This document shows, piece after piece, positions 1 through 64,000 of a DNA stretch of 64,000 nt (positions are counted from its first letter, which is position 1; every line of letters starts with the position of its first letter). The position numbers were made by a program, and so were the translations under genes. The DNA lies in NCBI GenBank assembly GCA_965243205.1, contig CBDEUK010000002.1, forward strand, positions 1,472,001 through 1,536,000. The letters run 5' to 3'. The notes under the pieces were generated by a model. It ran no database searches. It saw nothing but the letters and a program-made list of their open reading frames with translations, and was not told the DNA's origin. This DNA is from Gammaproteobacteria bacterium. Its GTDB lineage: Bacteria > Pseudomonadota > Gammaproteobacteria > Eutrophobiales > Eutrophobiaceae.

Positions 1-82
1 CTGATGCTTGCATCGGCTGGGATGACACAGAATTAATTCTTGAAAAACTTGCTGCTGCATCTAAAGAAAGAATTGAATATTC

Positions 83-898
83 TTAATCAATAAGTTTTCG
101 AAATACCAACGCCAAAAAATAGGTCATCACTGTCATGACGACCATCATGGCACCTGATGGTATATCAGGTTGATAAGATAAAACTAATCCTGATACACAG
201 CCTAAAAAACATAATAGTATCGAAATAATAATCATGCTATGAAATGATCGTGCAAATAATGCCGCTGTTGCTGATGGTATCACTAATAATGCTAACGCCA
301 ATATTAGTCCTACCATTTGAATCATTAAGACTACACTTATTGAGATCAAACAAAGTAACACTGTATAAATTAACTCTGTTTTAACACCACGAATCTTTGC
401 AAACTCTTCATCAAAAGTAATAATCATTAATTGTTTATATAAAATATAAACACTGAAGATTAATAAACAATCTAACGCCAGCATAATTTTTAAATCTTGT
501 TGAGAAACTAATAAAATATTCCCAAACAAATAGTGCATTAGATCCACACTATAACCAGGTGTTTTTGCAATAAAGATTAATCCAATGGCCATTCCTAATG
601 ACCAAATCGCTGCAATTAAAATATCTTCATTCTGTTTTAAACGTATCGTCACAATTGCTATGATTACAGCAAACATAAAAGCCGCGATGAAAGCGCCTAA
701 AAAAGGAGGGTGGTTAAAAAAATAAGCTATCCCCATTCCAGACAAAACTGCATGAGAAATACCACCTACTAAAAAACCCATTCTTTTAGCAACGACAAAG
801 CTTCCCATTAAACCGCAACCAATGCTCGCTAATACACAAGCAATGAGAGCATTTTGTATAAAACTATGTTCAAAAGCGGCTTGAATAAATTCAATCAT
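83..898 (-). CDS. znuB: Zinc ABC transporter permease
   Basis: Multi-TM ABC-3 permease motifs (GGISHAVLSG, YLFGNIL, FDEEFAK); last gene of zur-znuA-znuC run. Confidence 0.9.
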   Translation of the reverse strand: MIEFIQAAFEHSFIQNALIACVLASIGCGLMGSFVVAKRMGFLVGGISHAVLSGMGIAYFFNHPPFLGAFIAAFMFAVIIAIVTIRLKQNEDILIAAIWSLGMAIGLIFIAKTPGYSVDLMHYLFGNILLVSQQDLKIMLALDCLLIFSVYILYKQLMIITFDEEFAKIRGVKTELIYTVLLCLISISVVLMIQMVGLILALALLVIPSATAALFARSFHSMIIISILLCFLGCVSGLVLSYQPDIPSGAMMVVMTVMTYFLALVFRKLID

Positions 899-912
899 AA
901 AATCTTTATCAC

Positions 913-1638
913 TTAATGTGTATGATGAATCATACTGACATCAATGCCATATAATTCTTCAATCGTTTTGCCATTAACTGATTCAATATCATGGCAAATA
1001 AGATTTTGATTCACACATGCTACTCTATCGACATATGAGGATATAAACGCCACATCATGTGAAATAACAAGAATGGTCATTTTGGAATTATAATCTTTTA
1101 ATAACTTAAAAATATCTTCTTCAGCTATTACATCTATATTCGCGGTTGGTTCATCTAAAATTAATATTTCAGGTTGACATACTAATGCTCTAGCTAACCA
1201 AACACGTTGTAATTGGCCACCAGAAAGTTCAGTTAATTTTTTATCTGCGATATTGGTTATATTTAAAACCGTTAATATTTCTTCAGTAATTTTTTTATCT
1301 TCTACAGAATAAGCCCCAAAGAAATTATTTGTTCCTAATCTTCCTAACATAACGGTATCTTTAACCGTGATCGGAAAGTGGCTATTGAGCTCAGGCTTTT
1401 GAGCAACGTAACCAATTCGATGCCTTACTTTACTTGGGTATGAGCCAAATACAGAAACCGTTCCTTGAACGGGCTTAATTAATCCTAGTATTGTTTTAAT
1501 TAAAGTTGTTTTGCCTGCAGCGTTCGGACCAATGATGCCAATAAACTCACCAGCCTCAACTGTAAAATTAATATCTTTCAAAACTGTTTTATTACCAAAA
1601 ACAATCTTCACATCTTTAATATCTATTAAAGATGTCAT
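913..1638 (-). CDS. znuC: Zinc ABC transporter ATP-binding protein
   Basis: Walker A GPNAAGKTT, LSGGQ signature, LDEPT Walker B, SHD H-loop. Confidence 0.9.
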   Translation of the reverse strand: MTSLIDIKDVKIVFGNKTVLKDINFTVEAGEFIGIIGPNAAGKTTLIKTILGLIKPVQGTVSVFGSYPSKVRHRIGYVAQKPELNSHFPITVKDTVMLGRLGTNNFFGAYSVEDKKITEEILTVLNITNIADKKLTELSGGQLQRVWLARALVCQPEILILDEPTANIDVIAEEDIFKLLKDYNSKMTILVISHDVAFISSYVDRVACVNQNLICHDIESVNGKTIEELYGIDVSMIHHTH

Positions 1639-1639
1639 A

Positions 1640-2485
1640 TTAATTTTTAAACGATTGAATTAATTTTTGAGTGGTTAACTGAAGATTTGCGACGTAATCA
1701 TATGCCAATGGATCTATAAAGACTATTTGAGCATTCAATTCATTTGCTATGACATTCGCTGATTTAGAATGCAATTTTTCAACGCTAAAAATATGTTTTA
1801 TATTTTTTGATACAGCTTGATCTAAAATTTTTTCTCTTTCCTTAATACCAATATCTTTTCCTTCTTGTTCTAAAGATACTTGTTTTAAACCATATCGTTT
1901 AGCGTAATAAGACCAAGCAGGATGCGTTACGATAAAGATATTTTCTTCGAATGGTTGTAATTGTTTTTTGATAAATTCATCCAACTCTTTTAATTGACTC
2001 ACTAAATTGTCAAAAGACTTTTTATAATTTTCAGCTTTTTCTGGATAAACTGTATTCAACTGCACTAACATACTTCGGGCAATTTCAATCAATAAAATAG
2101 GATCAGTCCATATATGGGGATCCATTTCATGATGATGTCGATATTCTGTATGAGTTAATGTTTTGAGTTCCGAACAACAATTTGTATTAATCACTAAATC
2201 TGAATTTTCAGATAAAACAGTAATCCATTTTTTTTCGAATGGTAACCCCAAAGAAAAATATATATCGGATTGTTTAATTTTTATAATTTGTTTTGGCGTT
2301 GGCTCAAACAATTCGGGACTTTTATTTTGAGGGACTAAACTAACTACTTTTGCATCTTTACCAACGATTTTCTCCATTAAAAACTGTAATGGAGGAATGC
2401 TTACAGCAATCGTGCGTTCAGTACTAGCAATACTGAATTCACAATAGACAAAAATACAAACCAAAATTAAAAAACGATTCTGCAT
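1640..2485 (-). CDS. znuA: Zinc ABC transporter substrate-binding protein
   Basis: Signal peptide, HHHEMDPHIW and THPAWSYY cluster A-I SBP motifs. Confidence 0.88.
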   Translation of the reverse strand: MQNRFLILVCIFVYCEFSIASTERTIAVSIPPLQFLMEKIVGKDAKVVSLVPQNKSPELFEPTPKQIIKIKQSDIYFSLGLPFEKKWITVLSENSDLVINTNCCSELKTLTHTEYRHHHEMDPHIWTDPILLIEIARSMLVQLNTVYPEKAENYKKSFDNLVSQLKELDEFIKKQLQPFEENIFIVTHPAWSYYAKRYGLKQVSLEQEGKDIGIKEREKILDQAVSKNIKHIFSVEKLHSKSANVIANELNAQIVFIDPLAYDYVANLQLTTQKLIQSFKN

Positions 2486-2497
2486 ATTTTTTCTTAA

Positions 2498-2971
2498 TTA
2501 ACGCTGACGACATTGAGAACATAAACCATTAATCTCTAGTGACATGGTCTCGTATTGAAAATCCATTTTTTTTGTCATTGATTGAATCTTTTGTTGTATT
2601 TCAGAGCTACCTAATTCAGCAACCGATCCACATTCCTGACAAATTAAGAACTGGCATTGATGAGACTGGGTCGGATCAGAACACCCAAGGTAAGCATTTA
2701 GTGATTCAATTTTATGTACCAAGCCTAAAGCCTGTAAAAAATCCAAAGCTCGATAAACCGTTGGAGGTGCCGAAGACGAATGGACTTTTTTCAATTTGGC
2801 TAATAAATCATAGGCCTTCATCGGCTCGTGACTAGCCCATATAAACTCCAAAACTGTTTGTCTCAATGGCGTTAATCGTTCGCCGTGTGACTTACAAATG
2901 CTCTTGGCGTGCTCCAAAGCTGTCTTCTGGCAAGTTTTATGGTTATGGTGTTGAAATGAGATCGAAGTCAT
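2498..2971 (-). CDS. zur: Zinc uptake regulator (Fur family)
   Basis: PPTVYRALDFL, two CxxC motifs, heads znu operon. Confidence 0.9.
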   Translation of the reverse strand: MTSISFQHHNHKTCQKTALEHAKSICKSHGERLTPLRQTVLEFIWASHEPMKAYDLLAKLKKVHSSSAPPTVYRALDFLQALGLVHKIESLNAYLGCSDPTQSHQCQFLICQECGSVAELGSSEIQQKIQSMTKKMDFQYETMSLEINGLCSQCRQR

Positions 2972-2994
2972 CGGTAAAATTCAATTTAAATTAG

Positions 2995-3009
2995 TGTTAT
3001 AATATAACA
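2995..3009. promoter_or_regulatory. Zur box
   Basis: TGTTAT-AAT-ATAACA palindrome matching the proteobacterial Zur consensus, directly upstream of zur. Confidence 0.85.
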
Positions 3010-3106
3010 GTCTTGGCTAGAATAAAATATGATGGCATTTTAGCTTGAAAATCTCTGCTAAAATAACCATCTAACATTCAAGTAGTTATCCAATAAAAAA
3101 TAACGT

Positions 3107-3376
3107 ATGGCCGAACAACAGCAAAACTCCGAAGAAATTACTGTCTATCTTGATGCGAAAGGACTGAATTGCCCGTTACCTATACTGAAGTCTAAATTAG
3201 AGCTCAATAAAATGCACGCTGGAGAGATCTTATTTGTCGAATCAACCGATCCACATTCTAAGATCGATTTTGAAGCCTATTGCGCACGTACAGGGCATGA
3301 AATTCTTCAGTACAAAGATTCAGATGGTGTTTTTTGTTTTACGATTAAACGGACTGAAAACCCCAAGAAAATTTAA
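3107..3376 (+). CDS. tusA: TusA/SirA family sulfur carrier
   Basis: LDAKGLNCPLPIL (CPxP) motif, TDP motif. Confidence 0.85.
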   Translation: MAEQQQNSEEITVYLDAKGLNCPLPILKSKLELNKMHAGEILFVESTDPHSKIDFEAYCARTGHEILQYKDSDGVFCFTIKRTENPKKI

Positions 3377-3525
3377 AGTTTGACGATAATTATCATCAGA
3401 AAACTAAAATAGGGTTAGCCTGGAAAAAATCCGTTGTTATAATAGCTTAGACAAATTAGATAAGATTTTACACGGATTGCCCTCAAACCAGCACTGAAAC
3501 CATGCTTAGAGGTATTTATTAATCA

Positions 3526-4830
3526 ATGTCTGGCGCAAGATTACTTGTCGTAGAAGATGATAGGACAACTGCTAATGTCATGCAGTTGAAGCTGAAAAGC
3601 TTCGGCTATGAGGTGTCAAAACCAGCAACCAATTCTGATGAAGCCATTCAAGAAGTAGAATCGTTTAAGCCTGAACTTGTTCTTATGGATATCAAACTGG
3701 GCAGAGGTAAAGACGGGATAGAAACAGCAAAAATTATCCGCGATCGTTATCAAATTCCTGTTGTCTTCGTTACTTCATATTCCGATAAAAAAACCATCGA
3801 ACGCGCGACCGACACTATGCCTTTAGGCTACATTAATAAACCTTTAAGAGATAAAGATTTAAAAACTACCGTAGCTCTTGCTTTAGAAAAACTCAAACTA
3901 ACCGCCAAACAAGAGTCAGCTAAAAATGAATCGGCTCTAGTTCGCCATGATATAGAAATTTTTTCCGCCGCTAATGGAAACATCGAAGATTATAATCTTG
4001 GTGCTCGCCAAACTTTAAAATCATTAGAGCTTGATAATATTGAAGATTTACTTCCCCATAATCATCGACAAATCATCGATTATTCATTAAGAATAGGTAA
4101 CTCATATTTAGTCGCTGGGCGTCTAATGGATAGGATTTTTTCATGGGAATACATACCTAATAATACCAATCAAACTGTCAGGATTGTCTGTGAAGATTTA
4201 ACAAATAATCGCCGTCTTTCTCACAGTGGTTCGAATGAAGAAGCCTTTAAACAAACACTGAATTATTTATCTGTCGGCGTATTGTTAGTCAATCACAAAC
4301 TTGAACCGACATTTATCAATCAAGCTGCAGAGCAATTTATTAATAATGATAAAAGCCTTATGGTTGACGATGGCACTATTTACTTGGCTACCGAAGAATT
4401 AAATCTTGAGTTGGTAAAATGCGTATCCTCAAGTTCAGGTGGCGTTATCTCTATGAAGCAACATCATAAAGACTCATCTACTGAGCTCCTTATTTCTCCA
4501 TTATCAATGGAAACAAACAATGACAATATGACAACACCAAAAGCGATCATTTTTATTTTCCATGCCCATAAAGATGCACAAAAATTCGAGGAACTTTTAA
4601 AAGCCCTGTATCGCTTTACTAATGCAGAAGCTCGACTCGCTTCAGCGCTGATCCGTGACCCACGATTAGAGCAAGCAGCAAATTCAATAGGCATAAAAAT
4701 TAATACTGCTCGCAGTCACCTAAAGAAAATTTTTCAAAAAACTGGTACTGATCGACAATCTTCATTGATTAATCATATTGTGAGTGGGCCTGCTGGACTT
4801 ATAATAAAAACTGGAAAGCACCAGGAATGA
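3526..4830 (+). CDS. Response regulator: REC + PAS-like + LuxR-type HTH
   Basis: N-term VVEDD...LMDIKL...VTS...KP receiver; C-term FTNAEARLA...NTARSHLKKIFQKTG HTH. Confidence 0.8.
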   Translation: MSGARLLVVEDDRTTANVMQLKLKSFGYEVSKPATNSDEAIQEVESFKPELVLMDIKLGRGKDGIETAKIIRDRYQIPVVFVTSYSDKKTIERATDTMPLGYINKPLRDKDLKTTVALALEKLKLTAKQESAKNESALVRHDIEIFSAANGNIEDYNLGARQTLKSLELDNIEDLLPHNHRQIIDYSLRIGNSYLVAGRLMDRIFSWEYIPNNTNQTVRIVCEDLTNNRRLSHSGSNEEAFKQTLNYLSVGVLLVNHKLEPTFINQAAEQFINNDKSLMVDDGTIYLATEELNLELVKCVSSSSGGVISMKQHHKDSSTELLISPLSMETNNDNMTTPKAIIFIFHAHKDAQKFEELLKALYRFTNAEARLASALIRDPRLEQAANSIGIKINTARSHLKKIFQKTGTDRQSSLINHIVSGPAGLIIKTGKHQE

Positions 4831-4837
4831 ATTTTAT

Positions 4838-5212
4838 ATGGATAAAATCCAAATCAAGATCGCCCATAAAACCGTTTTAGTAAAACTTCTAGATACACCC
4901 ACAGCTGCAGCCATTTTTAAAGCATTACCTTTTACCTCTGAAGCCAGAACCTGGGGAGAAGAAGTGTATTTTCAAGCTCCTGTTACAACAACCCTAGAAC
5001 AAAATGCTAAAGATGTTGTAGAAGCAGGTGAAATGGCTTTTTGGGTTGAAGGCCAATGCATTGCCATCGGTTTTGGGCCGACACCTATCTCTCAAGGCAA
5101 TGAAATACGTCTTGCTGCCAAAACCAATATTTGGGGCAAAGCCTTAACAGATGTGAAGGATTTAATCGCCATACGCGATGGCGACTCTATATTGGTTCAA
5201 GCCATCGACTAA
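4838..5212 (+). CDS. Cyclophilin-like fold protein (DUF369-like)
   Basis: ALPF...TWGEEVYF...AFW...IGFGPTPIS motifs. Confidence 0.75.
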   Translation: MDKIQIKIAHKTVLVKLLDTPTAAAIFKALPFTSEARTWGEEVYFQAPVTTTLEQNAKDVVEAGEMAFWVEGQCIAIGFGPTPISQGNEIRLAAKTNIWGKALTDVKDLIAIRDGDSILVQAID

Positions 5213-5221
5213 ATAAGCGAT

Positions 5222-5638
5222 CTAGGCTTCAACGATTTCATAGTCGTGGGTCACTTTTGCAGTAGCACCTAACATAATCGATGCTGAACAGTACTTTTCT
5301 GCCGATAGCTCTATCGCCCGCTGCACTGTTTTTTCCTTAAGCTCCTTGCCCGTAACCACAAAATGTAAGTGAATATCGGTAAATACTTTTGGGTGCTCAT
5401 CTGCACGTTTCGCCGTGACTTTGACTTCACAATTATCGATATCCAAACGTGATTTTTTTAAAATTGAAATCACATCGACCGAACTACAAGCCCCCATTCC
5501 TACCAACAACATTTCCATTGGTCTAGGCCCCTGGTTTTTGCCTCCAGCATCTGGTGGACCATCCACAATGATGCTATGACCTGAGCCTGTCTCAGCCTCA
5601 AATGCCATATCACTCAGCCATCTTACATTTATCTGCAT
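5222..5638 (-). CDS. yhfA: OsmC family protein
   Basis: GPRPMEMLL.GMGAC and EKYCSAS; divergent from crp as in other gammaproteobacteria. Confidence 0.88.
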   Translation of the reverse strand: MQINVRWLSDMAFEAETGSGHSIIVDGPPDAGGKNQGPRPMEMLLVGMGACSSVDVISILKKSRLDIDNCEVKVTAKRADEHPKVFTDIHLHFVVTGKELKEKTVQRAIELSAEKYCSASIMLGATAKVTHDYEIVEA

Positions 5639-5719
5639 TACATTTACCCAAAGTATTGATTTTCTGGCGAAAGAGTACCATAGTTCTATACCTAAACGGG
5701 AACATACAGGAAATAAGAT

Positions 5720-6388
5720 ATGGCCGAATTACAAAATCGTCCTTCTAGCTTAGCAAACCGTGTTAGCTTCAAAAATCGTGATGAAACCATTTCACGCTTT
5801 CTAGAGCAATGCCATACTCGGCAATTCAATGCTAAGAGCGCTATCGTTAAGGAAGGCGATCCAAGTAATCACCTCTACTACATCATTGATGGCTCAGTCA
5901 GTGTGATGGTAGAAGATGAAAGAGGTCGAGAAATCGTTCTAGCCTACTTGAACCCTGGCGATTTTTTTGGTGAATTCGGTTTGTTTGAAGAAGATCATCA
6001 ACGTACCGCTTTTGTTCGTGCAAAAACAAAATGCGAAATCGCTCAAATTAGTTACGAGCGGCTAAAAAACATGAGCAACTTATTCCCTGATCTTTTATTT
6101 GCCATAGCTACACAAATGGCAAACCGACTTAGAAAGACCAATATTAAAGTGAGTGACCTAGCTTTTACGGATGTACAAGGTCGTATTGCTCGAACCCTAT
6201 TAGATTTATGTAAAGAACCCGATGCCATGACCCATCCTGATGGCATGCAAATCAAGATTACCCGTCAAGAACTCGGGCGTATTGTGGGCTGTTCGCGTGA
6301 AATGGTCGGTCGTGTTTTGAAGTACCTTGAAGATGATGGCCTCATCTCTGTATCGGGTAAAACAATCGTCGTATTTGGCACCCGCTAA
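5720..6388 (+). CDS. crp: cAMP receptor protein CRP/Vfr
   Basis: cNMP domain GEFGLF...RTA; HPDGMQIKITRQELGRIVGCSREMVGRVLK HTH. Confidence 0.95.
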   Translation: MAELQNRPSSLANRVSFKNRDETISRFLEQCHTRQFNAKSAIVKEGDPSNHLYYIIDGSVSVMVEDERGREIVLAYLNPGDFFGEFGLFEEDHQRTAFVRAKTKCEIAQISYERLKNMSNLFPDLLFAIATQMANRLRKTNIKVSDLAFTDVQGRIARTLLDLCKEPDAMTHPDGMQIKITRQELGRIVGCSREMVGRVLKYLEDDGLISVSGKTIVVFGTR

Positions 6389-6391
6389 CTC

Positions 6392-6420
6392 TTGACAAAA
6401 CCCTAATCCAGAAGGATGAT
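6392..6420 (+). promoter_or_regulatory. Putative sigma70 promoter of tRNA-Met
   Basis: TTGACA-17 bp-GATGAT followed by GC-rich discriminator CGCCC. Confidence 0.5.
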
Positions 6421-6449
6421 CGCCCATCCTTTTGGAAGACCCTTCCTAT

Positions 6450-6526
6450 GGCTATGTAGCTCAGCTGGTTAGAGCGCGGCATTCATAATGCTGAGGTCGG
6501 TGGTTCAAGTCCACCCATAGCCACCA
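6450..6526 (+). tRNA. tRNA-Met(CAT), elongator type
   Basis: GGCTATG/CATAGCC acceptor stem, anticodon loop TTCATAA, GGTTCAAGTCC T-arm, encoded CCA, 77 nt. Confidence 0.95.
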
Positions 6527-6553
6527 TACATTATTTGAATCTAATTTTTCTGG

Positions 6554-7267
6554 TCACCACATTTTTCTAACTCTATTTTTCTCCCTACCAATTTTATTAC
6601 CGGATAACCTATCCCATAATTGAATACCCGTGTATTGTTCAACCAATGCAGTTGGTACAAGAAACTCTTCAAGAGATTTATTCGTACCAACGTTCGGGAT
6701 CATAAACGACCACATGTTTATATTTCCTCGATTATTCTCAGTTAAAACTGATTTAAAAAATGCATGAGGTATTGGCAAGGTTACGCCATTAGCTCGTTTA
6801 GATTTAATAACGTCGATTTTTTTATGAAAATCAAACACAGGACCTGAAACAACATAGGTTTCGAAGATATTTTTTTTATCATTCAGTCTTCTTACTTCTT
6901 CTTCTAATTTTTTCCAAATCTTTCGATTAAAATTTGGTTTTTGTGGCGCCATATTAGAAAGCAAAAACGTTTCACTATTTTGTATCTCAACTTCTCTTTG
7001 ATTAGCACTTGCGACTAAATGACCACGGTCATAACCAGAACCTTCGTAATCAGGTAAATCCGCCATAAACATAAATGGAATACGATAATCAGGACGAAAA
7101 TTATCTAACCTTTCGATATCAGACTTATCAGAGTCGACTATTTCTAATGCCCACTTAGCTTGCCTGAAATAATATGAATAGCCAATGACATAATAACGAT
7201 TAAAAAGTATATGATCAGCAGCAGGCATACCATAACGAGTTTCTTTTTTGAGGCTAGGTATATCCAT
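6554..7267 (-). CDS. DNA/RNA non-specific endonuclease (NucA/EndoG family)
   Basis: YDRGHL, SNMAPQ..FN..IW..LE, SGP, IP..FFK motifs. Confidence 0.88.
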   Translation of the reverse strand: MDIPSLKKETRYGMPAADHILFNRYYVIGYSYYFRQAKWALEIVDSDKSDIERLDNFRPDYRIPFMFMADLPDYEGSGYDRGHLVASANQREVEIQNSETFLLSNMAPQKPNFNRKIWKKLEEEVRRLNDKKNIFETYVVSGPVFDFHKKIDVIKSKRANGVTLPIPHAFFKSVLTENNRGNINMWSFMIPNVGTNKSLEEFLVPTALVEQYTGIQLWDRLSGNKIGREKNRVRKMW

Positions 7268-7391
7268 AATCTATCTCCACTCTTCGAAAGCTATAGACTA
7301 ATATTGTGACAAAATAATATGGGTTTATATAGGTTTAAATCCAATTTGAAATAGGTATTACTGCAAAACAACAAACGTATCATCTATAGCT

Positions 7392-8558
7392 CTATTTCAA
7401 GCTGAGTTTTAGAATACAATAACCCGTAATACCTGATATAAACGACCCAATCAGAATTCCCAAACGTTCATCAAATAATAAATTAACACCTGTTTCCTCG
7501 AAGGCCAAAGAGCCAATAAATAAGCTCATGGTAAAACCGACTCCACATAAAGCCGAAATACCATATAAATTTTTCAAAGTCATGCCTCTCGGCAAAGTGA
7601 TTAAATTAAGTTTGATACCTAACCAACAAAAACCAAATACTCCAATCTGTTTGCCAAAAAATAAACCTGCTGCAATACCTAAAGGCACACTATGAAAAAC
7701 TTGTTGCACACTAATGCCATGTAGATTAATACCTGCATTCGCAAATGCGAACAGAGGCAAAATAAAAAAAGTAACGACTTTATATAAGTCGTGCTCAAAT
7801 TCTTTTAATGGTGATGTATTAGGAGATTGTGTACGAATAGGAATAAACATAGCCAATACAACACCACTCAAAGTTGCATGCACACCTGATTTCAACATAC
7901 CAACCCACATTACTGTACCAACGATTATGTATGCGACTTTAGAAACCACACCTAAACGATTCAACACGAATAAAATCGCTATGCATAAAACAGCAACTGA
8001 TAATGCAAGGTTTGAAATGTTAGGTGTGTAAAATACAGCTATGATAAAAATAGCCCCAATATCATCAAATACTGCAAGCGATGTAAGAAATACTTTTAAC
8101 GATAATGGAACTTTACTACCTAATAATGCAAGAATACCTAAACTAAAAGCGATATCAGTTGCGGCTGGAATTGCCCAACCTTGCACAGCAACTTCATTTT
8201 CTATATTGATGAGAACATAAATAGCTGAAGGCACCAACATGCCACCAAAAGCACCTATAGCTGGAAGTATTACGTTTTTTATCTCTGACAATTCTCCTTC
8301 AATCACTTCACGTTTTAATTCTAAACCAATCAAGAAAAAGAACATTGTCATCAAACCATCATTTATCCATAACAATAATGGCTTTGAAATTCTAAATTCA
8401 CCAACGCGTATTTCTACTATGGTTGATAATAATAAATCGTAATAATGACTGAGAGGACTATTGGCAATAAGGATCGCTAGAACCGCGACAAACATTAAAA
8501 TGATTCCTGGAGCGGATTCTTTTTTAAAAAAATCTGAAAAAGACTTTGAAAGGATCAT
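7392..8558 (-). CDS. nhaA: Na+/H+ antiporter NhaA
   Basis: WINDGLM, GWAIPAATDIAF, LAVFDD, LCGVGFTMSLFI. Confidence 0.95.
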   Translation of the reverse strand: MILSKSFSDFFKKESAPGIILMFVAVLAILIANSPLSHYYDLLLSTIVEIRVGEFRISKPLLLWINDGLMTMFFFLIGLELKREVIEGELSEIKNVILPAIGAFGGMLVPSAIYVLINIENEVAVQGWAIPAATDIAFSLGILALLGSKVPLSLKVFLTSLAVFDDIGAIFIIAVFYTPNISNLALSVAVLCIAILFVLNRLGVVSKVAYIIVGTVMWVGMLKSGVHATLSGVVLAMFIPIRTQSPNTSPLKEFEHDLYKVVTFFILPLFAFANAGINLHGISVQQVFHSVPLGIAAGLFFGKQIGVFGFCWLGIKLNLITLPRGMTLKNLYGISALCGVGFTMSLFIGSLAFEETGVNLLFDERLGILIGSFISGITGYCILKLSLK

Positions 8559-8595
8559 TAAACTATTTTTTCACGAAAGAAAAATAGCATTAATG

Positions 8596-8621
8596 AAAGA
8601 GATTTATAAAAAAATCTCTTT
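8596..8621. terminator. Hairpin after sulP
   Basis: AAAGAGATTT-ataaaa-AAATCTCTTT inverted repeat (AT-rich, weak). Confidence 0.4.
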
Positions 8622-8639
8622 TCAAAAAAAGATTTTGTA

Positions 8640-10172
8640 TCAAGCGTACTTGTTGTGTTCAACCGTAATATTTCGGTGACCAGCACCTAATTTAAACTCT
8701 TCAATCACTTCGAGCACATCTGGATCCATATGACGAGTTTGACTGCTATCAATCGTTACATATGAACCATCAGGCACATGGCCTAATGCGTCTACAACAG
8801 ACGCTCGACTAAAGAAGCTGACTTCATCTGAAAAATTTAATGTGACTTGATGAGTATGATCAGGTAATTCATGATCTTCAATTCGATATTCAAAAGAGTT
8901 CATGAAATTACGACGTAAGATCATAAACACTGCGATGAACAACCCAAACGCAATACCTATTAATAAATCTGTAAATACAATGCCTAAGATAGTAGCAATA
9001 AAAGGTAAGAACTGATCCATGCCCGCTTTGTATAAACCAGTAAAAATTTCTGGCTTAGCAAGTTTGTACCCAACCACAAATAAAATACTGGCTAACACTG
9101 ATAGCGGAATAAGATTTAAAACGTGTGGCAATATCAAAACGAAAACTAATAAAAACACACCATGCATAATCGCAGAAAGTTTAGTTCTAGCATTCGATTG
9201 AATGTTTGCTGAGCTTCGAACGATCACTTGTGTAATTGGTAAACCACCGATTAAACCTGATGTACAATTTCCAACACCTTGTGCAAATAACTCACGGTTT
9301 GTAGGCGTAACACGTTTTAAAGGATCTAATTTATCAGTCGCTTCAACACATAATAATGTTTCTAAACTTGCAACGACAGCAAAGGTAATTGCAGTAATAA
9401 TAACTGCAGAATCCATTGCTCTACTCCAATCAGGAAATACTAAAAGATCTTTTATTCCTGATAACCCGTCTATTACTGGCACACTCACTAAATGTTGTTG
9501 TTTTAATGCAAGTTCAGGAAAGTAGCGTGATGTTATGATTTGAAATAAGATTCCGAAAACAACTGCTACCAAAGGACCTTGAATTAATTTAAAGACAGCT
9601 GATTTTTTTACTAAAACGATTTCCCATAATAAAAGAATCGCAATACTAACCAGTGAAACAATGATTGCTGCAAACTGATAATCGAACAACATTAACGTCA
9701 TAGATGTAAATGTGTTTTCACCATCAGGTTGTATGAATGCCAATTGGCCTTCTGGAATGGAATCGTAACCAATCGCATGTGGGATTTGTTTTAAGATAAT
9801 GATAATACCAATACCCGCTAACATGCCTTTAATCACGGACGAAGGAAAAAAGTAAGCTATGAAACCACCGCGTGCTAAACCAAAAGCAATTTGAATTAAT
9901 CCCGCTAATACAACTGACATTAAAAAGGCTTCGAAACCTAATTTATCAATGGCTGCTAGAACGATAACGGCAAGTCCAGCAGCAGGGCCTGATACACCAA
10001 GCTGTGATCCACTTAAACTACCAACAACAATCCCACCAACAATACCCGCAATTAAACCTGAGAACAGTGGAGCGCCACTGGCTAAAGCGATACCTAAACA
10101 TAATGGTACAGCAACAAAAAATACAACAATACTAGCAGGGAGATCACTTCTAAGGTTTTTAATCAGATTCAT
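8640..10172 (-). CDS. SulP/SLC26 anion (likely bicarbonate) transporter
   Basis: VAVPLCLGIALASG, GVSGPAAGL, NRELFAQG, IVRSSAN; C-term STAS-like; directly downstream of carbonic anhydrase. Confidence 0.9.
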   Translation of the reverse strand: MNLIKNLRSDLPASIVVFFVAVPLCLGIALASGAPLFSGLIAGIVGGIVVGSLSGSQLGVSGPAAGLAVIVLAAIDKLGFEAFLMSVVLAGLIQIAFGLARGGFIAYFFPSSVIKGMLAGIGIIIILKQIPHAIGYDSIPEGQLAFIQPDGENTFTSMTLMLFDYQFAAIIVSLVSIAILLLWEIVLVKKSAVFKLIQGPLVAVVFGILFQIITSRYFPELALKQQHLVSVPVIDGLSGIKDLLVFPDWSRAMDSAVIITAITFAVVASLETLLCVEATDKLDPLKRVTPTNRELFAQGVGNCTSGLIGGLPITQVIVRSSANIQSNARTKLSAIMHGVFLLVFVLILPHVLNLIPLSVLASILFVVGYKLAKPEIFTGLYKAGMDQFLPFIATILGIVFTDLLIGIAFGLFIAVFMILRRNFMNSFEYRIEDHELPDHTHQVTLNFSDEVSFFSRASVVDALGHVPDGSYVTIDSSQTRHMDPDVLEVIEEFKLGAGHRNITVEHNKYA

Positions 10173-10200
10173 GGCAAAGATTACTTATAGTGTTTTGTTT

Positions 10201-10234
10201 AAACAAAACAGCTTCTACATAACAAGAAGCTGTT
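10201..10234 (-). terminator. Intercistronic hairpin/terminator between carbonic anhydrase and sulP
   Basis: AACAGCTTCT/AGAAGCTGTT 10-bp stem followed by a T-rich run on the minus strand. Confidence 0.55.
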
Positions 10235-10258
10235 CATTAAAATTAGTGTAAATGGAAA

Positions 10259-10882
10259 TTAAAGATCGAAAGAAACTTGACCAGTAGATAACTCATGTAT
10301 ACCACCAACTAACATGATCTCATTGTTATCAAGCATTTCTTTAATGATAGTACTGCGCTCACTAATTTCTTTCATAGCTCTCTTTACATTAATGACAGTG
10401 ACTTTCTGCACGAAGTCATCATTTGCAGCACAACGATTATCTTGAACCGTTTCTTCGTCATCTACTGCCGGACGAATTTTGGTTAGCAACGCAGTTAAAT
10501 TACCCATCTCAACATGATCACATGCACCTTTAACAGCGCCGCATTGGGTATGGCCTAATACAACAATAATTTTCGAACCGGCTACCTTACAGGCAAATTC
10601 CATACTACCTAGAATATCCTCATTAATGATGTTTCCAGCGATACGCACACTAAAGATATCACCCAAGCCTTGGTCAAAAATTAACTCCGCAGAAGTTCTT
10701 GAATCAATGCAACTTAAAATTACAGCGAATGGATGTTGACCATCCGATGTTTCATTTGCTTGTTCAAGTAAGTTTCGATTGGCTTTAAGATTGCTGATGA
10801 AACGCTTATTTCCATCTTTCAATAAACTGAAAGCCATATCGGGGGTGATTTTATCCTGCATCTCTTTGGTTAATGTTTTCAT
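10259..10882 (-). CDS. Beta-class carbonic anhydrase
   Basis: CIDSR, RIAGN, HTQCGA zinc-ligand motifs. Confidence 0.93.
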   Translation of the reverse strand: MKTLTKEMQDKITPDMAFSLLKDGNKRFISNLKANRNLLEQANETSDGQHPFAVILSCIDSRTSAELIFDQGLGDIFSVRIAGNIINEDILGSMEFACKVAGSKIIVVLGHTQCGAVKGACDHVEMGNLTALLTKIRPAVDDEETVQDNRCAANDDFVQKVTVINVKRAMKEISERSTIIKEMLDNNEIMLVGGIHELSTGQVSFDL

Positions 10883-11109
10883 TTATGAACGCCTTACCTG
10901 TTAATGTATTCTTTATGCCATTGATTTAATTAAGAAAAAAAGACAACGTTTTTTTCTTATACTCTAAATATTAATTTTTAAACGGCGAATTTTCAATCTA
11001 AATAAGATTAATTGTTTTTAAGAATTGACGGCGAATATGCAAACTTAAATAAGGTGATTATGTTTGCAAGATGCAAGCAAAATTGAAAATTATAGGTAGT
11101 TCTATAAGA

Positions 11110-11262
11110 AACTGATTTAATTGAATCTTACATCCTTGAGACATTCCTTGTTGATTCAATCAAACCACAAAATCGATATATTTCCCAAAACCTATCCTTA
11201 AATGAGCCATCGATATAAGTATTAATTTTATCGGCAATCCACATAAAGTCCTTGATAGTACT
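11110..11262 (-). ncRNA. Candidate CsrB/Rsm-like sRNA (or CsrA-target leader); boundaries approximate
   Basis: Six GGA motifs within 11133-11251 on the minus strand, including ACA-AGGAA-TGT and CAAGGATGT enclosed by a TTGAATC/GATTCAA stem. Confidence 0.45.
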
Positions 11263-11369
11263 TTAGTAGTAATTATGAATTTAGCTCTATCTAAGGAAAA
11301 TTTCCCATAAAAAAACCGAGGACGTATACATGAGTATGCATTTATGAGTTAAAGGAAAATGCTTACGTG

Positions 11370-12032
11370 TTAAGAGTAATTATTATCCGCTAATAATTGT
11401 TGAATGTTACTTTGAGTTTTTTGAACAAACCAACATTGACCATCTTGATCAAAATAATCGCTGGTTAGAAAGATAGAATTATCTAAATATTTTTCTAATC
11501 GAACAGCTGCCATTTTTGTCCATTCTTTCCATTCGACATTTTTGTTATAGAGTAAGTTATATTCTTCTAATAACCTGACACTGGTTTGTTTAAATTCGCT
11601 ATAGTCTGAGGCCAAACCAAATAAGTCACTATTCTTTACAAGCTTATCCTCATTCGAAACACAGGCTGCATCTTGATGGGTACTATTAATCGCTTGCTTC
11701 ACTTGCTCTATAAAAGCCTCTGAAAAATCATGCTGTCGCAATACTTCCTCAGCTAAATACGCAGAATAGGATTCTTTGGTCAGAAAACCTTTGCTTTTAT
11801 TATCTTCCTGATATCCCGCATCGTGAAATAAGATGGCATAAAACACGACGTCCATATCCACGGCAATCTGTTCTTGTTGGCATTTTTCTAACAATTTTTC
11901 TGAAGCAGAAAGCACATCATGGACATGATTAAAATTATGGTAGGGCAAACGAGAATCGTACAATGCTTCTGCAGCATCGATAATCGCTTGTCTGTTTTCG
12001 ACTAGCATGAGATTACTTTTTTGGGGCTCCAT
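11370..12032 (-). CDS. HD-superfamily metal-dependent phosphohydrolase
   Basis: LPYHNFNH...LFHDAGY...T...SDL motifs. Confidence 0.75.
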   Translation of the reverse strand: MEPQKSNLMLVENRQAIIDAAEALYDSRLPYHNFNHVHDVLSASEKLLEKCQQEQIAVDMDVVFYAILFHDAGYQEDNKSKGFLTKESYSAYLAEEVLRQHDFSEAFIEQVKQAINSTHQDAACVSNEDKLVKNSDLFGLASDYSEFKQTSVRLLEEYNLLYNKNVEWKEWTKMAAVRLEKYLDNSIFLTSDYFDQDGQCWFVQKTQSNIQQLLADNNYS

Positions 12033-12121
12033 TAATACTCAATCGGCTATTGAGCTAATTTGTTTAATTGTTTTTGTGATTTAAAGTCCATTTTTGTGAA
12101 TTGTAGCGTAAACTTAGGAAA

Positions 12122-13111
12122 TTAAACAGTTTTTATGATGGACGATTTAAAACTTACCCAAACATTATCCCCAGGATGAAGTGCTAATTCTTTCAATGCT
12201 TTGTGGGTAATAATGCACTGAAATCTCTCTCCTGCATCAATAGTTATCAATATCTGTTCTTGATATTCCTTAACTGAATTAATCTTACCCTCCAATCGAT
12301 TCTGCATGCTTGAGGTAATCAGTTCCTTTGATAAAACAATCTGTTTCGCATCGATAGCGATATGCTGGCCAGCTTCATATTTTTCAGGCAAGTGTAGTTT
12401 AATGTTGCCTGTATCAAAGATTTTTTCGCCTGGAATAATACTCCCTGAAAATAGATTCATTACATTCGAATCTAAGAGATGGCCATCTCTTAGTTGATAA
12501 ACGTCATGTGCCAACACATGGGCTTTCAAAGAATCATGTAGTGAAAAAATAATAGTGCATTTCTGCTGTTTTTTAAGATCCAATAGCCAAGTTTCAAACT
12601 CTTCTCTTGTACGCACATCCAAATGCGTAAACGGTTCATCCAGTATCAACACTTTAGGCTCAGTAATTAATGCACGAGCCCAAACAACTTTTTGCACTTC
12701 GCCACCCGACAATTGTTTGGCATTAGATTCCGCAAGATGACTCAAAGAACATTGTTCGATAATAGCTTGAGCTTTTTGTTTTCTTTCCTTTGAATTAACT
12801 CCTCGCAATTTCAAAGGTAACTCAATATTTTCATGCACACTCATGTTGAAAAGAAATGGCTTCTGTTGCACGTAAGCAATTTTATCTCGAATGGTTTTAT
12901 AATTTTCTTTATTAACTTCAAGATGACTAAAACGAATGCTTCCTTCTTGGATTGGCTGCACCAATGCTAAAAGATTTAACAAAGTCGATTTACCTGCCCC
13001 ATTAGGACCTAAAATGGCATAACTTTTTTTTGCTTCCAAAGAAATGGAAGGAATATCTAAGATCAAACGTTGGTCGTAATGATATCGGATGTTATTTAAT
13101 TGGTATTGCAT
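12122..13111 (-). CDS. tupC: Tungstate ABC transporter ATPase with C-terminal TOBE domain
   Basis: GPNGAGKST, LSGGE, LDEP; SSMQNRLEG...IT..AL.EL.L.PG TOBE. Confidence 0.8.
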   Translation of the reverse strand: MQYQLNNIRYHYDQRLILDIPSISLEAKKSYAILGPNGAGKSTLLNLLALVQPIQEGSIRFSHLEVNKENYKTIRDKIAYVQQKPFLFNMSVHENIELPLKLRGVNSKERKQKAQAIIEQCSLSHLAESNAKQLSGGEVQKVVWARALITEPKVLILDEPFTHLDVRTREEFETWLLDLKKQQKCTIIFSLHDSLKAHVLAHDVYQLRDGHLLDSNVMNLFSGSIIPGEKIFDTGNIKLHLPEKYEAGQHIAIDAKQIVLSKELITSSMQNRLEGKINSVKEYQEQILITIDAGERFQCIITHKALKELALHPGDNVWVSFKSSIIKTV

Positions 13112-13115
13112 CCGT

Positions 13116-13805
13116 TCACACCATTTTTTGGAAACGTTGAAAGATTAAATTCACAATAAAAGCAACGCTCAATAACAATAAACCTAATGCCAAAGCAAAT
13201 TCAAATTCTCCTTTACTAGTCTCAAGTGCAATCGCTGTTGTCATAGTGCGTGTAAAGCCTTGGATATTACCACCCAACATCATAGCAATTCCGACTTCAC
13301 CAATGGCTCGACCGAACGCAGCAATAATCGCAGCCATTAAACCAAATCGTAATTCACGAATCATTAACCAGGTTTGTTGAGTTTGAGTAGCACCTAAAGC
13401 TTTGCAAGTTTGATTTAATCTAGGATCGGCCGAAGATAAAGCGGCAATAGTTAAGTTAATCACAATAGGAGAAATTAAAACCCATTGACCAATGATCATA
13501 GCGCTTGGCGTAAACAACAAACCGTATTCGCCTAAAGGCCCTTGTCGAGTGAATAAGCCATACAAAAACAAACCGACCAATACCGTTGGCAATGACATTA
13601 AGGTATTTAAGGTTTGTAGAATAAATTGTTTGCCAACAAATTGATTAAAGCTAATGGCGAAAGCGATAGGAATACACGTTACTGTAGCTAAGAAAATTGC
13701 AACTAAGGAAATTTTTAATGAGATCCAAACAATGGAATAAATTTCTTTATCAAAACTAACTATGAGTCTAAAAGCTTCAGTGAATGCTTCAGTAAAATAT
13801 TCCAT
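13116..13805 (-). CDS. tupB: Tungstate ABC transporter permease
   Basis: FGRAIGEVG.AMMLGGNI.GFTRTMTTAIALETSKGEF signature. Confidence 0.9.
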   Translation of the reverse strand: MEYFTEAFTEAFRLIVSFDKEIYSIVWISLKISLVAIFLATVTCIPIAFAISFNQFVGKQFILQTLNTLMSLPTVLVGLFLYGLFTRQGPLGEYGLLFTPSAMIIGQWVLISPIVINLTIAALSSADPRLNQTCKALGATQTQQTWLMIRELRFGLMAAIIAAFGRAIGEVGIAMMLGGNIQGFTRTMTTAIALETSKGEFEFALALGLLLLSVAFIVNLIFQRFQKMV

Positions 13806-13815
13806 GTTTATAAGG

Positions 13816-14631
13816 TTATTTGATCACATCTGGGTGAAATAATTGTTCGCCATTCACTTTATATTCACGAATCAAATTCTGACCTTGTTCACTTTGTAAA
13901 AAATTGACATAGGCTTGAGCTAAGTCTTTTTTGATATGCGAATGTCGTTCTGGATTTACCATAATAAAATGATATGGATTAAATAAAATAGGATCGCCTG
14001 CATAGGCAATGACTAAATCAATTTTATCTTTATAGGCTAAATAGGTTCCTCTATCCGCAAGTGTATAAGCTAATTTATCATTGGCCATCGTTATCACTGC
14101 CCCCATACCTTGACCTGCAGCGATATACCATTTTCCTGCGGGTTCTATTTTCGCAGACTTCCATAACGATAACTCTTTTTTATGTGTGCCTGAATCATCG
14201 CCACGAGAAATAAATTCTGCTTGATTCTTTGCAATTAACTCTAAGGCAGCCTTGCCATTTTCCGCTTGCTTTAATCCTGCTGGATCGTTATTTGAACCTA
14301 AGATCACAAAATCGTTATGCATGATTGGTAAACGTTCAACACCATAACCTTCAGCGACAAATTTTTTCTCTGCGCTTGGTGCATGCACTAATACGGCATC
14401 GACATCACCTTTTTCACCAAGCCTCAAAGCTTTACCTGTTCCAACTGCTATCACATCCACTTTTACATTATGTTGTTTTTCAAAGATCGGATTTAACACA
14501 TCCATCAAACCAGAGTTTTGAGTACTGGTAGTTGTCGCAAGTCTTAATCGTTCTTCTGCATGAGCAAAATGAGTTAACGATAAACAACATAATAAAAACC
14601 ATAAACGCATCATTTTAAAAACCTCGAACAA
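13816..14631 (-). CDS. tupA: Tungstate ABC transporter substrate-binding protein (start may be a few codons downstream)
   Basis: ATTTSTQNSGL, GTGKAL, LVHAP, SRGDDSGTH signatures. Confidence 0.92.
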   Translation of the reverse strand: MFEVFKMMRLWFLLCCLSLTHFAHAEERLRLATTTSTQNSGLMDVLNPIFEKQHNVKVDVIAVGTGKALRLGEKGDVDAVLVHAPSAEKKFVAEGYGVERLPIMHNDFVILGSNNDPAGLKQAENGKAALELIAKNQAEFISRGDDSGTHKKELSLWKSAKIEPAGKWYIAAGQGMGAVITMANDKLAYTLADRGTYLAYKDKIDLVIAYAGDPILFNPYHFIMVNPERHSHIKKDLAQAYVNFLQSEQGQNLIREYKVNGEQLFHPDVIK

Positions 14632-16008
14632 TTAAAATTTAAAACTGGCTTGAAGATAACCATAACTACTGTCGTCCTTATTAGCATCATCCATCACATC
14701 ACCTGCAAATAAATGTAACAAGCCAGCTTCTAAACGTAAATTACCCGGCAAGACATCCCAACGTACACGTCCTTCGATTTGTGTACCGATATAACTATTA
14801 TCATCACTAGGCGTAATCCTCCCAGTTGTCCATGCATCATCCGCGGAAGCTAGCCAAAAACCTCTTAATGCAACAAAACTCGTTACATGCGTTGCAGGTT
14901 TGAGTTTTAAACGCAAGCCAGGTGTACTTAAATTGGATCTAGCAAAAGCTCCATAAAGACTGGTTGGACCAAAATCAAAACGTCGCGCACCAAACAAAGT
15001 TTGGAAACGATTGTTCTCGCCATCGTTTGGATCATCATCGCCACTTGCGTAATCGTATTGAAATAATAACTGTGGTGACCAAGCAGCGTTAAATGTATAA
15101 CCGATTTCAACATGTTGAAAATGTGCTTGATGATCTAAATCTGTATTGGATGAAGTTGAACTACGCGAATCACCAAACTGCAACATCGACTCCACTTGAA
15201 AATCAAATTGACTGGTTTTAGGTTTGCGAAACACTCTAAAGCCTGCTGTATAAATATCTCGATCCGCAGTCGCTCTGCTAGGGGTATCATTCTCTTGTAA
15301 GCTCATAAAATATACTTCGGCATGATCACGCTCATTGCCCCAAGGCAATGATGCTGGTTTGAAATACACACCCCAAAAAGATACTTCTTCATCTTGTTTA
15401 TCAAACGCAGCTTGATTATCAATCGCATTGCCATCAAATAAACGTTGCACAGGTAAAGTATAAAACGCACGAAATTGATGTTTACTCGCACCCGTCCATT
15501 GCCAATCCACACCAGTAAATGCATTGATGGTATTGCGGTAACGATTACGCGCTACCAATCGACGACTGCCAACATCCATTGTGAATCGACCTAAGCGCAA
15601 TTTGCTTTGGCCATTCGTTACAAACAGATTATTCATTGGAATTTGTATATGGGCTTGCAATAAATCTGTTGGATTCACTATGGTCGTGTTTAAGGTGGTA
15701 CCTGAATCAGCCAACTCCGCTCTCGAATCGATCATTTCCCCTACAAACGCTGCAGCACCCAACTGGATTTCGCCTTTTACCAAAGTACGAAATACCAGTG
15801 CTTGATCGCCTCCATTGCCTGAACCACGATATTGTTCATCCAAATTTTCAAAGCGGCTGCGATGTTCTCCACTCAGGGAAAACCATTCTGGTAAACCGGC
15901 CGCCTCATTCAAGCGCCAAGCTTCAGCTTGTACAAACGTACAAGTCATAAACATTAAAAATACAGAAACACGCTCAACAATCTTTTTATATGTATCAATT
16001 TGCATCAA
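14632..16008 (-). CDS. Alginate-export (AlgE-like) family outer-membrane beta-barrel
   Basis: Signal peptide, GSRRLVARNRYRNTINAFTG, YASGD, C-terminal Phe. Confidence 0.8.
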   Translation of the reverse strand: MMQIDTYKKIVERVSVFLMFMTCTFVQAEAWRLNEAAGLPEWFSLSGEHRSRFENLDEQYRGSGNGGDQALVFRTLVKGEIQLGAAAFVGEMIDSRAELADSGTTLNTTIVNPTDLLQAHIQIPMNNLFVTNGQSKLRLGRFTMDVGSRRLVARNRYRNTINAFTGVDWQWTGASKHQFRAFYTLPVQRLFDGNAIDNQAAFDKQDEEVSFWGVYFKPASLPWGNERDHAEVYFMSLQENDTPSRATADRDIYTAGFRVFRKPKTSQFDFQVESMLQFGDSRSSTSSNTDLDHQAHFQHVEIGYTFNAAWSPQLLFQYDYASGDDDPNDGENNRFQTLFGARRFDFGPTSLYGAFARSNLSTPGLRLKLKPATHVTSFVALRGFWLASADDAWTTGRITPSDDNSYIGTQIEGRVRWDVLPGNLRLEAGLLHLFAGDVMDDANKDDSSYGYLQASFKF

Positions 16009-16082
16009 TTACTACTTCCAAACCACATTAAATACTAAAATAATAAGGTTTGGAGATAATAAGGTTTTTCCAAAATATTTAA

Positions 16083-16102
16083 ATATGTTCTATATTGCAT
16101 AT
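16083..16102. promoter_or_regulatory. Putative operator of the ModE/LysR-like regulator
   Basis: ATATG-N10-CATAT palindrome between the divergent porin-tupABC operon and the regulator. Confidence 0.45.
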
Positions 16103-16106
16103 ATAA

Positions 16107-17165
16107 ATGAAAATTCAACTGCAAACACGTTGGCAAACCTCCGATCCGAATTACCCTGAGATCGAACCGTTATTATTCAAACTGCTTGAAATGATGGGTG
16201 ACAACATTTCTCTGCGCCAAGCTGCAACAACTGAAAGCGTTTCCTATCGCCACGCCTGGGGGATTATTAAAAAATGGGAAAAAGCCTTTCATCAAGCCTT
16301 GGTAAAAACTCGCCGTGGCCGTTCAGGCAATAATGAATTAACCGAATTTGGGCTAAAATTATTAAAGCAGTATCAAACGACAACGCAACAACACGCTGCC
16401 GCTTTGTCACAAGACTCTGCTCGAATTAATCAAGCACTTCAGATAGAAAACGTAAAACATATTCGTTTCTTCGCGAGTCATGATCTTGCCGTCACACAAT
16501 TATCCGAATCACTTAAAGATGAATATAAAGATCAATTAATAATCCAAACTCATGGCAGCCTCGATGCAATAAAACTATTTGCTCAAAAACAATGTGACGT
16601 GATCGGTTTTCATTATCCATTAAACCCAGAATTTTCTGATCTCATTCAGGAATATAAAAATCATTTAAAAAACACCGACTGCGTTTTTATAAAACTCGCC
16701 GTACGTACTCAAGGATTAATCATAGCTAAAAACAATCCAAAAAAAATTCAATCCATTAATGATCTAAGTAAACGCTCAGTTAGATTCATAAACCGACAAC
16801 CTGACTCAGGCACACGAATTTTTTTAGATGCTTTATTCAAACAACAAAATATCCCAACTAAATCCATCAATGGATACCAACAAGAAGAGTTTACACACCT
16901 AGCTGTCGCAGCAATGATTGCAAGTGGCGTTGCGGATGTTGGAATGGGCATTGAAGCTGCCGCGAAACAATTTAATTTAGGTTTTATTCCGCTCATTCAA
17001 GAACAATATGTTATTGCATTTCAAAATACTCTATCTAAAAAAATACTCACTACATTTGAAAACACATTGAAGTCAAAACCTTTTCTTGAATATCTTAAAT
17101 CCTTAAAAGGTTATGAAACAAAAAACTGTGGTAAAAAACTGAATAAAGCTATTCTACTCAAATAA
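16107..17165 (+). CDS. ModE-type HTH + PBP-like (molybdate/tungstate-sensing) transcriptional regulator
   Basis: SLRQAA...SYRHAWG HTH; ASHD, GSLDA, FINRQPDSGTR, EEFTHLAVAA. Confidence 0.82.
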   Translation: MKIQLQTRWQTSDPNYPEIEPLLFKLLEMMGDNISLRQAATTESVSYRHAWGIIKKWEKAFHQALVKTRRGRSGNNELTEFGLKLLKQYQTTTQQHAAALSQDSARINQALQIENVKHIRFFASHDLAVTQLSESLKDEYKDQLIIQTHGSLDAIKLFAQKQCDVIGFHYPLNPEFSDLIQEYKNHLKNTDCVFIKLAVRTQGLIIAKNNPKKIQSINDLSKRSVRFINRQPDSGTRIFLDALFKQQNIPTKSINGYQQEEFTHLAVAAMIASGVADVGMGIEAAAKQFNLGFIPLIQEQYVIAFQNTLSKKILTTFENTLKSKPFLEYLKSLKGYETKNCGKKLNKAILLK

Positions 17166-17325
17166 TTATATATGCATAGATTGTTTGCTTTAGACCATTA
17201 CTCTTTACTTTCTTCAAAAACACTAATTTTCACTCGTAATTGCTGGAATTTTCGCCAAATAACGTGTAATTTACCCGGCCTTTTACTATTCTCAAATATT
17301 ATAAATACGGCGAAAAACGAACAAC

Positions 17326-18687
17326 GTGAGCAAAAAATTATTCATTAAAACCTTCGGTTGTCAGATGAACGAATACGATTCTGACAAAATGCGCGATGTG
17401 CTGGGTGAAACCGAGCAAATGGTGGAAACCGATACGCCTGAGGACGCTGACGTTATTCTAGTGAATACCTGCTCAATCCGTGAAAAAGCCCAGGAGAAGC
17501 TATTTTCAGAACTTGGGCGCTGGCGTCATTTAAAAGAGGCTAAGCCAGATTTAAAGATTGGTGTAGGTGGCTGTGTTGCAAGCCAAGAGGGTGAATTAAT
17601 CTGGCAACGTGCACCGTATGTCGATGTGATTTTTGGCCCACAAACCCTGCATCGCCTACCTGAAATGCTGAAGAAATCGGATGATAAGCCTGTTGCCGAT
17701 ATCAGCTTTCCTGAAATAGAAAAATTTGATCGCCTGCCAGAACCCAAAGCTGAAGGACCGAGCGCCTTTTTATCGATTATGGAAGGCTGTAGTAAGTACT
17801 GTACCTTCTGTGTTGTACCTTACACGCGTGGCGAAGAAATCAGCCGACCATTTGATGATGTATTGACCGAAGCTGCTCAATTAGCAGAACAAGGTGTAAG
17901 AGAAATTAATTTACTCGGCCAAAATGTAAATGCCTATCGTGGGGAAATGCATACGGGTGAGATTGCTGATTTAGCGATGTTGATCGAATACATTGCTGCG
18001 ATTGAAGGTATCGATCGCATTCGTTACACCACTTCGCATCCTGTGGAGTTTTCCGATAGCTTGATTGAAGTGTATGGGCGTGTACCTGAACTAGTCGATC
18101 ACTTACACCTTCCAGTACAAAGTGGTTCTGATCGTATTTTAGCCTTAATGAAACGTGGACATACCCGTTTGGAATACAAAGCGAAGATTCGTCGTTTAAA
18201 AGAGATTCGCCCTAACCTTTCCATGTCTTCAGACTTTATCATTGGCTTTCCAGGTGAAACCGATAAAGATTTTCAAGATACAATGAACCTGATTGCAGAC
18301 ATTGGTTACGACCAATGTTTTAGTTTTATTTACAGTCAACGTCCTGGAACACCTGCTGCTAATTTGCCAGATGATGTGGCAATGGAAGTGAAGAAAGAAA
18401 GACTACAAATTTTACAAAACCGCATTAATCAAATGGCCTATGAAATCAGTCAAAATATGATTGGTACTGTACAAAACATATTGGTTGATGGTGTTTCGAA
18501 AAAAGATCCCAATCAAATTCGTGGCCGCACCGAAAACAATCGCATTGTAAATTTTACTGGGCCAGAAGAGTTAATTGGTGATTTTGCCCAAGTCAAAATT
18601 ACTGAAGCCTTACCAAATTCATTACGTGGTGAATTATTATCACCAAATGATCTCAATCAAGATAAACCGCAATACGCTGTTAATTAA
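17326..18687 (+). CDS. miaB: tRNA-2-methylthio-N6-dimethylallyladenosine synthase
   Basis: [28 protein letters not shown] radical-SAM motif, TRAM domain. Confidence 0.97.
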
Positions 18688-18714
18688 TTTTCTATATCGA
18701 TAATAAAATCTGTT

Positions 18715-19689
18715 TTGCACACTTCTAATTTACAACTATTACCCGCTGATAATGAACGCTTAGCCAACCTTTGTGGTGCTTTGGATTCACACCTACGCCA
18801 GATCGAATTGGGTTTGGGCATCGAAGTAAAAAACCGTGGTAATGAATTTCAAATCACTGGTCCACTAGAAACAGTCGTTGTAGCCGAAAACTTAATTAAT
18901 GCTATGTATGAAAGTACTGAGCAAGAAGCCCTGACTCCTGCTCAAGTACATTTGTTTTTACAAGAAGCAGGGATAGAAGATGTTTTAAAAGATGACCCTA
19001 TCAACGATGTTTCAGTAAAAACTCGTCGCAATGTGATCCGAGGTCGTAGCCCAAATCAAAAACGTTATCTTTATAACATTTTAAATAACGATATTAATTT
19101 TGGTATTGGCCCAGCTGGTACTGGTAAAACCTATTTAGCCGTTGCTTGTGCTGTCGCGGCATTAGAATCCGATAAAGTCAGACGCTTAGTGTTAGTCAGA
19201 CCTGCTGTTGAAGCTGGAGAGAAATTAGGATTTTTACCAGGTGATTTAGTACAAAAAGTCGACCCATATTTACGACCTTTGTACGATGCTTTATATGAAA
19301 TGTTAGGTTTTGAACGCGTCGCCAAATTGATAGAACGTAATGTGATTGAAATTGCACCCTTGGCTTTTATGCGTGGACGAACCCTAAATGAATCATTCAT
19401 TATTTTGGACGAAGCACAAAACACCACGACCGAACAAATGAAGATGTTTTTAACACGTATCGGTTTTGGTTCAACGGCCGTTGTCACTGGCGATGTTACA
19501 CAGATTGATTTACCAAGAGCCAAAGATTCAGGTTTAAAGCATGTATTAAATGTTTTGGATCATGAAGATGGCATTAGCTTTTCGTTTTTTAAATCTGTCG
19601 ATGTGGTAAGACATCCCCTAGTTGCTAGAATCCTCAATGCTTATGAAAAACATGAGAATTCTAAAAAACACTCACAAGATGACGCCTGA
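18715..19689 (+). CDS. ybeZ: PhoH-family protein
   Basis: GPAGTGKTYLA, RPAVEAGE.LGFLPG, MRGRT, DEAQN. Confidence 0.95.
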   Translation: MHTSNLQLLPADNERLANLCGALDSHLRQIELGLGIEVKNRGNEFQITGPLETVVVAENLINAMYESTEQEALTPAQVHLFLQEAGIEDVLKDDPINDVSVKTRRNVIRGRSPNQKRYLYNILNNDINFGIGPAGTGKTYLAVACAVAALESDKVRRLVLVRPAVEAGEKLGFLPGDLVQKVDPYLRPLYDALYEMLGFERVAKLIERNVIEIAPLAFMRGRTLNESFIILDEAQNTTTEQMKMFLTRIGFGSTAVVTGDVTQIDLPRAKDSGLKHVLNVLDHEDGISFSFFKSVDVVRHPLVARILNAYEKHENSKKHSQDDA

Positions 19690-20131
19690 AGTAACCGTTC
19701 AATCCATTACCGAGAGTAATGGTATTCCATCAGATCAAAAATTAACTCAATGGTGTCACGCAGTGATTCATGATCTTAATGAATCAAAAGAACTCACCAT
19801 TCGTATCGTAGATGAGCATGAAAGTGCAGAATTAAATGAAGCGTGGCGAAATAAAACAGGCCCGACCAATGTACTATCGTTTCCCTTTGATGATGATTTT
19901 GAACATACGAAAATATTAGGTGATCTAGTGATCTGTGCATCCATATTAGAAAAGGAAGCAAAACAGCAAAATAAGCCATTGGAAGCACATTGGGCGCACA
20001 TAATTATTCATGGAAGCTTGCATTTATTAGGCTATGATCATATTAATAGTACTGATGCAGAGATTATGGAATCGAAGGAACAGCAAATAATGGCCGATTT
20101 AGGCTTTAAAAACCCTTATCAACTACCCTAG
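19679..20131 (+). CDS. ybeY: rRNA maturation RNase YbeY
   Basis: TNVLSFP, HGSLHLLGYDH; start moved to ATG at 19679. Confidence 0.93.
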   Translation: MTPEVTVQSITESNGIPSDQKLTQWCHAVIHDLNESKELTIRIVDEHESAELNEAWRNKTGPTNVLSFPFDDDFEHTKILGDLVICASILEKEAKQQNKPLEAHWAHIIIHGSLHLLGYDHINSTDAEIMESKEQQIMADLGFKNPYQLP

Positions 20132-20136
20132 CTACA

Positions 20137-21009
20137 ATGGCAAACGACAAACCTCCATCGAGTAATTCACAACGTTCATTTAAAGATTGGCTGGCAGACT
20201 GGTTCTCAAATGCACCTACTGACCGCGAATCACTTATCGATTTAATTCGTTCTGCAGAAGAAAATAATATTCTTGCACCCGATGCCCTCGCTATGATTGA
20301 AGGTGCGCTAGAAGTCTGTGAAATGCGGGTACGCGACATCATGATCCCGCGTATTCAAATGGTGGTCTTAGATTATGAGGCTGAACTCGATAGTATTTTA
20401 AAAACTGTCATTGAATCTGGCCATTCACGATTTCCAGTCATCGATAAAGATAGCGATGAAATCAAAGGTATTTTATTAGCTAAAGATTTACTGCAGTATT
20501 TTGTTGAACATAATCATGCAAGTTTTGATATAGATTCTTTAATACGCCCTGCTTATTTTGTCCCTGAAAGCAAACGCTTAAATGTACTGTTGCGCGAGTT
20601 TCGTTCCAGTCGTAATCATATCGCTATTATCGTCGATGAATACAGTAACCATGCAGGTTTAGTCACTATTGAAGATGTGATTGAGGAAATTGTTGGTGAG
20701 ATCGAAGATGAACACGATAGTGAAGAAGAAGAATTAATCCAGCAACAAAGTCGAAATCGTTTCACTGTAAAAGCAATGACACCGATCGACGAGTTTAATG
20801 ATTATTTTAACGTTGAATTTAACGACGATGAATTTGATACGATCGGCGGTTTTGTTTTAAACGCGTTCGGTCATGTACCGAAACGCGGAGAAGCGATGCA
20901 ACTCAATAATTTTAATGTAAAGATATTACGTTCGGATAAGCGTCGAATACACTTAATGCGTTTTACTCTAAAAGAACAATTAGAATCTGAGACTGAAGAA
21001 ACATCCTAA
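20137..21009 (+). CDS. corC: CBS/CorC Mg2+/Co2+ efflux-associated protein
   Basis: SGHSRFPV, VPESK, IVDEY, EDVIEEIVGEIEDEHD. Confidence 0.93.
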   Translation: MANDKPPSSNSQRSFKDWLADWFSNAPTDRESLIDLIRSAEENNILAPDALAMIEGALEVCEMRVRDIMIPRIQMVVLDYEAELDSILKTVIESGHSRFPVIDKDSDEIKGILLAKDLLQYFVEHNHASFDIDSLIRPAYFVPESKRLNVLLREFRSSRNHIAIIVDEYSNHAGLVTIEDVIEEIVGEIEDEHDSEEEELIQQQSRNRFTVKAMTPIDEFNDYFNVEFNDDEFDTIGGFVLNAFGHVPKRGEAMQLNNFNVKILRSDKRRIHLMRFTLKEQLESETEETS

Positions 21010-21027
21010 ACAGAGTAGTACTCTTTC

Positions 21028-22530
21028 ATGATCTTTCCTTTAAGCAAGCAGTTCACGGACTATATAATTTGTTTTATAGCTGGCGGCATTGCAAGTTTAG
21101 CTTTTGCTCCATATAAATTTTCAATTCTTATTTTTCTTAGTTTAGCTATCTTTTTTTTATATATTTTCAATAACAGAAAAAACAATAGCTGCTTTAGTTA
21201 TGGCTATTTTTACGGATTAGGTTTTTTTGGGTTTGGATTTTACTGGCTTTATATCAGCATTAATTTATTTGGTGGTGTTAATCTTATAGCGGCTTATTGT
21301 ATCACCGCCGTTATGGTAGGTTTTCACGCATTATTTCCTGCATTCTTTTGTTTAATTATTACAAAATATTTAAAGCGACATAGCGATTTCTCTTTATTAT
21401 TTCTTATCCCAGCATTATGGACATTATTTGAGTGGTCACGCACTTGGTTCTTAACTGGCTTTCCTTGGCTAGCAGTCGGCTATACACAAACAGAAAATTT
21501 TCTATCCAGCTATGCAACGATACTCGGCGTTTATGGCGTGAGCTTTTTTATCGTAACCATCGCTTCAGCTATCGCTTACTTAGCTCACGGTAAGAAAATA
21601 CTAGCTTCTTTTCTTATAACGATATGTATCATCTGTTCTGCTTTTGGATTACAAACTGTTCAGTGGACAGAAGATAAAAATCATTCTTTAAATGTCGCAT
21701 TATTACAGGCAGGAATAAAACAAGAAAATAAATGGAAAGAAGAGTATCGACAGAAAACAATCGATTTATATTATGCTTTAAGTGAAGAGCATTGGAATAA
21801 AGATTTGATTTTATGGCCGGAAACAGCTTTACCTTTTTTCTACCATCAAGGTACAGAGGTTATCAATAAATTATCAAAAAAAGCTAAAACTACTAATACT
21901 GAATTATTAGTCGGTATTCCTTATAGCGATCCTGACAGTAGGAAATATTACAATAGCATCATTTCCATTGGTCTTTCAGAAGGAATTTACTTAAAAAAAC
22001 ATTTAGTGCCGTTTGGTGAATATTTGCCTTTAGATAAATATATTCGACCTATTCTAAATGCGTTAAGCATTCCTATGTCGAACTTTAGTTCAGGCCAGCA
22101 AGATAAACCATTAATCAAACATAATGATTATTATGTTGGTCTTTCTATTTGTTATGAAGATGTATTTGGCGAAGAAGTAATTGATGCTCTTCCTGAGGCA
22201 AATATTTTAGTTAATGTAAGTAACGATGCTTGGTTTGGAGACTCATCTGCACCACATCAACATTTACAAATGGCCCAGATGCGTGCAATAGAAACGGGAC
22301 GTTATTTATTACGCGCAACAAATAATGGTGTTACGGCTATCATTAACGATAAAGGTAAAGTTGTAAAACAATCACCTCAGTTCGTTGCAGCAAGTTTGGA
22401 TGCTAAGGTGAAATTGTTTTCAGGCTCAACACCCTATTCAGTAATCGGTAATTATGGCGTGTTATTAATGATTGGATTGATATTCTTTGTTAATTATTTC
22501 TATCCAAGAAAGGCATTATCTAACGGTTGA
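21028..22530 (+). CDS. lnt: Apolipoprotein N-acyltransferase
   Basis: TGFPW, WPETA, K.HLVPFGEY, ICYE, SNDAWFG. Confidence 0.95.
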   Translation: MIFPLSKQFTDYIICFIAGGIASLAFAPYKFSILIFLSLAIFFLYIFNNRKNNSCFSYGYFYGLGFFGFGFYWLYISINLFGGVNLIAAYCITAVMVGFHALFPAFFCLIITKYLKRHSDFSLLFLIPALWTLFEWSRTWFLTGFPWLAVGYTQTENFLSSYATILGVYGVSFFIVTIASAIAYLAHGKKILASFLITICIICSAFGLQTVQWTEDKNHSLNVALLQAGIKQENKWKEEYRQKTIDLYYALSEEHWNKDLILWPETALPFFYHQGTEVINKLSKKAKTTNTELLVGIPYSDPDSRKYYNSIISIGLSEGIYLKKHLVPFGEYLPLDKYIRPILNALSIPMSNFSSGQQDKPLIKHNDYYVGLSICYEDVFGEEVIDALPEANILVNVSNDAWFGDSSAPHQHLQMAQMRAIETGRYLLRATNNGVTAIINDKGKVVKQSPQFVAASLDAKVKLFSGSTPYSVIGNYGVLLMIGLIFFVNYFYPRKALSNG

Positions 22531-23829
22531 TACCTCTTCTAAACGTCGTTTTAACTCAGGTTCTTCAGTAGCTAAATCCAAAACTTCGCTTCTACTTAAT
22601 CGTAATAACGTAGATGATACAGCAGCAATTGCCGTAGCTGACCTCACTGCTTCTCCTAGCAAAGCTTTCTCACCGATAAAGTTACCTGAATATAATTCAG
22701 CAATAGAGTTTTCTTCATCATTTTTATAAACATTAATTTGCCCACTGTGAATTATATATAGAGCATCACCATGTTCGCCTTCGCCAATCACGACATCATC
22801 TTTTAGAAATTGAAGCACTGTCACTTTATCGGCCAGTTTTTCGATAATGGGTTCTGGCAAACCATTTAATAATGGAACTTTACCAATCAAACTACTAACG
22901 CTTATCTTAGTAGCAGGTTGTTCAACCTTTGGCAGATCATTAATTGTGTCAATTACCTTTTTCTCTATTAATGAATTGACTTTCGATCCTATAATTCCTT
23001 CATCAAAAGCAGTGTTCGCATTGTTCTTTGCAGTCACAAGCGCAATTTCAGCTAACAAACATGTTTCAAAACGTAAATAAAATTCAGGATACTCAGATAA
23101 GATATCATCTATTCTCTGTTTGCGACGTAAAAAACGTTTTTCATAAACTGATTCAACTTGTTTAAGCTGTTCAGGTTCATAATCATCCTTTAAAGAATCT
23201 AATTCATTTAATACTGTCTTTGACATTAAAGCACCGGCGATATTTCTTCTAACCCTTGCTGATAATCTTTTATATTGATACTTAGATAAAATATTAGAAG
23301 CCCAATTTTTTTCTCGTAAAAAGCGTACAATTGAAGATTCAACCGTTCTAAAAAATGTATCTTGATCACTATCTTCATCTAAAAATGGTTTATCCGTAGA
23401 ATTCAACCAATTATCACGTGCCTTGCGTAATGTATTTTTTATATCGTAATAAGTATAAAAAGATATTAAACCGATTCGTTTTAAATTACCCAACTCTTTA
23501 AGTTCAATACGTAAAGCCATTGTATATAAATGACGTAGATTATCTTGTTGTGAAACATCTATTTCTTCTGGGGTTAAAACATGATTTATTTTTTTATTAA
23601 TCAGTGAACGCAATTCGTCATCAATCAATTCAGCTTTTTGTAACCGATCCAATAACAATGATGAATCATCTTTTGCATGATTTAACGCATGGTAAAACTC
23701 TACCTTATCATCATTCGACAACATGTTATTGCCGAGGTTGTTAAAAAATGGCTTGGCATATAACACCAAACCCATAATTAATATTATTAAAAATATGAAT
23801 CCAAAAAAAATAAAAATTATTTCGAGCAT
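22516..23829 (-). CDS. Membrane-anchored cyclic nucleotide-binding domain protein
   Basis: Single N-terminal TM; C-term EGEHGDALYII.SG...FIGEKALL...RSAT cNMP domain. Confidence 0.7.
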   Translation of the reverse strand: MLEIIFIFFGFIFLIILIMGLVLYAKPFFNNLGNNMLSNDDKVEFYHALNHAKDDSSLLLDRLQKAELIDDELRSLINKKINHVLTPEEIDVSQQDNLRHLYTMALRIELKELGNLKRIGLISFYTYYDIKNTLRKARDNWLNSTDKPFLDEDSDQDTFFRTVESSIVRFLREKNWASNILSKYQYKRLSARVRRNIAGALMSKTVLNELDSLKDDYEPEQLKQVESVYEKRFLRRKQRIDDILSEYPEFYLRFETCLLAEIALVTAKNNANTAFDEGIIGSKVNSLIEKKVIDTINDLPKVEQPATKISVSSLIGKVPLLNGLPEPIIEKLADKVTVLQFLKDDVVIGEGEHGDALYIIHSGQINVYKNDEENSIAELYSGNFIGEKALLGEAVRSATAIAAVSSTLLRLSRSEVLDLATEEPELKRRLEEVSTVR

Positions 23830-23848
23830 AATATTTAACCAATAAATT

Positions 23849-24748
23849 TTAAGCGTTACGGTTTGCTAAATAATCTATAGTAATGACTAAAATAAATCCT
23901 ATTAAAACCATACCTAATGACTGCATAACTTCTAGTGTTATATACTGAGGAATATATGGTACAGACTCTATAAGTTTTTCTTTGCCTCTTATCGTTGCAT
24001 AATGCCTTTCTTGAAATGGCCATATAATCCACAAAGAAGCGACTAATAGACCAATAATAAAAGCTAAAGTTGATTTATTATAACGACTGAGTAAATAAGA
24101 GAGCACTCGGCTAAAAAGCATTAAACCCGTTGCAGCACCAAGCGCAAAAGGAATAATAATGGATAATTTAAAATGTCCTATTGCTGTTAATATGTAAGAA
24201 TATTTTTTTAACATTAATAATAAAAAAGATCCGGAAATACCAGGAAGGATCATTGCACAAATAGCAATAGCGCCTGTTATAAAAACAAACCATGTATCAT
24301 TCGGTGTTTCTTCAGGTACCATACTAAAAACAAAATAACCTACAGCAATACCAAAGGTTATAAAGACATAATGGATAATATCTGTGAGCTTAGTTTGTTT
24401 TACTAAAACAAAAATAGAAGCCAAAATTAAACCAAAGAACAAACCGAATACCAGTTCAGGATACAATAATATATAAATAGGCAGAGGAAAGATTCGAGTA
24501 AAGACAATAACAGCAGCTAATATCCCTATCATCAATGGGATCAGAAAAGCAAAATGAGGTCGATTAAATATGGTTTTAAAATCAAAACTGAATATCGCTT
24601 TAAACCATAAGAAGTCAAATGACTTGATTGCATTTATGAGCTGTTGATAAATGCCTAGTATTAAAGCCATCGTACCACCACTCACACCCGGAACCACATC
24701 TGCAGCTCCCATACACATTCCTTTTAAAACTAATATAATCTTATTCAT
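23849..24748 (-). CDS. DUF368 family (undecaprenyl-phosphate translocase-like) membrane protein
   Basis: MGAADVVPGVSGGT and CAMILPGISGS repeats. Confidence 0.88.
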   Translation of the reverse strand: MNKIILVLKGMCMGAADVVPGVSGGTMALILGIYQQLINAIKSFDFLWFKAIFSFDFKTIFNRPHFAFLIPLMIGILAAVIVFTRIFPLPIYILLYPELVFGLFFGLILASIFVLVKQTKLTDIIHYVFITFGIAVGYFVFSMVPEETPNDTWFVFITGAIAICAMILPGISGSFLLLMLKKYSYILTAIGHFKLSIIIPFALGAATGLMLFSRVLSYLLSRYNKSTLAFIIGLLVASLWIIWPFQERHYATIRGKEKLIESVPYIPQYITLEVMQSLGMVLIGFILVITIDYLANRNA

Positions 24749-24759
24749 ATATTTGTTAA

Positions 24760-25827
24760 TTATTGATGATATTGACGACTAAGTTCGTGTACGGCGTCAA
24801 CTAGGCAAGCCATGTTTTCAGGGTCAATGCCTGGGTGAATACCATGCCCTAAATTAAATACATGACCACTACCATGACCATAGCTAGCAAGAATCCTATC
24901 AACTTCATTTCGGATAGCGTCTTTAGAGGCATACAAAACAGAAGGATCCATATTTCCTTGCAGAGCAACCTTATCGCCAATAGCTTTTCTTACATCGCCA
25001 AGATCTTGAGTCCAATCTAACCCCATCGCATCACAACCCGAATTAGCAATGCTATCTACCCAAAGACCTGCACCTTTACTAAATAAAATTACTGGTATAG
25101 TTTGCTTATCATATGAACGATGTAGATCTGCAATAATTTTTCGCATATATTTTAATGAAAACTCTTGATACGCAGGGCCTGATAATATCCCGCCCCAAGT
25201 ATCAAACAACATAACAGCCTGTACGCCAGCTTCTATTTGCGCATTTAAATAATCTGTAACTGAATCAGCCAGTAAATCTAACAAACCATGCAATACATCA
25301 GGCGTATCATAAAGCATGCGCTTTATTGTTTCGTATTGCTTTGATGATTGTCCTTCAACCATATAAGTCGCCAGAGTCCAAGGACTCCCTGAAAAACCGA
25401 TTAAGGGCACTCTTCCATCCAACTCTTTTCGAATGACTCGCACCGCGTTCATCACATAATCTAAATCATCTTCTGGATCGGGTTTTCCAATCGTTTTTAA
25501 ATCGTCAGCTGAACGAATAGTTTTGGCAAATCTTGGGCCTTGTTTCTCGACTAAAGACAGGCCTAAACCCATCGCATCAGGAATGGTTAAAATATCAGAA
25601 AATAAGATCGCAGCATCTAATGGATAACGTTCCAAAGGTTGCATCGTGACTTCGCATGCAAGCTCAGGTGTCTTACATAATGTTAAAAAATCTCCAGCTT
25701 TTTCACGAGTTTGTCGATACTCTGGTAAATATCGGCCAGCTTGTCGCATTACCCAAATAGGAGTTTGGTCAATTGGCTGGCGGAGTAGCGCTTTAATAAA
25801 GCGATCATTTTTTAATAATACGGACAT
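24760..25827 (-). CDS. hemE: Uroporphyrinogen decarboxylase
   Basis: [24 protein letters not shown]. Confidence 0.97.
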
Positions 25828-25954
25828 ATACGGTATATAGTGTTTATTTTTCTGGAATCATACCTTAAATAAATTTTATAAAACAGTTTCCGATATACTT
25901 GAATATCTTAAATAAATTTCTAAAATACTAAAAACAATTCGGTTATATTTTTTT

Positions 25955-26749
25955 ATGTTCACTCAACCACAAAATCGCTACCAAGCATTTGGTATTCATC
26001 TGTTAATCAGCGCAATCATTTTTATCGTACTTGCCGCTATCATTATCTTTATCTGGTACCCTGGCTTTTTATTTTGGGCTGATGGGGGCTGGCAAGGTAT
26101 TCGCCTAATTGCAGGTGTCGACTTTATTATTGGTCCTGTATTGACTTTGATGGTTTATAAACTTGGAAAGCCCAGTCTTAAATTTGATTTAACCGTAATT
26201 GGCATAATACAAATAGCCTGTTTAATCGTTGGTTGTTGGTTAGTCTATCAAGAACGTCCACTTGCTATGATTTATGCCAATGGCGGTTTTTACACTATGT
26301 CTGAGAACTCATTTGAATTTCATGACTATGATAGCCAAGAAGCATTGAAACATGACAGCAAAGTACCAGCTTGGATTTTTGTTGAACTACCTAAAGAAAA
26401 AGAAGCACGTTCTAAAATTTTAATAGAGCAACTTCGAGATGGCCCGATTCATTCTCGTATCGATTTATACCATCCATATAAAGACAACTTATCAGAGGTA
26501 TTTATTGAGAATATAGATCCAAAAACTTTGGATGAAAATACTCGCAATTCTTTATCAGAAAATGGCAAGCTCTATTTTTTCAATGCACGTTACTCTAGTT
26601 CTTATATAGAAATTGATAAAGACACCGGTAAATTTATTGCTCTTCATAAAAAACCTAAACCTAATTTTGAGAATACGGTTCCTTTAGAAGAAGCTATACA
26701 AGAGAAAGAAAATGATATTAGTAATCCTTCAGATGTTATCTCAGAATAA
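25955..26749 (+). CDS. TfpX/TfpZ (FimB-like) type IV pilin accessory protein
   Basis: AFGIHLLIS, WYP, VD..IGPVLT, K..LKFDL..I..IQ, RP motifs. Confidence 0.7.
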   Translation: MFTQPQNRYQAFGIHLLISAIIFIVLAAIIIFIWYPGFLFWADGGWQGIRLIAGVDFIIGPVLTLMVYKLGKPSLKFDLTVIGIIQIACLIVGCWLVYQERPLAMIYANGGFYTMSENSFEFHDYDSQEALKHDSKVPAWIFVELPKEKEARSKILIEQLRDGPIHSRIDLYHPYKDNLSEVFIENIDPKTLDENTRNSLSENGKLYFFNARYSSSYIEIDKDTGKFIALHKKPKPNFENTVPLEEAIQEKENDISNPSDVISE

Positions 26750-26772
26750 TAGCGATATAGAACTATCACTAA

Positions 26773-27363
26773 TTATTCAGATAAATTAACAATCTTAGAT
26801 ACTGCCTCTAAACGTTTATCTCTGCCGCATGAATAACGATAATATTTATATTTTAAAGAGTTTTTTAGATAGTAATCTTGATGGTACTCCTCGGCATGAT
26901 AAAACGGTTTTGCCAAAATAATTTCTGTTACTATTTTCTCTTTACCTTTTATTTTAGCTTGTAATTCTTTCTTTGATATTTCAGCCAATTTTGCTTCTTG
27001 TTCATTATTTGGGAATATAGCCGCTCGATATTGTGGTCCTTTATCACAGAATTGCCCTCTATCATCAAATGGATCAATGTTCTTCCAAAAAACACCAAGT
27101 AACTTTTCGTAACTGACAACAGTAGGATCATATTCAATTTCTATCGCTTCATAATGTCCGGTTTTACCTGTCGATGTTTTTTTATAGGTAGCATCTTCTT
27201 CTGAACCACCTGTATAACCTGAAGTTGTCCTTACGACACCTTCAACTTTATCGAATGGCTTTTCCATACACCAGAAACAACCACCCGCAAATAATGCGAT
27301 TTTTGTTTCTGCAGTAACATGAATACTTACGAAAGATAAAATAACAACAAGAATATAGCGCAT
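26773..27363 (-). CDS. msrA: Peptide methionine (S)-sulfoxide reductase with Sec-type signal peptide
   Basis: AGGCFWCME, GYTGG, GHYE, AEEYHQDYY; start moved to ATG at 27363. Confidence 0.93.
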   Translation of the reverse strand: MRYILVVILSFVSIHVTAETKIALFAGGCFWCMEKPFDKVEGVVRTTSGYTGGSEEDATYKKTSTGKTGHYEAIEIEYDPTVVSYEKLLGVFWKNIDPFDDRGQFCDKGPQYRAAIFPNNEQEAKLAEISKKELQAKIKGKEKIVTEIILAKPFYHAEEYHQDYYLKNSLKYKYYRYSCGRDKRLEAVSKIVNLSE

Positions 27364-27364
27364 A

Positions 27365-27877
27365 TCAACCTCTAAGCTCAGGTAATGGTTTATCATCAGG
27401 AACAAATTTTAACGCCAAACCATTATTACAATAACGCAACCCGGTTGGTTTTGGACCATCATCAAATACATGGCCTTGATGACCACCGCAGCGAATGCAA
27501 TGATATTCTGTTCTTGGCCAGAATAACTTTCTATCCTCTTTGGTACCAAGTCGTCCGGTTATAGGTTGATAAAAGCTAGGCCAACCCGTTCCGCTTTCAT
27601 ATTTTGTTTCAGATTCAAATAAAGGTAAATAGCATGCCGCACAAACAAATGTGCCTTTTTCCTTCACATCATTTAGCGCACTACTGCCTGGTGGTTCCGT
27701 GCCTTCTTCAAATAAGATATGAAATTGGTCATCCGTTAAAATTGATTTCCATTTATCTTCACTAGTATCGAGTGGTGTTTTATCAACCTGTTGATTAACA
27801 GGGTGAGCAATCAAAGTTCCTGCAGCTATTGCTCCTATACCACTCGCACCTAAAGTAAAAAATTGTCTGCGGTTCAT
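27365..27877 (-). CDS. msrB: Peptide methionine (R)-sulfoxide reductase with Tat signal
   Basis: MNRRQFF Tat motif, two CxxC, GWPSF, GHVF.DGP, RYCNNG; start at 27877. Confidence 0.93.
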   Translation of the reverse strand: MNRRQFFTLGASGIGAIAAGTLIAHPVNQQVDKTPLDTSEDKWKSILTDDQFHILFEEGTEPPGSSALNDVKEKGTFVCAACYLPLFESETKYESGTGWPSFYQPITGRLGTKEDRKLFWPRTEYHCIRCGGHQGHVFDDGPKPTGLRYCNNGLALKFVPDDKPLPELRG

Positions 27878-27962
27878 AGTTAAACTCCGGAAATAGTTAA
27901 CAAAAAAGACCTTATTCAATCATGATAGTTCAGACTAGAACCGCAAATTACCATTTTGTAAT

Positions 27963-28346
27963 TTAGAGTGCGTCGCCTATTGTCCTAGGAGAAACCGCCC
28001 AGGCATCATCCAAAGGTGCCATCGCTCGTTTTGGTTTTAAACATAAACCCATAGCCACCGTCGAAGCTAGAATAGGGTTATCCATTTGATTTTTCCAGAC
28101 CAGTTGTATTGCCTCAAAAATACGGTCTTTGTGAGAATCGGTTACTGGGGCATTCTCAATGACTACCAATAAATCGCGTAATGACATACCTTGTTTGAAT
28201 TGATATGCGGCTTGATACACATCTTTAGCAAATAATTCACAAGTATGATCCATATTTTTTCGATTGGTATAATTAACAGGTTCTGCAGATGCAAGCGCTG
28301 CAAATATCATTAACCATATTATTAAACTGGCAATAAACATTCTCAT
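27963..28346 (-). CDS. Hypothetical exported protein (2 Cys)
   Basis: 127-aa ORF with signal peptide (ALASA-E), GAGA RBS-like sequence; no recognised motif. Confidence 0.7.
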   Translation of the reverse strand: MRMFIASLIIWLMIFAALASAEPVNYTNRKNMDHTCELFAKDVYQAAYQFKQGMSLRDLLVVIENAPVTDSHKDRIFEAIQLVWKNQMDNPILASTVAMGLCLKPKRAMAPLDDAWAVSPRTIGDAL

Positions 28347-28398
28347 TTTAATTTCTCACAGTTTCTATGAGCCTCCTATTGGTTGGTAAAAGTAATGC

Positions 28399-28438
28399 AA
28401 AAAAAAAGGCCACTGATTTTTCAACCTGTGGCCTTTTT
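28399..28438 (-). terminator. Attenuator-type intrinsic terminator
   Basis: AAAAAGGCCAC-aggttgaaaaatca-GTGGCC-TTTTTTTTT on the minus strand, upstream of the 28346 start. Confidence 0.8.
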
Positions 28439-28458
28439 AAAAATATTTGCTTTTGTTA

Positions 28459-28557
28459 TTACAAATACAATTCCTCGACACACAGGCAAGGGTTGACCAC
28501 ACACATAAATGCATGGCGCCAATAAATAACCTGTTTTGTCGATAGCTTTATATTCAT
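28459..28557 (-). CDS. Putative leader peptide MNIKLSTKQVIYWRHAFMCVVNPCLCVEELYL (32 aa)
   Basis: Hand translation; lies between a near-consensus promoter and a terminator; 3' part complementary to the terminator 5' arm. Confidence 0.65.
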   Translation of the reverse strand: MNIKLSTKQVIYWRHAFMCVVNPCLCVEELYL

Positions 28558-28566
28558 AGGGCGCGG

Positions 28567-28595
28567 ATAATGTTCTTAATTTCTAAAGTTGTCAA
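28567..28595 (-). promoter_or_regulatory. Sigma70 promoter of the leader
   Basis: TTGACA (28595-28590), 17 bp, CATTAT (28572-28567), GC-rich discriminator CCGCGCC. Confidence 0.75.
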
Positions 28596-28702
28596 GTAAA
28601 TGGTTATAATTAAATCCTATATGAACTTTACATTGGGTTATTTATCTATTTTTCAATAACTTAAATTTATATATTTCTAATTTTAAGGATTACAGATTGC
28701 CT

Positions 28703-29122
28703 ATGCGAACTTTGCTTTTATCTTTTATATGTATGTTTATAGTTTCATGCAGCCAACCACCGGCAGTTGAAGCGATTCAAAATAGTATGGAAAAAATCGA
28801 AACCGCGGCTGAAAATAAAGATACATCCGCTATTATGAAATACATTCACGATAGTTTTCGTGGTAATGAACATCTTGATAAAACCCAGCTTCGAAAATTA
28901 TTGATGGTTCATTTTCTACGTCATAACAATATTACTGTGTTAATAACTCAAATGGACATCGAACATGATCCAACCCAACCATACTATGCAACAATGTCAG
29001 GCACAGTAGCGATTACAGGTGCAAAAAATATTCTGCCTCAAGATGGTAAAATTTATTCCTTAAAAGGAACTTGGGAATTCCATGGAGGCGATTGGTTATT
29101 ATCAGAGCTTACCTGGCAATAA
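28703..29122 (+). CDS. Lipoprotein, probable NTF2-like fold
   Basis: IVSC lipobox; Y.HDSF.G...W...G.DW pattern. Confidence 0.6.
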   Translation: MRTLLLSFICMFIVSCSQPPAVEAIQNSMEKIETAAENKDTSAIMKYIHDSFRGNEHLDKTQLRKLLMVHFLRHNNITVLITQMDIEHDPTQPYYATMSGTVAITGAKNILPQDGKIYSLKGTWEFHGGDWLLSELTWQ

Positions 29123-29858
29123 TATCGACAATAGGATCTTGTTCTCGCATAGAAGCCAGAACCACCTTATCAAACCGATCTGTTTGAGCTAAAGCTTCAG
29201 TAGCAGCTTTCGCTGCTAATTGTTGTAACTCAGTGTAATCAACCATATTAATCAGAGGTATCACTTTTTTCGAATCGCTATTCTTTAAAGAGCCTTCATT
29301 TGAAATTAATAATTTTGTGATATGTTCAGGTTGAAAGATTTCATTTTCGTTTAGGCCTGTTAACTCAGTCATCTTTTGCACACGATGAGTTATCTTATCA
29401 TTCAATGGCATACCTAATACTTTAGCGGAAATCACAGGAACAACGACATTAGCGATTTGTGGAATGATAGGTTCATGCTCTGCAGGCGCCTTGATAAACC
29501 GGCCACGAGCTCCATCAGATTTAACAACAATTAAGTCAAAATTTCCAAGCTGCTTAAACTCTTTTAACGATTCACAAGAAACGCCTGCTCGACGACCAAA
29601 ACGCTCAGAAGGTTTTGCGAACGCAATGGTTTTAGAATCTGTATCGTTTGCTATGGCATCTAATAATATCTGTTCTTCGCCAATATATTTCGTCGCATTT
29701 AATGAGTTTGGAAAATATTCTATGTGAGCTGTTGCTGTGATACCGACACGCCCTGAATGTGCATTAGCTAGTTGGAACATGGCTGTTTTCTTTCCACCTG
29801 CACCAACAAAACTCACAATGCCATTTTCAGCATTAAAGATTTCAACTAAATCTTTCAT
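29109..29858 (-). CDS. yqeC: YqeC family (selenium-dependent molybdenum hydroxylase accessory) protein
   Basis: VGAGGKKT, ITATAHI, KSDGARGRFIKAPAEHEP, LINMVD. Confidence 0.8.
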   Translation of the reverse strand: MKDLVEIFNAENGIVSFVGAGGKKTAMFQLANAHSGRVGITATAHIEYFPNSLNATKYIGEEQILLDAIANDTDSKTIAFAKPSERFGRRAGVSCESLKEFKQLGNFDLIVVKSDGARGRFIKAPAEHEPIIPQIANVVVPVISAKVLGMPLNDKITHRVQKMTELTGLNENEIFQPEHITKLLISNEGSLKNSDSKKVIPLINMVDYTELQQLAAKAATEALAQTDRFDKVVLASMREQDPIVDIIAR

Positions 29859-29866
29859 TAAAAATA

Positions 29867-30400
29867 TTAAGAGCTAATTGAACCTTCATATAAACTATGA
29901 GGATAATATTCTTTAATCAAAATAACGGGTAATTTATGGACATAAATTAAATATCGTTTTTCAGTAATCGTATTATCATTCGGAAATTTACTATAAATTT
30001 CTGTATCAAAAATTTCATGATTACTGACAATCTCTCGATAGGTTTCTAAATGACATTGTTTAATGATATTGCCGATGCCAATATTTTTTTGCATAAATAA
30101 ATCTACCACATCTGAATCTAATAAATTTGTTCTGATGTAAGAAAGGGCATAAGCATAGTGCTTTTTAGAATGCAGACCTTTTAAAAATACTGCGCGTTCA
30201 AGAATCGTTTCATTTTTTTCAACATCCTTCCAATCAAGAGGAGGCATGCTCATCTCCTGCTCTATAAATTCTATATCAACAGGCTCATTAAAAATCGACT
30301 CCAATAAACCCATAACTGAACCTTCGTTATTTACGATTAATTTTAATAACTTGGATTCAATGATGTTTTCTTGTTCAGATTGTAATACTGAGTTACTCAT
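29867..30400 (-). CDS. Chorismate pyruvate-lyase-like (UTRA fold, DUF98-type) protein
   Basis: EGSVM.LLE, R.V.L, YALS, IG.II, ETYREI, RY.I, I.EYY pattern. Confidence 0.65.
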   Translation of the reverse strand: MSNSVLQSEQENIIESKLLKLIVNNEGSVMGLLESIFNEPVDIEFIEQEMSMPPLDWKDVEKNETILERAVFLKGLHSKKHYAYALSYIRTNLLDSDVVDLFMQKNIGIGNIIKQCHLETYREIVSNHEIFDTEIYSKFPNDNTITEKRYLIYVHKLPVILIKEYYPHSLYEGSISS

Positions 30401-30467
30401 GCCCGAAAAACCTTCTGTTAGAAAGCTTATTATAATGTAATGTAAGAAAAATACCGAATAGAAATAA

Positions 30468-31409
30468 TTAACGAGAAGTTAATTTTTTTACGATATTTTC
30501 TGCTAAGACTTGTATCGTCGATATGCTGCCGTAAGGCCAATTTTCCTTCAACTGAATCAATTGCGTATTAGAGTTATTAACATCGACTATTTGATTAGAG
30601 CATACTCCGTAGCAAAATAAATAGTCAGGAGAACTATTATGTATTTCTTGTCGAGTAATGTTTTGCTCACCAAATTTGGTTTCTTTTGAAATAACTAAAT
30701 TTTTTAATCCTAAATACTCAACACCCCAACCTATAATACTATGAGGTGAATACGCAATCATATTCCCATCTGAAAATCTTCTTGCAACAATCACAGAAGG
30801 CATATCATATCCAAAATGTTTTTGAAGCGAATCTTTATATTTATTTAATTTATTTTTTAAATTTGTAACTAATTTATCTGACAAAGATTGTTTCTTAAAT
30901 ATTTCAGAAATTTGTTTATTCCTTTTTAGTACAATTTCGCCATTACTATTAAATCGTGAGCTAAAATTTTGATAATATAATACTTTGGTTATTCTTGATA
31001 ATGGTCTAGATAAATTTTTCTGATCAGTCCCTAAAATAATCAAATCAGGTTTAAGCGCAGAAATTACCGCAAGTGATGGAGATTGTCGTAGACCAATATC
31101 TTTAATCGTTTGAGGTAAATTTGAAAACGGCGAATATTTTTTATATTGCTCTATTTCAGGAGCACCAATCGGAATAATATCTAAATCTAATAATTGTTCT
31201 AATAAAGTCCAATCGGTAACAACCACACGTTTTGGTGGCTCAATAAAATAATGTTTGCCAAATGAATCAACCACCATATATGTTTGATCATTGGCTATCT
31301 TTTCAGCAATAGATAAATCTGAAAAGAAGAGTAGAACTAAAAATACAAATTTATAGAAGTTTAAATTGCAAATAGTAAGCTTGGATAAAAGATGCTGCAA
31401 AGCTAACAC
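30468..31409 (-). CDS. Iron-siderophore-type ABC substrate-binding protein (start uncertain)
   Basis: PKRVVVTDW..LE.LL.L...PIG, IG.RQSPSL..I.ALKPDLII. Confidence 0.75.
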   Translation of the reverse strand: MLALQHLLSKLTICNLNFYKFVFLVLLFFSDLSIAEKIANDQTYMVVDSFGKHYFIEPPKRVVVTDWTLLEQLLDLDIIPIGAPEIEQYKKYSPFSNLPQTIKDIGLRQSPSLAVISALKPDLIILGTDQKNLSRPLSRITKVLYYQNFSSRFNSNGEIVLKRNKQISEIFKKQSLSDKLVTNLKNKLNKYKDSLQKHFGYDMPSVIVARRFSDGNMIAYSPHSIIGWGVEYLGLKNLVISKETKFGEQNITRQEIHNSSPDYLFCYGVCSNQIVDVNNSNTQLIQLKENWPYGSISTIQVLAENIVKKLTSR

Positions 31410-31448
31410 CTCGCATTATAAAACTAAGTAGAATGATTCTAGTAATTA

Positions 31449-32663
31449 CTAAGCAACATTCACGCTTCGAGGTTCTGAGTCTTTTAAAGCAACCAACGCA
31501 AGCAGTCCTACAATCATCATTCCACTCACTGCATAGAGTGGAATAGCAAAGCTTCCAGTAAAATGTGCCAAATTACCAAATGAAATGGGAGATAGAATCT
31601 GTGCTATACAATAACCAAGTGTTAATTGAGCCATCACTTGTGTTGCTCGTGTTCCGTATAATCGTCCGACCGTACTTAAGGTCAGTGATACAATGCCAAT
31701 GAAGGTAAACCCAAATAACACACTAGCAATTATGGTTGTATATAAATTAACTTGAGAAGCCAAAACTAAATTACCAACGATATTTAAAATAAACGCCGCT
31801 CTTAATGCATTGAGGCTACCTATTCGTTTAGCAATTTTGTCCCAGAAAACTGGAGCAATGACAACTGAAACTCCAACCACTAACCAGATTCGTGCACCCA
31901 ATCCAACTAATGGTTGTAACTCTGCCATTAATGATGAAAATGTTACATTTAATGTATTACTAAAACCTGCACAGAAATATGCAATCGACAAAAACCATAA
32001 CCATGTTTTGGATGGTGGATCGACTTTCACTAACATCTCACCTTCTCTTGCCATTTCTACTTCTTTTTCTTTCGGCAAAGGTAAAAGAAAAAAAGCAGGA
32101 ATTAAAAATACAGCACCTATAGCTGCTAAAGCCACCCACTGAAGTCGCCAATTTAAATCGATAAACGATTCAATCGATGTTAGATCAACGGTCAATGCAC
32201 ACACAATGATACCAAAACCAATGCCCGTAAAATGCAATCCTAACTCACCTTCGATATGGTTATGATGTAACCAATTCATGATTAAACCAGTACCTAACAT
32301 AAATATAACCGCTGTACTTACACCCGCAATAAAACGACTGGCATACCAAACTAATCGATGGTCATGTGCTGCCATCATTAAAGTAACTAAGACAGCAACT
32401 ACTAATGCATATCGATACATGAAATCTTTGGTTCGCAAATCAGTAATCAACCAAACAATAAATAAGCCTACTAAATAACCCATGTAGTTCCAGCCCGCTA
32501 ACCAACCCGCTAAACTTTTATCCATAGATGTTTGTTCTAGCATTTCAGGAATCATTGGAGTAAATGCATAACGCGCAATGCCCATACCTAAAATAAGTGA
32601 ACATATTCCTGCAAACAAAACTGAATAATGATTTGCTTTAATCACTGAATTCTCCAAAAGCAA
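31449..32663 (-). CDS. YbfB/YjiJ family MFS transporter
   Basis: MGIARYAFTPMIP, AGWLAGWNYMGYLVG; about 12 TM segments. Confidence 0.85.
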   Translation of the reverse strand: MLLENSVIKANHYSVLFAGICSLILGMGIARYAFTPMIPEMLEQTSMDKSLAGWLAGWNYMGYLVGLFIVWLITDLRTKDFMYRYALVVAVLVTLMMAAHDHRLVWYASRFIAGVSTAVIFMLGTGLIMNWLHHNHIEGELGLHFTGIGFGIIVCALTVDLTSIESFIDLNWRLQWVALAAIGAVFLIPAFFLLPLPKEKEVEMAREGEMLVKVDPPSKTWLWFLSIAYFCAGFSNTLNVTFSSLMAELQPLVGLGARIWLVVGVSVVIAPVFWDKIAKRIGSLNALRAAFILNIVGNLVLASQVNLYTTIIASVLFGFTFIGIVSLTLSTVGRLYGTRATQVMAQLTLGYCIAQILSPISFGNLAHFTGSFAIPLYAVSGMMIVGLLALVALKDSEPRSVNVA

Positions 32664-32705
32664 AAGCTTTTAATTGACCAATTAATAATTTCATATAAAC
32701 ACGCA

Positions 32706-33326
32706 TTACAATAAAGTCCGAATACGCGCGGCTAATTCATTTGATGTCGTGCTATGTCTCATAGCATCAATCAATTCACCGTTTTTATCGATCACATAAT
32801 AACGAGATGTGTGATCAAAAATATATTGAACCTTCGCATCTATTGGTACTTCACTAAAAAAAGCACCATACTGATTTGCGACTGTTCGAATTGACTCTTC
32901 AGTACCTGTTAAGCCTATAATGCTTCTATGATAATACTGTCCAAATTCATCTAATGCGTCTGCTGTATCACGTTTGGGATCAATCGTAATCAATAATGGT
33001 TGTACTTGTTTCAGTTCTGTTTCATTTAATGTATTCAAAGTTTGTTGATATATTGCCATTGAAGCAGGGCATACTTCTGGGCAATGTAAAAAACCAAAAT
33101 ACATTAAAACGACTTTACCTTTAAAATCCGATAACGAAACATCACCCGTTTTTCCCTGTAAAGTAAAATCGCCACCCAAAACTTTAGGCGTTGTACTTAA
33201 AACACCACGTTCAGTGGTTGTCACTAAAACAATAATCAAAGTTGTTATACAAGCTAAACCAGTAACAACTATCCAAGGCAAAATTCTTTGCGCCGATATT
33301 TGTTCATTTACTATGGTTTCTTGCAT
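32706..33326 (-). CDS. SCO1/SenC copper chaperone
   Basis: YFGFLHCPEVCP, ITIDPKRDT, DHT. Confidence 0.9.
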   Translation of the reverse strand: MQETIVNEQISAQRILPWIVVTGLACITTLIIVLVTTTERGVLSTTPKVLGGDFTLQGKTGDVSLSDFKGKVVLMYFGFLHCPEVCPASMAIYQQTLNTLNETELKQVQPLLITIDPKRDTADALDEFGQYYHRSIIGLTGTEESIRTVANQYGAFFSEVPIDAKVQYIFDHTSRYYVIDKNGELIDAMRHSTTSNELAARIRTLL

Positions 33327-33350
33327 AAATAAAATCTAACTAATTAAAAT

Positions 33351-33680
33351 TTAGTGTCCCATTAACATGTTATGATTCAAGTGCGCCATAATCCAAATTG
33401 ATCCAACAATTAAAATCGCTACTAACACGACTACGAATACAGCTGAAACGACATTCCACATTTGTTCAGAAGAAGTATTCATATGTAAAAAGAAAACGAG
33501 CTGAACAAATACTTGGGCTACAGCACATAATAAAATAATGCCTATGGCGACTGGGCCAGTTAACACACCTGTCATTACTATTCCAAATGGAACAGCTGTT
33601 AAAATGATCGATAAGATCAATCCATTAACATATTCTTTTACGCTGCCATGTGCAGCACCACCTGCTGAATGACTACCCAT
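33351..33680 (-). CDS. cyoD: Cytochrome bo3 ubiquinol oxidase subunit IV
   Basis: [27 protein letters not shown]; start at ATG 33680. Confidence 0.93.
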
Positions 33681-34303
33681 TACATGACTCCCATTAAGAA
33701 AACGACACTGAACACACAAATCCAAATAATATCTAAAAAGTGCCAGAACAAGCTTAAACACATTAAACGCGTTTTATTATGTAAAGTTAATCCATCTCGC
33801 ATTATGTGAAGCACTAAAAATATCATCCATAACATACCAAAAAATACGTGCAGACCATGTGTACCAATCAAACCATAAAACGCAGACCATGCACCACTAC
33901 TCCAAGCAGCCGCTCCTTCATGGGTAAAATGAATAAACTCATTCACTTCCATAAATAAGAAACCTAAACCTAATAGGAAGGTTGCACCTAGCCATTGGTA
34001 TAAGCCACGAAAGTTTTTTACATTAGCTGCCAACATTGCCATACCAAAGGTAAAACTACTTAATAGAAGTAATGCCGTTTCACCTAACACATATGTTAAA
34101 TCAAATAATTCATGTGCATCTGGTGTACCGTAATAATTTCCACCAATCACAGCATATACTGCGAATAAACACGCAAACAAAATACAATCGCTTAAAATAT
34201 AAACCCAAAAACCAAATACGGTATCACCTGCATAATCATGATGATGCTCTTCTTCGATATAACCCGTATAGCCTTCAGGTATTGGTTGTGGTTTAAAGTC
34301 CAT
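33680..34303 (-). CDS. cyoC: Cytochrome bo3 ubiquinol oxidase subunit III
   Basis: [35 protein letters not shown]. Confidence 0.95.
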
Positions 34304-34348
34304 AAATCAATTTACCATTACATTCATTAATAATTTAATTGAAGATTC

Positions 34349-36427
34349 CTACAAACTGATAGCTAAACCTTCTTCATCAATCTCATCTTCATCGGCACGT
34401 GGTTTTTGTTTTGCACGTTCTAAATCACGATAACGTTCAGCTTCGATCGCTTCTATAGTTGAAACATCAACATAATAACCATCACCTTTAGTAAAGTTAT
34501 AAACGATAAAAGAACCAACCATAGCAATAGAACTTAGAATCGCTGCCCACCAAATATGCCAAACCATTGCTAGCCCCATACCCATGCAAAACATAGAAAT
34601 AACAACACCTGCCCAGGTATTACTTGGCATGTGAATTTTGTTGTATGAATCAGGTTTATTATGAGCTAAACCTTGTTCTTTCATATCCCACCAATGATCG
34701 CGGTCACGAACCTGTGGGACTTTTGCAAAGTTATAAAAAGGAGGTGGAGAAGAAGTAGACCACTCTAAAGTACGACCACCCCATGGATCACCCGTTAGAT
34801 CTTTATTCTTATTTTGATCACGAATACTTGCAAACATTTGATAGAACTGAATGAGTATTGCACACAGAACGATGCCTGCACCTAATGCAGCAACCAATAA
34901 CCACGAATTCCATACTGGATTATCGTAGTAATTTAAGCGTCTAGTCATACCCATGAAGCCAAGTACATATAACGGCATGAAAGCTAAGAAGAAACCAATC
35001 GTCCATAATGCACAAGCCCATTTGCCTAAGGTTTCATCTAAGGTAAAGCCAGTAGCCTTTGGCCACCAATAAGCAATACCTGCAAAGTAACCAAACAATG
35101 AACCACCAATGATCACATTATGAAAATGCGCAATTAAGAACAAACTATTATGGAAAACATAATTAGCTGCTGGGATCGCTAACATCACACCTGTCATGCC
35201 ACCAATCGTAAAGGTAATAAAGAAAGCAACAGTCCACCACATTGGCGAATCGTATTGGACTTTACCTTTGTACATGGTGAATAACCAATTAAACAATTTC
35301 ACACCCGTTGGTATTGAAATAACCATGGTGGCAATGCCAAAGAACGTATTTACATTAGCACCTGCGCCCATAGTAAAAAAGTGATGTAACCAAACAACAA
35401 AAGACAAGAGCATGATGCATGCAGTCGCCCAAACTAATGAGGTGTAACCAAATAATCGTTTACGTGAAAAAGTTGCTGTAACTTCTGAGAAAATACCGAA
35501 CGCAGGTAAGATCAAGATATAGACTTCAGGATGTCCCCAAGCCCATATCAGATTCACATACATCATTTGATTACCGCCCATATCGCCAGTAAAAAAATGT
35601 GTACCGATATATCGATCTAACGTTAATAAAGTAATACAAACCGTCAATATAGGGAATGCAACTACAATTAACACATTGGCGCATAATGAAGTCCAAGTGA
35701 ATACAGGCATCTTCATTAAGGTCACACCTGGAGCTCGCATACGTAATATCGTTACTACAAAGTTAACACCTGTTAGCAGCGTTCCGATCCCAGATATCTG
35801 TAAACTCCATAACCAATAATCCACTCCTACCCATGGACTGTATTCCAATGTTGATAATGGTGGATACGCTAACCATCCTGTAGCAGCAAATTCGCCTAGG
35901 AATAGCGAGATGTTCATCATTAACGCACCAGCAACAAACAACCAAAAACTTAATGAGTTTAGAAACGGAAATGCAACATCACGTGCACCGATCTGTAACG
36001 GCACAACTATATTCATCAAGCCTACGATGATCGGCATCGCCACGAAGAAGATCATGATCACACCATGCGCAGTAAAGATCTGATCATAATGTTCAGGCGG
36101 CAAATAACCGGCGCCACTTTCACTGGCAACAGCAATCGCTTGATGTGATCGCATTAACAAGGCATCTGAAAAACCTCGTAACAACATAATGATGGCCGTA
36201 AAGATATACATGATGCCGATCTTTTTATGATCAACAGATGTAAACCATTCATCCCATAAATACTTCCACTTTCCGTAATAAGTTAATGCGCCTAAAAGAC
36301 CAAGCGAACCAATCATTACGACTGAAAATGTAGTGACTAAAATAGGATCATGATAAGGAACAGAATCAAATGTTAATTTACCGTACAACCAATGCGGATC
36401 GGTAACAACTGTGTGATTACTCGCCAT
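34349..36427 (-). CDS. cyoB: Cytochrome bo3 ubiquinol oxidase subunit I
   Basis: [41 protein letters not shown]; start at ATG 36427. Confidence 0.96.
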
Positions 36428-37271
36428 TAAAACCTCCAGTAAACGACTCAATGATGTCACTAAATAACAATGGATTTACCGAAGCAAAATACATTGGTTT
36501 TACATCACGGGATTTTTCTAATAAATATTCGTATTCGGCTTTGTCTAATACCTTCTCAGATGCCTTCACATCATCAATCCATTTTTGGAATCCTGACTCA
36601 TCTGTAGCAATCGCATTAAATTTCATACCTGAAAAACCGAAGCCACTATAGTTTGCAGAAAATCCTGGATACTCACCTTGTTCAGATGCCATTAAGTGCA
36701 CACGATTTTCCATACCAGACATTGCATAAATTTGTGTTCCAAGATGCGGGATAAAAAATGAATTCATTACTGTTGCAGAGGTGACTAAAAATTCAACTGG
36801 CGTGTCTACAGGCATCGCCATTTCATTTATAGTCGCAATTTCATGTTCTGGATAAATAAATAACCACTTCCAATCCAATGCAACAACCTGAACAACCATA
36901 GTTGCTTTATCGGATTCAATGGGTTGGCGTGGATCTAAAGAGTGAGATGAAACATAGGTTATCCAACCTAGTGCAACAATGATTGCTATTGGAATGGACC
37001 AAACAACAAACTCAATTAAGTTTGAATGCTCCCAATAAGGTTTGTATTCAGATTTTTCATTACTTGATCGATACTGAATCGGAAACCAAATACTCATAAT
37101 GATGACCGGTATTACAACAATTAACATTACCCATATTGAGGTAATGATAATGTCCATCTCTTGTTCTGCAATCGGTCCTTTGGGATCAAACAAAATATAA
37201 TTACAAGCTGATAACATTGATAACAACGCTATCAAGCCTAAAACTTTTATAACACGAAGGATCATCTTCAC
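36417..37271 (-). CDS. cyoA: Cytochrome bo3 ubiquinol oxidase subunit II
   Basis: LSAC lipobox, [28 protein letters not shown] (no CuA ligands). Confidence 0.95.
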
Positions 37272-37293
37272 TCTCTAATTAATAACTATTTAC

Positions 37294-37857
37294 TTAACTC
37301 TTGTTTACAGGTTTTAACTTACCAGCCAATTTATCTGTAGCGTCCAAAACTTTATTTACTCCAGACCCAAGCAGTAATAATTTCTCCAATCGATTTGATT
37401 TGAGGGTTTGCATATCTTTTGCCCAAGACACCAAAAGCTCTAAAATGTCATGCATTTCCGTTATCCGTTTAACTGCATACTCATCTGGCTCGTTATCCGA
37501 CTCTTTCAACAGCATATTTCTAAGTTTTGATAGCGTTGGGTCGATTTCTCGTTTACGTCTTTCTTCAATTAACGTGCCAGCTATTTCCCATAAATCGTCA
37601 GGAACACTGAAATAATCCTTTCGATCGCCACTAATTTGAACTGGAATCAACAAATTCCATGCATGCAGCTCTTTCAAACTGATGCTCACATTAGAACGAG
37701 ACAAATCCAGAATTTCTCCGATTTGCTCTGCGTTTAGAGGTTCTTCATGAATTAGTAATAATCCACAAATTTGACCAACCGTTTTATTGACCCCCCAACG
37801 GCTTCCCATTTCTCCAAAATGTTGGATAAACGACTTTGCTAACGGACTTACACTCAT
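37294..37857 (-). CDS. GbsR/MarR family transcriptional regulator (CydE-like)
   Basis: FIQHFGEMGSRWGVN, SRSNVS..LKEL..W, GDRKDYF, ERRKREIDPTL. Confidence 0.88.
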   Translation of the reverse strand: MSVSPLAKSFIQHFGEMGSRWGVNKTVGQICGLLLIHEEPLNAEQIGEILDLSRSNVSISLKELHAWNLLIPVQISGDRKDYFSVPDDLWEIAGTLIEERRKREIDPTLSKLRNMLLKESDNEPDEYAVKRITEMHDILELLVSWAKDMQTLKSNRLEKLLLLGSGVNKVLDATDKLAGKLKPVNKS

Positions 37858-37905
37858 CTGTGCCTCCAGTCTTTGCTAAAGTTTAAAATTCTTATATTTT
37901 TTAAT

Positions 37906-37923
37906 TTTCAGAAATTATTGAAA
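37906..37923. promoter_or_regulatory. Putative GbsR/CydE-type operator
   Basis: TTTCA-GAAATTAT-TGAAA inverted repeat about 50 bp upstream of the regulator. Confidence 0.6.
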
Positions 37924-38202
37924 TTATAGATTACAAAGAAAGGTTGCGCAAACCGCAAACATAGATAATCACGAGCTTCTACTAAGACAAAATCCGGAAA
38001 AACTAAAAGATTAAATTTTTCTAAACTGGAATAGAATCAAGCCTATATATGAATAAGCGAGTAACAGAACAGTATTTGCTTTCATACACTAACCTCTGCA
38101 TTATTGCGGTGATAAAAATAACTTGCCATCTTATCCCGGTCATCCTTCTTATACCGTTTTCCGGTTTATTCTGGCATCGAATAACAAATACAGGAGCCTG
38201 AG

Positions 38203-38688
38203 ATGCAACTTGGTAAAAATAAAGTTGGAATTATTCAATACACCTTGAAAGATGATAATGATGAAATCCTTGATCAATCCGATGAAAATGGATTTACATA
38301 TCTACACGATGCACAAAACCTAATTCCTGGTTTAGAAAGAGAACTAGATGGTAAACAAAAAGGCGATACCTTATCAGTCACTGTAAAACCAGAAGATGCT
38401 TATGGTGAACGTCAGTTAGAGGCGATTCAAACTGTTCCTCGTGAATTATTCCCCTCCGATCAAGAACTCGAAGTCGGCATGTCATTCCATGGAGAAGCTG
38501 AAGACGGCCACCCTATGATAGTAACAGTAACTGCTGTCGAAGCTGATAAAGTCACTATCGATGGTAATCATCCCCTTGCCGGCCAAACCTTACATTTTGA
38601 TGTGGCAATACTAGACGTACGAGATGCAACAGAAGAAGAACTAACGCATGGTCATGTTCACGGACATGATGGAAATGAAGAACACTAA
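38203..38688 (+). CDS. slyD: FKBP-type PPIase SlyD
   Basis: LIPGLE, PEDAYG, DGNHPLAG.TLHFDV, EELTHGHVHG. Confidence 0.93.
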   Translation: MQLGKNKVGIIQYTLKDDNDEILDQSDENGFTYLHDAQNLIPGLERELDGKQKGDTLSVTVKPEDAYGERQLEAIQTVPRELFPSDQELEVGMSFHGEAEDGHPMIVTVTAVEADKVTIDGNHPLAGQTLHFDVAILDVRDATEEELTHGHVHGHDGNEEH

Positions 38689-39377
38689 AACCTGTTAATT
38701 GAAATAGATCTAAACAGAATTACAAGAAAGCATAAGATTAAGAATATAAATGGAATTGGTACTTGTTTTGGAGAGGAAAATTCGACTACTACCTTTGGCC
38801 CAAGAAAAACTTGGCTAGTGCTTTGGAAACCATTCGCACGTATTTCATCATCAAAAGTATTCGATTGATTACCTTCTGAAGCAACTCTTAGATTTAATCC
38901 GAGTATTGATTCGTTTGAATCTAATAGACTTTGCATATAGCTAGTTATATCAACTATTAACGGTTCACTAAGGCTGTTCACATGAAATGATACTAATAAT
39001 ATATCACCAGCATCTGCATCAGTTAAATTCATCATGCCATCTCCAATGTAACCACGAAACTCTAGAGTTGGAGAATCACCTTTTTTAGTAGGGAAAAGCT
39101 GTATATTTGCTTGGTCAATTATTGCTCCTTCAGGAATGTTACTCAAATCGATTTCCAAAGCAGAACGGTAGGCATGCCGTTGACTCAAAAAATTAATATT
39201 ACGCCACCAGACTATAATAGAGGATAATGAAGCAACACTGGTAAATACTCCATCTCCATCAGAGTCATAAAAACTTGCATTAGCTATAACAGGTACTTCA
39301 AGTGTTTCTGCTGTAACGGTATTTGAGATCGCGCTACTTAATAGAGCTACTATTAAAAAGAATTTTAAAAACGTCAT
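38685..39377 (-). CDS. Exported protein with DNRLRE/CBM96-like segment and PEP-CTERM-like C-terminal anchor
   Basis: Signal peptide; RSALEIDLSNIPEGAIIDQANIQL; C-term VPIP + hydrophobic helix + basic tail. Confidence 0.55.
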   Translation of the reverse strand: MTFLKFFLIVALLSSAISNTVTAETLEVPVIANASFYDSDGDGVFTSVASLSSIIVWWRNINFLSQRHAYRSALEIDLSNIPEGAIIDQANIQLFPTKKGDSPTLEFRGYIGDGMMNLTDADAGDILLVSFHVNSLSEPLIVDITSYMQSLLDSNESILGLNLRVASEGNQSNTFDDEIRANGFQSTSQVFLGPKVVVEFSSPKQVPIPFIFLILCFLVILFRSISINRF

Positions 39378-39429
39378 TGCATATCCTTATCAGTAAACAA
39401 ATTTTACTATCTCACGTTATTCTATAGAA

Positions 39430-41220
39430 TTAATAAACATCTCTTACATATCGTTTAAGCTTTTTAAGCTCTGAAATATAAGCCTCAGCTTGAGTATCAT
39501 TCATATTGCCATGTTCTTTGACGATATTAAACAAAGCTTTATCAACATCTTTCGCCATATATAAAGCATCACCACAAACATAAAAGTATCCGCCACGTTG
39601 TAACCAGTTAAATAGCTCTGCACCGTTTTCCATCATGCGATCTTGTACATAGATTTTTTGTTCTTGATCACGAGAAAAGGCTAAGTCTAAACGCGTTAAA
39701 ACACCATCGGCTTGCATAGCTTCGATTTCATCTTGATACAGGTAATCAGTTTTACTATTACGATCACCAAAGAATAACCAATTATCACCTTTAGCATCAC
39801 GAGCTTGACGTTCTTCTAAGAATGCTCTGAAAGGAGCGATACCTGTACCTGGACCAACCATAATCATAGGCAGTTCATCATCGCTTGGTACTGCAAAATT
39901 TTTATTGGGTGAAAAATAACATTTTACCTTACTATTAAGGTCGGCAACGTCGGCTAGATATGTTGATGCAACACCATTATGTTCTCGATCATTTGAATTA
40001 TAACGAACACTACTCACAGTTAAATGCACTTCTTCTGGATGAGCATTGATACTTGATGAAATAGAGTACGCTCTTGGCGCTAAGCTTTTACAAAGATTAC
40101 AAAACTCTTCCGCATTTAAGTTCGCTGGGTATGTTTTTAATAAATCCACACAATCTTTGCCCCAAAGAAAATCATTTAAGGCTTCAGCATCATCATTTTC
40201 TAATAAACGATTAAGTTCTGCATCGCCATTACGCTTTGCTAATTCGTTTAGTAGTTCTTTAGAAGGTGTTCGAATTTCTAATTGCTCAGTCAGTAGCTCA
40301 CCTAATTTATAATTATCGCCTTTCCAATTAACACTATCATCGGCTTTTGCATTAATAAGTTCTAAAATTTCTTCTACCAAATCAGGACGATTAGTACTGA
40401 TGATGTTTAACGCATCACCTGCTTCATAACTTTCACCACTACCCGCCAAAGAAAATTCATAATGTAAAACTTCTTTGCTTGAACCCTCTTGGTTTAATAA
40501 TCGTTTTGTAATGAGTTCCGCTTCTAATGGATTCTTACGATTGTATTTAGATTTGGCTTTTTTCGGAGCAGAACTTGTCGTTGTTACTGGTGCGGTTACT
40601 TCTGAACCTTTTTCAGCAATGGTAGGAACCGCTTGATTAATCCATTCCTCTGCAGGAGTATCATAATCGATGTCGCAATCAATACGATCCGCTATACGAG
40701 TTGCTCCAAGTTTTTCTAAACGCTGATCCCATTCTTTACCCGCTAAACAAAAATCATCATAGTTAGTATCACCTAAGGCCAACACTGAAAAGAAAGTGTT
40801 TTCTAAACGTGGTGCACCATCTTCACTAATTGCATCCCATAAAGCTTGCGCGTTATCTGGCATTTCGCCTTCACCATAAGTACTGGTTACAACAAGCAAG
40901 CGTTCTATATTCGGTAAATCAGCGATATCAACATCATCCATATCGATAACATTTGGCGATAAGCCATTTTCTCTCGCGACTTCAGCGGCATCTTCTGCGA
41001 CACCTTCGGCATTACCAGTTTGTGTACCGTATAAAATAGTAATTGGTTTTTGCGCTTGTACTTCACCCGCTGATTGTGGTGATGCTAATAAACGTGTTTG
41101 AAGACCTGCAAGAAAACCACTTAGCCATTGTTTTTGATCATCATTAAACGGTAAGTCTGCAGGTAAATAGGAAACGGGGTTCGAATCGCCGTTAATATTA
41201 TTGTTTATATTTTTACTCAT
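39430..41220 (-). CDS. CysJ-like diflavin (FMN/FAD/NADPH) reductase
   Basis: YGTQTGNAE, TSTYGEGE, PRAYSISS, GPGTGIAPFR, FFGDR, YVCGDA, RDVY end. Confidence 0.9.
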   Translation of the reverse strand: MSKNINNNINGDSNPVSYLPADLPFNDDQKQWLSGFLAGLQTRLLASPQSAGEVQAQKPITILYGTQTGNAEGVAEDAAEVARENGLSPNVIDMDDVDIADLPNIERLLVVTSTYGEGEMPDNAQALWDAISEDGAPRLENTFFSVLALGDTNYDDFCLAGKEWDQRLEKLGATRIADRIDCDIDYDTPAEEWINQAVPTIAEKGSEVTAPVTTTSSAPKKAKSKYNRKNPLEAELITKRLLNQEGSSKEVLHYEFSLAGSGESYEAGDALNIISTNRPDLVEEILELINAKADDSVNWKGDNYKLGELLTEQLEIRTPSKELLNELAKRNGDAELNRLLENDDAEALNDFLWGKDCVDLLKTYPANLNAEEFCNLCKSLAPRAYSISSSINAHPEEVHLTVSSVRYNSNDREHNGVASTYLADVADLNSKVKCYFSPNKNFAVPSDDELPMIMVGPGTGIAPFRAFLEERQARDAKGDNWLFFGDRNSKTDYLYQDEIEAMQADGVLTRLDLAFSRDQEQKIYVQDRMMENGAELFNWLQRGGYFYVCGDALYMAKDVDKALFNIVKEHGNMNDTQAEAYISELKKLKRYVRDVY

Positions 41221-41263
41221 CCACTCTTTCTCAAACGCAACAGGTTATAGCCTGCTTTTATTA

Positions 41264-44200
41264 TTATGCAGCGCGGCCGACAACTTCGGCCAACAACTGA
41301 GTATATTGTCCCGCAAGCGCTTGTTCGAGCGAAGGATAGGACGCTAGTTCTTTTAAGTTATCGCGGTCACGAGCTATGATCCAAACCCCCGTTCCCCATG
41401 CGCGCATATCCCATACTTCACGCATGGCTAAGGATTCTTTGTAATCACGTACACGTTTATCCGCTAATAAAGATGCTAAGGCCTCATCACTGTAACTCGC
41501 TAAAGCTTCTTTAACATCTTTAAATAATTGTTCTAATAATTTACGGTCTTCAGTTTCAATTAGATGACGAGCCACTTCGTCTTTATCCACTAAACCGTTT
41601 TTCACTAAGTCTGACTTTTCAGAAACTTCCAATGCTCGACGTAATACACCCATCGCATTCACATACTGACAGACTAAATCACTTGAGCTTTCGCCATAAG
41701 CAGGTACTTGGCCTGAGAACATATGACGATTGTTTTTATAAGCTTCTGCAACACGACGTAAATGCCATAAGCCCCAACCATGTGATAACTCTTCTAACAA
41801 AGCTTTGCGATCAGATTTTTCTAAGATGGCGTCACTGCAATGATAGTTATATAAAGCTCGAGGAATTAATACATAGAAATGTTGACGGCTTTCATCCCAA
41901 TTTTCTAACAAGGATTTAGCTAATGGGGAACGTGTATGTTGAATGTGTCGTTCTAGATACATGCGCAATGCCATTTCTTGACCACGCATAAGCTCAGAAT
42001 CTTCATCCATCTTGGTTACTAATACAGAATCTTGGCTACAACGTTCTGCGATTAAGGCTTTTGGATCGTATTGATAAGCAACACCACCACTCATACCATT
42101 ACCAAAACCTTTACCATAGGAACCTAAATTAACAATGGCGCCATTGGTCATATATTCACAACAGAAATCGCCCACACCTTCAACAACTGAAACAGCACCT
42201 GAATTACGTACTCCAAAACGGTCGCCCGCCTGGCCTTGTACAAACAGTTCTCCACCTGTTGCACCAAATAATGCAAAGTTACCAACTAAAACATTGGCTT
42301 CGTCTTCGTCACTTCCGCCACCAGGGTTGGTAATAACAATACGGCCACCACTACAACCTTTACCGACACCGTCATTACATGTGCCTTTATGGTACAAACT
42401 AATACCTGAATTATTAAACGCACCAAAGCTTTGACCAGCAGAATTATGAGTATTCACCCGGATACTATCTTCTCGTAACACTAAACGACCGTTTTCTAAC
42501 ATATCAACAGCAGGATGATTTAAACGCTGTTCATCGCTCATGTTGTAGTTAAGATGACGCTCAATATCAATCGAGAACTGACCGCCAGTGGTTTTATTTT
42601 TATTGTTTAGACGTGGACCTTCAATTTCAATGTTATTTAATGATTGCTCAAAAAAACGTTTATACGCTTCTTCGACATACGCATCGTCAGGTTCAAAGTT
42701 CGCTTCTAGTGCAACTGCATTTGGTACATCCATAACATCAGGCATGCGTAACATAGCACTCATGTCTAATTGACCATTCATTGTTGGATGATTGATCAAA
42801 TGTAATAAATCACTACGTCCACGAATTTCGCATAAAGATGAGTAACCAATACTGGCTAGGATCTCACGTACTTCATGTGCAAGGTTGATGTAATACTGAG
42901 CTAAAGCACGGGGGTCGCCTTTATAGACTTCAGGATTTGTAGTTAAACCGGCAGGACACTTCACATTGCAGTTCTTTGCCATGACACACTTCAACATCAT
43001 TAATGATGTCGTACCGAATTCATATGAGTCACCACCTAACATGGCAGACTTTATTACATCGTATCCAGTTTGATGCGCGTTAGAACAACGTAAGATAACT
43101 TTTTCACGCAATCCATTTTCGGCTAAGGCTTTATGTACTTCTGCAATACCAATCTCTGCTGCACGACCTGAATTTTTCAAACTGGTGACTTGTGCAGCGC
43201 CCGTTCCACCTGTGCTACCTGCAATGTTAATCACATCAGCACCGGCTTTAGCCACACCCACAGCGATCGTTCCAACACCTTCAGATGAAACTAATTTAAC
43301 AATAACGCGAACACGCGCAGCTTTTGCATCATGGATTAACTGGCCTAAATCTTCGATTGAATAAGTATCATGATGAGGAGGTGGAGAAACTAACTCAACA
43401 CCTGGAGTACCACCACGAGCTGCTGCAATCTCAACATTAACTTTTGCCGATGGCAATTGACCACCTTCACCTGGCTTAGCACCTTGAGCAATTTTAATTT
43501 CGATTTCTTCTAGTTTTGGATCGGCTAAATATCCAACCCAAACACCAAATCGACCTGATGCAAATTGTTTAATCTTACTCGCACGAATGGTGTTATAGCG
43601 TTTTGAATTTTCACCACCCTCACCACAGTTACTCATCGCACCAACAATATTAGTGCCTTGAGCTACTGCTTCATGTGCTTTCGCAACTAAAGCACCATGA
43701 CTCATCGCACCTGAAGCAAATGTTTTAGTAATTTCATGCGCGGGTTGAATAACATCGATAGATAAGGCATCAGGTACTTGAATAATATTTTGTAGAAAGG
43801 CTGCTGCTGTTCCTTGCGCAGTCACAGAAAGCTTTGAGCCATCAACTTTGATATTAGTTATTTCAGAACCAAAAAGCTTTGATAAAGCATCACTGAATGC
43901 TTTAGTGCGTGATTCTTGAGAATCCGATAACTCTAAAAGAAAAGAATCAGAATTCTTTGTAACGTTTAGACCTTGAATTGCGTACGAAATATTTCCTTGT
44001 AAAGAAACACCGTTTAATTTTTCAGTAAATTCTTCAACATTATTACAACCATTCAAAGAGATCGGTAACGATAAAACATCGCGCAAAGTAGATGGTCTTA
44101 AATCACGTTCAGCATAGATTTCTTTTATGAACTGACGATAGGCCGGAGTAACAGTAAAGTTATCGATTTGATCTGGCGTGCATGCTTCATAACCCATCTT

Positions 44201-46684
44201 ACGATAACCAATATCTTGTGGTATGCGTAGTGGATGTTCAGCTTCAGGATTTTCTGCGTATTCGATTTGCTCTTCGGTCATATGAGTGAATTCGCGTACG
44301 GCTACAGTACCGAAGGTATGACCTGCACCATCTGAACGTTCTTTAAATAAACCTAATAAAGGAATATCACTTTCGCTTTGGATTACTAAGGCTTTTTGAT
44401 GCCAGTCAGCCGCACTTTTAGCAATATCAGAAAAACGTGAACCACCAACTGGCGAATTAATGTTTGGCAATATCTTTTTAAGTATGGGTTCTTCGGTATC
44501 GATAAAATTGCCTTCAAAGAATTCACCGCCGATATAGCTTTCAGCTGTACAAAGGCCAAATTTACCCATCGTTTTCATTAAGGCTTTTTCTACTGCTTTT
44601 TGAAAATTATCTAATCCTTTTTGAACAGTTTCAGCCTCGTTATATAATTCTAACGCGCGATAGTAAACCGTTAACGGACAAACGGCAGATGCACCAAAAC
44701 CAATTATACAAGCTATATCATGTGTACTCGATGCTTGTCCTGTCTCACAAATCAAACTAGAGTAAAATCTTAACCCTTGTTTGATCAAACGTTGATTAGC
44801 TGCAGAAGTGACTAATATAGCAGGTAATGCAGCAAGCTCTTCAGATACGTTCTTATCGCTTAAAACAATAACGCCATGACCATCACGAGAAAGTTGTTCT
44901 ACTTTGTCACAAACCGTTTCTACTGCGTTTAATAAACTTTCTTCGTTAAGCTTACTATTATTAAAATCAGGCTTATAAAGAATATCAACTGTTGCTACAT
45001 TTAATATATTTTGTTTATAAATTTGCAGTAACTGTTGTGGTTGTATAATAGGTGATGGGATAACTAACTGACGAGTTGAGCCATCACTGAAATTTGGTTT
45101 GCGACCTAAAGAGACACGTAAAGTCATGCCATCCGCTTCACGAATACTATCCAAAGGTGGGTTAGTCACTTGTGCAAATCGTTGGCTAAAATAACGCGAC
45201 ATACCACCTTCATCTTCAGTCAATGCATTCGGTGCTATGCCATAACCCATTGCAGAAATCTTTTCCGCGCCGTTTTGTAGCATTGGATCGAGCATGAATT
45301 TAAAACTTTCTTGATTCATGCTGTATGCAACATGGCGTGCGGCAGAATTAAAATTAGAAACTTCTTCAACCTCAGTGAGTTCAGCGTTAGGTAAATCAGC
45401 AAGATCTATATGAGCATCTTTTAACAGCTGACTATAATCTTTTTCTTTTGCTAAACGTTCTAATGTATCGTTGGTATATTCAACTTGTTTTCGAGCATGA
45501 TCGAATATCACCATACCACCAGCTTCAATACGACCACGACGGAGAATGCTCTCAGGTGGAAAATCTATTTGGCCAGCTTCACTCATTACTGCTAAGTATT
45601 CATTGGTTTCGACACTACGTAATGGTCGTAATCCTAATCGATCCAAACGAGCGCCCACTATGACACCATCACTGAAAATTATCGCAGCAGGACCATCATT
45701 CTTCTCTTCTGAAAGACTGAAATATTCCAACATGTCACGAACATCATCGGTAATACGCAAATCATTTTCCCATGCAGGTGGCATCATCATTAATGCAGCA
45801 GCATCAATTTGTAACTCATCTTCGACGACTCGACGCGCCATAGTCTGATCCAAACGTGCTGAATCTGATTGGCCTTTTGGAAAAATCACACGCTTATCAT
45901 GTGAACGAGCGATTGCGTCTTCGCTTAAACGGTTTTTACGATCAGTATTTAATTCGCCATTATGTGCAAGCCTTCTAAAAGGTTGTGCAAACATAGGATT
46001 TGGAGCGGTATTGGTCGAAAAGCGAGTATGAAAAAATAAAGTATGAATTTTATGTTCAGGATTATTCAAGTCTTGGAAATAGGGTACGACTTCCCAACTA
46101 TTGAGTTGGCCCTTTAATACCTGTGTACGAGAACTCATAGATAAAGGATAAAAACCATCAAGCTCTGGCTGAGTAAACGCAGGTTTTTCAATTTCTTCTA
46201 CTGCATTATGCAGCAACATTTCAAAATCGTTTTGATGAGAAACAGAATTTGGCTTTGCAAAAATAACTTGATGAATGACTAATTGAGCGGCCGCGCTTTT
46301 TTCATTGAGGGCATCAGGATTAACTTCTACATCTCGCCATAAGATTATTTCTAAATCGTATTTTTCAAAGACTTCACGGATAATTCTTTCAGCGACTTTA
46401 TGTTGAGCTTTATCGCGTGGATAGAAAAAGTTAGCGACACCAAACTCACCAAGCTCTAATGTACCATCGTCTGTAAGATGACGGAAAAAATTCAAAGACA
46501 GATCAACATTAACACCCGCACCATCGCCGATACCTTCAGCACTGAACCCTCCACGATGAGGAATTTTGCACAAAGCTTGATGCACGTGCTCTAAAAGCTC
46601 ATGGGTTTGTTTACTTTGTTTGTGGGTAATAAAGCCAACGCCACAACTTGAGTAATCTAAATCTGGGTCAAATAACTGTCTCAT
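41264..46684 (-). CDS. gltB: Glutamate synthase large subunit homolog (divergent, extended)
   Basis: CGVGF, HTRFSTNT, AHNGELNT, FAQVTNPP, ASGRFGV, GAKPGEGGQLP, SPPPHHD, GXGXG domain (AGDRFGVRNSG, CEYMTNG). Confidence 0.85.
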   Translation of the reverse strand: MRQLFDPDLDYSSCGVGFITHKQSKQTHELLEHVHQALCKIPHRGGFSAEGIGDGAGVNVDLSLNFFRHLTDDGTLELGEFGVANFFYPRDKAQHKVAERIIREVFEKYDLEIILWRDVEVNPDALNEKSAAAQLVIHQVIFAKPNSVSHQNDFEMLLHNAVEEIEKPAFTQPELDGFYPLSMSSRTQVLKGQLNSWEVVPYFQDLNNPEHKIHTLFFHTRFSTNTAPNPMFAQPFRRLAHNGELNTDRKNRLSEDAIARSHDKRVIFPKGQSDSARLDQTMARRVVEDELQIDAAALMMMPPAWENDLRITDDVRDMLEYFSLSEEKNDGPAAIIFSDGVIVGARLDRLGLRPLRSVETNEYLAVMSEAGQIDFPPESILRRGRIEAGGMVIFDHARKQVEYTNDTLERLAKEKDYSQLLKDAHIDLADLPNAELTEVEEVSNFNSAARHVAYSMNQESFKFMLDPMLQNGAEKISAMGYGIAPNALTEDEGGMSRYFSQRFAQVTNPPLDSIREADGMTLRVSLGRKPNFSDGSTRQLVIPSPIIQPQQLLQIYKQNILNVATVDILYKPDFNNSKLNEESLLNAVETVCDKVEQLSRDGHGVIVLSDKNVSEELAALPAILVTSAANQRLIKQGLRFYSSLICETGQASSTHDIACIIGFGASAVCPLTVYYRALELYNEAETVQKGLDNFQKAVEKALMKTMGKFGLCTAESYIGGEFFEGNFIDTEEPILKKILPNINSPVGGSRFSDIAKSAADWHQKALVIQSESDIPLLGLFKERSDGAGHTFGTVAVREFTHMTEEQIEYAENPEAEHPLRIPQDIGYRKMGYEACTPDQIDNFTVTPAYRQFIKEIYAERDLRPSTLRDVLSLPISLNGCNNVEEFTEKLNGVSLQGNISYAIQGLNVTKNSDSFLLELSDSQESRTKAFSDALSKLFGSEITNIKVDGSKLSVTAQGTAAAFLQNIIQVPDALSIDVIQPAHEITKTFASGAMSHGALVAKAHEAVAQGTNIVGAMSNCGEGGENSKRYNTIRASKIKQFASGRFGVWVGYLADPKLEEIEIKIAQGAKPGEGGQLPSAKVNVEIAAARGGTPGVELVSPPPHHDTYSIEDLGQLIHDAKAARVRVIVKLVSSEGVGTIAVGVAKAGADVINIAGSTGGTGAAQVTSLKNSGRAAEIGIAEVHKALAENGLREKVILRCSNAHQTGYDVIKSAMLGGDSYEFGTTSLMMLKCVMAKNCNVKCPAGLTTNPEVYKGDPRALAQYYINLAHEVREILASIGYSSLCEIRGRSDLLHLINHPTMNGQLDMSAMLRMPDVMDVPNAVALEANFEPDDAYVEEAYKRFFEQSLNNIEIEGPRLNNKNKTTGGQFSIDIERHLNYNMSDEQRLNHPAVDMLENGRLVLREDSIRVNTHNSAGQSFGAFNNSGISLYHKGTCNDGVGKGCSGGRIVITNPGGGSDEDEANVLVGNFALFGATGGELFVQGQAGDRFGVRNSGAVSVVEGVGDFCCEYMTNGAIVNLGSYGKGFGNGMSGGVAYQYDPKALIAERCSQDSVLVTKMDEDSELMRGQEMALRMYLERHIQHTRSPLAKSLLENWDESRQHFYVLIPRALYNYHCSDAILEKSDRKALLEELSHGWGLWHLRRVAEAYKNNRHMFSGQVPAYGESSSDLVCQYVNAMGVLRRALEVSEKSDLVKNGLVDKDEVARHLIETEDRKLLEQLFKDVKEALASYSDEALASLLADKRVRDYKESLAMREVWDMRAWGTGVWIIARDRDNLKELASYPSLEQALAGQYTQLLAEVVGRAA

Positions 46685-46853
46685 TCGCTGTCTACATCTG
46701 TCTTTTAGGAGTACCAGTCAAAATTCATGCCCTGATTTTGAGGCTAGCATCCCTTATAGCTACTTGTTGTAACTCTCTCGTTGGAATGGAAAAACTTAAG
46801 ATTGCCGAACTGAACAGGCAAACCGATAACAACCCGAGCCACACTAATAGCTA

Positions 46854-46866
46854 TAACTTATTGATT
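46854..46866 (-). promoter_or_regulatory. Putative IHF site upstream of gltB
   Basis: AATCAATAAGTTA on the minus strand matches WATCAANNNNTTR. Confidence 0.4.
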
Positions 46867-47070
46867 TTAATAATAATTATTTTCCACTAATAAAAGTGGG
46901 CCGACGATTATAATCAATCTTGGTATCTGTTGTCACTGAGTATAGCACAGTAATTGTTGCAACGAACAAAACTGATTATTCTGATTAAGACAATTAGCAT
47001 CTATTTTATAGATTTTTGTAGAATTTAAGAGAAGTTAAAAGAAGATAAGCATATTCGTTTTTCATGCATT

Positions 47071-48783
47071 TCAACGAAGATCTCGTTGTATAGTCTCTAT
47101 TTTTCTTGGCCACGGTTTAAGTTCACGCAAAACGGAGGGTAAAGAAGGGATTGCCGCTACGGCTTGGTCACGATTAGTATATTTACCATAGACCAAAACG
47201 TACCAGATTTTATTTTGATTCACGGTAGTAAATTTTGCGATTTGCTGCTTGTTACTAATATTTTTTGCAATGAATTTATTCATCGCCTCATCATCATAGG
47301 CTCCCATCAATTGCAATACATAATGATTTGGAGATTGTTGTTTTAACCAATCAGCCCCTCTGATTGTTTGATTTCCACCGCTAGACACTTTCACTTCAAT
47401 AGGCTGAGGTTTTGTTGGCTTAACTTCTGGAAGTGAAGATTGTTCTGACTCTACTTCTGAGATAATTTTTTTCTCAAATGATTCTGATGAAACGATTTCT
47501 TTTTCAGTTGGCTTATTAATTGGGTCAAGCTGGTTAGGTAATATTTCTTGTATAAATTGATCGTTTTTATCTGATTCTTTATTTTCTTTGTTTACTACCT
47601 GTTCTTCTGGCTTTATTTCTTTTAAACCAGTTGTTTTATTTTCACTCTCTACTTGTTTTTCGACCTGAGCTTCTTCATCTATTTCAGTTTCACCAGGATC
47701 TTTATCGGCTACTTTATTATCTGTCTCATAAATAATTTCTCCTTCTTTATTTAATAAAACTATCTCTGGCTCTTCTGTTATTTGTGATATGTCTTTTTGC
47801 AAATCAGTTGGATTTTCCTTTTCTATATCATCTTCTTTACTTTCTACTGAATATTCTTCTGGTGTGTCTTGATTAGGCAATGAAATCTCTTTTGTTTGCA
47901 ACTTACTTTCATTTTCATCAACTTCTGTTTCTAATATATAAAGAACAAAAACAGAGACCAGGACTAACGCTATAGGCAGGGTAATCTTTGGATTTAATGC
48001 ATAAGTATAAAGCTGTTCGAACCAACTTGTTGAATTTGTTTTTATTGCAGGATCTTGTAAAGCCTTACTTGCCAAATCATTAATTAAACCAGGCAAACCA
48101 TTCGACGCTTTGTGAATACCTTTAATTTGTTTTTCACTGATTACTTGTTCACCTTGATAACCTGAAGTCATTAATCTATGTGCTATATACATTGAAACTT
48201 GATCTTCGTCATACAATGGCATTTCAAGCGTGTGAATAAATCCAAGGTTTCGATGATTAATTAATTGTGCAATATTCGTTTCGGAAAATAAAACAACATG
48301 TAATGCAGGTTTATTATTTTTTGTAATTGCCAGTTCAAATAATAATTTTAAAATTTCAATCGATAAATAATGTGCGTCATCAATAAATAAGACAGGGATA
48401 TAACCTTTTATTTGCATTTCTTCAAAAGCATCATGTAATACTGATACTTTACTTGCATAAGATTCCAATTCACGATATTCAAGTTGTTGATCAATAAATA
48501 TTTGTTTAAAAAAATCATCAACTGTATTGATATCATTAAACGATAAACGACAAAGATGCCATTTCTCATCTCGTGTTGATACAAGATGAGAAAGTAATGT
48601 TGTTTTACCCGCACCTTCTTCACCGAGAAGAACTATAATACGATCACTGAATTCTATTAGATGCTTAATTAACTCGATACGATGTTCAAGTTCAGGTATT
48701 TCAAAAAACTCCTTTTGATCATTCACATCAGAAAAAGGATTTTTTTCTAAACCATAATGATTGAAATATTGATCGTCAGCCAC
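47071..48783 (-). CDS. DamX-like protein: ExeA-type AAA domain, TM, acidic linker, SPOR domain
   Basis: GEEGAGKTT, FIDDAH, HYVLQLMG...WYVLVYG.Y...PWPR; position after aroB-dgt. Confidence 0.8.
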   Translation of the reverse strand: MADDQYFNHYGLEKNPFSDVNDQKEFFEIPELEHRIELIKHLIEFSDRIIVLLGEEGAGKTTLLSHLVSTRDEKWHLCRLSFNDINTVDDFFKQIFIDQQLEYRELESYASKVSVLHDAFEEMQIKGYIPVLFIDDAHYLSIEILKLLFELAITKNNKPALHVVLFSETNIAQLINHRNLGFIHTLEMPLYDEDQVSMYIAHRLMTSGYQGEQVISEKQIKGIHKASNGLPGLINDLASKALQDPAIKTNSTSWFEQLYTYALNPKITLPIALVLVSVFVLYILETEVDENESKLQTKEISLPNQDTPEEYSVESKEDDIEKENPTDLQKDISQITEEPEIVLLNKEGEIIYETDNKVADKDPGETEIDEEAQVEKQVESENKTTGLKEIKPEEQVVNKENKESDKNDQFIQEILPNQLDPINKPTEKEIVSSESFEKKIISEVESEQSSLPEVKPTKPQPIEVKVSSGGNQTIRGADWLKQQSPNHYVLQLMGAYDDEAMNKFIAKNISNKQQIAKFTTVNQNKIWYVLVYGKYTNRDQAVAAIPSLPSVLRELKPWPRKIETIQRDLR

Positions 48784-48787
48784 GTTT

Positions 48788-49927
48788 CTATTTTGTCGAT
48801 ATCAAAGGGTTCTCAATACGTTCATATTCTGCTATTGCATAACGATCTGTCATGCCTGCTATATAATCTGCAATTGTTTTATATTTATCAGCTTCGTTAG
48901 TTTTTATATAAGCTTGTAACTCATTTGGCAATAGGCTTACATCTGTATCAAACACATTAAATAACGTAGTAATAATTTTCTGAGCTTTATGTGTCATACG
49001 ATTAACCAGGTAATGTTGATACATATTTTTTCGGAGAAACTGTTTTAATTGTATATTTAGTTTTTTTGTTTCATCAGATAACGTTACTAATTTAGTGCCA
49101 TGCAATCGAACATCATCGATAGAATTTGGTGATATCGCTTGAATATTTTGTTGGGTTGTATTGATTAAGTCAGAAACTAACAGATTAATCATTCTACGAA
49201 TAACTTCATGAGTCAGTTGTCGTTTAGATAGTTCTGACCACTTATCAGTTACCATCTGATATTGTGTATCAAATAACTCACATTGTTTTAACATCGATAT
49301 GTCCAATAAACCTGCTCTTAACCCATCATCTATATCATGATTATTGTAGGCTATTTCATCTGCAATGTTAGCAATTTGTGCTTCTAAACTTGGCTGAGTC
49401 CCTTCTAGAAAACGTTCACCTAATTCGCCTAATTCACGTGCATTTTTTTTAGAGCAGTGTTTTAAAATACCTTCTCGTGTTTCGAACGTTAAGTTTAAAC
49501 CAGGAAATTCGGCGTATTTTTCTTCTAAAACATCAACCACTCTTAATGATTGAAGATTATGTTCAAAACCACCATGGTCTTTCATGCATTGATTTAAAGC
49601 GTCTTGCCCCGCATGACCAAAAGGTGTATGGCCTAAATCATGTGCTAAACAGATAGCTTCCGTTAAATCTTCATTGATATTCAATGCTCGTGCAATGCTT
49701 CGGCCAATTTGAGCAACTTCGATTGAATGAGTTAAGCGAGTACGAAACATATCGCCTTCATGATTGACAAAAACTTGTGTTTTGTATTCTAAACGACGGA
49801 ACGCAGCGCTATGAACTATGCGATCTCTATCGCGCTGAAATTCACTACGAAACCCGGGTTTACTCTCTTTATGTAACCGACCTTTGGAGTTAGATTCACT
49901 GGCAGCATAAAGAGACAGATCACTCAT
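48788..49927 (-). CDS. dgt: dGTP triphosphohydrolase-like protein
   Basis: [34 protein letters not shown]. Confidence 0.93.
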
Positions 49928-49951
49928 TTATCACACCAAAACTTAATAAAC

Positions 49952-51034
49952 TTATTTATTAATAAATGCATTAATCGTATCTATCAAATCTTGTTTATCA
50001 TAATCTTTTGTAATAACGGCATCTCCTATTGCTTTCAATAAAATAAAAAAGATATTGCCATCCTTTGCTTTTTTATCTACTGCCATGTTATCAAGCATTT
50101 GTTGCAATGTAATCGATTTCGGTAAAGAAGTTGGCAAACCAGTTTTAACTAAAATAGATTCTATGCGGGATACTACCTTCGAATCAATCCAAGACATTCG
50201 CTGTGAAAATTCAGCCGCCATTAACATGCCAAGACCAACCGCTTCTCCATGTAACAGACCTTTATAATTTTGTGCAGTCTCAACAGCATGACCAAAAGTA
50301 TGACCTAAATTTAATAGTGCCCGTCTACCACTTTCCTTCTCATCTTCTTCTACGATCTTAGATTTATTTAAACACGAAGTTTCAATAGCGTATGCTAAGG
50401 CAGACTTATCTCGGTTTAATAGTTTTGCTATGTTTTGTTCAAGCCAGACAAAAAATTCATAATCTTGAATCAAACCGTATTTAATCACTTCGGCTAAACC
50501 AGCGATGAGCTCTCTATCTTCTAATGTATCTAATACTGTGGTATCCGCAATAACAGCAATCGGCTGATGAAAAGCGCCTATCATATTTTTACCTAACGAA
50601 TGATTCACTGCAGTTTTGCCTCCAACAGATGAATCTACCTGAGCTAGCAAAGTTGTAGGAACTTGTATAAAAGGAACTCCTCTTTGATAACAAGCAGCAG
50701 CAAAACCTGTTATATCACCAACTACTCCCCCGCCTAACGCAACTAAAGTCGCATTTCGACTGAATCTGTGCTTCAACAACTCAGTAATAATTAGTTCATA
50801 ATATTGCAGCGATTTAAATCGTTCTCCATCAGGAAGTATGTATGATTCTATTTGGTAATTATGTAAAGTTGATTGTAATTTTTCTAAATACAATGGCGCT
50901 ATTGTTTCATTAGAAACAATCAGTAACTGCTTACTGTTAATATGATTTTCAAAATATGATTTATCATTTAATAAATCTTCGCCAATATATATAGGATAAC
51001 TATTATCGCCTAATTCAACCGTTAGTTTTTTCAT
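49952..51034 (-). CDS. aroB: 3-dehydroquinate synthase
   Basis: GGGVVGD, PTTLLAQVDSSVGGKT, NLGHTFGHA, HGEAV. Confidence 0.96.
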   Translation of the reverse strand: MKKLTVELGDNSYPIYIGEDLLNDKSYFENHINSKQLLIVSNETIAPLYLEKLQSTLHNYQIESYILPDGERFKSLQYYELIITELLKHRFSRNATLVALGGGVVGDITGFAAACYQRGVPFIQVPTTLLAQVDSSVGGKTAVNHSLGKNMIGAFHQPIAVIADTTVLDTLEDRELIAGLAEVIKYGLIQDYEFFVWLEQNIAKLLNRDKSALAYAIETSCLNKSKIVEEDEKESGRRALLNLGHTFGHAVETAQNYKGLLHGEAVGLGMLMAAEFSQRMSWIDSKVVSRIESILVKTGLPTSLPKSITLQQMLDNMAVDKKAKDGNIFFILLKAIGDAVITKDYDKQDLIDTINAFINK

Positions 51035-51555
51035 TACTTAATTTCGTAGTTATAAATTTTTTTCACAATCTCTTTTGAAACACAATTATCAGTATCAATA
51101 ATTAGATCAGCTATTTCTTCGTACAACGGTGTACGTTGTTCAAGTATCTCTTTGATTACCTTGCGTGGGTTCTCACTTTGTAATAAAGGTCTTTTTTTAT
51201 CTTTTTTTGTCCTTTTAAGAATATATTCAACACTAGCTTTCAAATAGACAACAAAACCTCGTTGTTTCAAATATTGACGATTCTGCTTATCAATAACTGT
51301 TCCTCCTCCAGTTGATAAAATAATTCCATCTTTACTTGTAAGCTCTTCAATCATCTCTTGTTCACGACTACGAAAACCTTCTTCTCCTTCTATATCAAAA
51401 ATAGTCGATATATTAACACCATTACGCTTCTCAATTTCATCATCGGAGTCATAGAAAGGCATACCTAACGACTTCGCTAAACGCAAGCCTACAGTGCTCT
51501 TACCAGAGCCCATAGGACCAATTAAAAATAGATTATGTATGTTTTGTTTTGTCAA
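51034..51555 (-). CDS. aroK: Shikimate kinase
   Basis: GPMGSGKST, EGEEGFR, STGGG, RPLL. Confidence 0.95.
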   Translation of the reverse strand: MTKQNIHNLFLIGPMGSGKSTVGLRLAKSLGMPFYDSDDEIEKRNGVNISTIFDIEGEEGFRSREQEMIEELTSKDGIILSTGGGTVIDKQNRQYLKQRGFVVYLKASVEYILKRTKKDKKRPLLQSENPRKVIKEILEQRTPLYEEIADLIIDTDNCVSKEIVKKIYNYEIK

Positions 51556-51619
51556 AGAAATAGTGGTCTACTGATAAATATCAATAACCACTATAATTGA
51601 ATCTGTTTAGGTAGGGAAT

Positions 51620-51653
51620 AAAAAACAGGCATCCATAGACTATAGACACCTAT
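51620..51653 (-). terminator. Possible terminator after pilQ
   Basis: Imperfect AGGTGTC/GATGCCT stem followed by GTTTTTT on the minus strand. Confidence 0.4.
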
Positions 51654-51680
51654 TTATAATAAACCAAAGAGTAATTTATA

Positions 51681-53855
51681 TTAATTGAGAGTTAAACTTT
51701 CCTTTAAGATTTTTGGAGTAACAAATATCAATAACTCATTTTTCTCATTTTCAATTAATGTATTCTTAAATAAGAAACCAAAGTATGGCAGATCACCAAA
51801 AAATGGAACCTTGTTAACAGTATCTTCGTCCTGCTGCTGATATACCCCGCCGAGAACAACAGTCTCACCATTATCGACTAACACTTGCGTGCTCACATTC
51901 TGAGTATCAATAATAGGAATGTTTTGTGCTCCAAATGATCCTGAGCGCTGATCTTGAGTAACGACAAGATCAAGTATCACTCGATCGTCTGGAGTAATTT
52001 GTGGTGTAACACGTAAAGATAATACAGCCTTCTTAAATGTTACGTTAGTTGCTCCACTGGAAGTATTTTGTTCAAATGGAATTTCTTCACCAGACTCAAT
52101 TACCGCTTCACTTTGATTGGCAGTAATCACTTTCGGGTTTGCAATATTTTCTACAATTCCTTCAGCTTGAGCAGCAGATAATTCTAACTGGAGTAACCAA
52201 GTTCCAATCTTACCCACCAATAAGCCTAGACTTGATACTCCACCTACAGTAGCGGGCAAATCAACAATTAAATTTTCTGTCTCCTCTTCGCCATCCAATA
52301 CAAAGGTAGGCACTCCAGTCTCAATATTACCTGTTTGACCTCCGCCAATGGCGCCAAAACTATTTTCTGTTAAATTTGAACCTGGCCTATCGGTACGTTT
52401 ACTGAAACCAAATCTAACACCAAGATTTTTCGTAAAAGTTTCTGTCGCATTTACAATTCGCGATTCAATCATGACTTGCCTAACTGGAATATCAAGTGTT
52501 GAAATCATAAAACGAATATTTTCCAAGCTACTTGCCACATCCTGTACAATCAATGTATTCGTTCTTTCGTCAATAGAAACATTACCGCGTTCTGTAAGTA
52601 AACTATTGTCTTCAGCGTTAATTAAATTCGCTAAATCTTCTGCTTTTGCATAATTAATCTGAATATACTCTGTCTTGAGTGGTGCCAATTCTTCGATTTG
52701 CTTTTCGCTTTCGAGTTCAAGTTTTTCTCTAGCAGCAATTTCTTCTTGAGGCGCCACTAAAATTACATTTCCGCTTTCACGTTTACCTAAACCTCGTGAC
52801 TTAAGAATAATGTCCAGAGCTTGATCCCAAGGCACATTTTTAAGTCTAAGCGTAACATTGCCAGTCACTGAATCACTAGCAACCATATTAAAACCAGTAA
52901 AATCTGCGATTAATTGTAATACTGCTCGTACTTCTATACTTTGGAAATTAAGTGATAATTTTTCACCTGTATAGCCAAATTTCTCTTTCTCTATCGCCGC
53001 TTTCTCTTCTTTGGTCAGTGGTTTAACTTCTATCGTTAATAAGTTATCGGATTGATAAACTAAATGATCGAACTCATCAGTAACTGTAGAGATGACCATT
53101 CGAGCACCATTACCGTACGGTGCAGTATCAACTTCTTTAACTGGAGTAGCAAAATCAATAACATCTAAACGTCGATCTAAACGATCAGGCAAGTTTGTAT
53201 TTAAAAAATCGACAACAACTTTACCACCTTTCTCACCAATATCGATCCCGATAGAAGGATCAGCCAAATCAACAACAACTCGTCCTTCGCCATTTTCTCC
53301 TCGACGAAAATCGATATTATTGATACCACTGGCAGAAGAAGCGCTTGATACAACAGGGATTGTTCTTCCGGCAGAATTTGCCACTGCAGGAACATTTACG
53401 ACATCGTCAATAGAAGATTTTGAGCCTAAATCAACGATTACTTCATTGCCATTAGTTGAAATATCATATGGAACTTGTTCAACTAGATTTAATACGAGTC
53501 GGCTACGACCCGACGCTTCTACTGCAGAAACACTGTGAGCAACTCCAACACCGACATCTACAGATTTACTTTGAAGATTTAGAGTTGTATCAGGAAAATC
53601 CAAAGCTATACGCGCAGGGTTATCAATAATAAAACTGGCAGGTTTTGCAGATACTGGATTAGATAAGCGGATCTTAATTTGTACTTTATCTCCAGGCAGT
53701 GATGTGTAACTAATATCATCGACAGTAACTGCTTGCACAATTGATGCAAAAGAAAATAACGCCAAAAACGTTAATAGCATATTCCTTGTTTTCCTTATCG
53801 CTCCTTCCATATGAAGGAAAGGTAAAATTATTGATGCGAGTGATGTCATTTTCAT
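51681..53855 (-). CDS. pilQ: Type IV pilus secretin (start uncertain)
   Basis: AMIN domains, YTGEKLSLNFQ, VPWDQALD, PVRQVMIESRIV, ELLIFVTPKI. Confidence 0.95.
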   Translation of the reverse strand: MKMTSLASIILPFLHMEGAIRKTRNMLLTFLALFSFASIVQAVTVDDISYTSLPGDKVQIKIRLSNPVSAKPASFIIDNPARIALDFPDTTLNLQSKSVDVGVGVAHSVSAVEASGRSRLVLNLVEQVPYDISTNGNEVIVDLGSKSSIDDVVNVPAVANSAGRTIPVVSSASSASGINNIDFRRGENGEGRVVVDLADPSIGIDIGEKGGKVVVDFLNTNLPDRLDRRLDVIDFATPVKEVDTAPYGNGARMVISTVTDEFDHLVYQSDNLLTIEVKPLTKEEKAAIEKEKFGYTGEKLSLNFQSIEVRAVLQLIADFTGFNMVASDSVTGNVTLRLKNVPWDQALDIILKSRGLGKRESGNVILVAPQEEIAAREKLELESEKQIEELAPLKTEYIQINYAKAEDLANLINAEDNSLLTERGNVSIDERTNTLIVQDVASSLENIRFMISTLDIPVRQVMIESRIVNATETFTKNLGVRFGFSKRTDRPGSNLTENSFGAIGGGQTGNIETGVPTFVLDGEEETENLIVDLPATVGGVSSLGLLVGKIGTWLLQLELSAAQAEGIVENIANPKVITANQSEAVIESGEEIPFEQNTSSGATNVTFKKAVLSLRVTPQITPDDRVILDLVVTQDQRSGSFGAQNIPIIDTQNVSTQVLVDNGETVVLGGVYQQQDEDTVNKVPFFGDLPYFGFLFKNTLIENEKNELLIFVTPKILKESLTLN

Positions 53856-53867
53856 ACCCCTATTACG

Positions 53868-54419
53868 TTACTCTTCTGCCAATGCAAGTGTCGCTTCACG
53901 CTCTTCCCAACGACCTTGGCTATCTTGAATGATTTCTCTTAATTCAATTCTGTCTTCAAAAATATTTGTGATTTTACCTATGTTCAATCCAGCATAGTTT
54001 CCAATTTTTACTTTATGAACCGTACCATCTGGATCTAAAACAATTCCCCAATTTTCACTATCATCATCCATCGTTCCAACCATTCGTAAACTATCAAGTT
54101 CAAATGATTCCAATTCCTCACGATTACGATTATTAATTTCTCGCTCCATTTCTGGTGTTAAACCACTATCTTCAGATTGAGCAACTTCTTCTATGATTTT
54201 TTCATAAAAAGGTCGAAATGGATCTTTAGCTTGATTTAAGCCTGACTGATAAGCATAAGCTTCATAAGGTTTTACTTCTGGAAGTGGCTCAATACGACCG
54301 CCAGGACGAGACATAATTCTGTCAACTTCACGCTCTAAGTCGCTCATATCATTCGATACACAACCCACTAATGATAAAGCTATAAGTAATAAACTAAATT
54401 TAGAAATTCGAATCATCAT
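53868..54419 (-). CDS. pilP: Type IV pilus lipoprotein PilP
   Basis: LVGC lipobox, IEPLP, DPF, ELE.FELDSLRMVG. Confidence 0.92.
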   Translation of the reverse strand: MMIRISKFSLLLIALSLVGCVSNDMSDLEREVDRIMSRPGGRIEPLPEVKPYEAYAYQSGLNQAKDPFRPFYEKIIEEVAQSEDSGLTPEMEREINNRNREELESFELDSLRMVGTMDDDSENWGIVLDPDGTVHKVKIGNYAGLNIGKITNIFEDRIELREIIQDSQGRWEEREATLALAEE

Positions 54420-55027
54420 TGGACAACCTCACCTTCAGAATCATCTTCCTCATCTAGTGCACGATATGTCTTAGCAGTCGAAACCATGATTAAATCATTA
54501 GTTTCTTGCCCTTTGCTTATTTCTAAATCATGCATTGTTACAATTCGAGGAAGCGATGCAACACCACTGACAAAATCTCCAAATTCGTGGTATTCACCAA
54601 CAACTTGAATTTGTATCGGTAATTCTGCATAAAACTCGGATGGCTTCTCTGGTTGTGGTTTAAATAATTCAAATTCCAAACCTGCTCCTAAACCTGTTTG
54701 AGAAATATCTACAAGCAAACCTGCTACTTCTGTTTTATCCGGTAACTGCCTGAGCATGTCACCGAACGATTGTTCCATCTCTACCATTTGCTGACGTAAA
54801 GCTTCTAAATTAGCCGCCTTCTTTTGTTTCACGTCTAACTTAAGCAATTTATCTTCTTCATCTTTCTCAGCTTTAGCTAGCATTTCCCATTGATTCTTCC
54901 AATCAAAATGCCAAAAACCGGCCAGAATAAGTGCACATAATAAAATAATAGCGCCTATTTTTATTGGGAGAGGCCAGCCTCCTGCATTTTCCATATCAAG
55001 ATTATTCAGATCATCCATTAGACTCAT
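54416..55027 (-). CDS. pilO: Type IV pilus assembly protein PilO
   Basis: GWP, QLPDKTEV..LL.DI, FYAELPI, LPRIVT. Confidence 0.93.
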   Translation of the reverse strand: MSLMDDLNNLDMENAGGWPLPIKIGAIILLCALILAGFWHFDWKNQWEMLAKAEKDEEDKLLKLDVKQKKAANLEALRQQMVEMEQSFGDMLRQLPDKTEVAGLLVDISQTGLGAGLEFELFKPQPEKPSEFYAELPIQIQVVGEYHEFGDFVSGVASLPRIVTMHDLEISKGQETNDLIMVSTAKTYRALDEEDDSEGEVVQ

Positions 55028-55596
55028 AATTCTTCTCCCTCTTCTTCATCTTGACTAGGAATAATCTGGTCAAATCTCAGAGTAAATTGACTGATACGTG
55101 ACGTATCTTCAGCATCGGCTTGGATGATGTCGAGTTCAGGGTTTGTTAACCAATCAGAACCCTCTAAATTTCGCATAAAATTAGAAACCCTAGCATTTGA
55201 TTGAGCCTCACCATTAATGGTAATTTTTTTACCCGTTTGTTTAAGCTTATTTAGACTCACACCATCAGGAATACTAGCTACAATTTCATCGAACATACGA
55301 ACGATTAGAGGACGGTTGCCTTGTAACTCTTGAATTGCTTGCATTCTTGCTAATAAGCGCTCTTTCTTTTTCTCAAGTTCTTTTATTTCTTCTATCTTTT
55401 TATCAAGCACTGCTATTTTGCTATCTAAAAAAGTGTTTCTTGAGTTTTGATAATCAATCAATTGGTTATTATAAAGATGAATTAAAAAACCAATAATGGC
55501 AGCTAAAATAGCGAAAAACGCTAACATCATTAAGAATTCTTTTTGTCGTTCTTGACGTAACTCTTCGCGCCAAGGTAGTAAGTTAATATGTGCCAT
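55024..55596 (-). CDS. pilN: Type IV pilus assembly protein PilN
   Basis: INLLPWRE N-terminus, G.AQSNARVS.FMRNL. Confidence 0.94.
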   Translation of the reverse strand: MAHINLLPWREELRQERQKEFLMMLAFFAILAAIIGFLIHLYNNQLIDYQNSRNTFLDSKIAVLDKKIEEIKELEKKKERLLARMQAIQELQGNRPLIVRMFDEIVASIPDGVSLNKLKQTGKKITINGEAQSNARVSNFMRNLEGSDWLTNPELDIIQADAEDTSRISQFTLRFDQIIPSQDEEEGEEL

Positions 55597-56657
55597 TAAT
55601 CAAAACTCCTTAACGCCAAACCACAAGCTACCATGAGCGCAGGAGCGTCATTCGTTAAACTCTGCGTGGGCACTCGAGATGCAATGGACATATTTGCAAA
55701 TGGATTTGAGGCAACAGTATGTATACCTATTTTTGATTCGATAAGTTCTGCCATCCCATGAATTGACGCGCAACCACCTGCTAAAATTAGATGGTCAATA
55801 TTTGTAATGGAGCTCGATGAATAGAAAAATTGTTGTGCTCGACTAATCTGTTGCACCATAGAATCTTTAAATGGCTCTAGTACTTCTGGCTCATAATTAT
55901 CAGGCAAACCGCCTTGTCTCTTAGCAAGTCCAGCCTCCTCAAAAGATAAACCATATCGTCTTTGAATATCTTCCGTTAATTGATGGCCGCCAAATTGCTG
56001 CTCACGTGAATAAATGACCTTTTCATTTTCTAAAACACTAAAAGTCGTAATTGTGGCTCCAACATCCGCAACCGCAATAACCTGGTCATTTGCTCCATCG
56101 AATAATTCATCGGCTTGGAGCTTTACGCTGTTTTCCAATGCAAAGGCTTCAACATCAATAATTTTAGGTGTTAAACCTGCAACATCTAATACGGCTACTC
56201 GATTATCTATATTCTCACTACGCGAAGCAGCCAATAGTACATCCACACGCTCAGGACTGGTCTCAGAAGGACCAAGTACTTCGAAATCCAAAGCGACCTC
56301 TTCTAGTGGGAAAGGTACATATTGGTCAGCTTCTAATTGAATCTGAGATTCCATATCATCTTCAGATAAATCTGCAGGCATGGTAATCATTTTTGTAATA
56401 ACCGATGATCCTGCTACAGCTGCTATAGCATTTTTATTTTTTGAACCCGATTTTTTCCAAGCACGACCAATGGCCTCGCCGACAGCATCAATATCGTTTA
56501 TATTCTTTTCAACGACAGAATTTGCAGGTAAAGGCTCAACAGCGTAACTTTCTACACGATATTTACTGCCGCTTTGACTTAATTCGAGCAACTTAATTGT
56601 AGTAGCAGTGATATCAACGCCAATTAAGGGCGGTGATTTCTTTTTAAAAAGTGACAC
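55596..56657 (-). CDS. pilM: Type IV pilus assembly protein PilM
   Basis: GVDI, QYVPFPLEEV.LDF, DVGAT, LAGG, ACGLALRSFD. Confidence 0.95.
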   Translation of the reverse strand: MSLFKKKSPPLIGVDITATTIKLLELSQSGSKYRVESYAVEPLPANSVVEKNINDIDAVGEAIGRAWKKSGSKNKNAIAAVAGSSVITKMITMPADLSEDDMESQIQLEADQYVPFPLEEVALDFEVLGPSETSPERVDVLLAASRSENIDNRVAVLDVAGLTPKIIDVEAFALENSVKLQADELFDGANDQVIAVADVGATITTFSVLENEKVIYSREQQFGGHQLTEDIQRRYGLSFEEAGLAKRQGGLPDNYEPEVLEPFKDSMVQQISRAQQFFYSSSSITNIDHLILAGGCASIHGMAELIESKIGIHTVASNPFANMSIASRVPTQSLTNDAPALMVACGLALRSFD

Positions 56658-56847
56658 TATTTTTTCCTTTTACTGTCATAGTTTATGAATTATTCGTACA
56701 AATTACATTAAGTTCTAAACGCAACTATAGCCAACAGAAAATTAAAAAACAAATGATTTTTATCGCTTTTGTGAGAAAGACCTCTATTTTTACAATTTCG
56801 TTTCAATAACAGCACATCTAGTATAACTTGAGTATAATGACCCCAAT

Positions 56848-59250
56848 ATGTTGCGCATAACTTTTTACCTACTACTTCTTACGTTTATCTTCACTTTGGT
56901 TATTGGAGTCGGAACAGCTTGGTATTTCATACCTCGTCTGCCAGAAATCGATACTTTGAAGGATACTAAATTTCAAACACCTTTAAGAGTTTACTCTAAG
57001 AATAATTCTTTAATAGCTGAATTTGGTGAAAAAAGAAGGATACCAATCACTATCGATCAAGTACCAAAACGCATGATCCATGCCATCCTTTCTTCGGAAG
57101 ATGATCGATTTTATGAACACCCAGGTGTTGATTGGCAAGGTTTACTCAGAGCTGTCGTCAGCTTGGCTAAAACAGGCGAGAAAAAACAAGGTGGTAGTAC
57201 GATTACGATGCAAGTTGCACGTAATTTCTTTCTGACACGAGAAAAGACATATTTAAGAAAAATAAACGAAATCTTATTAGCACTTAAAATTGAACAAGAG
57301 CTTACAAAAGATGAAATTTTAGAACTGTATTTGAACAAAATTTATTTAGGGCAACGCGCTTATGGAATAGCAACCGCGGCTTATATTTATTATGGCAAAA
57401 CATTAGAAGAATTATCTCTGCCACAAATGGCTATGCTCGCCGGTTTGCCAAAAGCCCCATCTACTACGAATCCAATTACTAATCCTTCTGCAGCAAAAAA
57501 ACGTCGTCATTATGTATTGCAGAGAATGTTGAAAGTTGGACATATTACAGAAGCGGAATTTAATGATGCAGATGCTACTGAATTAACAGCAGAATTGCAT
57601 TCGACAAATGTTGAGTTAAACGCCCCATACATTGCTGAAATGGTTCGAGCTGAATTGTTTGAGCAATATGGCGACGCCATCTACACAGAAGGAATGAATG
57701 TATACACGACCATTGTGGATGCAAATCAAGAAGCCGCTAACCAATCCGTACGCAAATCTTTATTAGATTACGATATTCGTCATGGCTATCGAGGTGCAGA
57801 ATCTATTGCAGAAATAACCTCTGAAATGTCTGGAGAAGATTGGAAAGAATTATTATCACAATTCTCAGACATCGCTGGTTTGTATGCTGGCTTAGTCATC
57901 AGCACCGAAGAAAAAAGTATTAATGTCTATATCAATAAAATCGGTTTGGTCAAAGTTGATTGGCCAGGTTTAAAATGGGCTAGGAAATACATTTCAGAAA
58001 ACCTACGTGATAAAGAACCTAAAAAAGCCGATGATATCGTCACAGTCGGAAACATAATCCGCGTCATTCAAGATGAAGAAGGTAATTGGCGCTTATCTCA
58101 AATCCCCGAAGTTGAAGGCGCCCTAGTCTCTATGAATCCGAATAATGGCGCTACATTAGCTTTAACTGGTGGCTTTGATTTTTTTAAGAGTAAATTTAAT
58201 CGTGTTACTCAAGCGAAACGCCAAGCCGGCTCAGGTTTTAAACCATTTATTTATTCAGCCGCATTAGAATCCGGAGAAACGACCGCGAGTATTATCAATG
58301 ATGCGCCGGTTATTTTGGATGACGCCGGTTTAGAAGGTGAATGGCGTCCAGAAAATTACGGTCGAGATTACAAAGGTCCCATGCGAATGCGACAAGCTCT
58401 TATACAATCTCGAAACTTAGTATCCATTCGTCTTTTAAATCGCATGGGTATTCCTTTCGCTTTAGATCATGTTGCTAAATTTGGTTTTAATAAAGATGAA
58501 CTTCCTAGTAACCTTTCACTTTCACTCGGTAGCGGCGAAATCACTCCATGGCAACAAGCAAGTAGTTATAGTGTCTTCGCAAATGGCGGTTATAAAGTAG
58601 AACCATACTTTATAGAACGAATTGAAGATGCTGAAGACAATGTTTTATTTAAAGCTAACCCTATTCAAGTCTGTGCTGATTGTTTAGAAAATTCAGAACC
58701 AGCATCTATAGAAGGTAATTTAGATACTGAATCTGATAATCCAACTCCACTTTATGCACAGCGTGTTGTTGACGAACGCAATATTTGGTTAACAAATTCA
58801 ATGACTCAAGACGTTATTCGTTTTGGCACCGGTAGAAAGGCTATGAGTCTAGGACGCAATGATCTTTCTGGTAAAACTGGTACTACGAACGATCAACGCG
58901 ATGCTTGGTTCTGTGGTTTTAACAACGATGTAGTTACTGTCGTCTGGGTAGGTTTTGATAAATTCTTACCATTAGGAGCTCGTGAAACAGGTGCTAGAGC
59001 CGCCTTACCAATGTGGATTGATTATATGAAAGTCGCTCTTAAGGATAAAAATGAGAATGCCATGAGCCGCCCAGAAGGTTTAGTGAATGTTCGTATCAAT
59101 AAACTCACAGGTAAACCTACAAGCGCAGATAATCCAAATGCTTTTTTTGAAACGTTTCGTTTTGAACATGCTCCAAAAGCTAACAATGTTGATAATATTC
59201 GTTCGCCATACTCAGAAAACGGACGCAGTGATATACAAGATATTTTTTAA
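56848..59250 (+). CDS. mrcA: Penicillin-binding protein 1A
   Basis: EDDRFYEH.G, GGSTITMQ, SGFK (SxxK), SRN, KTG; divergent from pilM. Confidence 0.95.
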   Translation: MLRITFYLLLLTFIFTLVIGVGTAWYFIPRLPEIDTLKDTKFQTPLRVYSKNNSLIAEFGEKRRIPITIDQVPKRMIHAILSSEDDRFYEHPGVDWQGLLRAVVSLAKTGEKKQGGSTITMQVARNFFLTREKTYLRKINEILLALKIEQELTKDEILELYLNKIYLGQRAYGIATAAYIYYGKTLEELSLPQMAMLAGLPKAPSTTNPITNPSAAKKRRHYVLQRMLKVGHITEAEFNDADATELTAELHSTNVELNAPYIAEMVRAELFEQYGDAIYTEGMNVYTTIVDANQEAANQSVRKSLLDYDIRHGYRGAESIAEITSEMSGEDWKELLSQFSDIAGLYAGLVISTEEKSINVYINKIGLVKVDWPGLKWARKYISENLRDKEPKKADDIVTVGNIIRVIQDEEGNWRLSQIPEVEGALVSMNPNNGATLALTGGFDFFKSKFNRVTQAKRQAGSGFKPFIYSAALESGETTASIINDAPVILDDAGLEGEWRPENYGRDYKGPMRMRQALIQSRNLVSIRLLNRMGIPFALDHVAKFGFNKDELPSNLSLSLGSGEITPWQQASSYSVFANGGYKVEPYFIERIEDAEDNVLFKANPIQVCADCLENSEPASIEGNLDTESDNPTPLYAQRVVDERNIWLTNSMTQDVIRFGTGRKAMSLGRNDLSGKTGTTNDQRDAWFCGFNNDVVTVVWVGFDKFLPLGARETGARAALPMWIDYMKVALKDKNENAMSRPEGLVNVRINKLTGKPTSADNPNAFFETFRFEHAPKANNVDNIRSPYSENGRSDIQDIF

Positions 59251-59285
59251 ATTAACTCACTTAACCAGTTAATTTTTTAGTTTAT

Positions 59286-59897
59286 ATGAACTCTAAAAAT
59301 AAACTCTCACACCCTATTCGCCGTGAGTTAGCAGAACATGCAGCTAAAATGATCGCTGTTGAAGGAATCACTGATTACTTCACGGCTAAAAAAAAAGCTG
59401 CGCAAAAAATGGGTATCGTACAAACAAAATTTTATCCGAGTAATAAAGAAATAGAACAAGCATTGGTTAATTATCAGCAGTTATTTCTTGCTAAAGAGCA
59501 TGTTGAGATTGTTGATGAATTACGATCTATTGCTTTAAACGCACTAAAGTTATTTAAATCATTTGATCCTTTTCTAGTTGGCCCCGTCCTTTCAGGAACA
59601 GCTCATTCAGAATCTGAAATTATCTTACATATCTTCAACGAATCACCACAATTAGTGAGCCTTATATTACTTGAAAATAATATCCCATTTGAAGAATGTG
59701 AACGACGTGCAAGATTCAAAGGATATGATTCAAATTTTTATCCCGCATTTCAATTTTATGCGGATGACCATAAAATCATCGTTATCGTTTTTCCAGAGCG
59801 ACAAAAATATAATCCACCATTAGATCCTATTGACGGCCATACTATCAAACGTGCTGACTATAAAGATTTATTAGAACTATTAGATTATCAATATTAA
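59286..59897 (+). CDS. Conserved hypothetical, nucleotidyltransferase-like fold
   Basis: AK.KAA, PSNKEIE, F.P.LVG.VL.GTA...S.I.LH pattern; follows mrcA. Confidence 0.65.
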   Translation: MNSKNKLSHPIRRELAEHAAKMIAVEGITDYFTAKKKAAQKMGIVQTKFYPSNKEIEQALVNYQQLFLAKEHVEIVDELRSIALNALKLFKSFDPFLVGPVLSGTAHSESEIILHIFNESPQLVSLILLENNIPFEECERRARFKGYDSNFYPAFQFYADDHKIIVIVFPERQKYNPPLDPIDGHTIKRADYKDLLELLDYQY

Positions 59898-59906
59898 TTC
59901 CGCTCC

Positions 59907-62111
59907 ATGTCTAAAACGATATTGCAGGTCGCAATCCCTTCTCCATTAAGAAAGACGTTTGACTATCTACCGTTAAATCAAAGCAATTTAAATGATCTAA
60001 AACCAGGTGTTCGATTAGAAGTATCATTTGGCAAACAAAAAAAAACCATCGGTTTTTTAATTGCTGTAACCCATGAAAGTTCGTTACCTCTAAATAAATT
60101 AAAAAAAATCATTTCAGTTATTGATCACGAACCCTTATTAACAAAAAAACAATTAAGTTTTATACATTGGGCAAGTCATTATTATCAACACCCAATTGGT
60201 GATGTTATTTTTTCTGCTTTACCTAATTTATTAAAACAAGGCAAAAAACTCAGTTATCCTGAAGAAACTTTTTACGAAGTTAATCAAAAAACATTAAAAG
60301 AAACAAAAATTAAATCAGAAACGAAACAAAAAAAATTATTAGATATATTCTTGTCACAAGAATCTTCAGTAACTTTTAATATAGTCAAAGAATGGGATGA
60401 ATATTCGCCTTATGTCTTAAAAGCGTTAATCGAAAAATCTGTCATACAAAAAAAATCAAAACAACTGAAACCCAAAAATAATTTTTTATCTCAAGATGTA
60501 TCTATAGAAAAACCTACTCCTGAACAACAAACGGCAATTGATAATGTTTTAAACAATATCAATTCATTTCATTCCTATTTACTCAATGGCATTACCGGTA
60601 GTGGTAAAACTCTGGTTTATTTACATTTATGTAATGCAGTGATAACCAAAAACAAACAAGCATTAATTTTGTTACCGGAAATTACATTGACGCCTCAGTT
60701 TATTCAACGATTTGAATCTGCACTCAATATAAGTATTTGTGTTTACCACTCTGGTTTAACAGATCAAGAACGATTAAATACTTGGATGCAATGTCGAGAT
60801 GGTACAGCGTCGATTGTAATTGGCACTCGGTCTGCAGTTTGGTTACCTTTGAAATCTCCCGGTTTAATCGTCATTGATGAAGAACATGATCTTTCTTACA
60901 AACAACAAGAAGGCTTTCGATATTCTGCACGTGATGTCGCTGTTTACCGAGCAAACCAAGAAAATATACCTATCATTCTCGGTTCCGCAACGCCATCGAT
61001 GGAATCTTTAAATAATGTAACAAAATCTTCGTATCAAGAATTACGATTGAATCAACGCATCGGCTCTGCTGTTTTGCCAACCTTTAATATTGTCGATCTT
61101 AAAAATTCTAAAATGCATGGTGCTTTGTCAGAAACATTAATTCAAAAAATTCGTTCAACAATACAAACAAACTTACAAGTTTTATTATTCATTAACCAAC
61201 GTGGCTTCGCTCCTGCCGTACTTTGCCATCACTGTGGATCTGTAAAATTGTGCCAACGCTGTGAACGACCGATGATTTATCATAAACAACGTCATTTGTT
61301 TTGGTGTCATCATTGCGATAAGCAACAACCTGACACAACTTCTTGCTCAGATTGCGGACACCTTAGTTGGGTTGAGATGGGTCACGGCACCGAACGCATA
61401 GAAAATGATATTGCTGAACTATTTCCAGACGCAAACATCGTTAGAATTGATCGAGACACCACTCGTAAAAAAGGATCGCTACAACAATATTTAAAACAAA
61501 TTCAAAATAGTGATGCGAACATTTTAATAGGCACTCAAATGCTTGCTAAAGGCCATGATTTTCCTAAGCTTTCATTGGTAGGTATTGTTGATATGGATAG
61601 CGGCCTTTATAGCACCGATTTTCGTGCCAGTGAACGCATGGCTCAATTAATGACTCAAGTCAGCGGTAGAGCTGGTAGAGCAAATTCTCCTGGAGAAGTC
61701 ATTCTACAAACTCATCATCCTGATCACCCATTATTAAACTGTTTAATCAATCAAGGCTATAACGCATTTTCTAAATTAGTTCTAAATGAACGTAAAGAAG
61801 CTAATTTCCCGCCGTTTTCATATCATGCGTTATTACGTGCAGAGGCGGTTGATCAACGAACATTATTAGATTTTTTAACCGCTGCCAAAAAGACTTGCCT
61901 AAACCTTAATCATTCCGTCTCATTATTTGGACCATTTCCTTCTGCCATGCCTAAAAAAGCTGGCAAACATCGAATGCATTTACTATTAGAATCCTCTTCC
62001 AGATCAGCATTAGCAAAAACACTTACACCTTGGTTAGACTCAATAGAAACATTAAAACTATCGAGAAAAGTTCGATGGAATCTGGATGTTGATCCACAAG
62101 ACATGATTTAA
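59907..62111 (+). CDS. priA: Primosomal protein N'
   Basis: GITGSGKT, DEEHD, GSATPS, four CxxC, GTQMLAKG, QVSGRAGR. Confidence 0.96.
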   Translation: MSKTILQVAIPSPLRKTFDYLPLNQSNLNDLKPGVRLEVSFGKQKKTIGFLIAVTHESSLPLNKLKKIISVIDHEPLLTKKQLSFIHWASHYYQHPIGDVIFSALPNLLKQGKKLSYPEETFYEVNQKTLKETKIKSETKQKKLLDIFLSQESSVTFNIVKEWDEYSPYVLKALIEKSVIQKKSKQLKPKNNFLSQDVSIEKPTPEQQTAIDNVLNNINSFHSYLLNGITGSGKTLVYLHLCNAVITKNKQALILLPEITLTPQFIQRFESALNISICVYHSGLTDQERLNTWMQCRDGTASIVIGTRSAVWLPLKSPGLIVIDEEHDLSYKQQEGFRYSARDVAVYRANQENIPIILGSATPSMESLNNVTKSSYQELRLNQRIGSAVLPTFNIVDLKNSKMHGALSETLIQKIRSTIQTNLQVLLFINQRGFAPAVLCHHCGSVKLCQRCERPMIYHKQRHLFWCHHCDKQQPDTTSCSDCGHLSWVEMGHGTERIENDIAELFPDANIVRIDRDTTRKKGSLQQYLKQIQNSDANILIGTQMLAKGHDFPKLSLVGIVDMDSGLYSTDFRASERMAQLMTQVSGRAGRANSPGEVILQTHHPDHPLLNCLINQGYNAFSKLVLNERKEANFPPFSYHALLRAEAVDQRTLLDFLTAAKKTCLNLNHSVSLFGPFPSAMPKKAGKHRMHLLLESSSRSALAKTLTPWLDSIETLKLSRKVRWNLDVDPQDMI

Positions 62112-62175
62112 ATAGAACTCTCTATTAGAATAAACATCCTAGATCGTACAATTTACTTTAACGGATTCGACTTCT

Positions 62176-62823
62176 ATGAAATTTCTATCTACATTGCTCG
62201 CTTTATTATCCTTAATAAACTTTACCTCTTGCTATGCAGAAGATGAAAGGAATGTAGGGATCAGTCGTGACATATTCTCTATAGAAGTCACTCATCAGGG
62301 CAAGCCAATCACTATTCAACGTAATCAAGATTCATCCAACACCGTTATTTCAGATTATGCAAAGACTTCACGAAATTGCCCTCCATTTTGTATTCAACCG
62401 ATCAAACTTGCGGAAGGTATCGAAACCATAGGAGAACTTGAATTATTGGAATATTTGAAGGCAATACACGAAGGCAATAAAAACTTTCTAGTAATTGATT
62501 CACGCACACCAAGTTGGGTTAAAAAAGGCACTATCCCTGGTTCTGTGAATATTCCTTGGCCTCTACTAACTCCTGCTGAAGGTGCTGACCCTTTTGAAAT
62601 TGCTGATATTTTAGAGTCTAAATTTAATGCACGAGCAACTGAAGGCTTGTGGAATTTTTCTGATGCAAAAACATTAATCTTATTTTGTAACGGCATGTGG
62701 TGCGGACAATCTCCATCAAACATAAAAAGCCTGCTCAGTTTTGGTTATCCTGCTCACAAATTAAAATGGTATCGAGGCGGCATGCAGAACTGGCATAACC
62801 TAGGCTTAACCACAGTTAAATAA
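62176..62823 (+). CDS. Exported rhodanese-like protein
   Basis: Signal peptide, CPPFC, IDSR, GTIPGSVNIP, FCNGMWC, WYRGGMQ.W. Confidence 0.85.
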   Translation: MKFLSTLLALLSLINFTSCYAEDERNVGISRDIFSIEVTHQGKPITIQRNQDSSNTVISDYAKTSRNCPPFCIQPIKLAEGIETIGELELLEYLKAIHEGNKNFLVIDSRTPSWVKKGTIPGSVNIPWPLLTPAEGADPFEIADILESKFNARATEGLWNFSDAKTLILFCNGMWCGQSPSNIKSLLSFGYPAHKLKWYRGGMQNWHNLGLTTVK

Positions 62824-62886
62824 AGTACAGTTTGATCCATAGGCTACTCGCGATAGAATGAGCGCCTTTTTTCGAGGGTAGCTTCA

Positions 62887-64000
62887 TTGAAACAACGCAT
62901 TGCTGAACTGATACAACAATCTCTGGCCAAGATTCAAACTGAAGAATCGTTAGAATTTGCTGTTCCTGATTCAATTCAAGTTGAAACAACCCGCGACCCT
63001 ACTCATGGTGATTTTGCTAGTAATATAGCGTTAGTTTTGAGTAAACCTGCCAAAACACAACCTAGAAAACTCGCTGAACTAATCTGTAAACACCTTCCAA
63101 AATCTGCAGAAATATCTAAAGTTGAAATCGCTGGTCCTGGTTTTATCAACTTTTTTTTAGAACAGGCCACACAATTTTCTATCATTGAAAAGATACTGAC
63201 GGAAAAAAATACCTTTGGCCAAAGTGATTTTGGAAAGGATAAACCGGTTCTCATTGAATTTGTTTCAGCTAATCCGACAGGACCATTACACGTTGGTCAT
63301 GGTCGTGGGGCAGCTTATGGAGATGTCGTTGCGAATTTACTACAAGCTATCGGCTATAAGATAGATAGAGAATATTATGTCAACGATGCAGGTCGTCAAA
63401 TGGATATTCTTGCAGCAAGTGTTTACTTACGTTATCTAGAATTACATGGCAAACAAATAGAATTTCCAGCTAATGGATATCAAGGCGATTACATCATCGA
63501 CATCGCGCAGAGTTTAAAACAACAGTTTAATGACTCTCTACTTCACGATATTCATATTCCACATGTTAAGGAACCAATAGAGCCAACTGAAGAAGAAAAA
63601 GCTGAATATAAAAGACAACTTGAGATTGCCATGGATGAACTGATTCAATCATGTAAACAAGAGTTAGATTCGAATTATCAAACGATTCATGCGGCTGGTT
63701 TGGATTCAATTTTACAAAATATTCAAGACGACTTAAAAACATTTGGTGTTGAATTTGATCGATGGTATTCAGAACGATCTTTAAGCGATGAAAATAAAAT
63801 TTCTACTGCGTTAAATGTACTTGAGCAAAATAATCATATCTATGAGAAAGAAGGCGCTAAATGGTTTCGTTCAGAAGCCTTAGGCGATGAAAAAGATCGT
63901 GTTGTAGTCAGGGATAATGGAGAAGGAACATATTTCGCTTCTGATATCGCCTATCACTACGATAAACTAAATCGTCGCTATGACAAAATCATCGATATCT
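62887..64000 (+). CDS. argS: Arginine--tRNA ligase (partial, runs off the window; absent from ORF track)
   Basis: Hand translation from TTG: MKQRIAELI...HGDFASN...IAGPGFINF...EFVSANPTGPLHVGHGRG...EYYVNDAGRQ. Confidence 0.95.
   Translation, partial: MKQRIAELIQQSLAKIQTEESLEFAVPDSIQVETTRDPTHGDFASNIALVLSKPAKTQPRKLAELICKHLPKSAEISKVEIAGPGFINFFLEQATQFSIIEKILTEKNTFGQSDFGKDKPVLIEFVSANPTGPLHVGHGRGAAYGDVVANLLQAIGYKIDREYYVNDAGRQMDILAASVYLRYLELHGKQIEFPANGYQGDYIIDIAQSLKQQFNDSLLHDIHIPHVKEPIEPTEEEKAEYKRQLEIAMDELIQSCKQELDSNYQTIHAAGLDSILQNIQDDLKTFGVEFDRWYSERSLSDENKISTALNVLEQNNHIYEKEGAKWFRSEALGDEKDRVVVRDNGEGTYFASDIAYHYDKLNRRYDKIIDI

Follow-up and report, generated by a model that had tools for sequence, protein, structure and literature searches.

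The window analysed here is a stretch of DNA of 64,000 nucleotides, and all positions are counted from its first letter. On the minus strand, a promoter, a 32-codon leader ORF and an intrinsic terminator lie directly upstream of the gene for a 127-aa exported protein, behind which the overlapping genes msrB and msrA follow (Table 1). Four segments that can pair in alternative ways, together with a GC-rich apical hairpin, were delimited between the start of the leader ORF and the end of the terminator.

Table 1. Features of the leader element and of the genes behind it, with positions in the window
Feature	Position	Strand	Basis
Sigma-70-type promoter, TTGACA-17 nt-CATTAT	28567..28595	-	Promoter score 10/12
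GC-rich, purine-poor discriminator	28558..28566	-	Comparison of relatives
Leader ORF, 32 codons and TAA	28459..28557	-	ORF listing and homologues
Segment 1, codons 6-10, 5' strand of basal helix 1:2 (putative anti-antiterminator)	28529..28542	-	Folds
Apical GC-rich hairpin in the ORF, codons 13-22 including W13-R14-H15 and C19	28493..28522	-	Folds and covariation
Segment 2, codons 24-28, predicted partner of segment 1 or of the terminator 5' arm	28475..28487	-	Pair counts and folds
Segment 3, terminator 5' arm and putative antiterminator 3' strand	28421..28433	-	Pair counts
Segment 4 (terminator 3' arm) and T9 run	28399..28416	-	Fold
Ribosome-binding region, GGAGG and small hairpin CUCAU...GUGAG	28355..28376	-	Conservation
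Putatively regulated gene, 127-aa exported protein	27963..28346	-	ORF listing
msrB and msrA, overlapping	26773..27877	-	Pfam SelR 8e-44, PMSR 4e-60

Distribution of the element

Among the 126 genomes (34 genera) of an uncultured family within the Gammaproteobacteria, 45 genomes from 10 genera carry the 127-aa gene, in 46 copies altogether. When all 46 loci were searched with a profile of the element, it was located upstream of 45 copies on the same strand, and tblastn likewise gave the 127-aa protein as the partner in 45/46 loci. The second 127-aa copy of genome G095 had no element, and only the terminator remained before the contig end in G113. A DNA search also detected the element in five other genera, where it was followed each time by a homologue of the 127-aa protein.

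A covariance model (R1) comprising the leader ORF and the hairpin was built from 43 sequences and gave exactly one match per genome in 46 of the 126 family genomes, 44 of which carry the 127-aa gene. The two others were G098, in which the locus is cut by a contig end, and G132, which lacks the 127-aa gene behind the element and has a frameshift in the leader owing to a 1-nt deletion. No match to R1 was obtained in 150 genomes that represent 150 other families within the class; the order searched with R1 contains this single family. The element is tied to one gene in one clade and is not a product of chance, because 45 further genomes share the complete arrangement. Both the ORF and the pairing, on whose conservation in relatives the initial annotation had staked its reading, were conserved.

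The 127-aa exported protein and msrB-msrA

The 127-aa protein has a signal peptide, a helical bundle with a four-helix core and a conserved Cys pair, and its AlphaFold2 model had a pLDDT of 76. The protein had no match in Pfam or NCBIfam, and a Foldseek search of the model against the PDB gave no match at E ≤ 0.001. A wide VIA-align comparison of the model returned a best Z of 5.1 with weak saposin-like rows, from which no fold was assigned, and the ESM Atlas held only unnamed clusters for the protein. By a profile search of 1.84 billion representatives, 29 clusters of the family were recovered; Pfam searches with 13 of these gave nothing useful, and the two long matches look like low-complexity noise. 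The gene is an orphan without a recognisable metabolic role.

The msrB product carries a Tat-type signal and the msrA product a Sec-type signal. No promoter- or terminator-like site was listed between 27963 and 27877 in the window, and the two genes are probably co-transcribed with the 127-aa gene, in the window genome only. The initial annotation had placed an attenuator upstream of a block of a hypothetical gene, msrB and msrA, and had proposed that it controls methionine-sulfoxide repair. Its first partner, the 127-aa gene, was retained as the conserved downstream gene in all five relatives inspected; the msr part was not, because msrB-msrA follow the 127-aa gene only in the window's genus (G000 and G001, with the neighbours of five relatives listed), and the methionine-sulfoxide link is therefore local.

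Promoter and start of the leader transcript

Within positions 26500-29300, the TTGACA-17-CATTAT motif was the top promoter-like site (10/12), with the -35 box at 28595-28590 and the -10 box at 28572-28567 of the minus strand. A perfect TTGACA with a 17-nt spacer was present in approximately 30 of 43 relatives, in which the consensus of the -10 box was [CG]A[AT]TAT. The discriminator of the window consists of 9 nt (CCGCGCCCT) that are immediately followed by the ATG at 28557, and no Shine-Dalgarno (SD) sequence precedes this start codon. Both this promoter and the ATG placed only 9 nt past the -10 box, with no room for an SD sequence, had been read correctly in the initial annotation.

Discriminator length was 9 nt in 30/42 relatives and 6-10 nt in the remainder, and C was found at positions -1 to -3 of the ATG in 32-39 of the 42. 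The first purine past the -10 box, approximately 7-10 nt away, is the A of the ATG itself. Because the spacing between the -10 box and the ATG is conserved and the discriminator is poor in purines, the leader mRNA is probably leaderless, with a deduced start site, and this would explain the missing SD sequence. The 5' end of the window RNA was predicted to be mostly paired (unpaired probability 0.21 vs a mean of 0.63), and such pairing would hinder leaderless initiation unless ribosomes were loaded co-transcriptionally.

Leader ORF and its coding signature

The 32-aa ORF first noticed at 28557-28459 was confirmed in the window, and a homologous frame was open over 29-35 codons in 44/44 complete elements, beginning with ATG in 43 copies and with GTG in one. 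For the following comparisons, 43 copies of the leader were aligned (G088, G113 and G095b were left out). Frame 1 was open over at least 29 codons in 43/43 aligned copies, against 0/43 for frame 2 and 19/43 for frame 3. The number of stop codons in frame 1 was 0, compared with 14.8 expected under independent columns and 5.0 expected among distinct codons, while frame 2 contained 101 (92.9 expected) and frame 3 contained 32 (40.3 expected). Column entropy at codon positions 1, 2 and 3 was 0.64, 0.77 and 1.01, respectively, and three indels, each of 3 nt, were found within the ORF. Translation of the leader ORF is likely, since the frame stays open, stop codons are avoided and the third codon position varies most.

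Trp was found at codon 13 in 43/43 sequences and Cys at codon 19 in 42/43, and codons 14-15 always encode one His and one Arg, giving a conserved core of K-Q-x-F-I-W-[H/R][R/H]-T-x-L-C. Further Cys codons are located at position 26, and at 22, 24 or 28 in some sequences. The codon table of the aligned leaders contained no tandem run of any codon, which bore out for the relatives what had been remarked on the window peptide at first. The constrained part of the peptide appears to be its N-terminal two-thirds (K8, Q9, F11, W13, H/R at 14-15, T16, L18 and C19). In G087 and G120, the 3' part of the leader, corresponding to segment 2, is read in another frame, so that the C-terminal residues seem dispensable. 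Much of the conserved peptide is encoded by RNA that is base-paired, and pairing appears to account for some of its seeming conservation (H/R, C19 and L-C-V); this overlap, the open frame 3 in 19/43 copies and the frame changes of G087 and G120 speak against coding.

Neither Pfam nor NCBIfam gave a match to the leader peptide, and in the literature no paper was found with fragments of the leader peptide, nor any published description of the element. A metal-binding small protein was considered from the spacing of His and Cys residues and was rejected because several genera have Arg in place of C26 and no H24.

Alternative RNA structures

The 172-nt transcript was folded with an energy of -57 kcal/mol (z = -5.3), and none of 200 shuffled sequences was as stable. 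The minimum-energy fold of the window RNA is a long hairpin across the ORF and the terminator from which the antiterminator is absent; the antiterminator appeared when the first segment was masked, and the duplex of the leader with the terminator 5' arm had an energy of -13.9 kcal/mol. The terminator hairpin occupies 28438-28403 of the minus strand and its T9 run ends at 28399. It was left out by a simple terminator scan because its stem is interrupted, and it was recovered by RNA folding, in agreement with the GGCCAC/GTGGCC-T9 terminator (28438-28399) described previously. A scan of 27000-30000 against Rfam at a permissive threshold gave chance-level matches to the terminator only, the best being Phe_leader on the plus strand (21.1 bits vs a gathering score of 55), again over the terminator only.

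Folds of the 43 full transcripts were inspected by eye, and the basal helix 1:2, the apical hairpin and the terminator all recurred. Helix 1:2 was paired in 81.6% of cells over the 43 sequences, mostly by invariant pairs, and its covariation support was weak. The apical hairpin was paired in 93%, and four of its six pairs showed compensatory changes; in one pair of this hairpin, codon 15 (second base) is joined to the Cys19 codon (third base, synonymous) as G-C 18 times, as A-U 17 times and as G-U 7 times among the sequences, so that a synonymous site covaries with the H/R swap. Terminator helix 3:4 was paired in 90% across the 43 sequences. Helix 2:3, consisting of 8 pairs, was paired in 96.5%, compared with 27-50% in slid registers, and its duplex energies among the relatives ranged from -9.5 to -19.8 kcal/mol.

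The columns of the terminator 5' arm (segment 3), which takes part in both helix 2:3 and helix 3:4, were compared with both partners. Column 203, the central base of this arm, is A in 41/43 sequences and pairs with segment 2 in 41/43, but with its partner in the terminator 3' arm in only 21/43. The adjacent C pairs with segment 2 in 43/43, vs 35/43 for its terminator partner. At column 206, C was found in G003, G014, G089 and G090 and A in G015; these changes, which fall in three genera, are matched at column 126 of segment 2, while column 215 of the terminator stays A. The terminator 5' arm thus appears to be conserved for pairing with the leader, to which it is a better match than to its own 3' arm. 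Such conservation fits the need of an antiterminator and would have no reason in a plain terminator.

When the transcripts were cut before segment 4, helix 2:3 was contained in the minimum-energy fold of 33/43 sequences with segment 1 masked and of 34/43 without masking. As helix 2:3 is favoured even without masking, the choice between 1:2 and 2:3 must be kinetic. The leader stop codon always lies 3' of segment 2, 6-27 nt beyond it. An extra helix between the last codons and the bases just before the terminator is moderately supported (mean of -5.2 kcal/mol vs -2.9 kcal/mol in shuffled sequences) and is weak in the window. The initial annotation had pointed out the complementarity of leader codons to the terminator 5' arm and had suggested that mutually exclusive hairpins be sought; helices 1:2, 2:3 and 3:4 were found as such alternatives and are conserved in the relatives.

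Spacer and ribosome-binding region

The distance from the T-run to the ATG of the 127-aa gene is only 41-52 nt in 14/45 loci and 79-626 nt in the other 31. The short spacers are occupied by the conserved GGAGG and the small hairpin behind it, which precede almost every copy of the 127-aa gene and show compensatory variation in two genera. Folding of the CUCAU...GUGAG hairpin shortens an SD-AUG distance that would otherwise be 25 nt. A mini-ORF (ATG-AGA-stop) between the SD sequence and the ATG of the 127-aa gene was considered and rejected, because the hairpin is retained in two genera in which no start codon is present.

No promoter-like site was found between 28459 and 28346 in the window. 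Because of this and of the 41-52-nt spacers in 14/45 loci, read-through of the terminator appears to be required, and in the window the 127-aa gene, and msrB-msrA with it, are probably transcribed only in this way. The long spacers in 31/45 loci could be a place for an extra promoter.

At least 23 of the 31 long-spacer loci contain more than one short, GC-rich hairpin whose loop includes GGA, and the spacers of the relatives contained 105 GGA-loop hairpins vs 36 in shuffled sequences. We take these hairpins to resemble CsrA-binding sites; RNAs of the CsrB/RsmZ type, which titrate CsrA, carry many GGA motifs in hairpin loops. In one of six relatives' loci scanned, a sub-threshold Rfam match to CsrB was obtained (26.4 bits vs a threshold of 71, E = 6e-4), and csrA was present in four of the five genomes checked. 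The repeat unit of G090 matched almost only its own locus, and a genome-wide REP-type origin of the hairpins was rejected on that ground. The window itself has no GGA-hairpin array.

Proposed mechanism

From the organization and conservation described above, the element is probably a ribosome-dependent leader-peptide transcription attenuator of the 127-aa gene, and in this genome of msrB-msrA as well, and the 127-aa gene would most likely be transcribed only while ribosomes are delayed on the leader frame. Transcription would start at or beside the A of the ATG, and the leader ORF would be translated from a leaderless mRNA. In the nascent RNA, segment 1 would pair first with segment 2, and the GC-rich apical hairpin would cap this helix. 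Without a ribosome, the 1:2 hairpin would stay and the 3:4 terminator would form; if a ribosome runs to the stop codon, it would cover segment 2 and the 3:4 terminator would form as well, and in both cases transcription would be terminated approximately 160 nt from the transcript start. A ribosome held at about codons 8-19 would mask segment 1 and leave segment 2 free, and the pairing of free segment 2 with segment 3 (8 bp) would allow RNA polymerase to read through. We infer the start site, the translation and the stall as steps of this model. Residue conservation and the stable apical hairpin both fall within the zone of codons 8-19.

In the initial annotation, this architecture had been called that of classical attenuation, and read-through had been attributed to a ribosome stalled around IYWRHAFM. 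The first view is in accordance with the conservation of helices 1:2, 2:3 and 3:4 and of the terminator in 43-44 relatives, and for the second the geometry would fit a ribosome at about codons 8-19. The classical logic gives no signal here, because the leader lacks a codon run and does not precede a biosynthetic gene. As a sensor of elongation or of arrest is favoured by the lack of a codon run, our guess is that slowed elongation is the signal, either through general translation stress or through an arrest that is specific to the peptide and is assisted by the apical hairpin. The supply of Met, Cys or aromatic residues, or oxidation, which had been proposed at first, is pure conjecture as a signal, and oxidation or Met/Cys sensing in connection with msr finds no support in conservation, the msr genes being present at the locus in one genus only.

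A more specific version of the ribosome-dependent attenuator may be envisaged, in which the conserved core is a new regulatory arrest peptide that stalls on a small molecule or under translation or envelope stress. The GC-rich hairpin just ahead of the core would help the stall, the terminator of the orphan periplasmic gene would open, and read-through in most relatives would also transcribe the array of GGA-loop hairpins, so that the 127-aa protein would be released together with a CsrA-binding RNA. This version is speculative, and we give it a small chance of being correct.

Alternative explanations

The first alternative to a ribosome-dependent attenuator is a switch made of RNA only, in which a sensor RNA (riboswitch-like, protein-binding or kinetic) picks helix 1:2 or 2:3 and the open frame is tolerated or incidental. 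The strong covariation of the apical hairpin, including the synonymous Cys site, speaks for such an RNA, and in the internal loop the 5' side (UUUAUUUGG) keeps its nucleotides even at third codon positions. Frame changes are tolerated in G087 and G120. Furthermore, since helix 2:3 is favoured without a ribosome in 34/43 truncated transcripts, thermodynamics alone needs no ribosome, and a kinetic switch of RNA only is conceivable. The coding signature points the other way: stop codons are avoided in frame 1 alone (0 vs 14.8 expected), an ATG or GTG is present without exception at a fixed distance past the -10 box, the third codon position varies most, all three ORF indels are of 3 nt, and the stop codon always comes just 3' of segment 2. 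The element also matches no Rfam family (best 21 bits vs a gathering score of 55). An RNA-only switch is accordingly judged unlikely.

Alternatively, the locus may hold an independent gene, for an sRNA of approximately 160 nt and/or a 30-aa protein, that is merely a neighbour of the 127-aa gene or acts on it in trans; the terminator would then be unregulated, and expression of the 127-aa gene would depend on leak-through or on a promoter of its own. The strong promoter and the terminator predict a discrete, stable and structured transcript, terminated attenuator RNAs and leader peptides (rnTrpL/peTrpL) are reported to act in trans, and the long spacers in 31/45 loci could hold promoters. Against this stand the 14/45 loci in which the T-run is separated from the ATG by just 41-52 nt, and a terminator 5' arm that is conserved for pairing with the leader and not with its own 3' arm. 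Moreover, the element was not found away from the 127-aa gene in the family genomes and in the 150 genomes of other families, and in the one case in which the 127-aa gene is lost (G132) the element decays. We regard an independent gene as quite unlikely.

Sensing of a single amino acid (Cys, Trp, His or Arg) by the same attenuator through uncharged tRNA at W13, H/R14-15 or C19 is very improbable, and we do not think that it occurs: the near-invariance of these residues (W13 in 43/43, C19 in 42/43, one His and one Arg at 14-15), their location within the zone in which a stall would free segment 2, and the leaderless Cys-sensing sORFs reported from mycobacteria (10.1101/834739) speak for it, but there is no tandem codon run, pairing within the hairpin largely dictates the codons for Cys, His and Arg, and no metabolic role can be recognised for the regulated protein.

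Comparison with known systems

The element probably belongs to the leader-peptide transcription attenuators, a known class, and no published description of this member was found. It is unusual for an attenuator in its sequence-conserved peptide without a codon run, its probably leaderless start and its orphan exported target. The trpL, hisL, pheL and thrL leaders of E. coli are the classical leader-peptide transcription attenuators of amino-acid operons. They share with the element a short ORF, mutually exclusive 1:2, 2:3 and 3:4 pairings, an intrinsic terminator located ahead of the structural gene and a stop codon just beyond segment 2. Unlike them, the element has no run of regulatory codons, conserves the peptide sequence itself, is probably transcribed as a leaderless mRNA and precedes the gene of an orphan exported protein instead of a biosynthetic operon.

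A second group for comparison is that of the regulatory arrest and antibiotic-responsive leader peptides TnaC, SecM, SpeFL, ErmCL, BmrB and MsrDL, of which TnaC and SpeFL act via Rho, and SecM and the Erm leaders via exposure of a ribosome-binding site. As in the present element, their short peptides are conserved and non-repetitive, the invariant Trp is a further likeness, and a role as stall sensor is suspected here. The element differs in having an intrinsic terminator as its target, and searches of Pfam and NCBIfam gave no sequence relationship.

Leaderless leader ORFs within attenuators have been described for ilvL of Corynebacterium glutamicum (PMC11857589) and for trpL/rnTrpL of Sinorhizobium meliloti (PMC6614838). 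Both resemble the element, as it is modelled here, in that an ORF at the 5' end of the transcript controls an intrinsic terminator; unlike it, they sense branched-chain amino acids or tryptophan via codon runs, are located before biosynthetic genes, occur in other phyla or classes and have no sequence similarity to it. The polycysteine leaderless sORFs of mycobacteria are attenuators with consecutive Cys codons (bioRxiv 10.1101/834739). The element is probably leaderless as they are, contains Cys codons too and would likewise combine ribosome pausing with alternative RNA pairing, but they are described as carrying a consecutive Cys tract and unmasking the ribosome-binding site of cysteine-metabolism genes, in a translational control, whereas the element has two to three scattered Cys codons, an intrinsic terminator as its target and a regulated 127-aa gene without a known link to cysteine.

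Biological implications

The element adds a well-conserved, sequence-specific leader-peptide switch, which would control a gene without an assigned function instead of an amino-acid operon, to a lineage known only from metagenomes. The whole switch comprises approximately 200 nt and is therefore amenable to study in a heterologous host; should the mechanism prove correct, these bacteria would possess a compact sensor that responds to the speed of translation or to some ligand. The 127-aa exported protein is thereby marked as a protein that is probably under tight regulation, and the same would apply to the periplasmic methionine-sulfoxide reductases in the window's genus.

Ribosome-binding region and neighbouring genes

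The 127-aa gene, which encodes a predicted exported protein, has a ribosome-binding region in which GGAGG was followed immediately by a small hairpin (CUCAU-loop-AUGAG), then by approximately 8 nt and the ATG, giving a distance of approximately 25 nt between the SD and the start codon if the hairpin is unformed. This hairpin was maintained by compensatory changes in two genera (CUCUU/AAGAG and CUC-G-UAU/AUA-GAG). At L041, the corresponding locus of the related genome G096, ATA was found in place of the conserved ATG, so that the product called by the ORF finder was shorter (113 aa) and began at an internal ATG; the ATA reflects a non-canonical start codon, a disrupted gene or an error in the assembly.

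Downstream, msrB and msrA overlapped by approximately 40 nt. Because the N-terminus of MsrB carried a twin-arginine-type signal (RRQFF) and that of MsrA a Sec-type signal, both methionine-sulfoxide reductases were predicted to be periplasmic. Separately, the YqeC-type gene in the window matched TIGR03172 at 1.4e-45, and its neighbour was the Rv2949c-like chorismate pyruvate-lyase gene.

Features and loci described in this section (window coordinates unless a locus is named)
Feature	Location	Strand	Remark
GGAGG and small hairpin, ribosome-binding region of the 127-aa gene	28355-28376	-	Same place in ~44 related loci
msrB and msrA	26773-27877	-	N-terminal signals, ORF listing
msrB/msrA overlap	27365-27405	-	ORF listing
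YqeC-type selenium-cofactor biosynthesis gene and Rv2949c-like chorismate pyruvate-lyase gene	29109-30400	-	Adjoining
Leader element, G132	L124:1080-1290		127-aa gene missing downstream
Long spacer, G090	L067:1870-2495		
Long spacer, G134	L028		
Long spacer, G093	L040		
Long spacer, G100	L029		

Leader element and spacer in related genomes

G132 retained the leader element with no 127-aa gene behind it, and a 1-nt deletion shifted the leader-peptide frame past codon 7; this single case looks like a decaying remnant. G095 had the 127-aa gene twice; its second copy (L055), located directly 3′ of the terminator of another gene, lacked both the leader element and the GGAGG-hairpin ribosome-binding region.

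Of 45 relatives, 31 had a spacer of 79-626 nt separating the leader terminator from the SD, and at least 23 of these 31 spacers contained two or more hairpins that were short and GC-rich and had GGA in their loops (105 GGA-loop hairpins observed in the spacers vs 36 in shuffled sequences). Such hairpins were absent from the 52-nt spacer of the window itself. The G090 spacer contained three tandem units of approximately 170 nt each. The GGA-hairpin arrays look like CsrA/RsmA binding arrays within a 5′ UTR that would be transcribed solely when RNA polymerase reads through the leader terminator.

What the first reader, a model, noticed from the sequence alone, without database searches (positions are those of the whole stretch)
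39430..46684. Oversized GltB paired with a CysJ-like diflavin reductase instead of GltD
Seen: a 1806-aa GltB homolog is followed after 43 bp by a 596-aa FMN/FAD/NADPH reductase; no gltD, cysI or cysH occurs in the window. Established: bacterial NADPH-GOGAT uses GltB (about 1500 aa) plus the Fe-S flavoprotein GltD, Fd-GOGAT uses ferredoxin, and CysJ normally partners CysI. Inference: a third wiring in which the flavodoxin domain of a diflavin reductase delivers NADPH electrons to GltB. This would save iron (no GltD 4Fe-4S clusters), or the pair could act on a different substrate.
Basis: partly seen in the sequence, partly recalled or inferred. Interest (0 to 1): 0.72.

Follow-up and report, generated by a model that had tools for sequence, protein, structure and literature searches.

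The report
Glutamate synthase wired to a diflavin reductase
This bacterium has swapped the usual iron-sulfur small subunit of glutamate synthase for a CysJ-like flavin reductase, a conserved two-gene cassette (fused into one protein in some bacteria) that looks like an unrecognised class of this central nitrogen-assimilation enzyme.

Summary
An 1806-aa GltB (41264-46684, minus strand) is followed after 43 bp by a 596-aa FMN/FAD/NADPH reductase (39430-41220, minus strand).

It has not been tested biochemically.

- The complete genome has no GltD, no other full-length GltB, no canonical CysI and no other diflavin reductase.
- A same-genus genome carries canonical gltB-gltD at the same syntenic site.
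- The long GltB has two inserts and a roughly 175-aa C-terminal extension. That extension was found only in this family: 83 hits among 1.84 billion representative proteins.
- 78 of 80 loci encoding the extension have the reductase immediately downstream.
- Single polypeptides of about 2480 aa (Lentisphaera) join long GltB to the reductase.
- The two gene trees share 23 of 36 splits.
- Three genomes also keep a true cysJ-cysI pair.
- 29 of 50 carrier genomes show no GltD-like gene, including Methylotuvimicrobium buryatense 5G.

Most likely electron path: NADPH, FAD, FMN (reductase), [3Fe-4S], FMN (GltB).

The iron-saving rationale is plausible. Fur-box-like sites are enriched in the marine relatives, but the site in this genome is not significant.

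Eight full-text searches found no description of the pairing.

The parts
41264..46684 (-). Long-form glutamate synthase large subunit gene (1806 aa plus stop).
   Evidence: ORF, translation. Four GltB Pfam domains. NF008730 scores 1064 bits against a cut-off of 1047. The start is supported by an alignment with 7 long-form homologues that begin M-R/K-x-L-F/Y-D.
45428..46645 (-). Glutamine amidotransferase (Ntn) domain, aa 14-419, with the nucleophile Cys14 after a 13-residue leader.
   Evidence: Pfam GATase_2, 311 bits. SSCGVGF, HTRFSTNT and AHNGELNT are conserved.
44513..45337 (-). Central domain, aa 450-724.
   Evidence: Pfam Glu_syn_central, 258 bits.
43775..44296 (-). Family-specific inserts between the central and FMN domains, at about aa 797-857 and 877-970.
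   Evidence: Absent from canonical GltB of G001 and G016 and present in all 8 long forms aligned. B. subtilis GltA has about 43 residues where the query has about 178. No Pfam or PDB relative by sequence.
42842..43777 (-). FMN / 2-oxoglutarate (synthase) domain, aa 970-1281.
   Evidence: Pfam Glu_synthase, 332 bits. GEGGE, QGAKPGEGGQLP, R1090, SPPPHHD and GGTGA are conserved.
42956..42988 (-). Putative [3Fe-4S] cysteine triad, C1233-x5-C1239-x3-C1243, one residue shorter than the canonical C-x5-C-x4-C.
   Evidence: Alignment. The three cysteines are invariant in 36 of 36 long forms (A2 positions C454, C460 and C464).
41996..42487 (-). C-terminal beta-helix (GXGXG) domain, aa 1400-1563.
   Evidence: Pfam GXGXG, 183 bits.
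41267..41788 (-). Family-specific C-terminal extension, about aa 1633-1806, with the invariant core A-x-K-R-x-x-D-Y-K and W-I. It is the proposed docking or tethering module for the reductase (inference).
   Evidence: - Not found in 40 relatives.
- Only 83 hits among 1.84 billion representatives, all with the match at or near the protein's C-terminus or followed by further sequence (Flavodoxin_1 in the two of these scanned); of the four hits scanned, three carry a GltB GXGXG domain.
- No Pfam or PDB relative.
- Kept in the fused proteins directly before the reductase module.
41221..41263 (-). 43-bp intergenic spacer.
   Evidence: Coordinates. No terminator-like site on the coding strand in this gap, which is compatible with co-transcription. 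Co-transcription itself is not shown.
39430..41220 (-). CysJ-like diflavin reductase gene (596 aa plus stop).
   Evidence: ORF, translation. Three Pfam domains. TIGR01931 scores 637, below its cut-off of 668. It is the only FAD_binding_1 protein in the genome.
41086..41166 (-). Conserved N-terminal segment of the reductase, aa 19-45 (LPxDxPFNxxQxQWLxGFxAGL).
   Evidence: Q29, W32, G35, F36 and G39 are invariant in 36 of 36 sequences. The segment is kept right after the GltB extension in 6 of 6 fusion proteins and is absent from 5 of 5 nitrate-reductase fusions inspected.
40663..41037 (-). Flavodoxin-like FMN domain, aa 62-186.
   Evidence: Pfam Flavodoxin_1, 113 bits. The GTQTGNAE, TSTYGEGEMPDN and LGDTNYDDFC loops are conserved.
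39958..40542 (-). FAD-binding domain, aa 227-421.
   Evidence: Pfam FAD_binding_1, 100 bits. RAYSISSS is conserved.
39541..39861 (-). NADPH-binding domain, aa 454-560. The C-terminal tail ends in RYVRDVY.
   Evidence: Pfam NAD_binding_1, 64 bits. GPGTGIAPFRAF, AFSRDQ and KIYVQD are conserved. Reading these motifs as markers of NADPH specificity is recalled from knowledge of the CPR/CysJ family.
46907..46936 (-). Best sigma-70-like promoter match upstream of gltB (GTGACA, 18 nt, TATAAT). Tentative.
   Evidence: 11 of 12 positions match. The region as a whole has fewer such matches (21) than its shuffles (mean 29.1), so this is a lead only.
46863..46881 (-). Weak Fur-box-like site with 5 mismatches to the 19-nt consensus. 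Not significant in this genome.
   Evidence: p = 0.025 against dinucleotide shuffles. The genome's own non-coding background gives 0.092 such sites per 350 nt.

Best explanation
The two genes encode a two-subunit NADPH-dependent glutamate synthase in which a CysJ-like diflavin reductase takes the place of the Fe-S flavoprotein GltD.

Proposed electron path:
1. NADPH reduces the FAD of the reductase.
2. FAD passes electrons one at a time to the FMN of the reductase's flavodoxin-like domain.
3. That domain docks on the long GltB and reduces its [3Fe-4S] cluster.
4. The cluster feeds the GltB FMN.
5. The FMN reduces the 2-iminoglutarate made from 2-oxoglutarate and the ammonia channelled from glutamine hydrolysis at Cys14.

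The family-specific inserts and C-terminal extension of GltB are inferred to hold or guide the reductase.

What is shown: gene content, domain and motif conservation, conserved adjacency, natural fusions, displacement of gltBD at the same site, co-inheritance, and the absence of GltD and canonical CysI.

What is inferred: the physical complex, the order of electron transfer, NADPH as donor, and the role of the extra modules.

In this genome the pair is the only glutamate synthase. It was probably acquired by horizontal transfer as a cassette: it is 74% identical to the Bacterioplanoides protein but only 30-40% identical to the same-genus GltB.
For: 1. Genome content. There is no Fer4_20 or GltD. 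There is one full-length GltB. There is one diflavin reductase. The only sulfite-reductase-type protein outside a NirB-like one is NirA-like and sits beside a DUF934 gene.

2. Same-site displacement.
- Same-genus G001 has gltB (1521 aa) and gltD (481 aa) behind the same three upstream genes, which are 47-75% identical to those here. The GltBs are only 30-40% identical.
- 42 of 80 relatives' loci show canonical gltB-gltD at that position, and 0 of 80 show a cysJ-like gene.

3. Conserved pairing. 78 of 80 loci with the GltB extension have the reductase directly downstream. They span many orders of Gammaproteobacteria, Methylophilaceae, a Hyphomicrobiales MAG and a Bacteroidota MAG.

4. Fusions. 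6 of the best 120 longer hits to the reductase are polypeptides of 2428-2482 aa. In the three scanned with Pfam the domain order is GATase_2, central, FMN, GXGXG, extension, Flavodoxin_1, FAD_binding_1, NAD_binding_1; the other three carry the same seven families in the precomputed annotation. They are also the top-scoring hits. Further fused fragments appear.

5. Co-inheritance. The GltB and reductase trees share 23 of 36 splits. With shuffled labels the mean is 0.23 and the maximum 3.

6. The reductase is a distinct paralogue.
- Veronia, Pseudoalteromonas aurantia and Psychromonas also carry a true cysJ (799-849 bits against a cut-off of 668) next to cysI.
- The window's protein is below the cysJ cut-off.

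7. Carriers without GltD. 29 of 50 genomes (own included) have no GltD-like gene. These include complete or isolate genomes of Methylomicrobium sp. wino1, M. buryatense 5G, Methylomonas sp. TEB and Methylotuvimicrobium sp. KM1. Two of them were checked and have no other full-length GltB.

8. Catalytic and cofactor motifs are intact in both proteins.

9. The chain segment 915-938 of Synechocystis Fd-GltS, which I recall as the ferredoxin loop, has no counterpart in the query.
Against: - There is no biochemical, expression or structural evidence.
- 2 of 80 loci lack the adjacent reductase. L055 is a Bacteroidota MAG with a convergent gene and 8 kb of downstream sequence. L066 is a short contig with a DUF4351 ORF.
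- The spacing of the [3Fe-4S] cysteines is altered, and the consequence is unknown.
- The reductase is the genome's only diflavin reductase, and the NirA-like sulfite reductase has no assigned donor, so the reductase may have other clients.
- The genome also has a GDH-like gene, so necessity does not prove GOGAT function.
- MAG incompleteness may inflate the count of carriers without GltD (one search gives no completeness values).
Confidence: 0.8

Rival explanations
1. The long GltB is a ferredoxin- or flavodoxin-dependent glutamate synthase fed by a free carrier. The neighbouring reductase is a general NADPH:acceptor reductase that merely shares an operon or regenerates that carrier.
For: - Fd-dependent GltS works as a lone large subunit (established knowledge).
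- The PDB match to Synechocystis Fd-GltS (777 bits) is nearly as good as the match to B. subtilis GltA (819 bits).
- L055 has the long GltB without an adjacent reductase.
Against: - Covalent fusions of the two proteins exist.
- Adjacency holds in 78 of 80 loci.
- The gene trees are congruent.
- The reductase already contains its own flavodoxin-like domain.
- The insert specific to Fd-GltS is missing.
Confidence: 0.07
2. The reductase is a shared electron hub. Besides GltB it also serves the NirA-like sulfite reductase (with DUF934) or other acceptors in this genome. This extends the main reading and does not exclude it.
For: - It is the only FAD_binding_1 protein in the genome.
- The NirA-like sulfite reductase has no partner assigned.
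- In Marinomonas sargassi a second CysJ-like gene lies immediately downstream of a NirA family gene, so such pairings exist.
Against: - The sulfite reductase locus is about 270 kb away and has no linked reductase.
- Carrier genomes with true cysJI keep a separate GltB-linked paralogue, which suggests partner-specific reductases.
Confidence: 0.2
3. The pair acts on substrates other than glutamine and 2-oxoglutarate. It would then be a GltB-like amidotransferase/reductase of different specificity, and GDH would make the glutamate.
For: - NCBI names many family members only 'glutamate synthase-related protein'.
- NF008730 is passed only narrowly, 1064 against 1047.
- Two inserts and an altered Cys spacing.
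- A GDH-like gene is present.
Against: - The Ntn Cys, the oxyanion and glutaminase motifs, and the FMN/2-oxoglutarate motifs (GEGGE, the K and Q of GAKPGEGGQ, R1090, SPPPHHD) are all kept.
- The gene sits exactly where gltBD lies in relatives.
- In the carriers without a GltD-like gene that were checked for other GltB homologues (this genome, Methylomicrobium sp. wino1 and a Pseudomonadales MAG) it is the only full-length GltB. The genome notes for M. album BG8 and M. buryatense 5G list glutamate synthase (passages seen).
Confidence: 0.05

Closest known systems
Bacterial NADPH-glutamate synthase GltBD (Azospirillum brasilense, E. coli, B. subtilis GltAB; PDB 6s6s, 2vdc, 7mfm)
   Same: The large subunit has the same four domains, the Ntn Cys, the FMN site and three cluster cysteines. 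The donor is probably NADPH. The gene sits at the same genomic position as gltBD in relatives.
   Different: - There is no GltD, and therefore no FAD/2x[4Fe-4S] subunit (cofactor content recalled).
- The partner is a FMN/FAD diflavin reductase.
- GltB carries two inserts and a roughly 175-aa C-terminal extension, and its Cys spacing is x5/x3.
- Identity to canonical GltB is only 30-40%.
Ferredoxin-dependent glutamate synthase (Synechocystis GlsF; PDB 1llw, 1ofd)
   Same: The large subunit receives single electrons from a small redox domain at the [3Fe-4S] cluster. The flavodoxin-like domain would play the role of ferredoxin (inference).
   Different: The Fd-GltS-specific segment (chain residues about 915-938) has no counterpart here. 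The donor domain is part of a dedicated NADPH reductase encoded next door or fused, not a free carrier.
Eukaryotic NADH-glutamate synthase (GltB-GltD fusion)
   Same: It is a precedent for fusing the large subunit to its reductase in one polypeptide. The Lentisphaera-type proteins of about 2480 aa do the same with the diflavin reductase.
   Different: The fused module here is Flavodoxin_1, FAD_binding_1 and NAD_binding_1, not a GltD-like Fe-S flavoprotein.
Assimilatory NADPH-sulfite reductase CysJ-CysI (E. coli)
   Same: The reductase has the CysJ architecture, a conserved N-terminal segment and about 40-44% identity to true CysJ. The logic is the same: a diflavin reductase feeds a metallo-enzyme of nutrient assimilation.
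   Different: - It scores below the cysJ equivalog cut-off, 637 against 668.
- It is never next to cysI in the loci seen.
- It coexists with true cysJI in 3 of 5 genomes checked.
- The acceptor is a [3Fe-4S]/FMN enzyme rather than a sirohaem/[4Fe-4S] enzyme.
Nitrate reductase fused to a CysJ-like module ('bifunctional nitrate reductase/sulfite reductase flavoprotein subunit alpha')
   Same: It is a second case in which a CysJ-type diflavin module is recruited as the built-in NADPH donor of a nitrogen-assimilation enzyme. These proteins are the next-best longer hits, at 42-52% identity.
   Different: The acceptor is a molybdopterin enzyme. The N-terminal Q..W..G[FY]..G segment is absent in 5 of 5 such proteins inspected.

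Membership tests
Glutamate synthase large subunit (GltB; NCBIfam NF008730 / Pfam PF00310+PF04898+PF01645+PF01493) | Four-domain architecture, and a score above the curated cut-off. | tested here: met
   All four Pfam domains are present. NF008730 scores 1064 bits against a cut-off of 1047.
Glutamate synthase large subunit (GltB) | N-terminal nucleophile Cys and the glutaminase motifs; FMN/2-oxoglutarate motifs. | tested here: met
   Cys14 in SSCGVGF, HTRFSTNT, AHNGELNT, GEGGE, QGAKPGEGGQLP, R1090 and SPPPHHD are all present. The catalytic roles of these residues are recalled, not tested.
Glutamate synthase large subunit (GltB) | Three cysteines for the [3Fe-4S] cluster with C-x5-C-x4-C spacing. 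| tested here: inconclusive
   The three Cys are invariant in 36 of 36 long forms, but the spacing is C-x5-C-x3-C. Cluster type cannot be told from sequence.
NADPH-GOGAT holoenzyme (GltB+GltD) | A GltD small subunit (Fer4_20 plus FAD/NADPH domain) encoded in the genome. | tested here: not met
   PF14691 gives 0 matches. TIGR01317 gives at best 28.5 bits against a cut-off of 447.7. tblastn with the same-genus GltD finds nothing.
Ferredoxin-dependent GOGAT | The Fd-GltS-specific insert in the FMN domain, and a lone large subunit. | tested here: not met
   The alignment to 1llw skips chain residues 915-938. A dedicated reductase is linked in 78 of 80 loci. Identifying that segment as the ferredoxin loop is recalled.
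CysJ, assimilatory sulfite reductase flavoprotein (TIGR01931 equivalog) | A score above the curated cut-off. | tested here: not met
   637 bits against a cut-off of 668.15, and PRK10953 527.5 against 838. True CysJ of three carrier genomes scores 799-849.
CysJ, assimilatory sulfite reductase flavoprotein | Partnered with the CysI hemoprotein (adjacent cysI, or a canonical CysI in the genome). | tested here: not met
   The genome's only such protein is NirA-like (TIGR02041 107 bits against a cut-off of 756.55) and lies 270 kb away beside a DUF934 gene.
Diflavin reductase superfamily (CPR/CysJ/MSR type) | Flavodoxin_1, FAD_binding_1 and NAD_binding_1 in one chain, with FMN, FAD and NADPH motifs. 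| tested here: met
   Domains. Motifs are invariant in 36 of 36 sequences.
Proposed GltB-diflavin-reductase GOGAT (this family) | The two proteins bind each other, and NADPH drives glutamate formation. | not testable with these tools

The most novel reading that the evidence does not exclude
This is a distinct class of glutamate synthase. It uses the path NADPH, FAD, FMN, [3Fe-4S], FMN, and needs 3 Fe per protomer instead of 11.

It is built from a long GltB with its own docking modules and a dedicated CysJ-derived reductase.

It moves between phyla as a two-gene cassette. It is fused into one chain in Lentisphaera. It displaces gltBD outright in some lineages, and it is the sole GOGAT of model methanotrophs such as Methylotuvimicrobium buryatense 5G.

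In marine lineages that keep gltBD it would serve as a Fur-controlled, low-iron isozyme.
Probability: 0.7. Interest if true: 0.8.

Novelty: new variant of a known kind. Interest (0 to 1): 0.75.

Why it matters
Textbooks recognise NAD(P)H-GltBD, ferredoxin-GltS and the eukaryotic fused NADH form (recalled). A diflavin-reductase-driven form would add a new wiring to one of the two central routes of ammonium assimilation.

It would also:
- correct the annotation of a whole family whose reductase is labelled 'sulfite reductase flavoprotein subunit alpha' or 'diflavin oxidoreductase' and whose GltB is labelled 'glutamate synthase-related protein';
- change the gene-reaction assignments, cofactor costs and iron costs in metabolic models of biotechnologically used methanotrophs that have no GltD-like gene;
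- give a concrete, testable example of iron-sparing enzyme replacement in marine bacteria;
- offer a new natural partner system for studying how diflavin reductases recognise their acceptors.

All of this can be tested directly with two genes and a standard assay.

Tried and rejected
Nothing is known about binding.
- ESM Atlas. The window's extension is not held. The same region of stored homologue P0014 gave no usable hit and has no model.
- Sequence relatives of the extension and the inserts. Pfam at E up to 10, Pfam on the 36 members of A6 and PDB profiles gave only chance-level matches.
- Rfam on 38000-47300 gave 0 matches. No strict sigma-54 consensus was found in 65 upstream regions.
- First single-protein scan for loci with the extension found nothing. 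The alignment-based scan worked.
- RNA evidence: no RNA holder listed.
- Fur control in this genome is rejected as unsupported. The 5-mismatch site is at the genome's non-coding background rate of 0.092 per 350 nt.
- Link between Fur-like sites and co-existing gltBD in the marine group is weak. 7 of 14 with a GltD-like gene carry a site, against 2 of 8 tested without one.
- The downstream 230-aa ORF (38685-39377) is not part of the system. It has no Pfam hit and no homologue in either set of 80 loci.
- Literature. Eight full-text searches listed nothing on a GltB-CysJ-type pairing; only listings and abstract starts were seen. Passages were read in PMC3624686, PMC3695433 and PMC5816637, and the last was irrelevant. 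Subscription papers and supplements were not searchable, so prior description cannot be excluded.
Full report
**What is there.**
On the minus strand an 1806-aa ORF (41264-46684) is followed after 43 bp by a 596-aa ORF (39430-41220).
- The first ORF has the four GltB domains in the usual order. It just passes the NCBIfam model for the glutamate synthase large subunit, with 1064 bits against a cut-off of 1047.
- The second ORF is Flavodoxin_1, FAD_binding_1 and NAD_binding_1. It resembles CysJ most but falls below the cysJ equivalog cut-off, with 637 bits against 668.
- The neighbours are a pilQ-like secretin, aroK, aroB, an HD-domain gene and an AAA/SPOR gene upstream. Downstream lie a 230-aa ORF with no family, an FKBP gene on the other strand, a MarR-like gene and cytochrome oxidase subunits.

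**The genome around it.**
The window lies in a 2.79-Mb genome of 2 contigs rated 100% complete.
- It has no Fer4_20 domain.
- It has no GltD. TIGR01317 scores at best 28.5 bits against a cut-off of 447.7, and tblastn with the same-genus GltD finds only a 92-aa weak match.
- It has one full-length GltB, plus a 503-aa protein that holds only the FMN domain.
- It has one diflavin reductase, the one in this finding.
- The only sulfite/nitrite-reductase-type proteins are a NirB-like frame of 848 aa and a 550-aa NirA-like protein next to a DUF934 gene, 270 kb away. There is therefore no canonical CysI for a CysJ to serve.
- A GDH-like gene exists, so glutamate synthase is not necessarily the only route to glutamate.

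**Displacement at the same site.**
- A same-genus genome (G001) has the same three upstream genes, 47-75% identical to those here. They are followed by a 1521-aa GltB and a 481-aa GltD. The two GltBs are only 30-40% identical.
- Of 80 loci retrieved through the HD-domain gene of relatives, 42 show canonical gltB followed by gltD and none shows a cysJ-like gene. In the remaining 38 the retrieved stretch showed no gltB, or only part of one with no gltD.
- One of those 38, L133, carries a partial long-type GltB at 58% identity.
- The pair therefore occupies the ancestral gltBD slot.

**Anatomy of the long GltB.**
- Against canonical GltB it has two inserts between the central and FMN domains (about aa 797-857 and 877-970). 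It also has a C-terminal extension of about 175 aa.
- The Ntn cysteine (Cys14), the glutaminase motifs, GEGGE, QGAKPGEGGQLP, R1090 and SPPPHHD are kept. The catalytic roles of these residues are recalled from the Fd-GltS and Ab-GltS literature.
- The three cluster cysteines are invariant in 36 of 36 long forms, but they are spaced x5/x3 rather than x5/x4.
- The alignment to Synechocystis Fd-GltS skips chain residues 915-938, which I recall as the ferredoxin-loop insert. The protein is therefore not an Fd-type enzyme by that criterion.
- Neither the inserts nor the extension has a relative in Pfam or the PDB by sequence.
- A profile of the extension found only 83 proteins among 1.84 billion representatives. 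In every hit the match lies at or near the protein's C-terminus or is followed by further sequence. Four hits were scanned with Pfam: three carry a GltB GXGXG domain, and the two with sequence after the match carry Flavodoxin_1 there.

**Is the pairing conserved?**
- The extension is rare. It was not found in 40 relatives and occurs in 3 of 400 sampled Gammaproteobacteria, this genome included.
- An alignment-based scan found it in 192 species genomes, of which 80 loci were kept.
- In 78 of those 80 the reductase lies directly downstream on the same strand.
- The two exceptions are a Bacteroidota MAG with a convergent gene (L055) and a 3.4-kb contig in which a DUF4351 ORF follows (L066).
- Two Vibrio loci have canonical gltBD immediately upstream of the long pair.
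- Carriers include Bacterioplanoides, Oleiphilaceae, Colwelliaceae, Psychromonas, Marinomonas, Alteromonas, Pseudoalteromonas, Veronia, Vibrio, Piscirickettsiaceae and Hydrogenovibrio. They also include many Methylococcales (Methylomonas, Methylomicrobium, Methylotuvimicrobium buryatense 5G), Methylophilaceae, a Hyphomicrobiales MAG and Bacteroidota MAGs.

**Fusions.**
- A search with the reductase for longer proteins returned, as its best hits, single polypeptides of 2428-2482 aa. There are 6 among the 120 listed, and two are from Lentisphaera species.
- The three scanned with Pfam have the domain order GATase_2, central, FMN, GXGXG, Flavodoxin_1, FAD_binding_1, NAD_binding_1. The other three carry the same seven families in the precomputed annotation.
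- In the Lentisphaera profundi protein, the only one compared directly, the extension lies between GXGXG and the flavodoxin domain. It is 31% identical to the window's extension.
- In all six the conserved N-terminal segment of the reductase lies just before the flavodoxin domain.
- This is the classic gene-fusion signal of a functional and physical partnership. It parallels the GltB-GltD fusion of eukaryotic NADH-GOGAT (recalled).
- The next-best hits are nitrate-reductase-CysJ fusions. They show that CysJ-type modules are recruited to other assimilatory enzymes.

**Co-inheritance and paralogy.**
- FastTree trees were built from 36 paired long GltBs and reductases plus three split fusions. 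They share 23 of 36 splits, against a mean of 0.23 and a maximum of 3 with shuffled labels.
- The trees cut across taxonomy. A Bacteroidota row sits inside gammaproteobacterial rows, and Vibrionaceae are split. This points to transfer of the pair as a unit.
- The window's pair groups with Bacterioplanoides and Oleiphilaceae, with 74% identity for GltB. That is as high as this genome's best housekeeping identity to its own genus, so horizontal acquisition is likely.
- In Veronia pacifica, Pseudoalteromonas aurantia and Psychromonas aquatilis the GltB-linked reductase coexists with a true cysJ (799-849 bits) followed by cysI.
- Marinomonas has a second CysJ-like gene immediately downstream of a NirA family gene.

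**Carriers with and without GltD.**
- Fifty carrier genomes were examined, this one included. G362 and G426 gave identical hits and are counted once.
- 21 have a full-length GltD-like gene and 29 have none.
- MAG completeness is not known for most of them.
- The 29 include isolates or complete genomes of Methylomicrobium sp. wino1, M. buryatense 5G, several Methylomonas species, Methylomonas sp. TEB and Methylotuvimicrobium sp. KM1.
- Where it was checked, the GltD-like gene sits next to a canonical GltB of 1491-1499 aa (3 genomes). In 2 genomes without a GltD-like gene the long GltB is the only full-length one.
- The M. album BG8 genome note lists only 'glnA, gltB' for this pathway (passage seen).

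**How it most likely works.**
- NADPH reduces the reductase FAD. The AFSRDQ, KIYVQD and GPGTGIAPFRAF motifs and the terminal RYVRDVY are conserved. Reading them as markers of NADPH specificity is recalled.
- Electrons then pass to the FMN of the flavodoxin-like domain, then to the GltB [3Fe-4S] cluster, then to the GltB FMN, which reduces 2-iminoglutarate.
- The inserts and the extension are the obvious candidates for holding the reductase or guiding its FMN domain. They exist only where the reductase exists, and they abut it in the fusions. This step is inference.
- Replacing GltD would cut the iron need from 11 to 3 atoms per protomer (cofactor content recalled).

**Why it exists.**
- In the marine group, 10 of 24 upstream regions carry a site with at most 5 mismatches to the Fur-box consensus. 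Dinucleotide shuffles predict 0.66. The sites share a TAATG-AAAT-ATT core.
- In the methanotroph-like group the figure is 1 of 22 against 0.51 expected.
- These regions are related to one another, so the enrichment is suggestive only.
- In this genome the 5-mismatch site is no better than the non-coding background of 0.092 per 350 nt, whereas the genome's strong sites have 3 mismatches or fewer (11 sites).
- Iron sparing is thus a reasonable reading for lineages that keep both systems. It is unsupported here, where the pair is simply the housekeeping enzyme.

**Novelty.**
- Source annotations call the reductase 'sulfite reductase flavoprotein subunit alpha', 'sulfite reductase subunit alpha', 'diflavin oxidoreductase' or 'hypothetical protein'. 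They call the GltB 'glutamate synthase-related protein' or 'large chain'. No listed name links the two.
- Eight full-text searches found no paper describing the pairing. The library lacks most subscription papers and all supplements, so an earlier description cannot be excluded.
- I rate it a new variant of a known kind: a known enzyme with a different, dedicated reductase module and its own accessory domains.

**Limits.**
- No structure, complex, expression or activity data could be obtained.
- Only 80 of 192 loci were inspected.
- The trees used FastTree only.

Noticed in passing
G000:C2:1239735-1244021 (L004/L006/L013; outside the window): The genome's only sulfite-reductase-type protein is a 550-aa NirA-like protein, below every NCBIfam cut-off. 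It is followed by a DUF934 protein, and no reductase partner is encoded nearby. Its electron donor is unassigned.
   Followed up: partly
L195 (Marinomonas sargassi, G428:C8:43628-48325): A NirA family protein (PRK09567, 609 bits against a cut-off of 523) lies directly upstream of a second CysJ-like reductase (TIGR01931, 510 bits, below its cut-off). This may be another non-canonical diflavin-reductase pairing.
   Followed up: no
L062 and L063 (Vibrio fluminensis, Vibrio intestinalis): Canonical gltB-gltD lies immediately upstream of the long gltB and the reductase, so both glutamate synthase systems sit side by side in one cluster.
   Followed up: partly
window 38685-39377 (-): A 230-aa ORF directly downstream of the reductase has a signal-peptide-like N-terminus and a hydrophobic C-terminal anchor followed by basic residues. 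It has no Pfam hit and no homologue in 160 related loci.
   Followed up: partly
G000:C2:834430-835398 (L002; L014:8317-9828): A 503-aa protein consists of the glutamate synthase FMN domain alone. It lies next to an aldehyde dehydrogenase and an HvfX-family gene. Similar 510-528-aa frames occur in three other carrier genomes.
   Followed up: no
L133 (MAG UBA6492 contig, 8885-11837): A relative found through the HD-domain gene carries a partial long-type GltB (58% identity, cut by the contig end) about 6 kb downstream. The long form may therefore occur in more than one member of this lineage.
   Followed up: no
L066:2705-3205: A DUF4351 ORF follows the long gltB on a 3.4-kb MAG contig where the reductase would be expected. 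This could be an insertion or an assembly break.
   Followed up: partly
one search hit list (P0038-P0154): A very large family of molybdopterin (nitrate reductase-like) proteins is fused to CysJ-like modules. They are 42-52% identical to this reductase, which makes them as close to it as the GltB fusions are.
   Followed up: no
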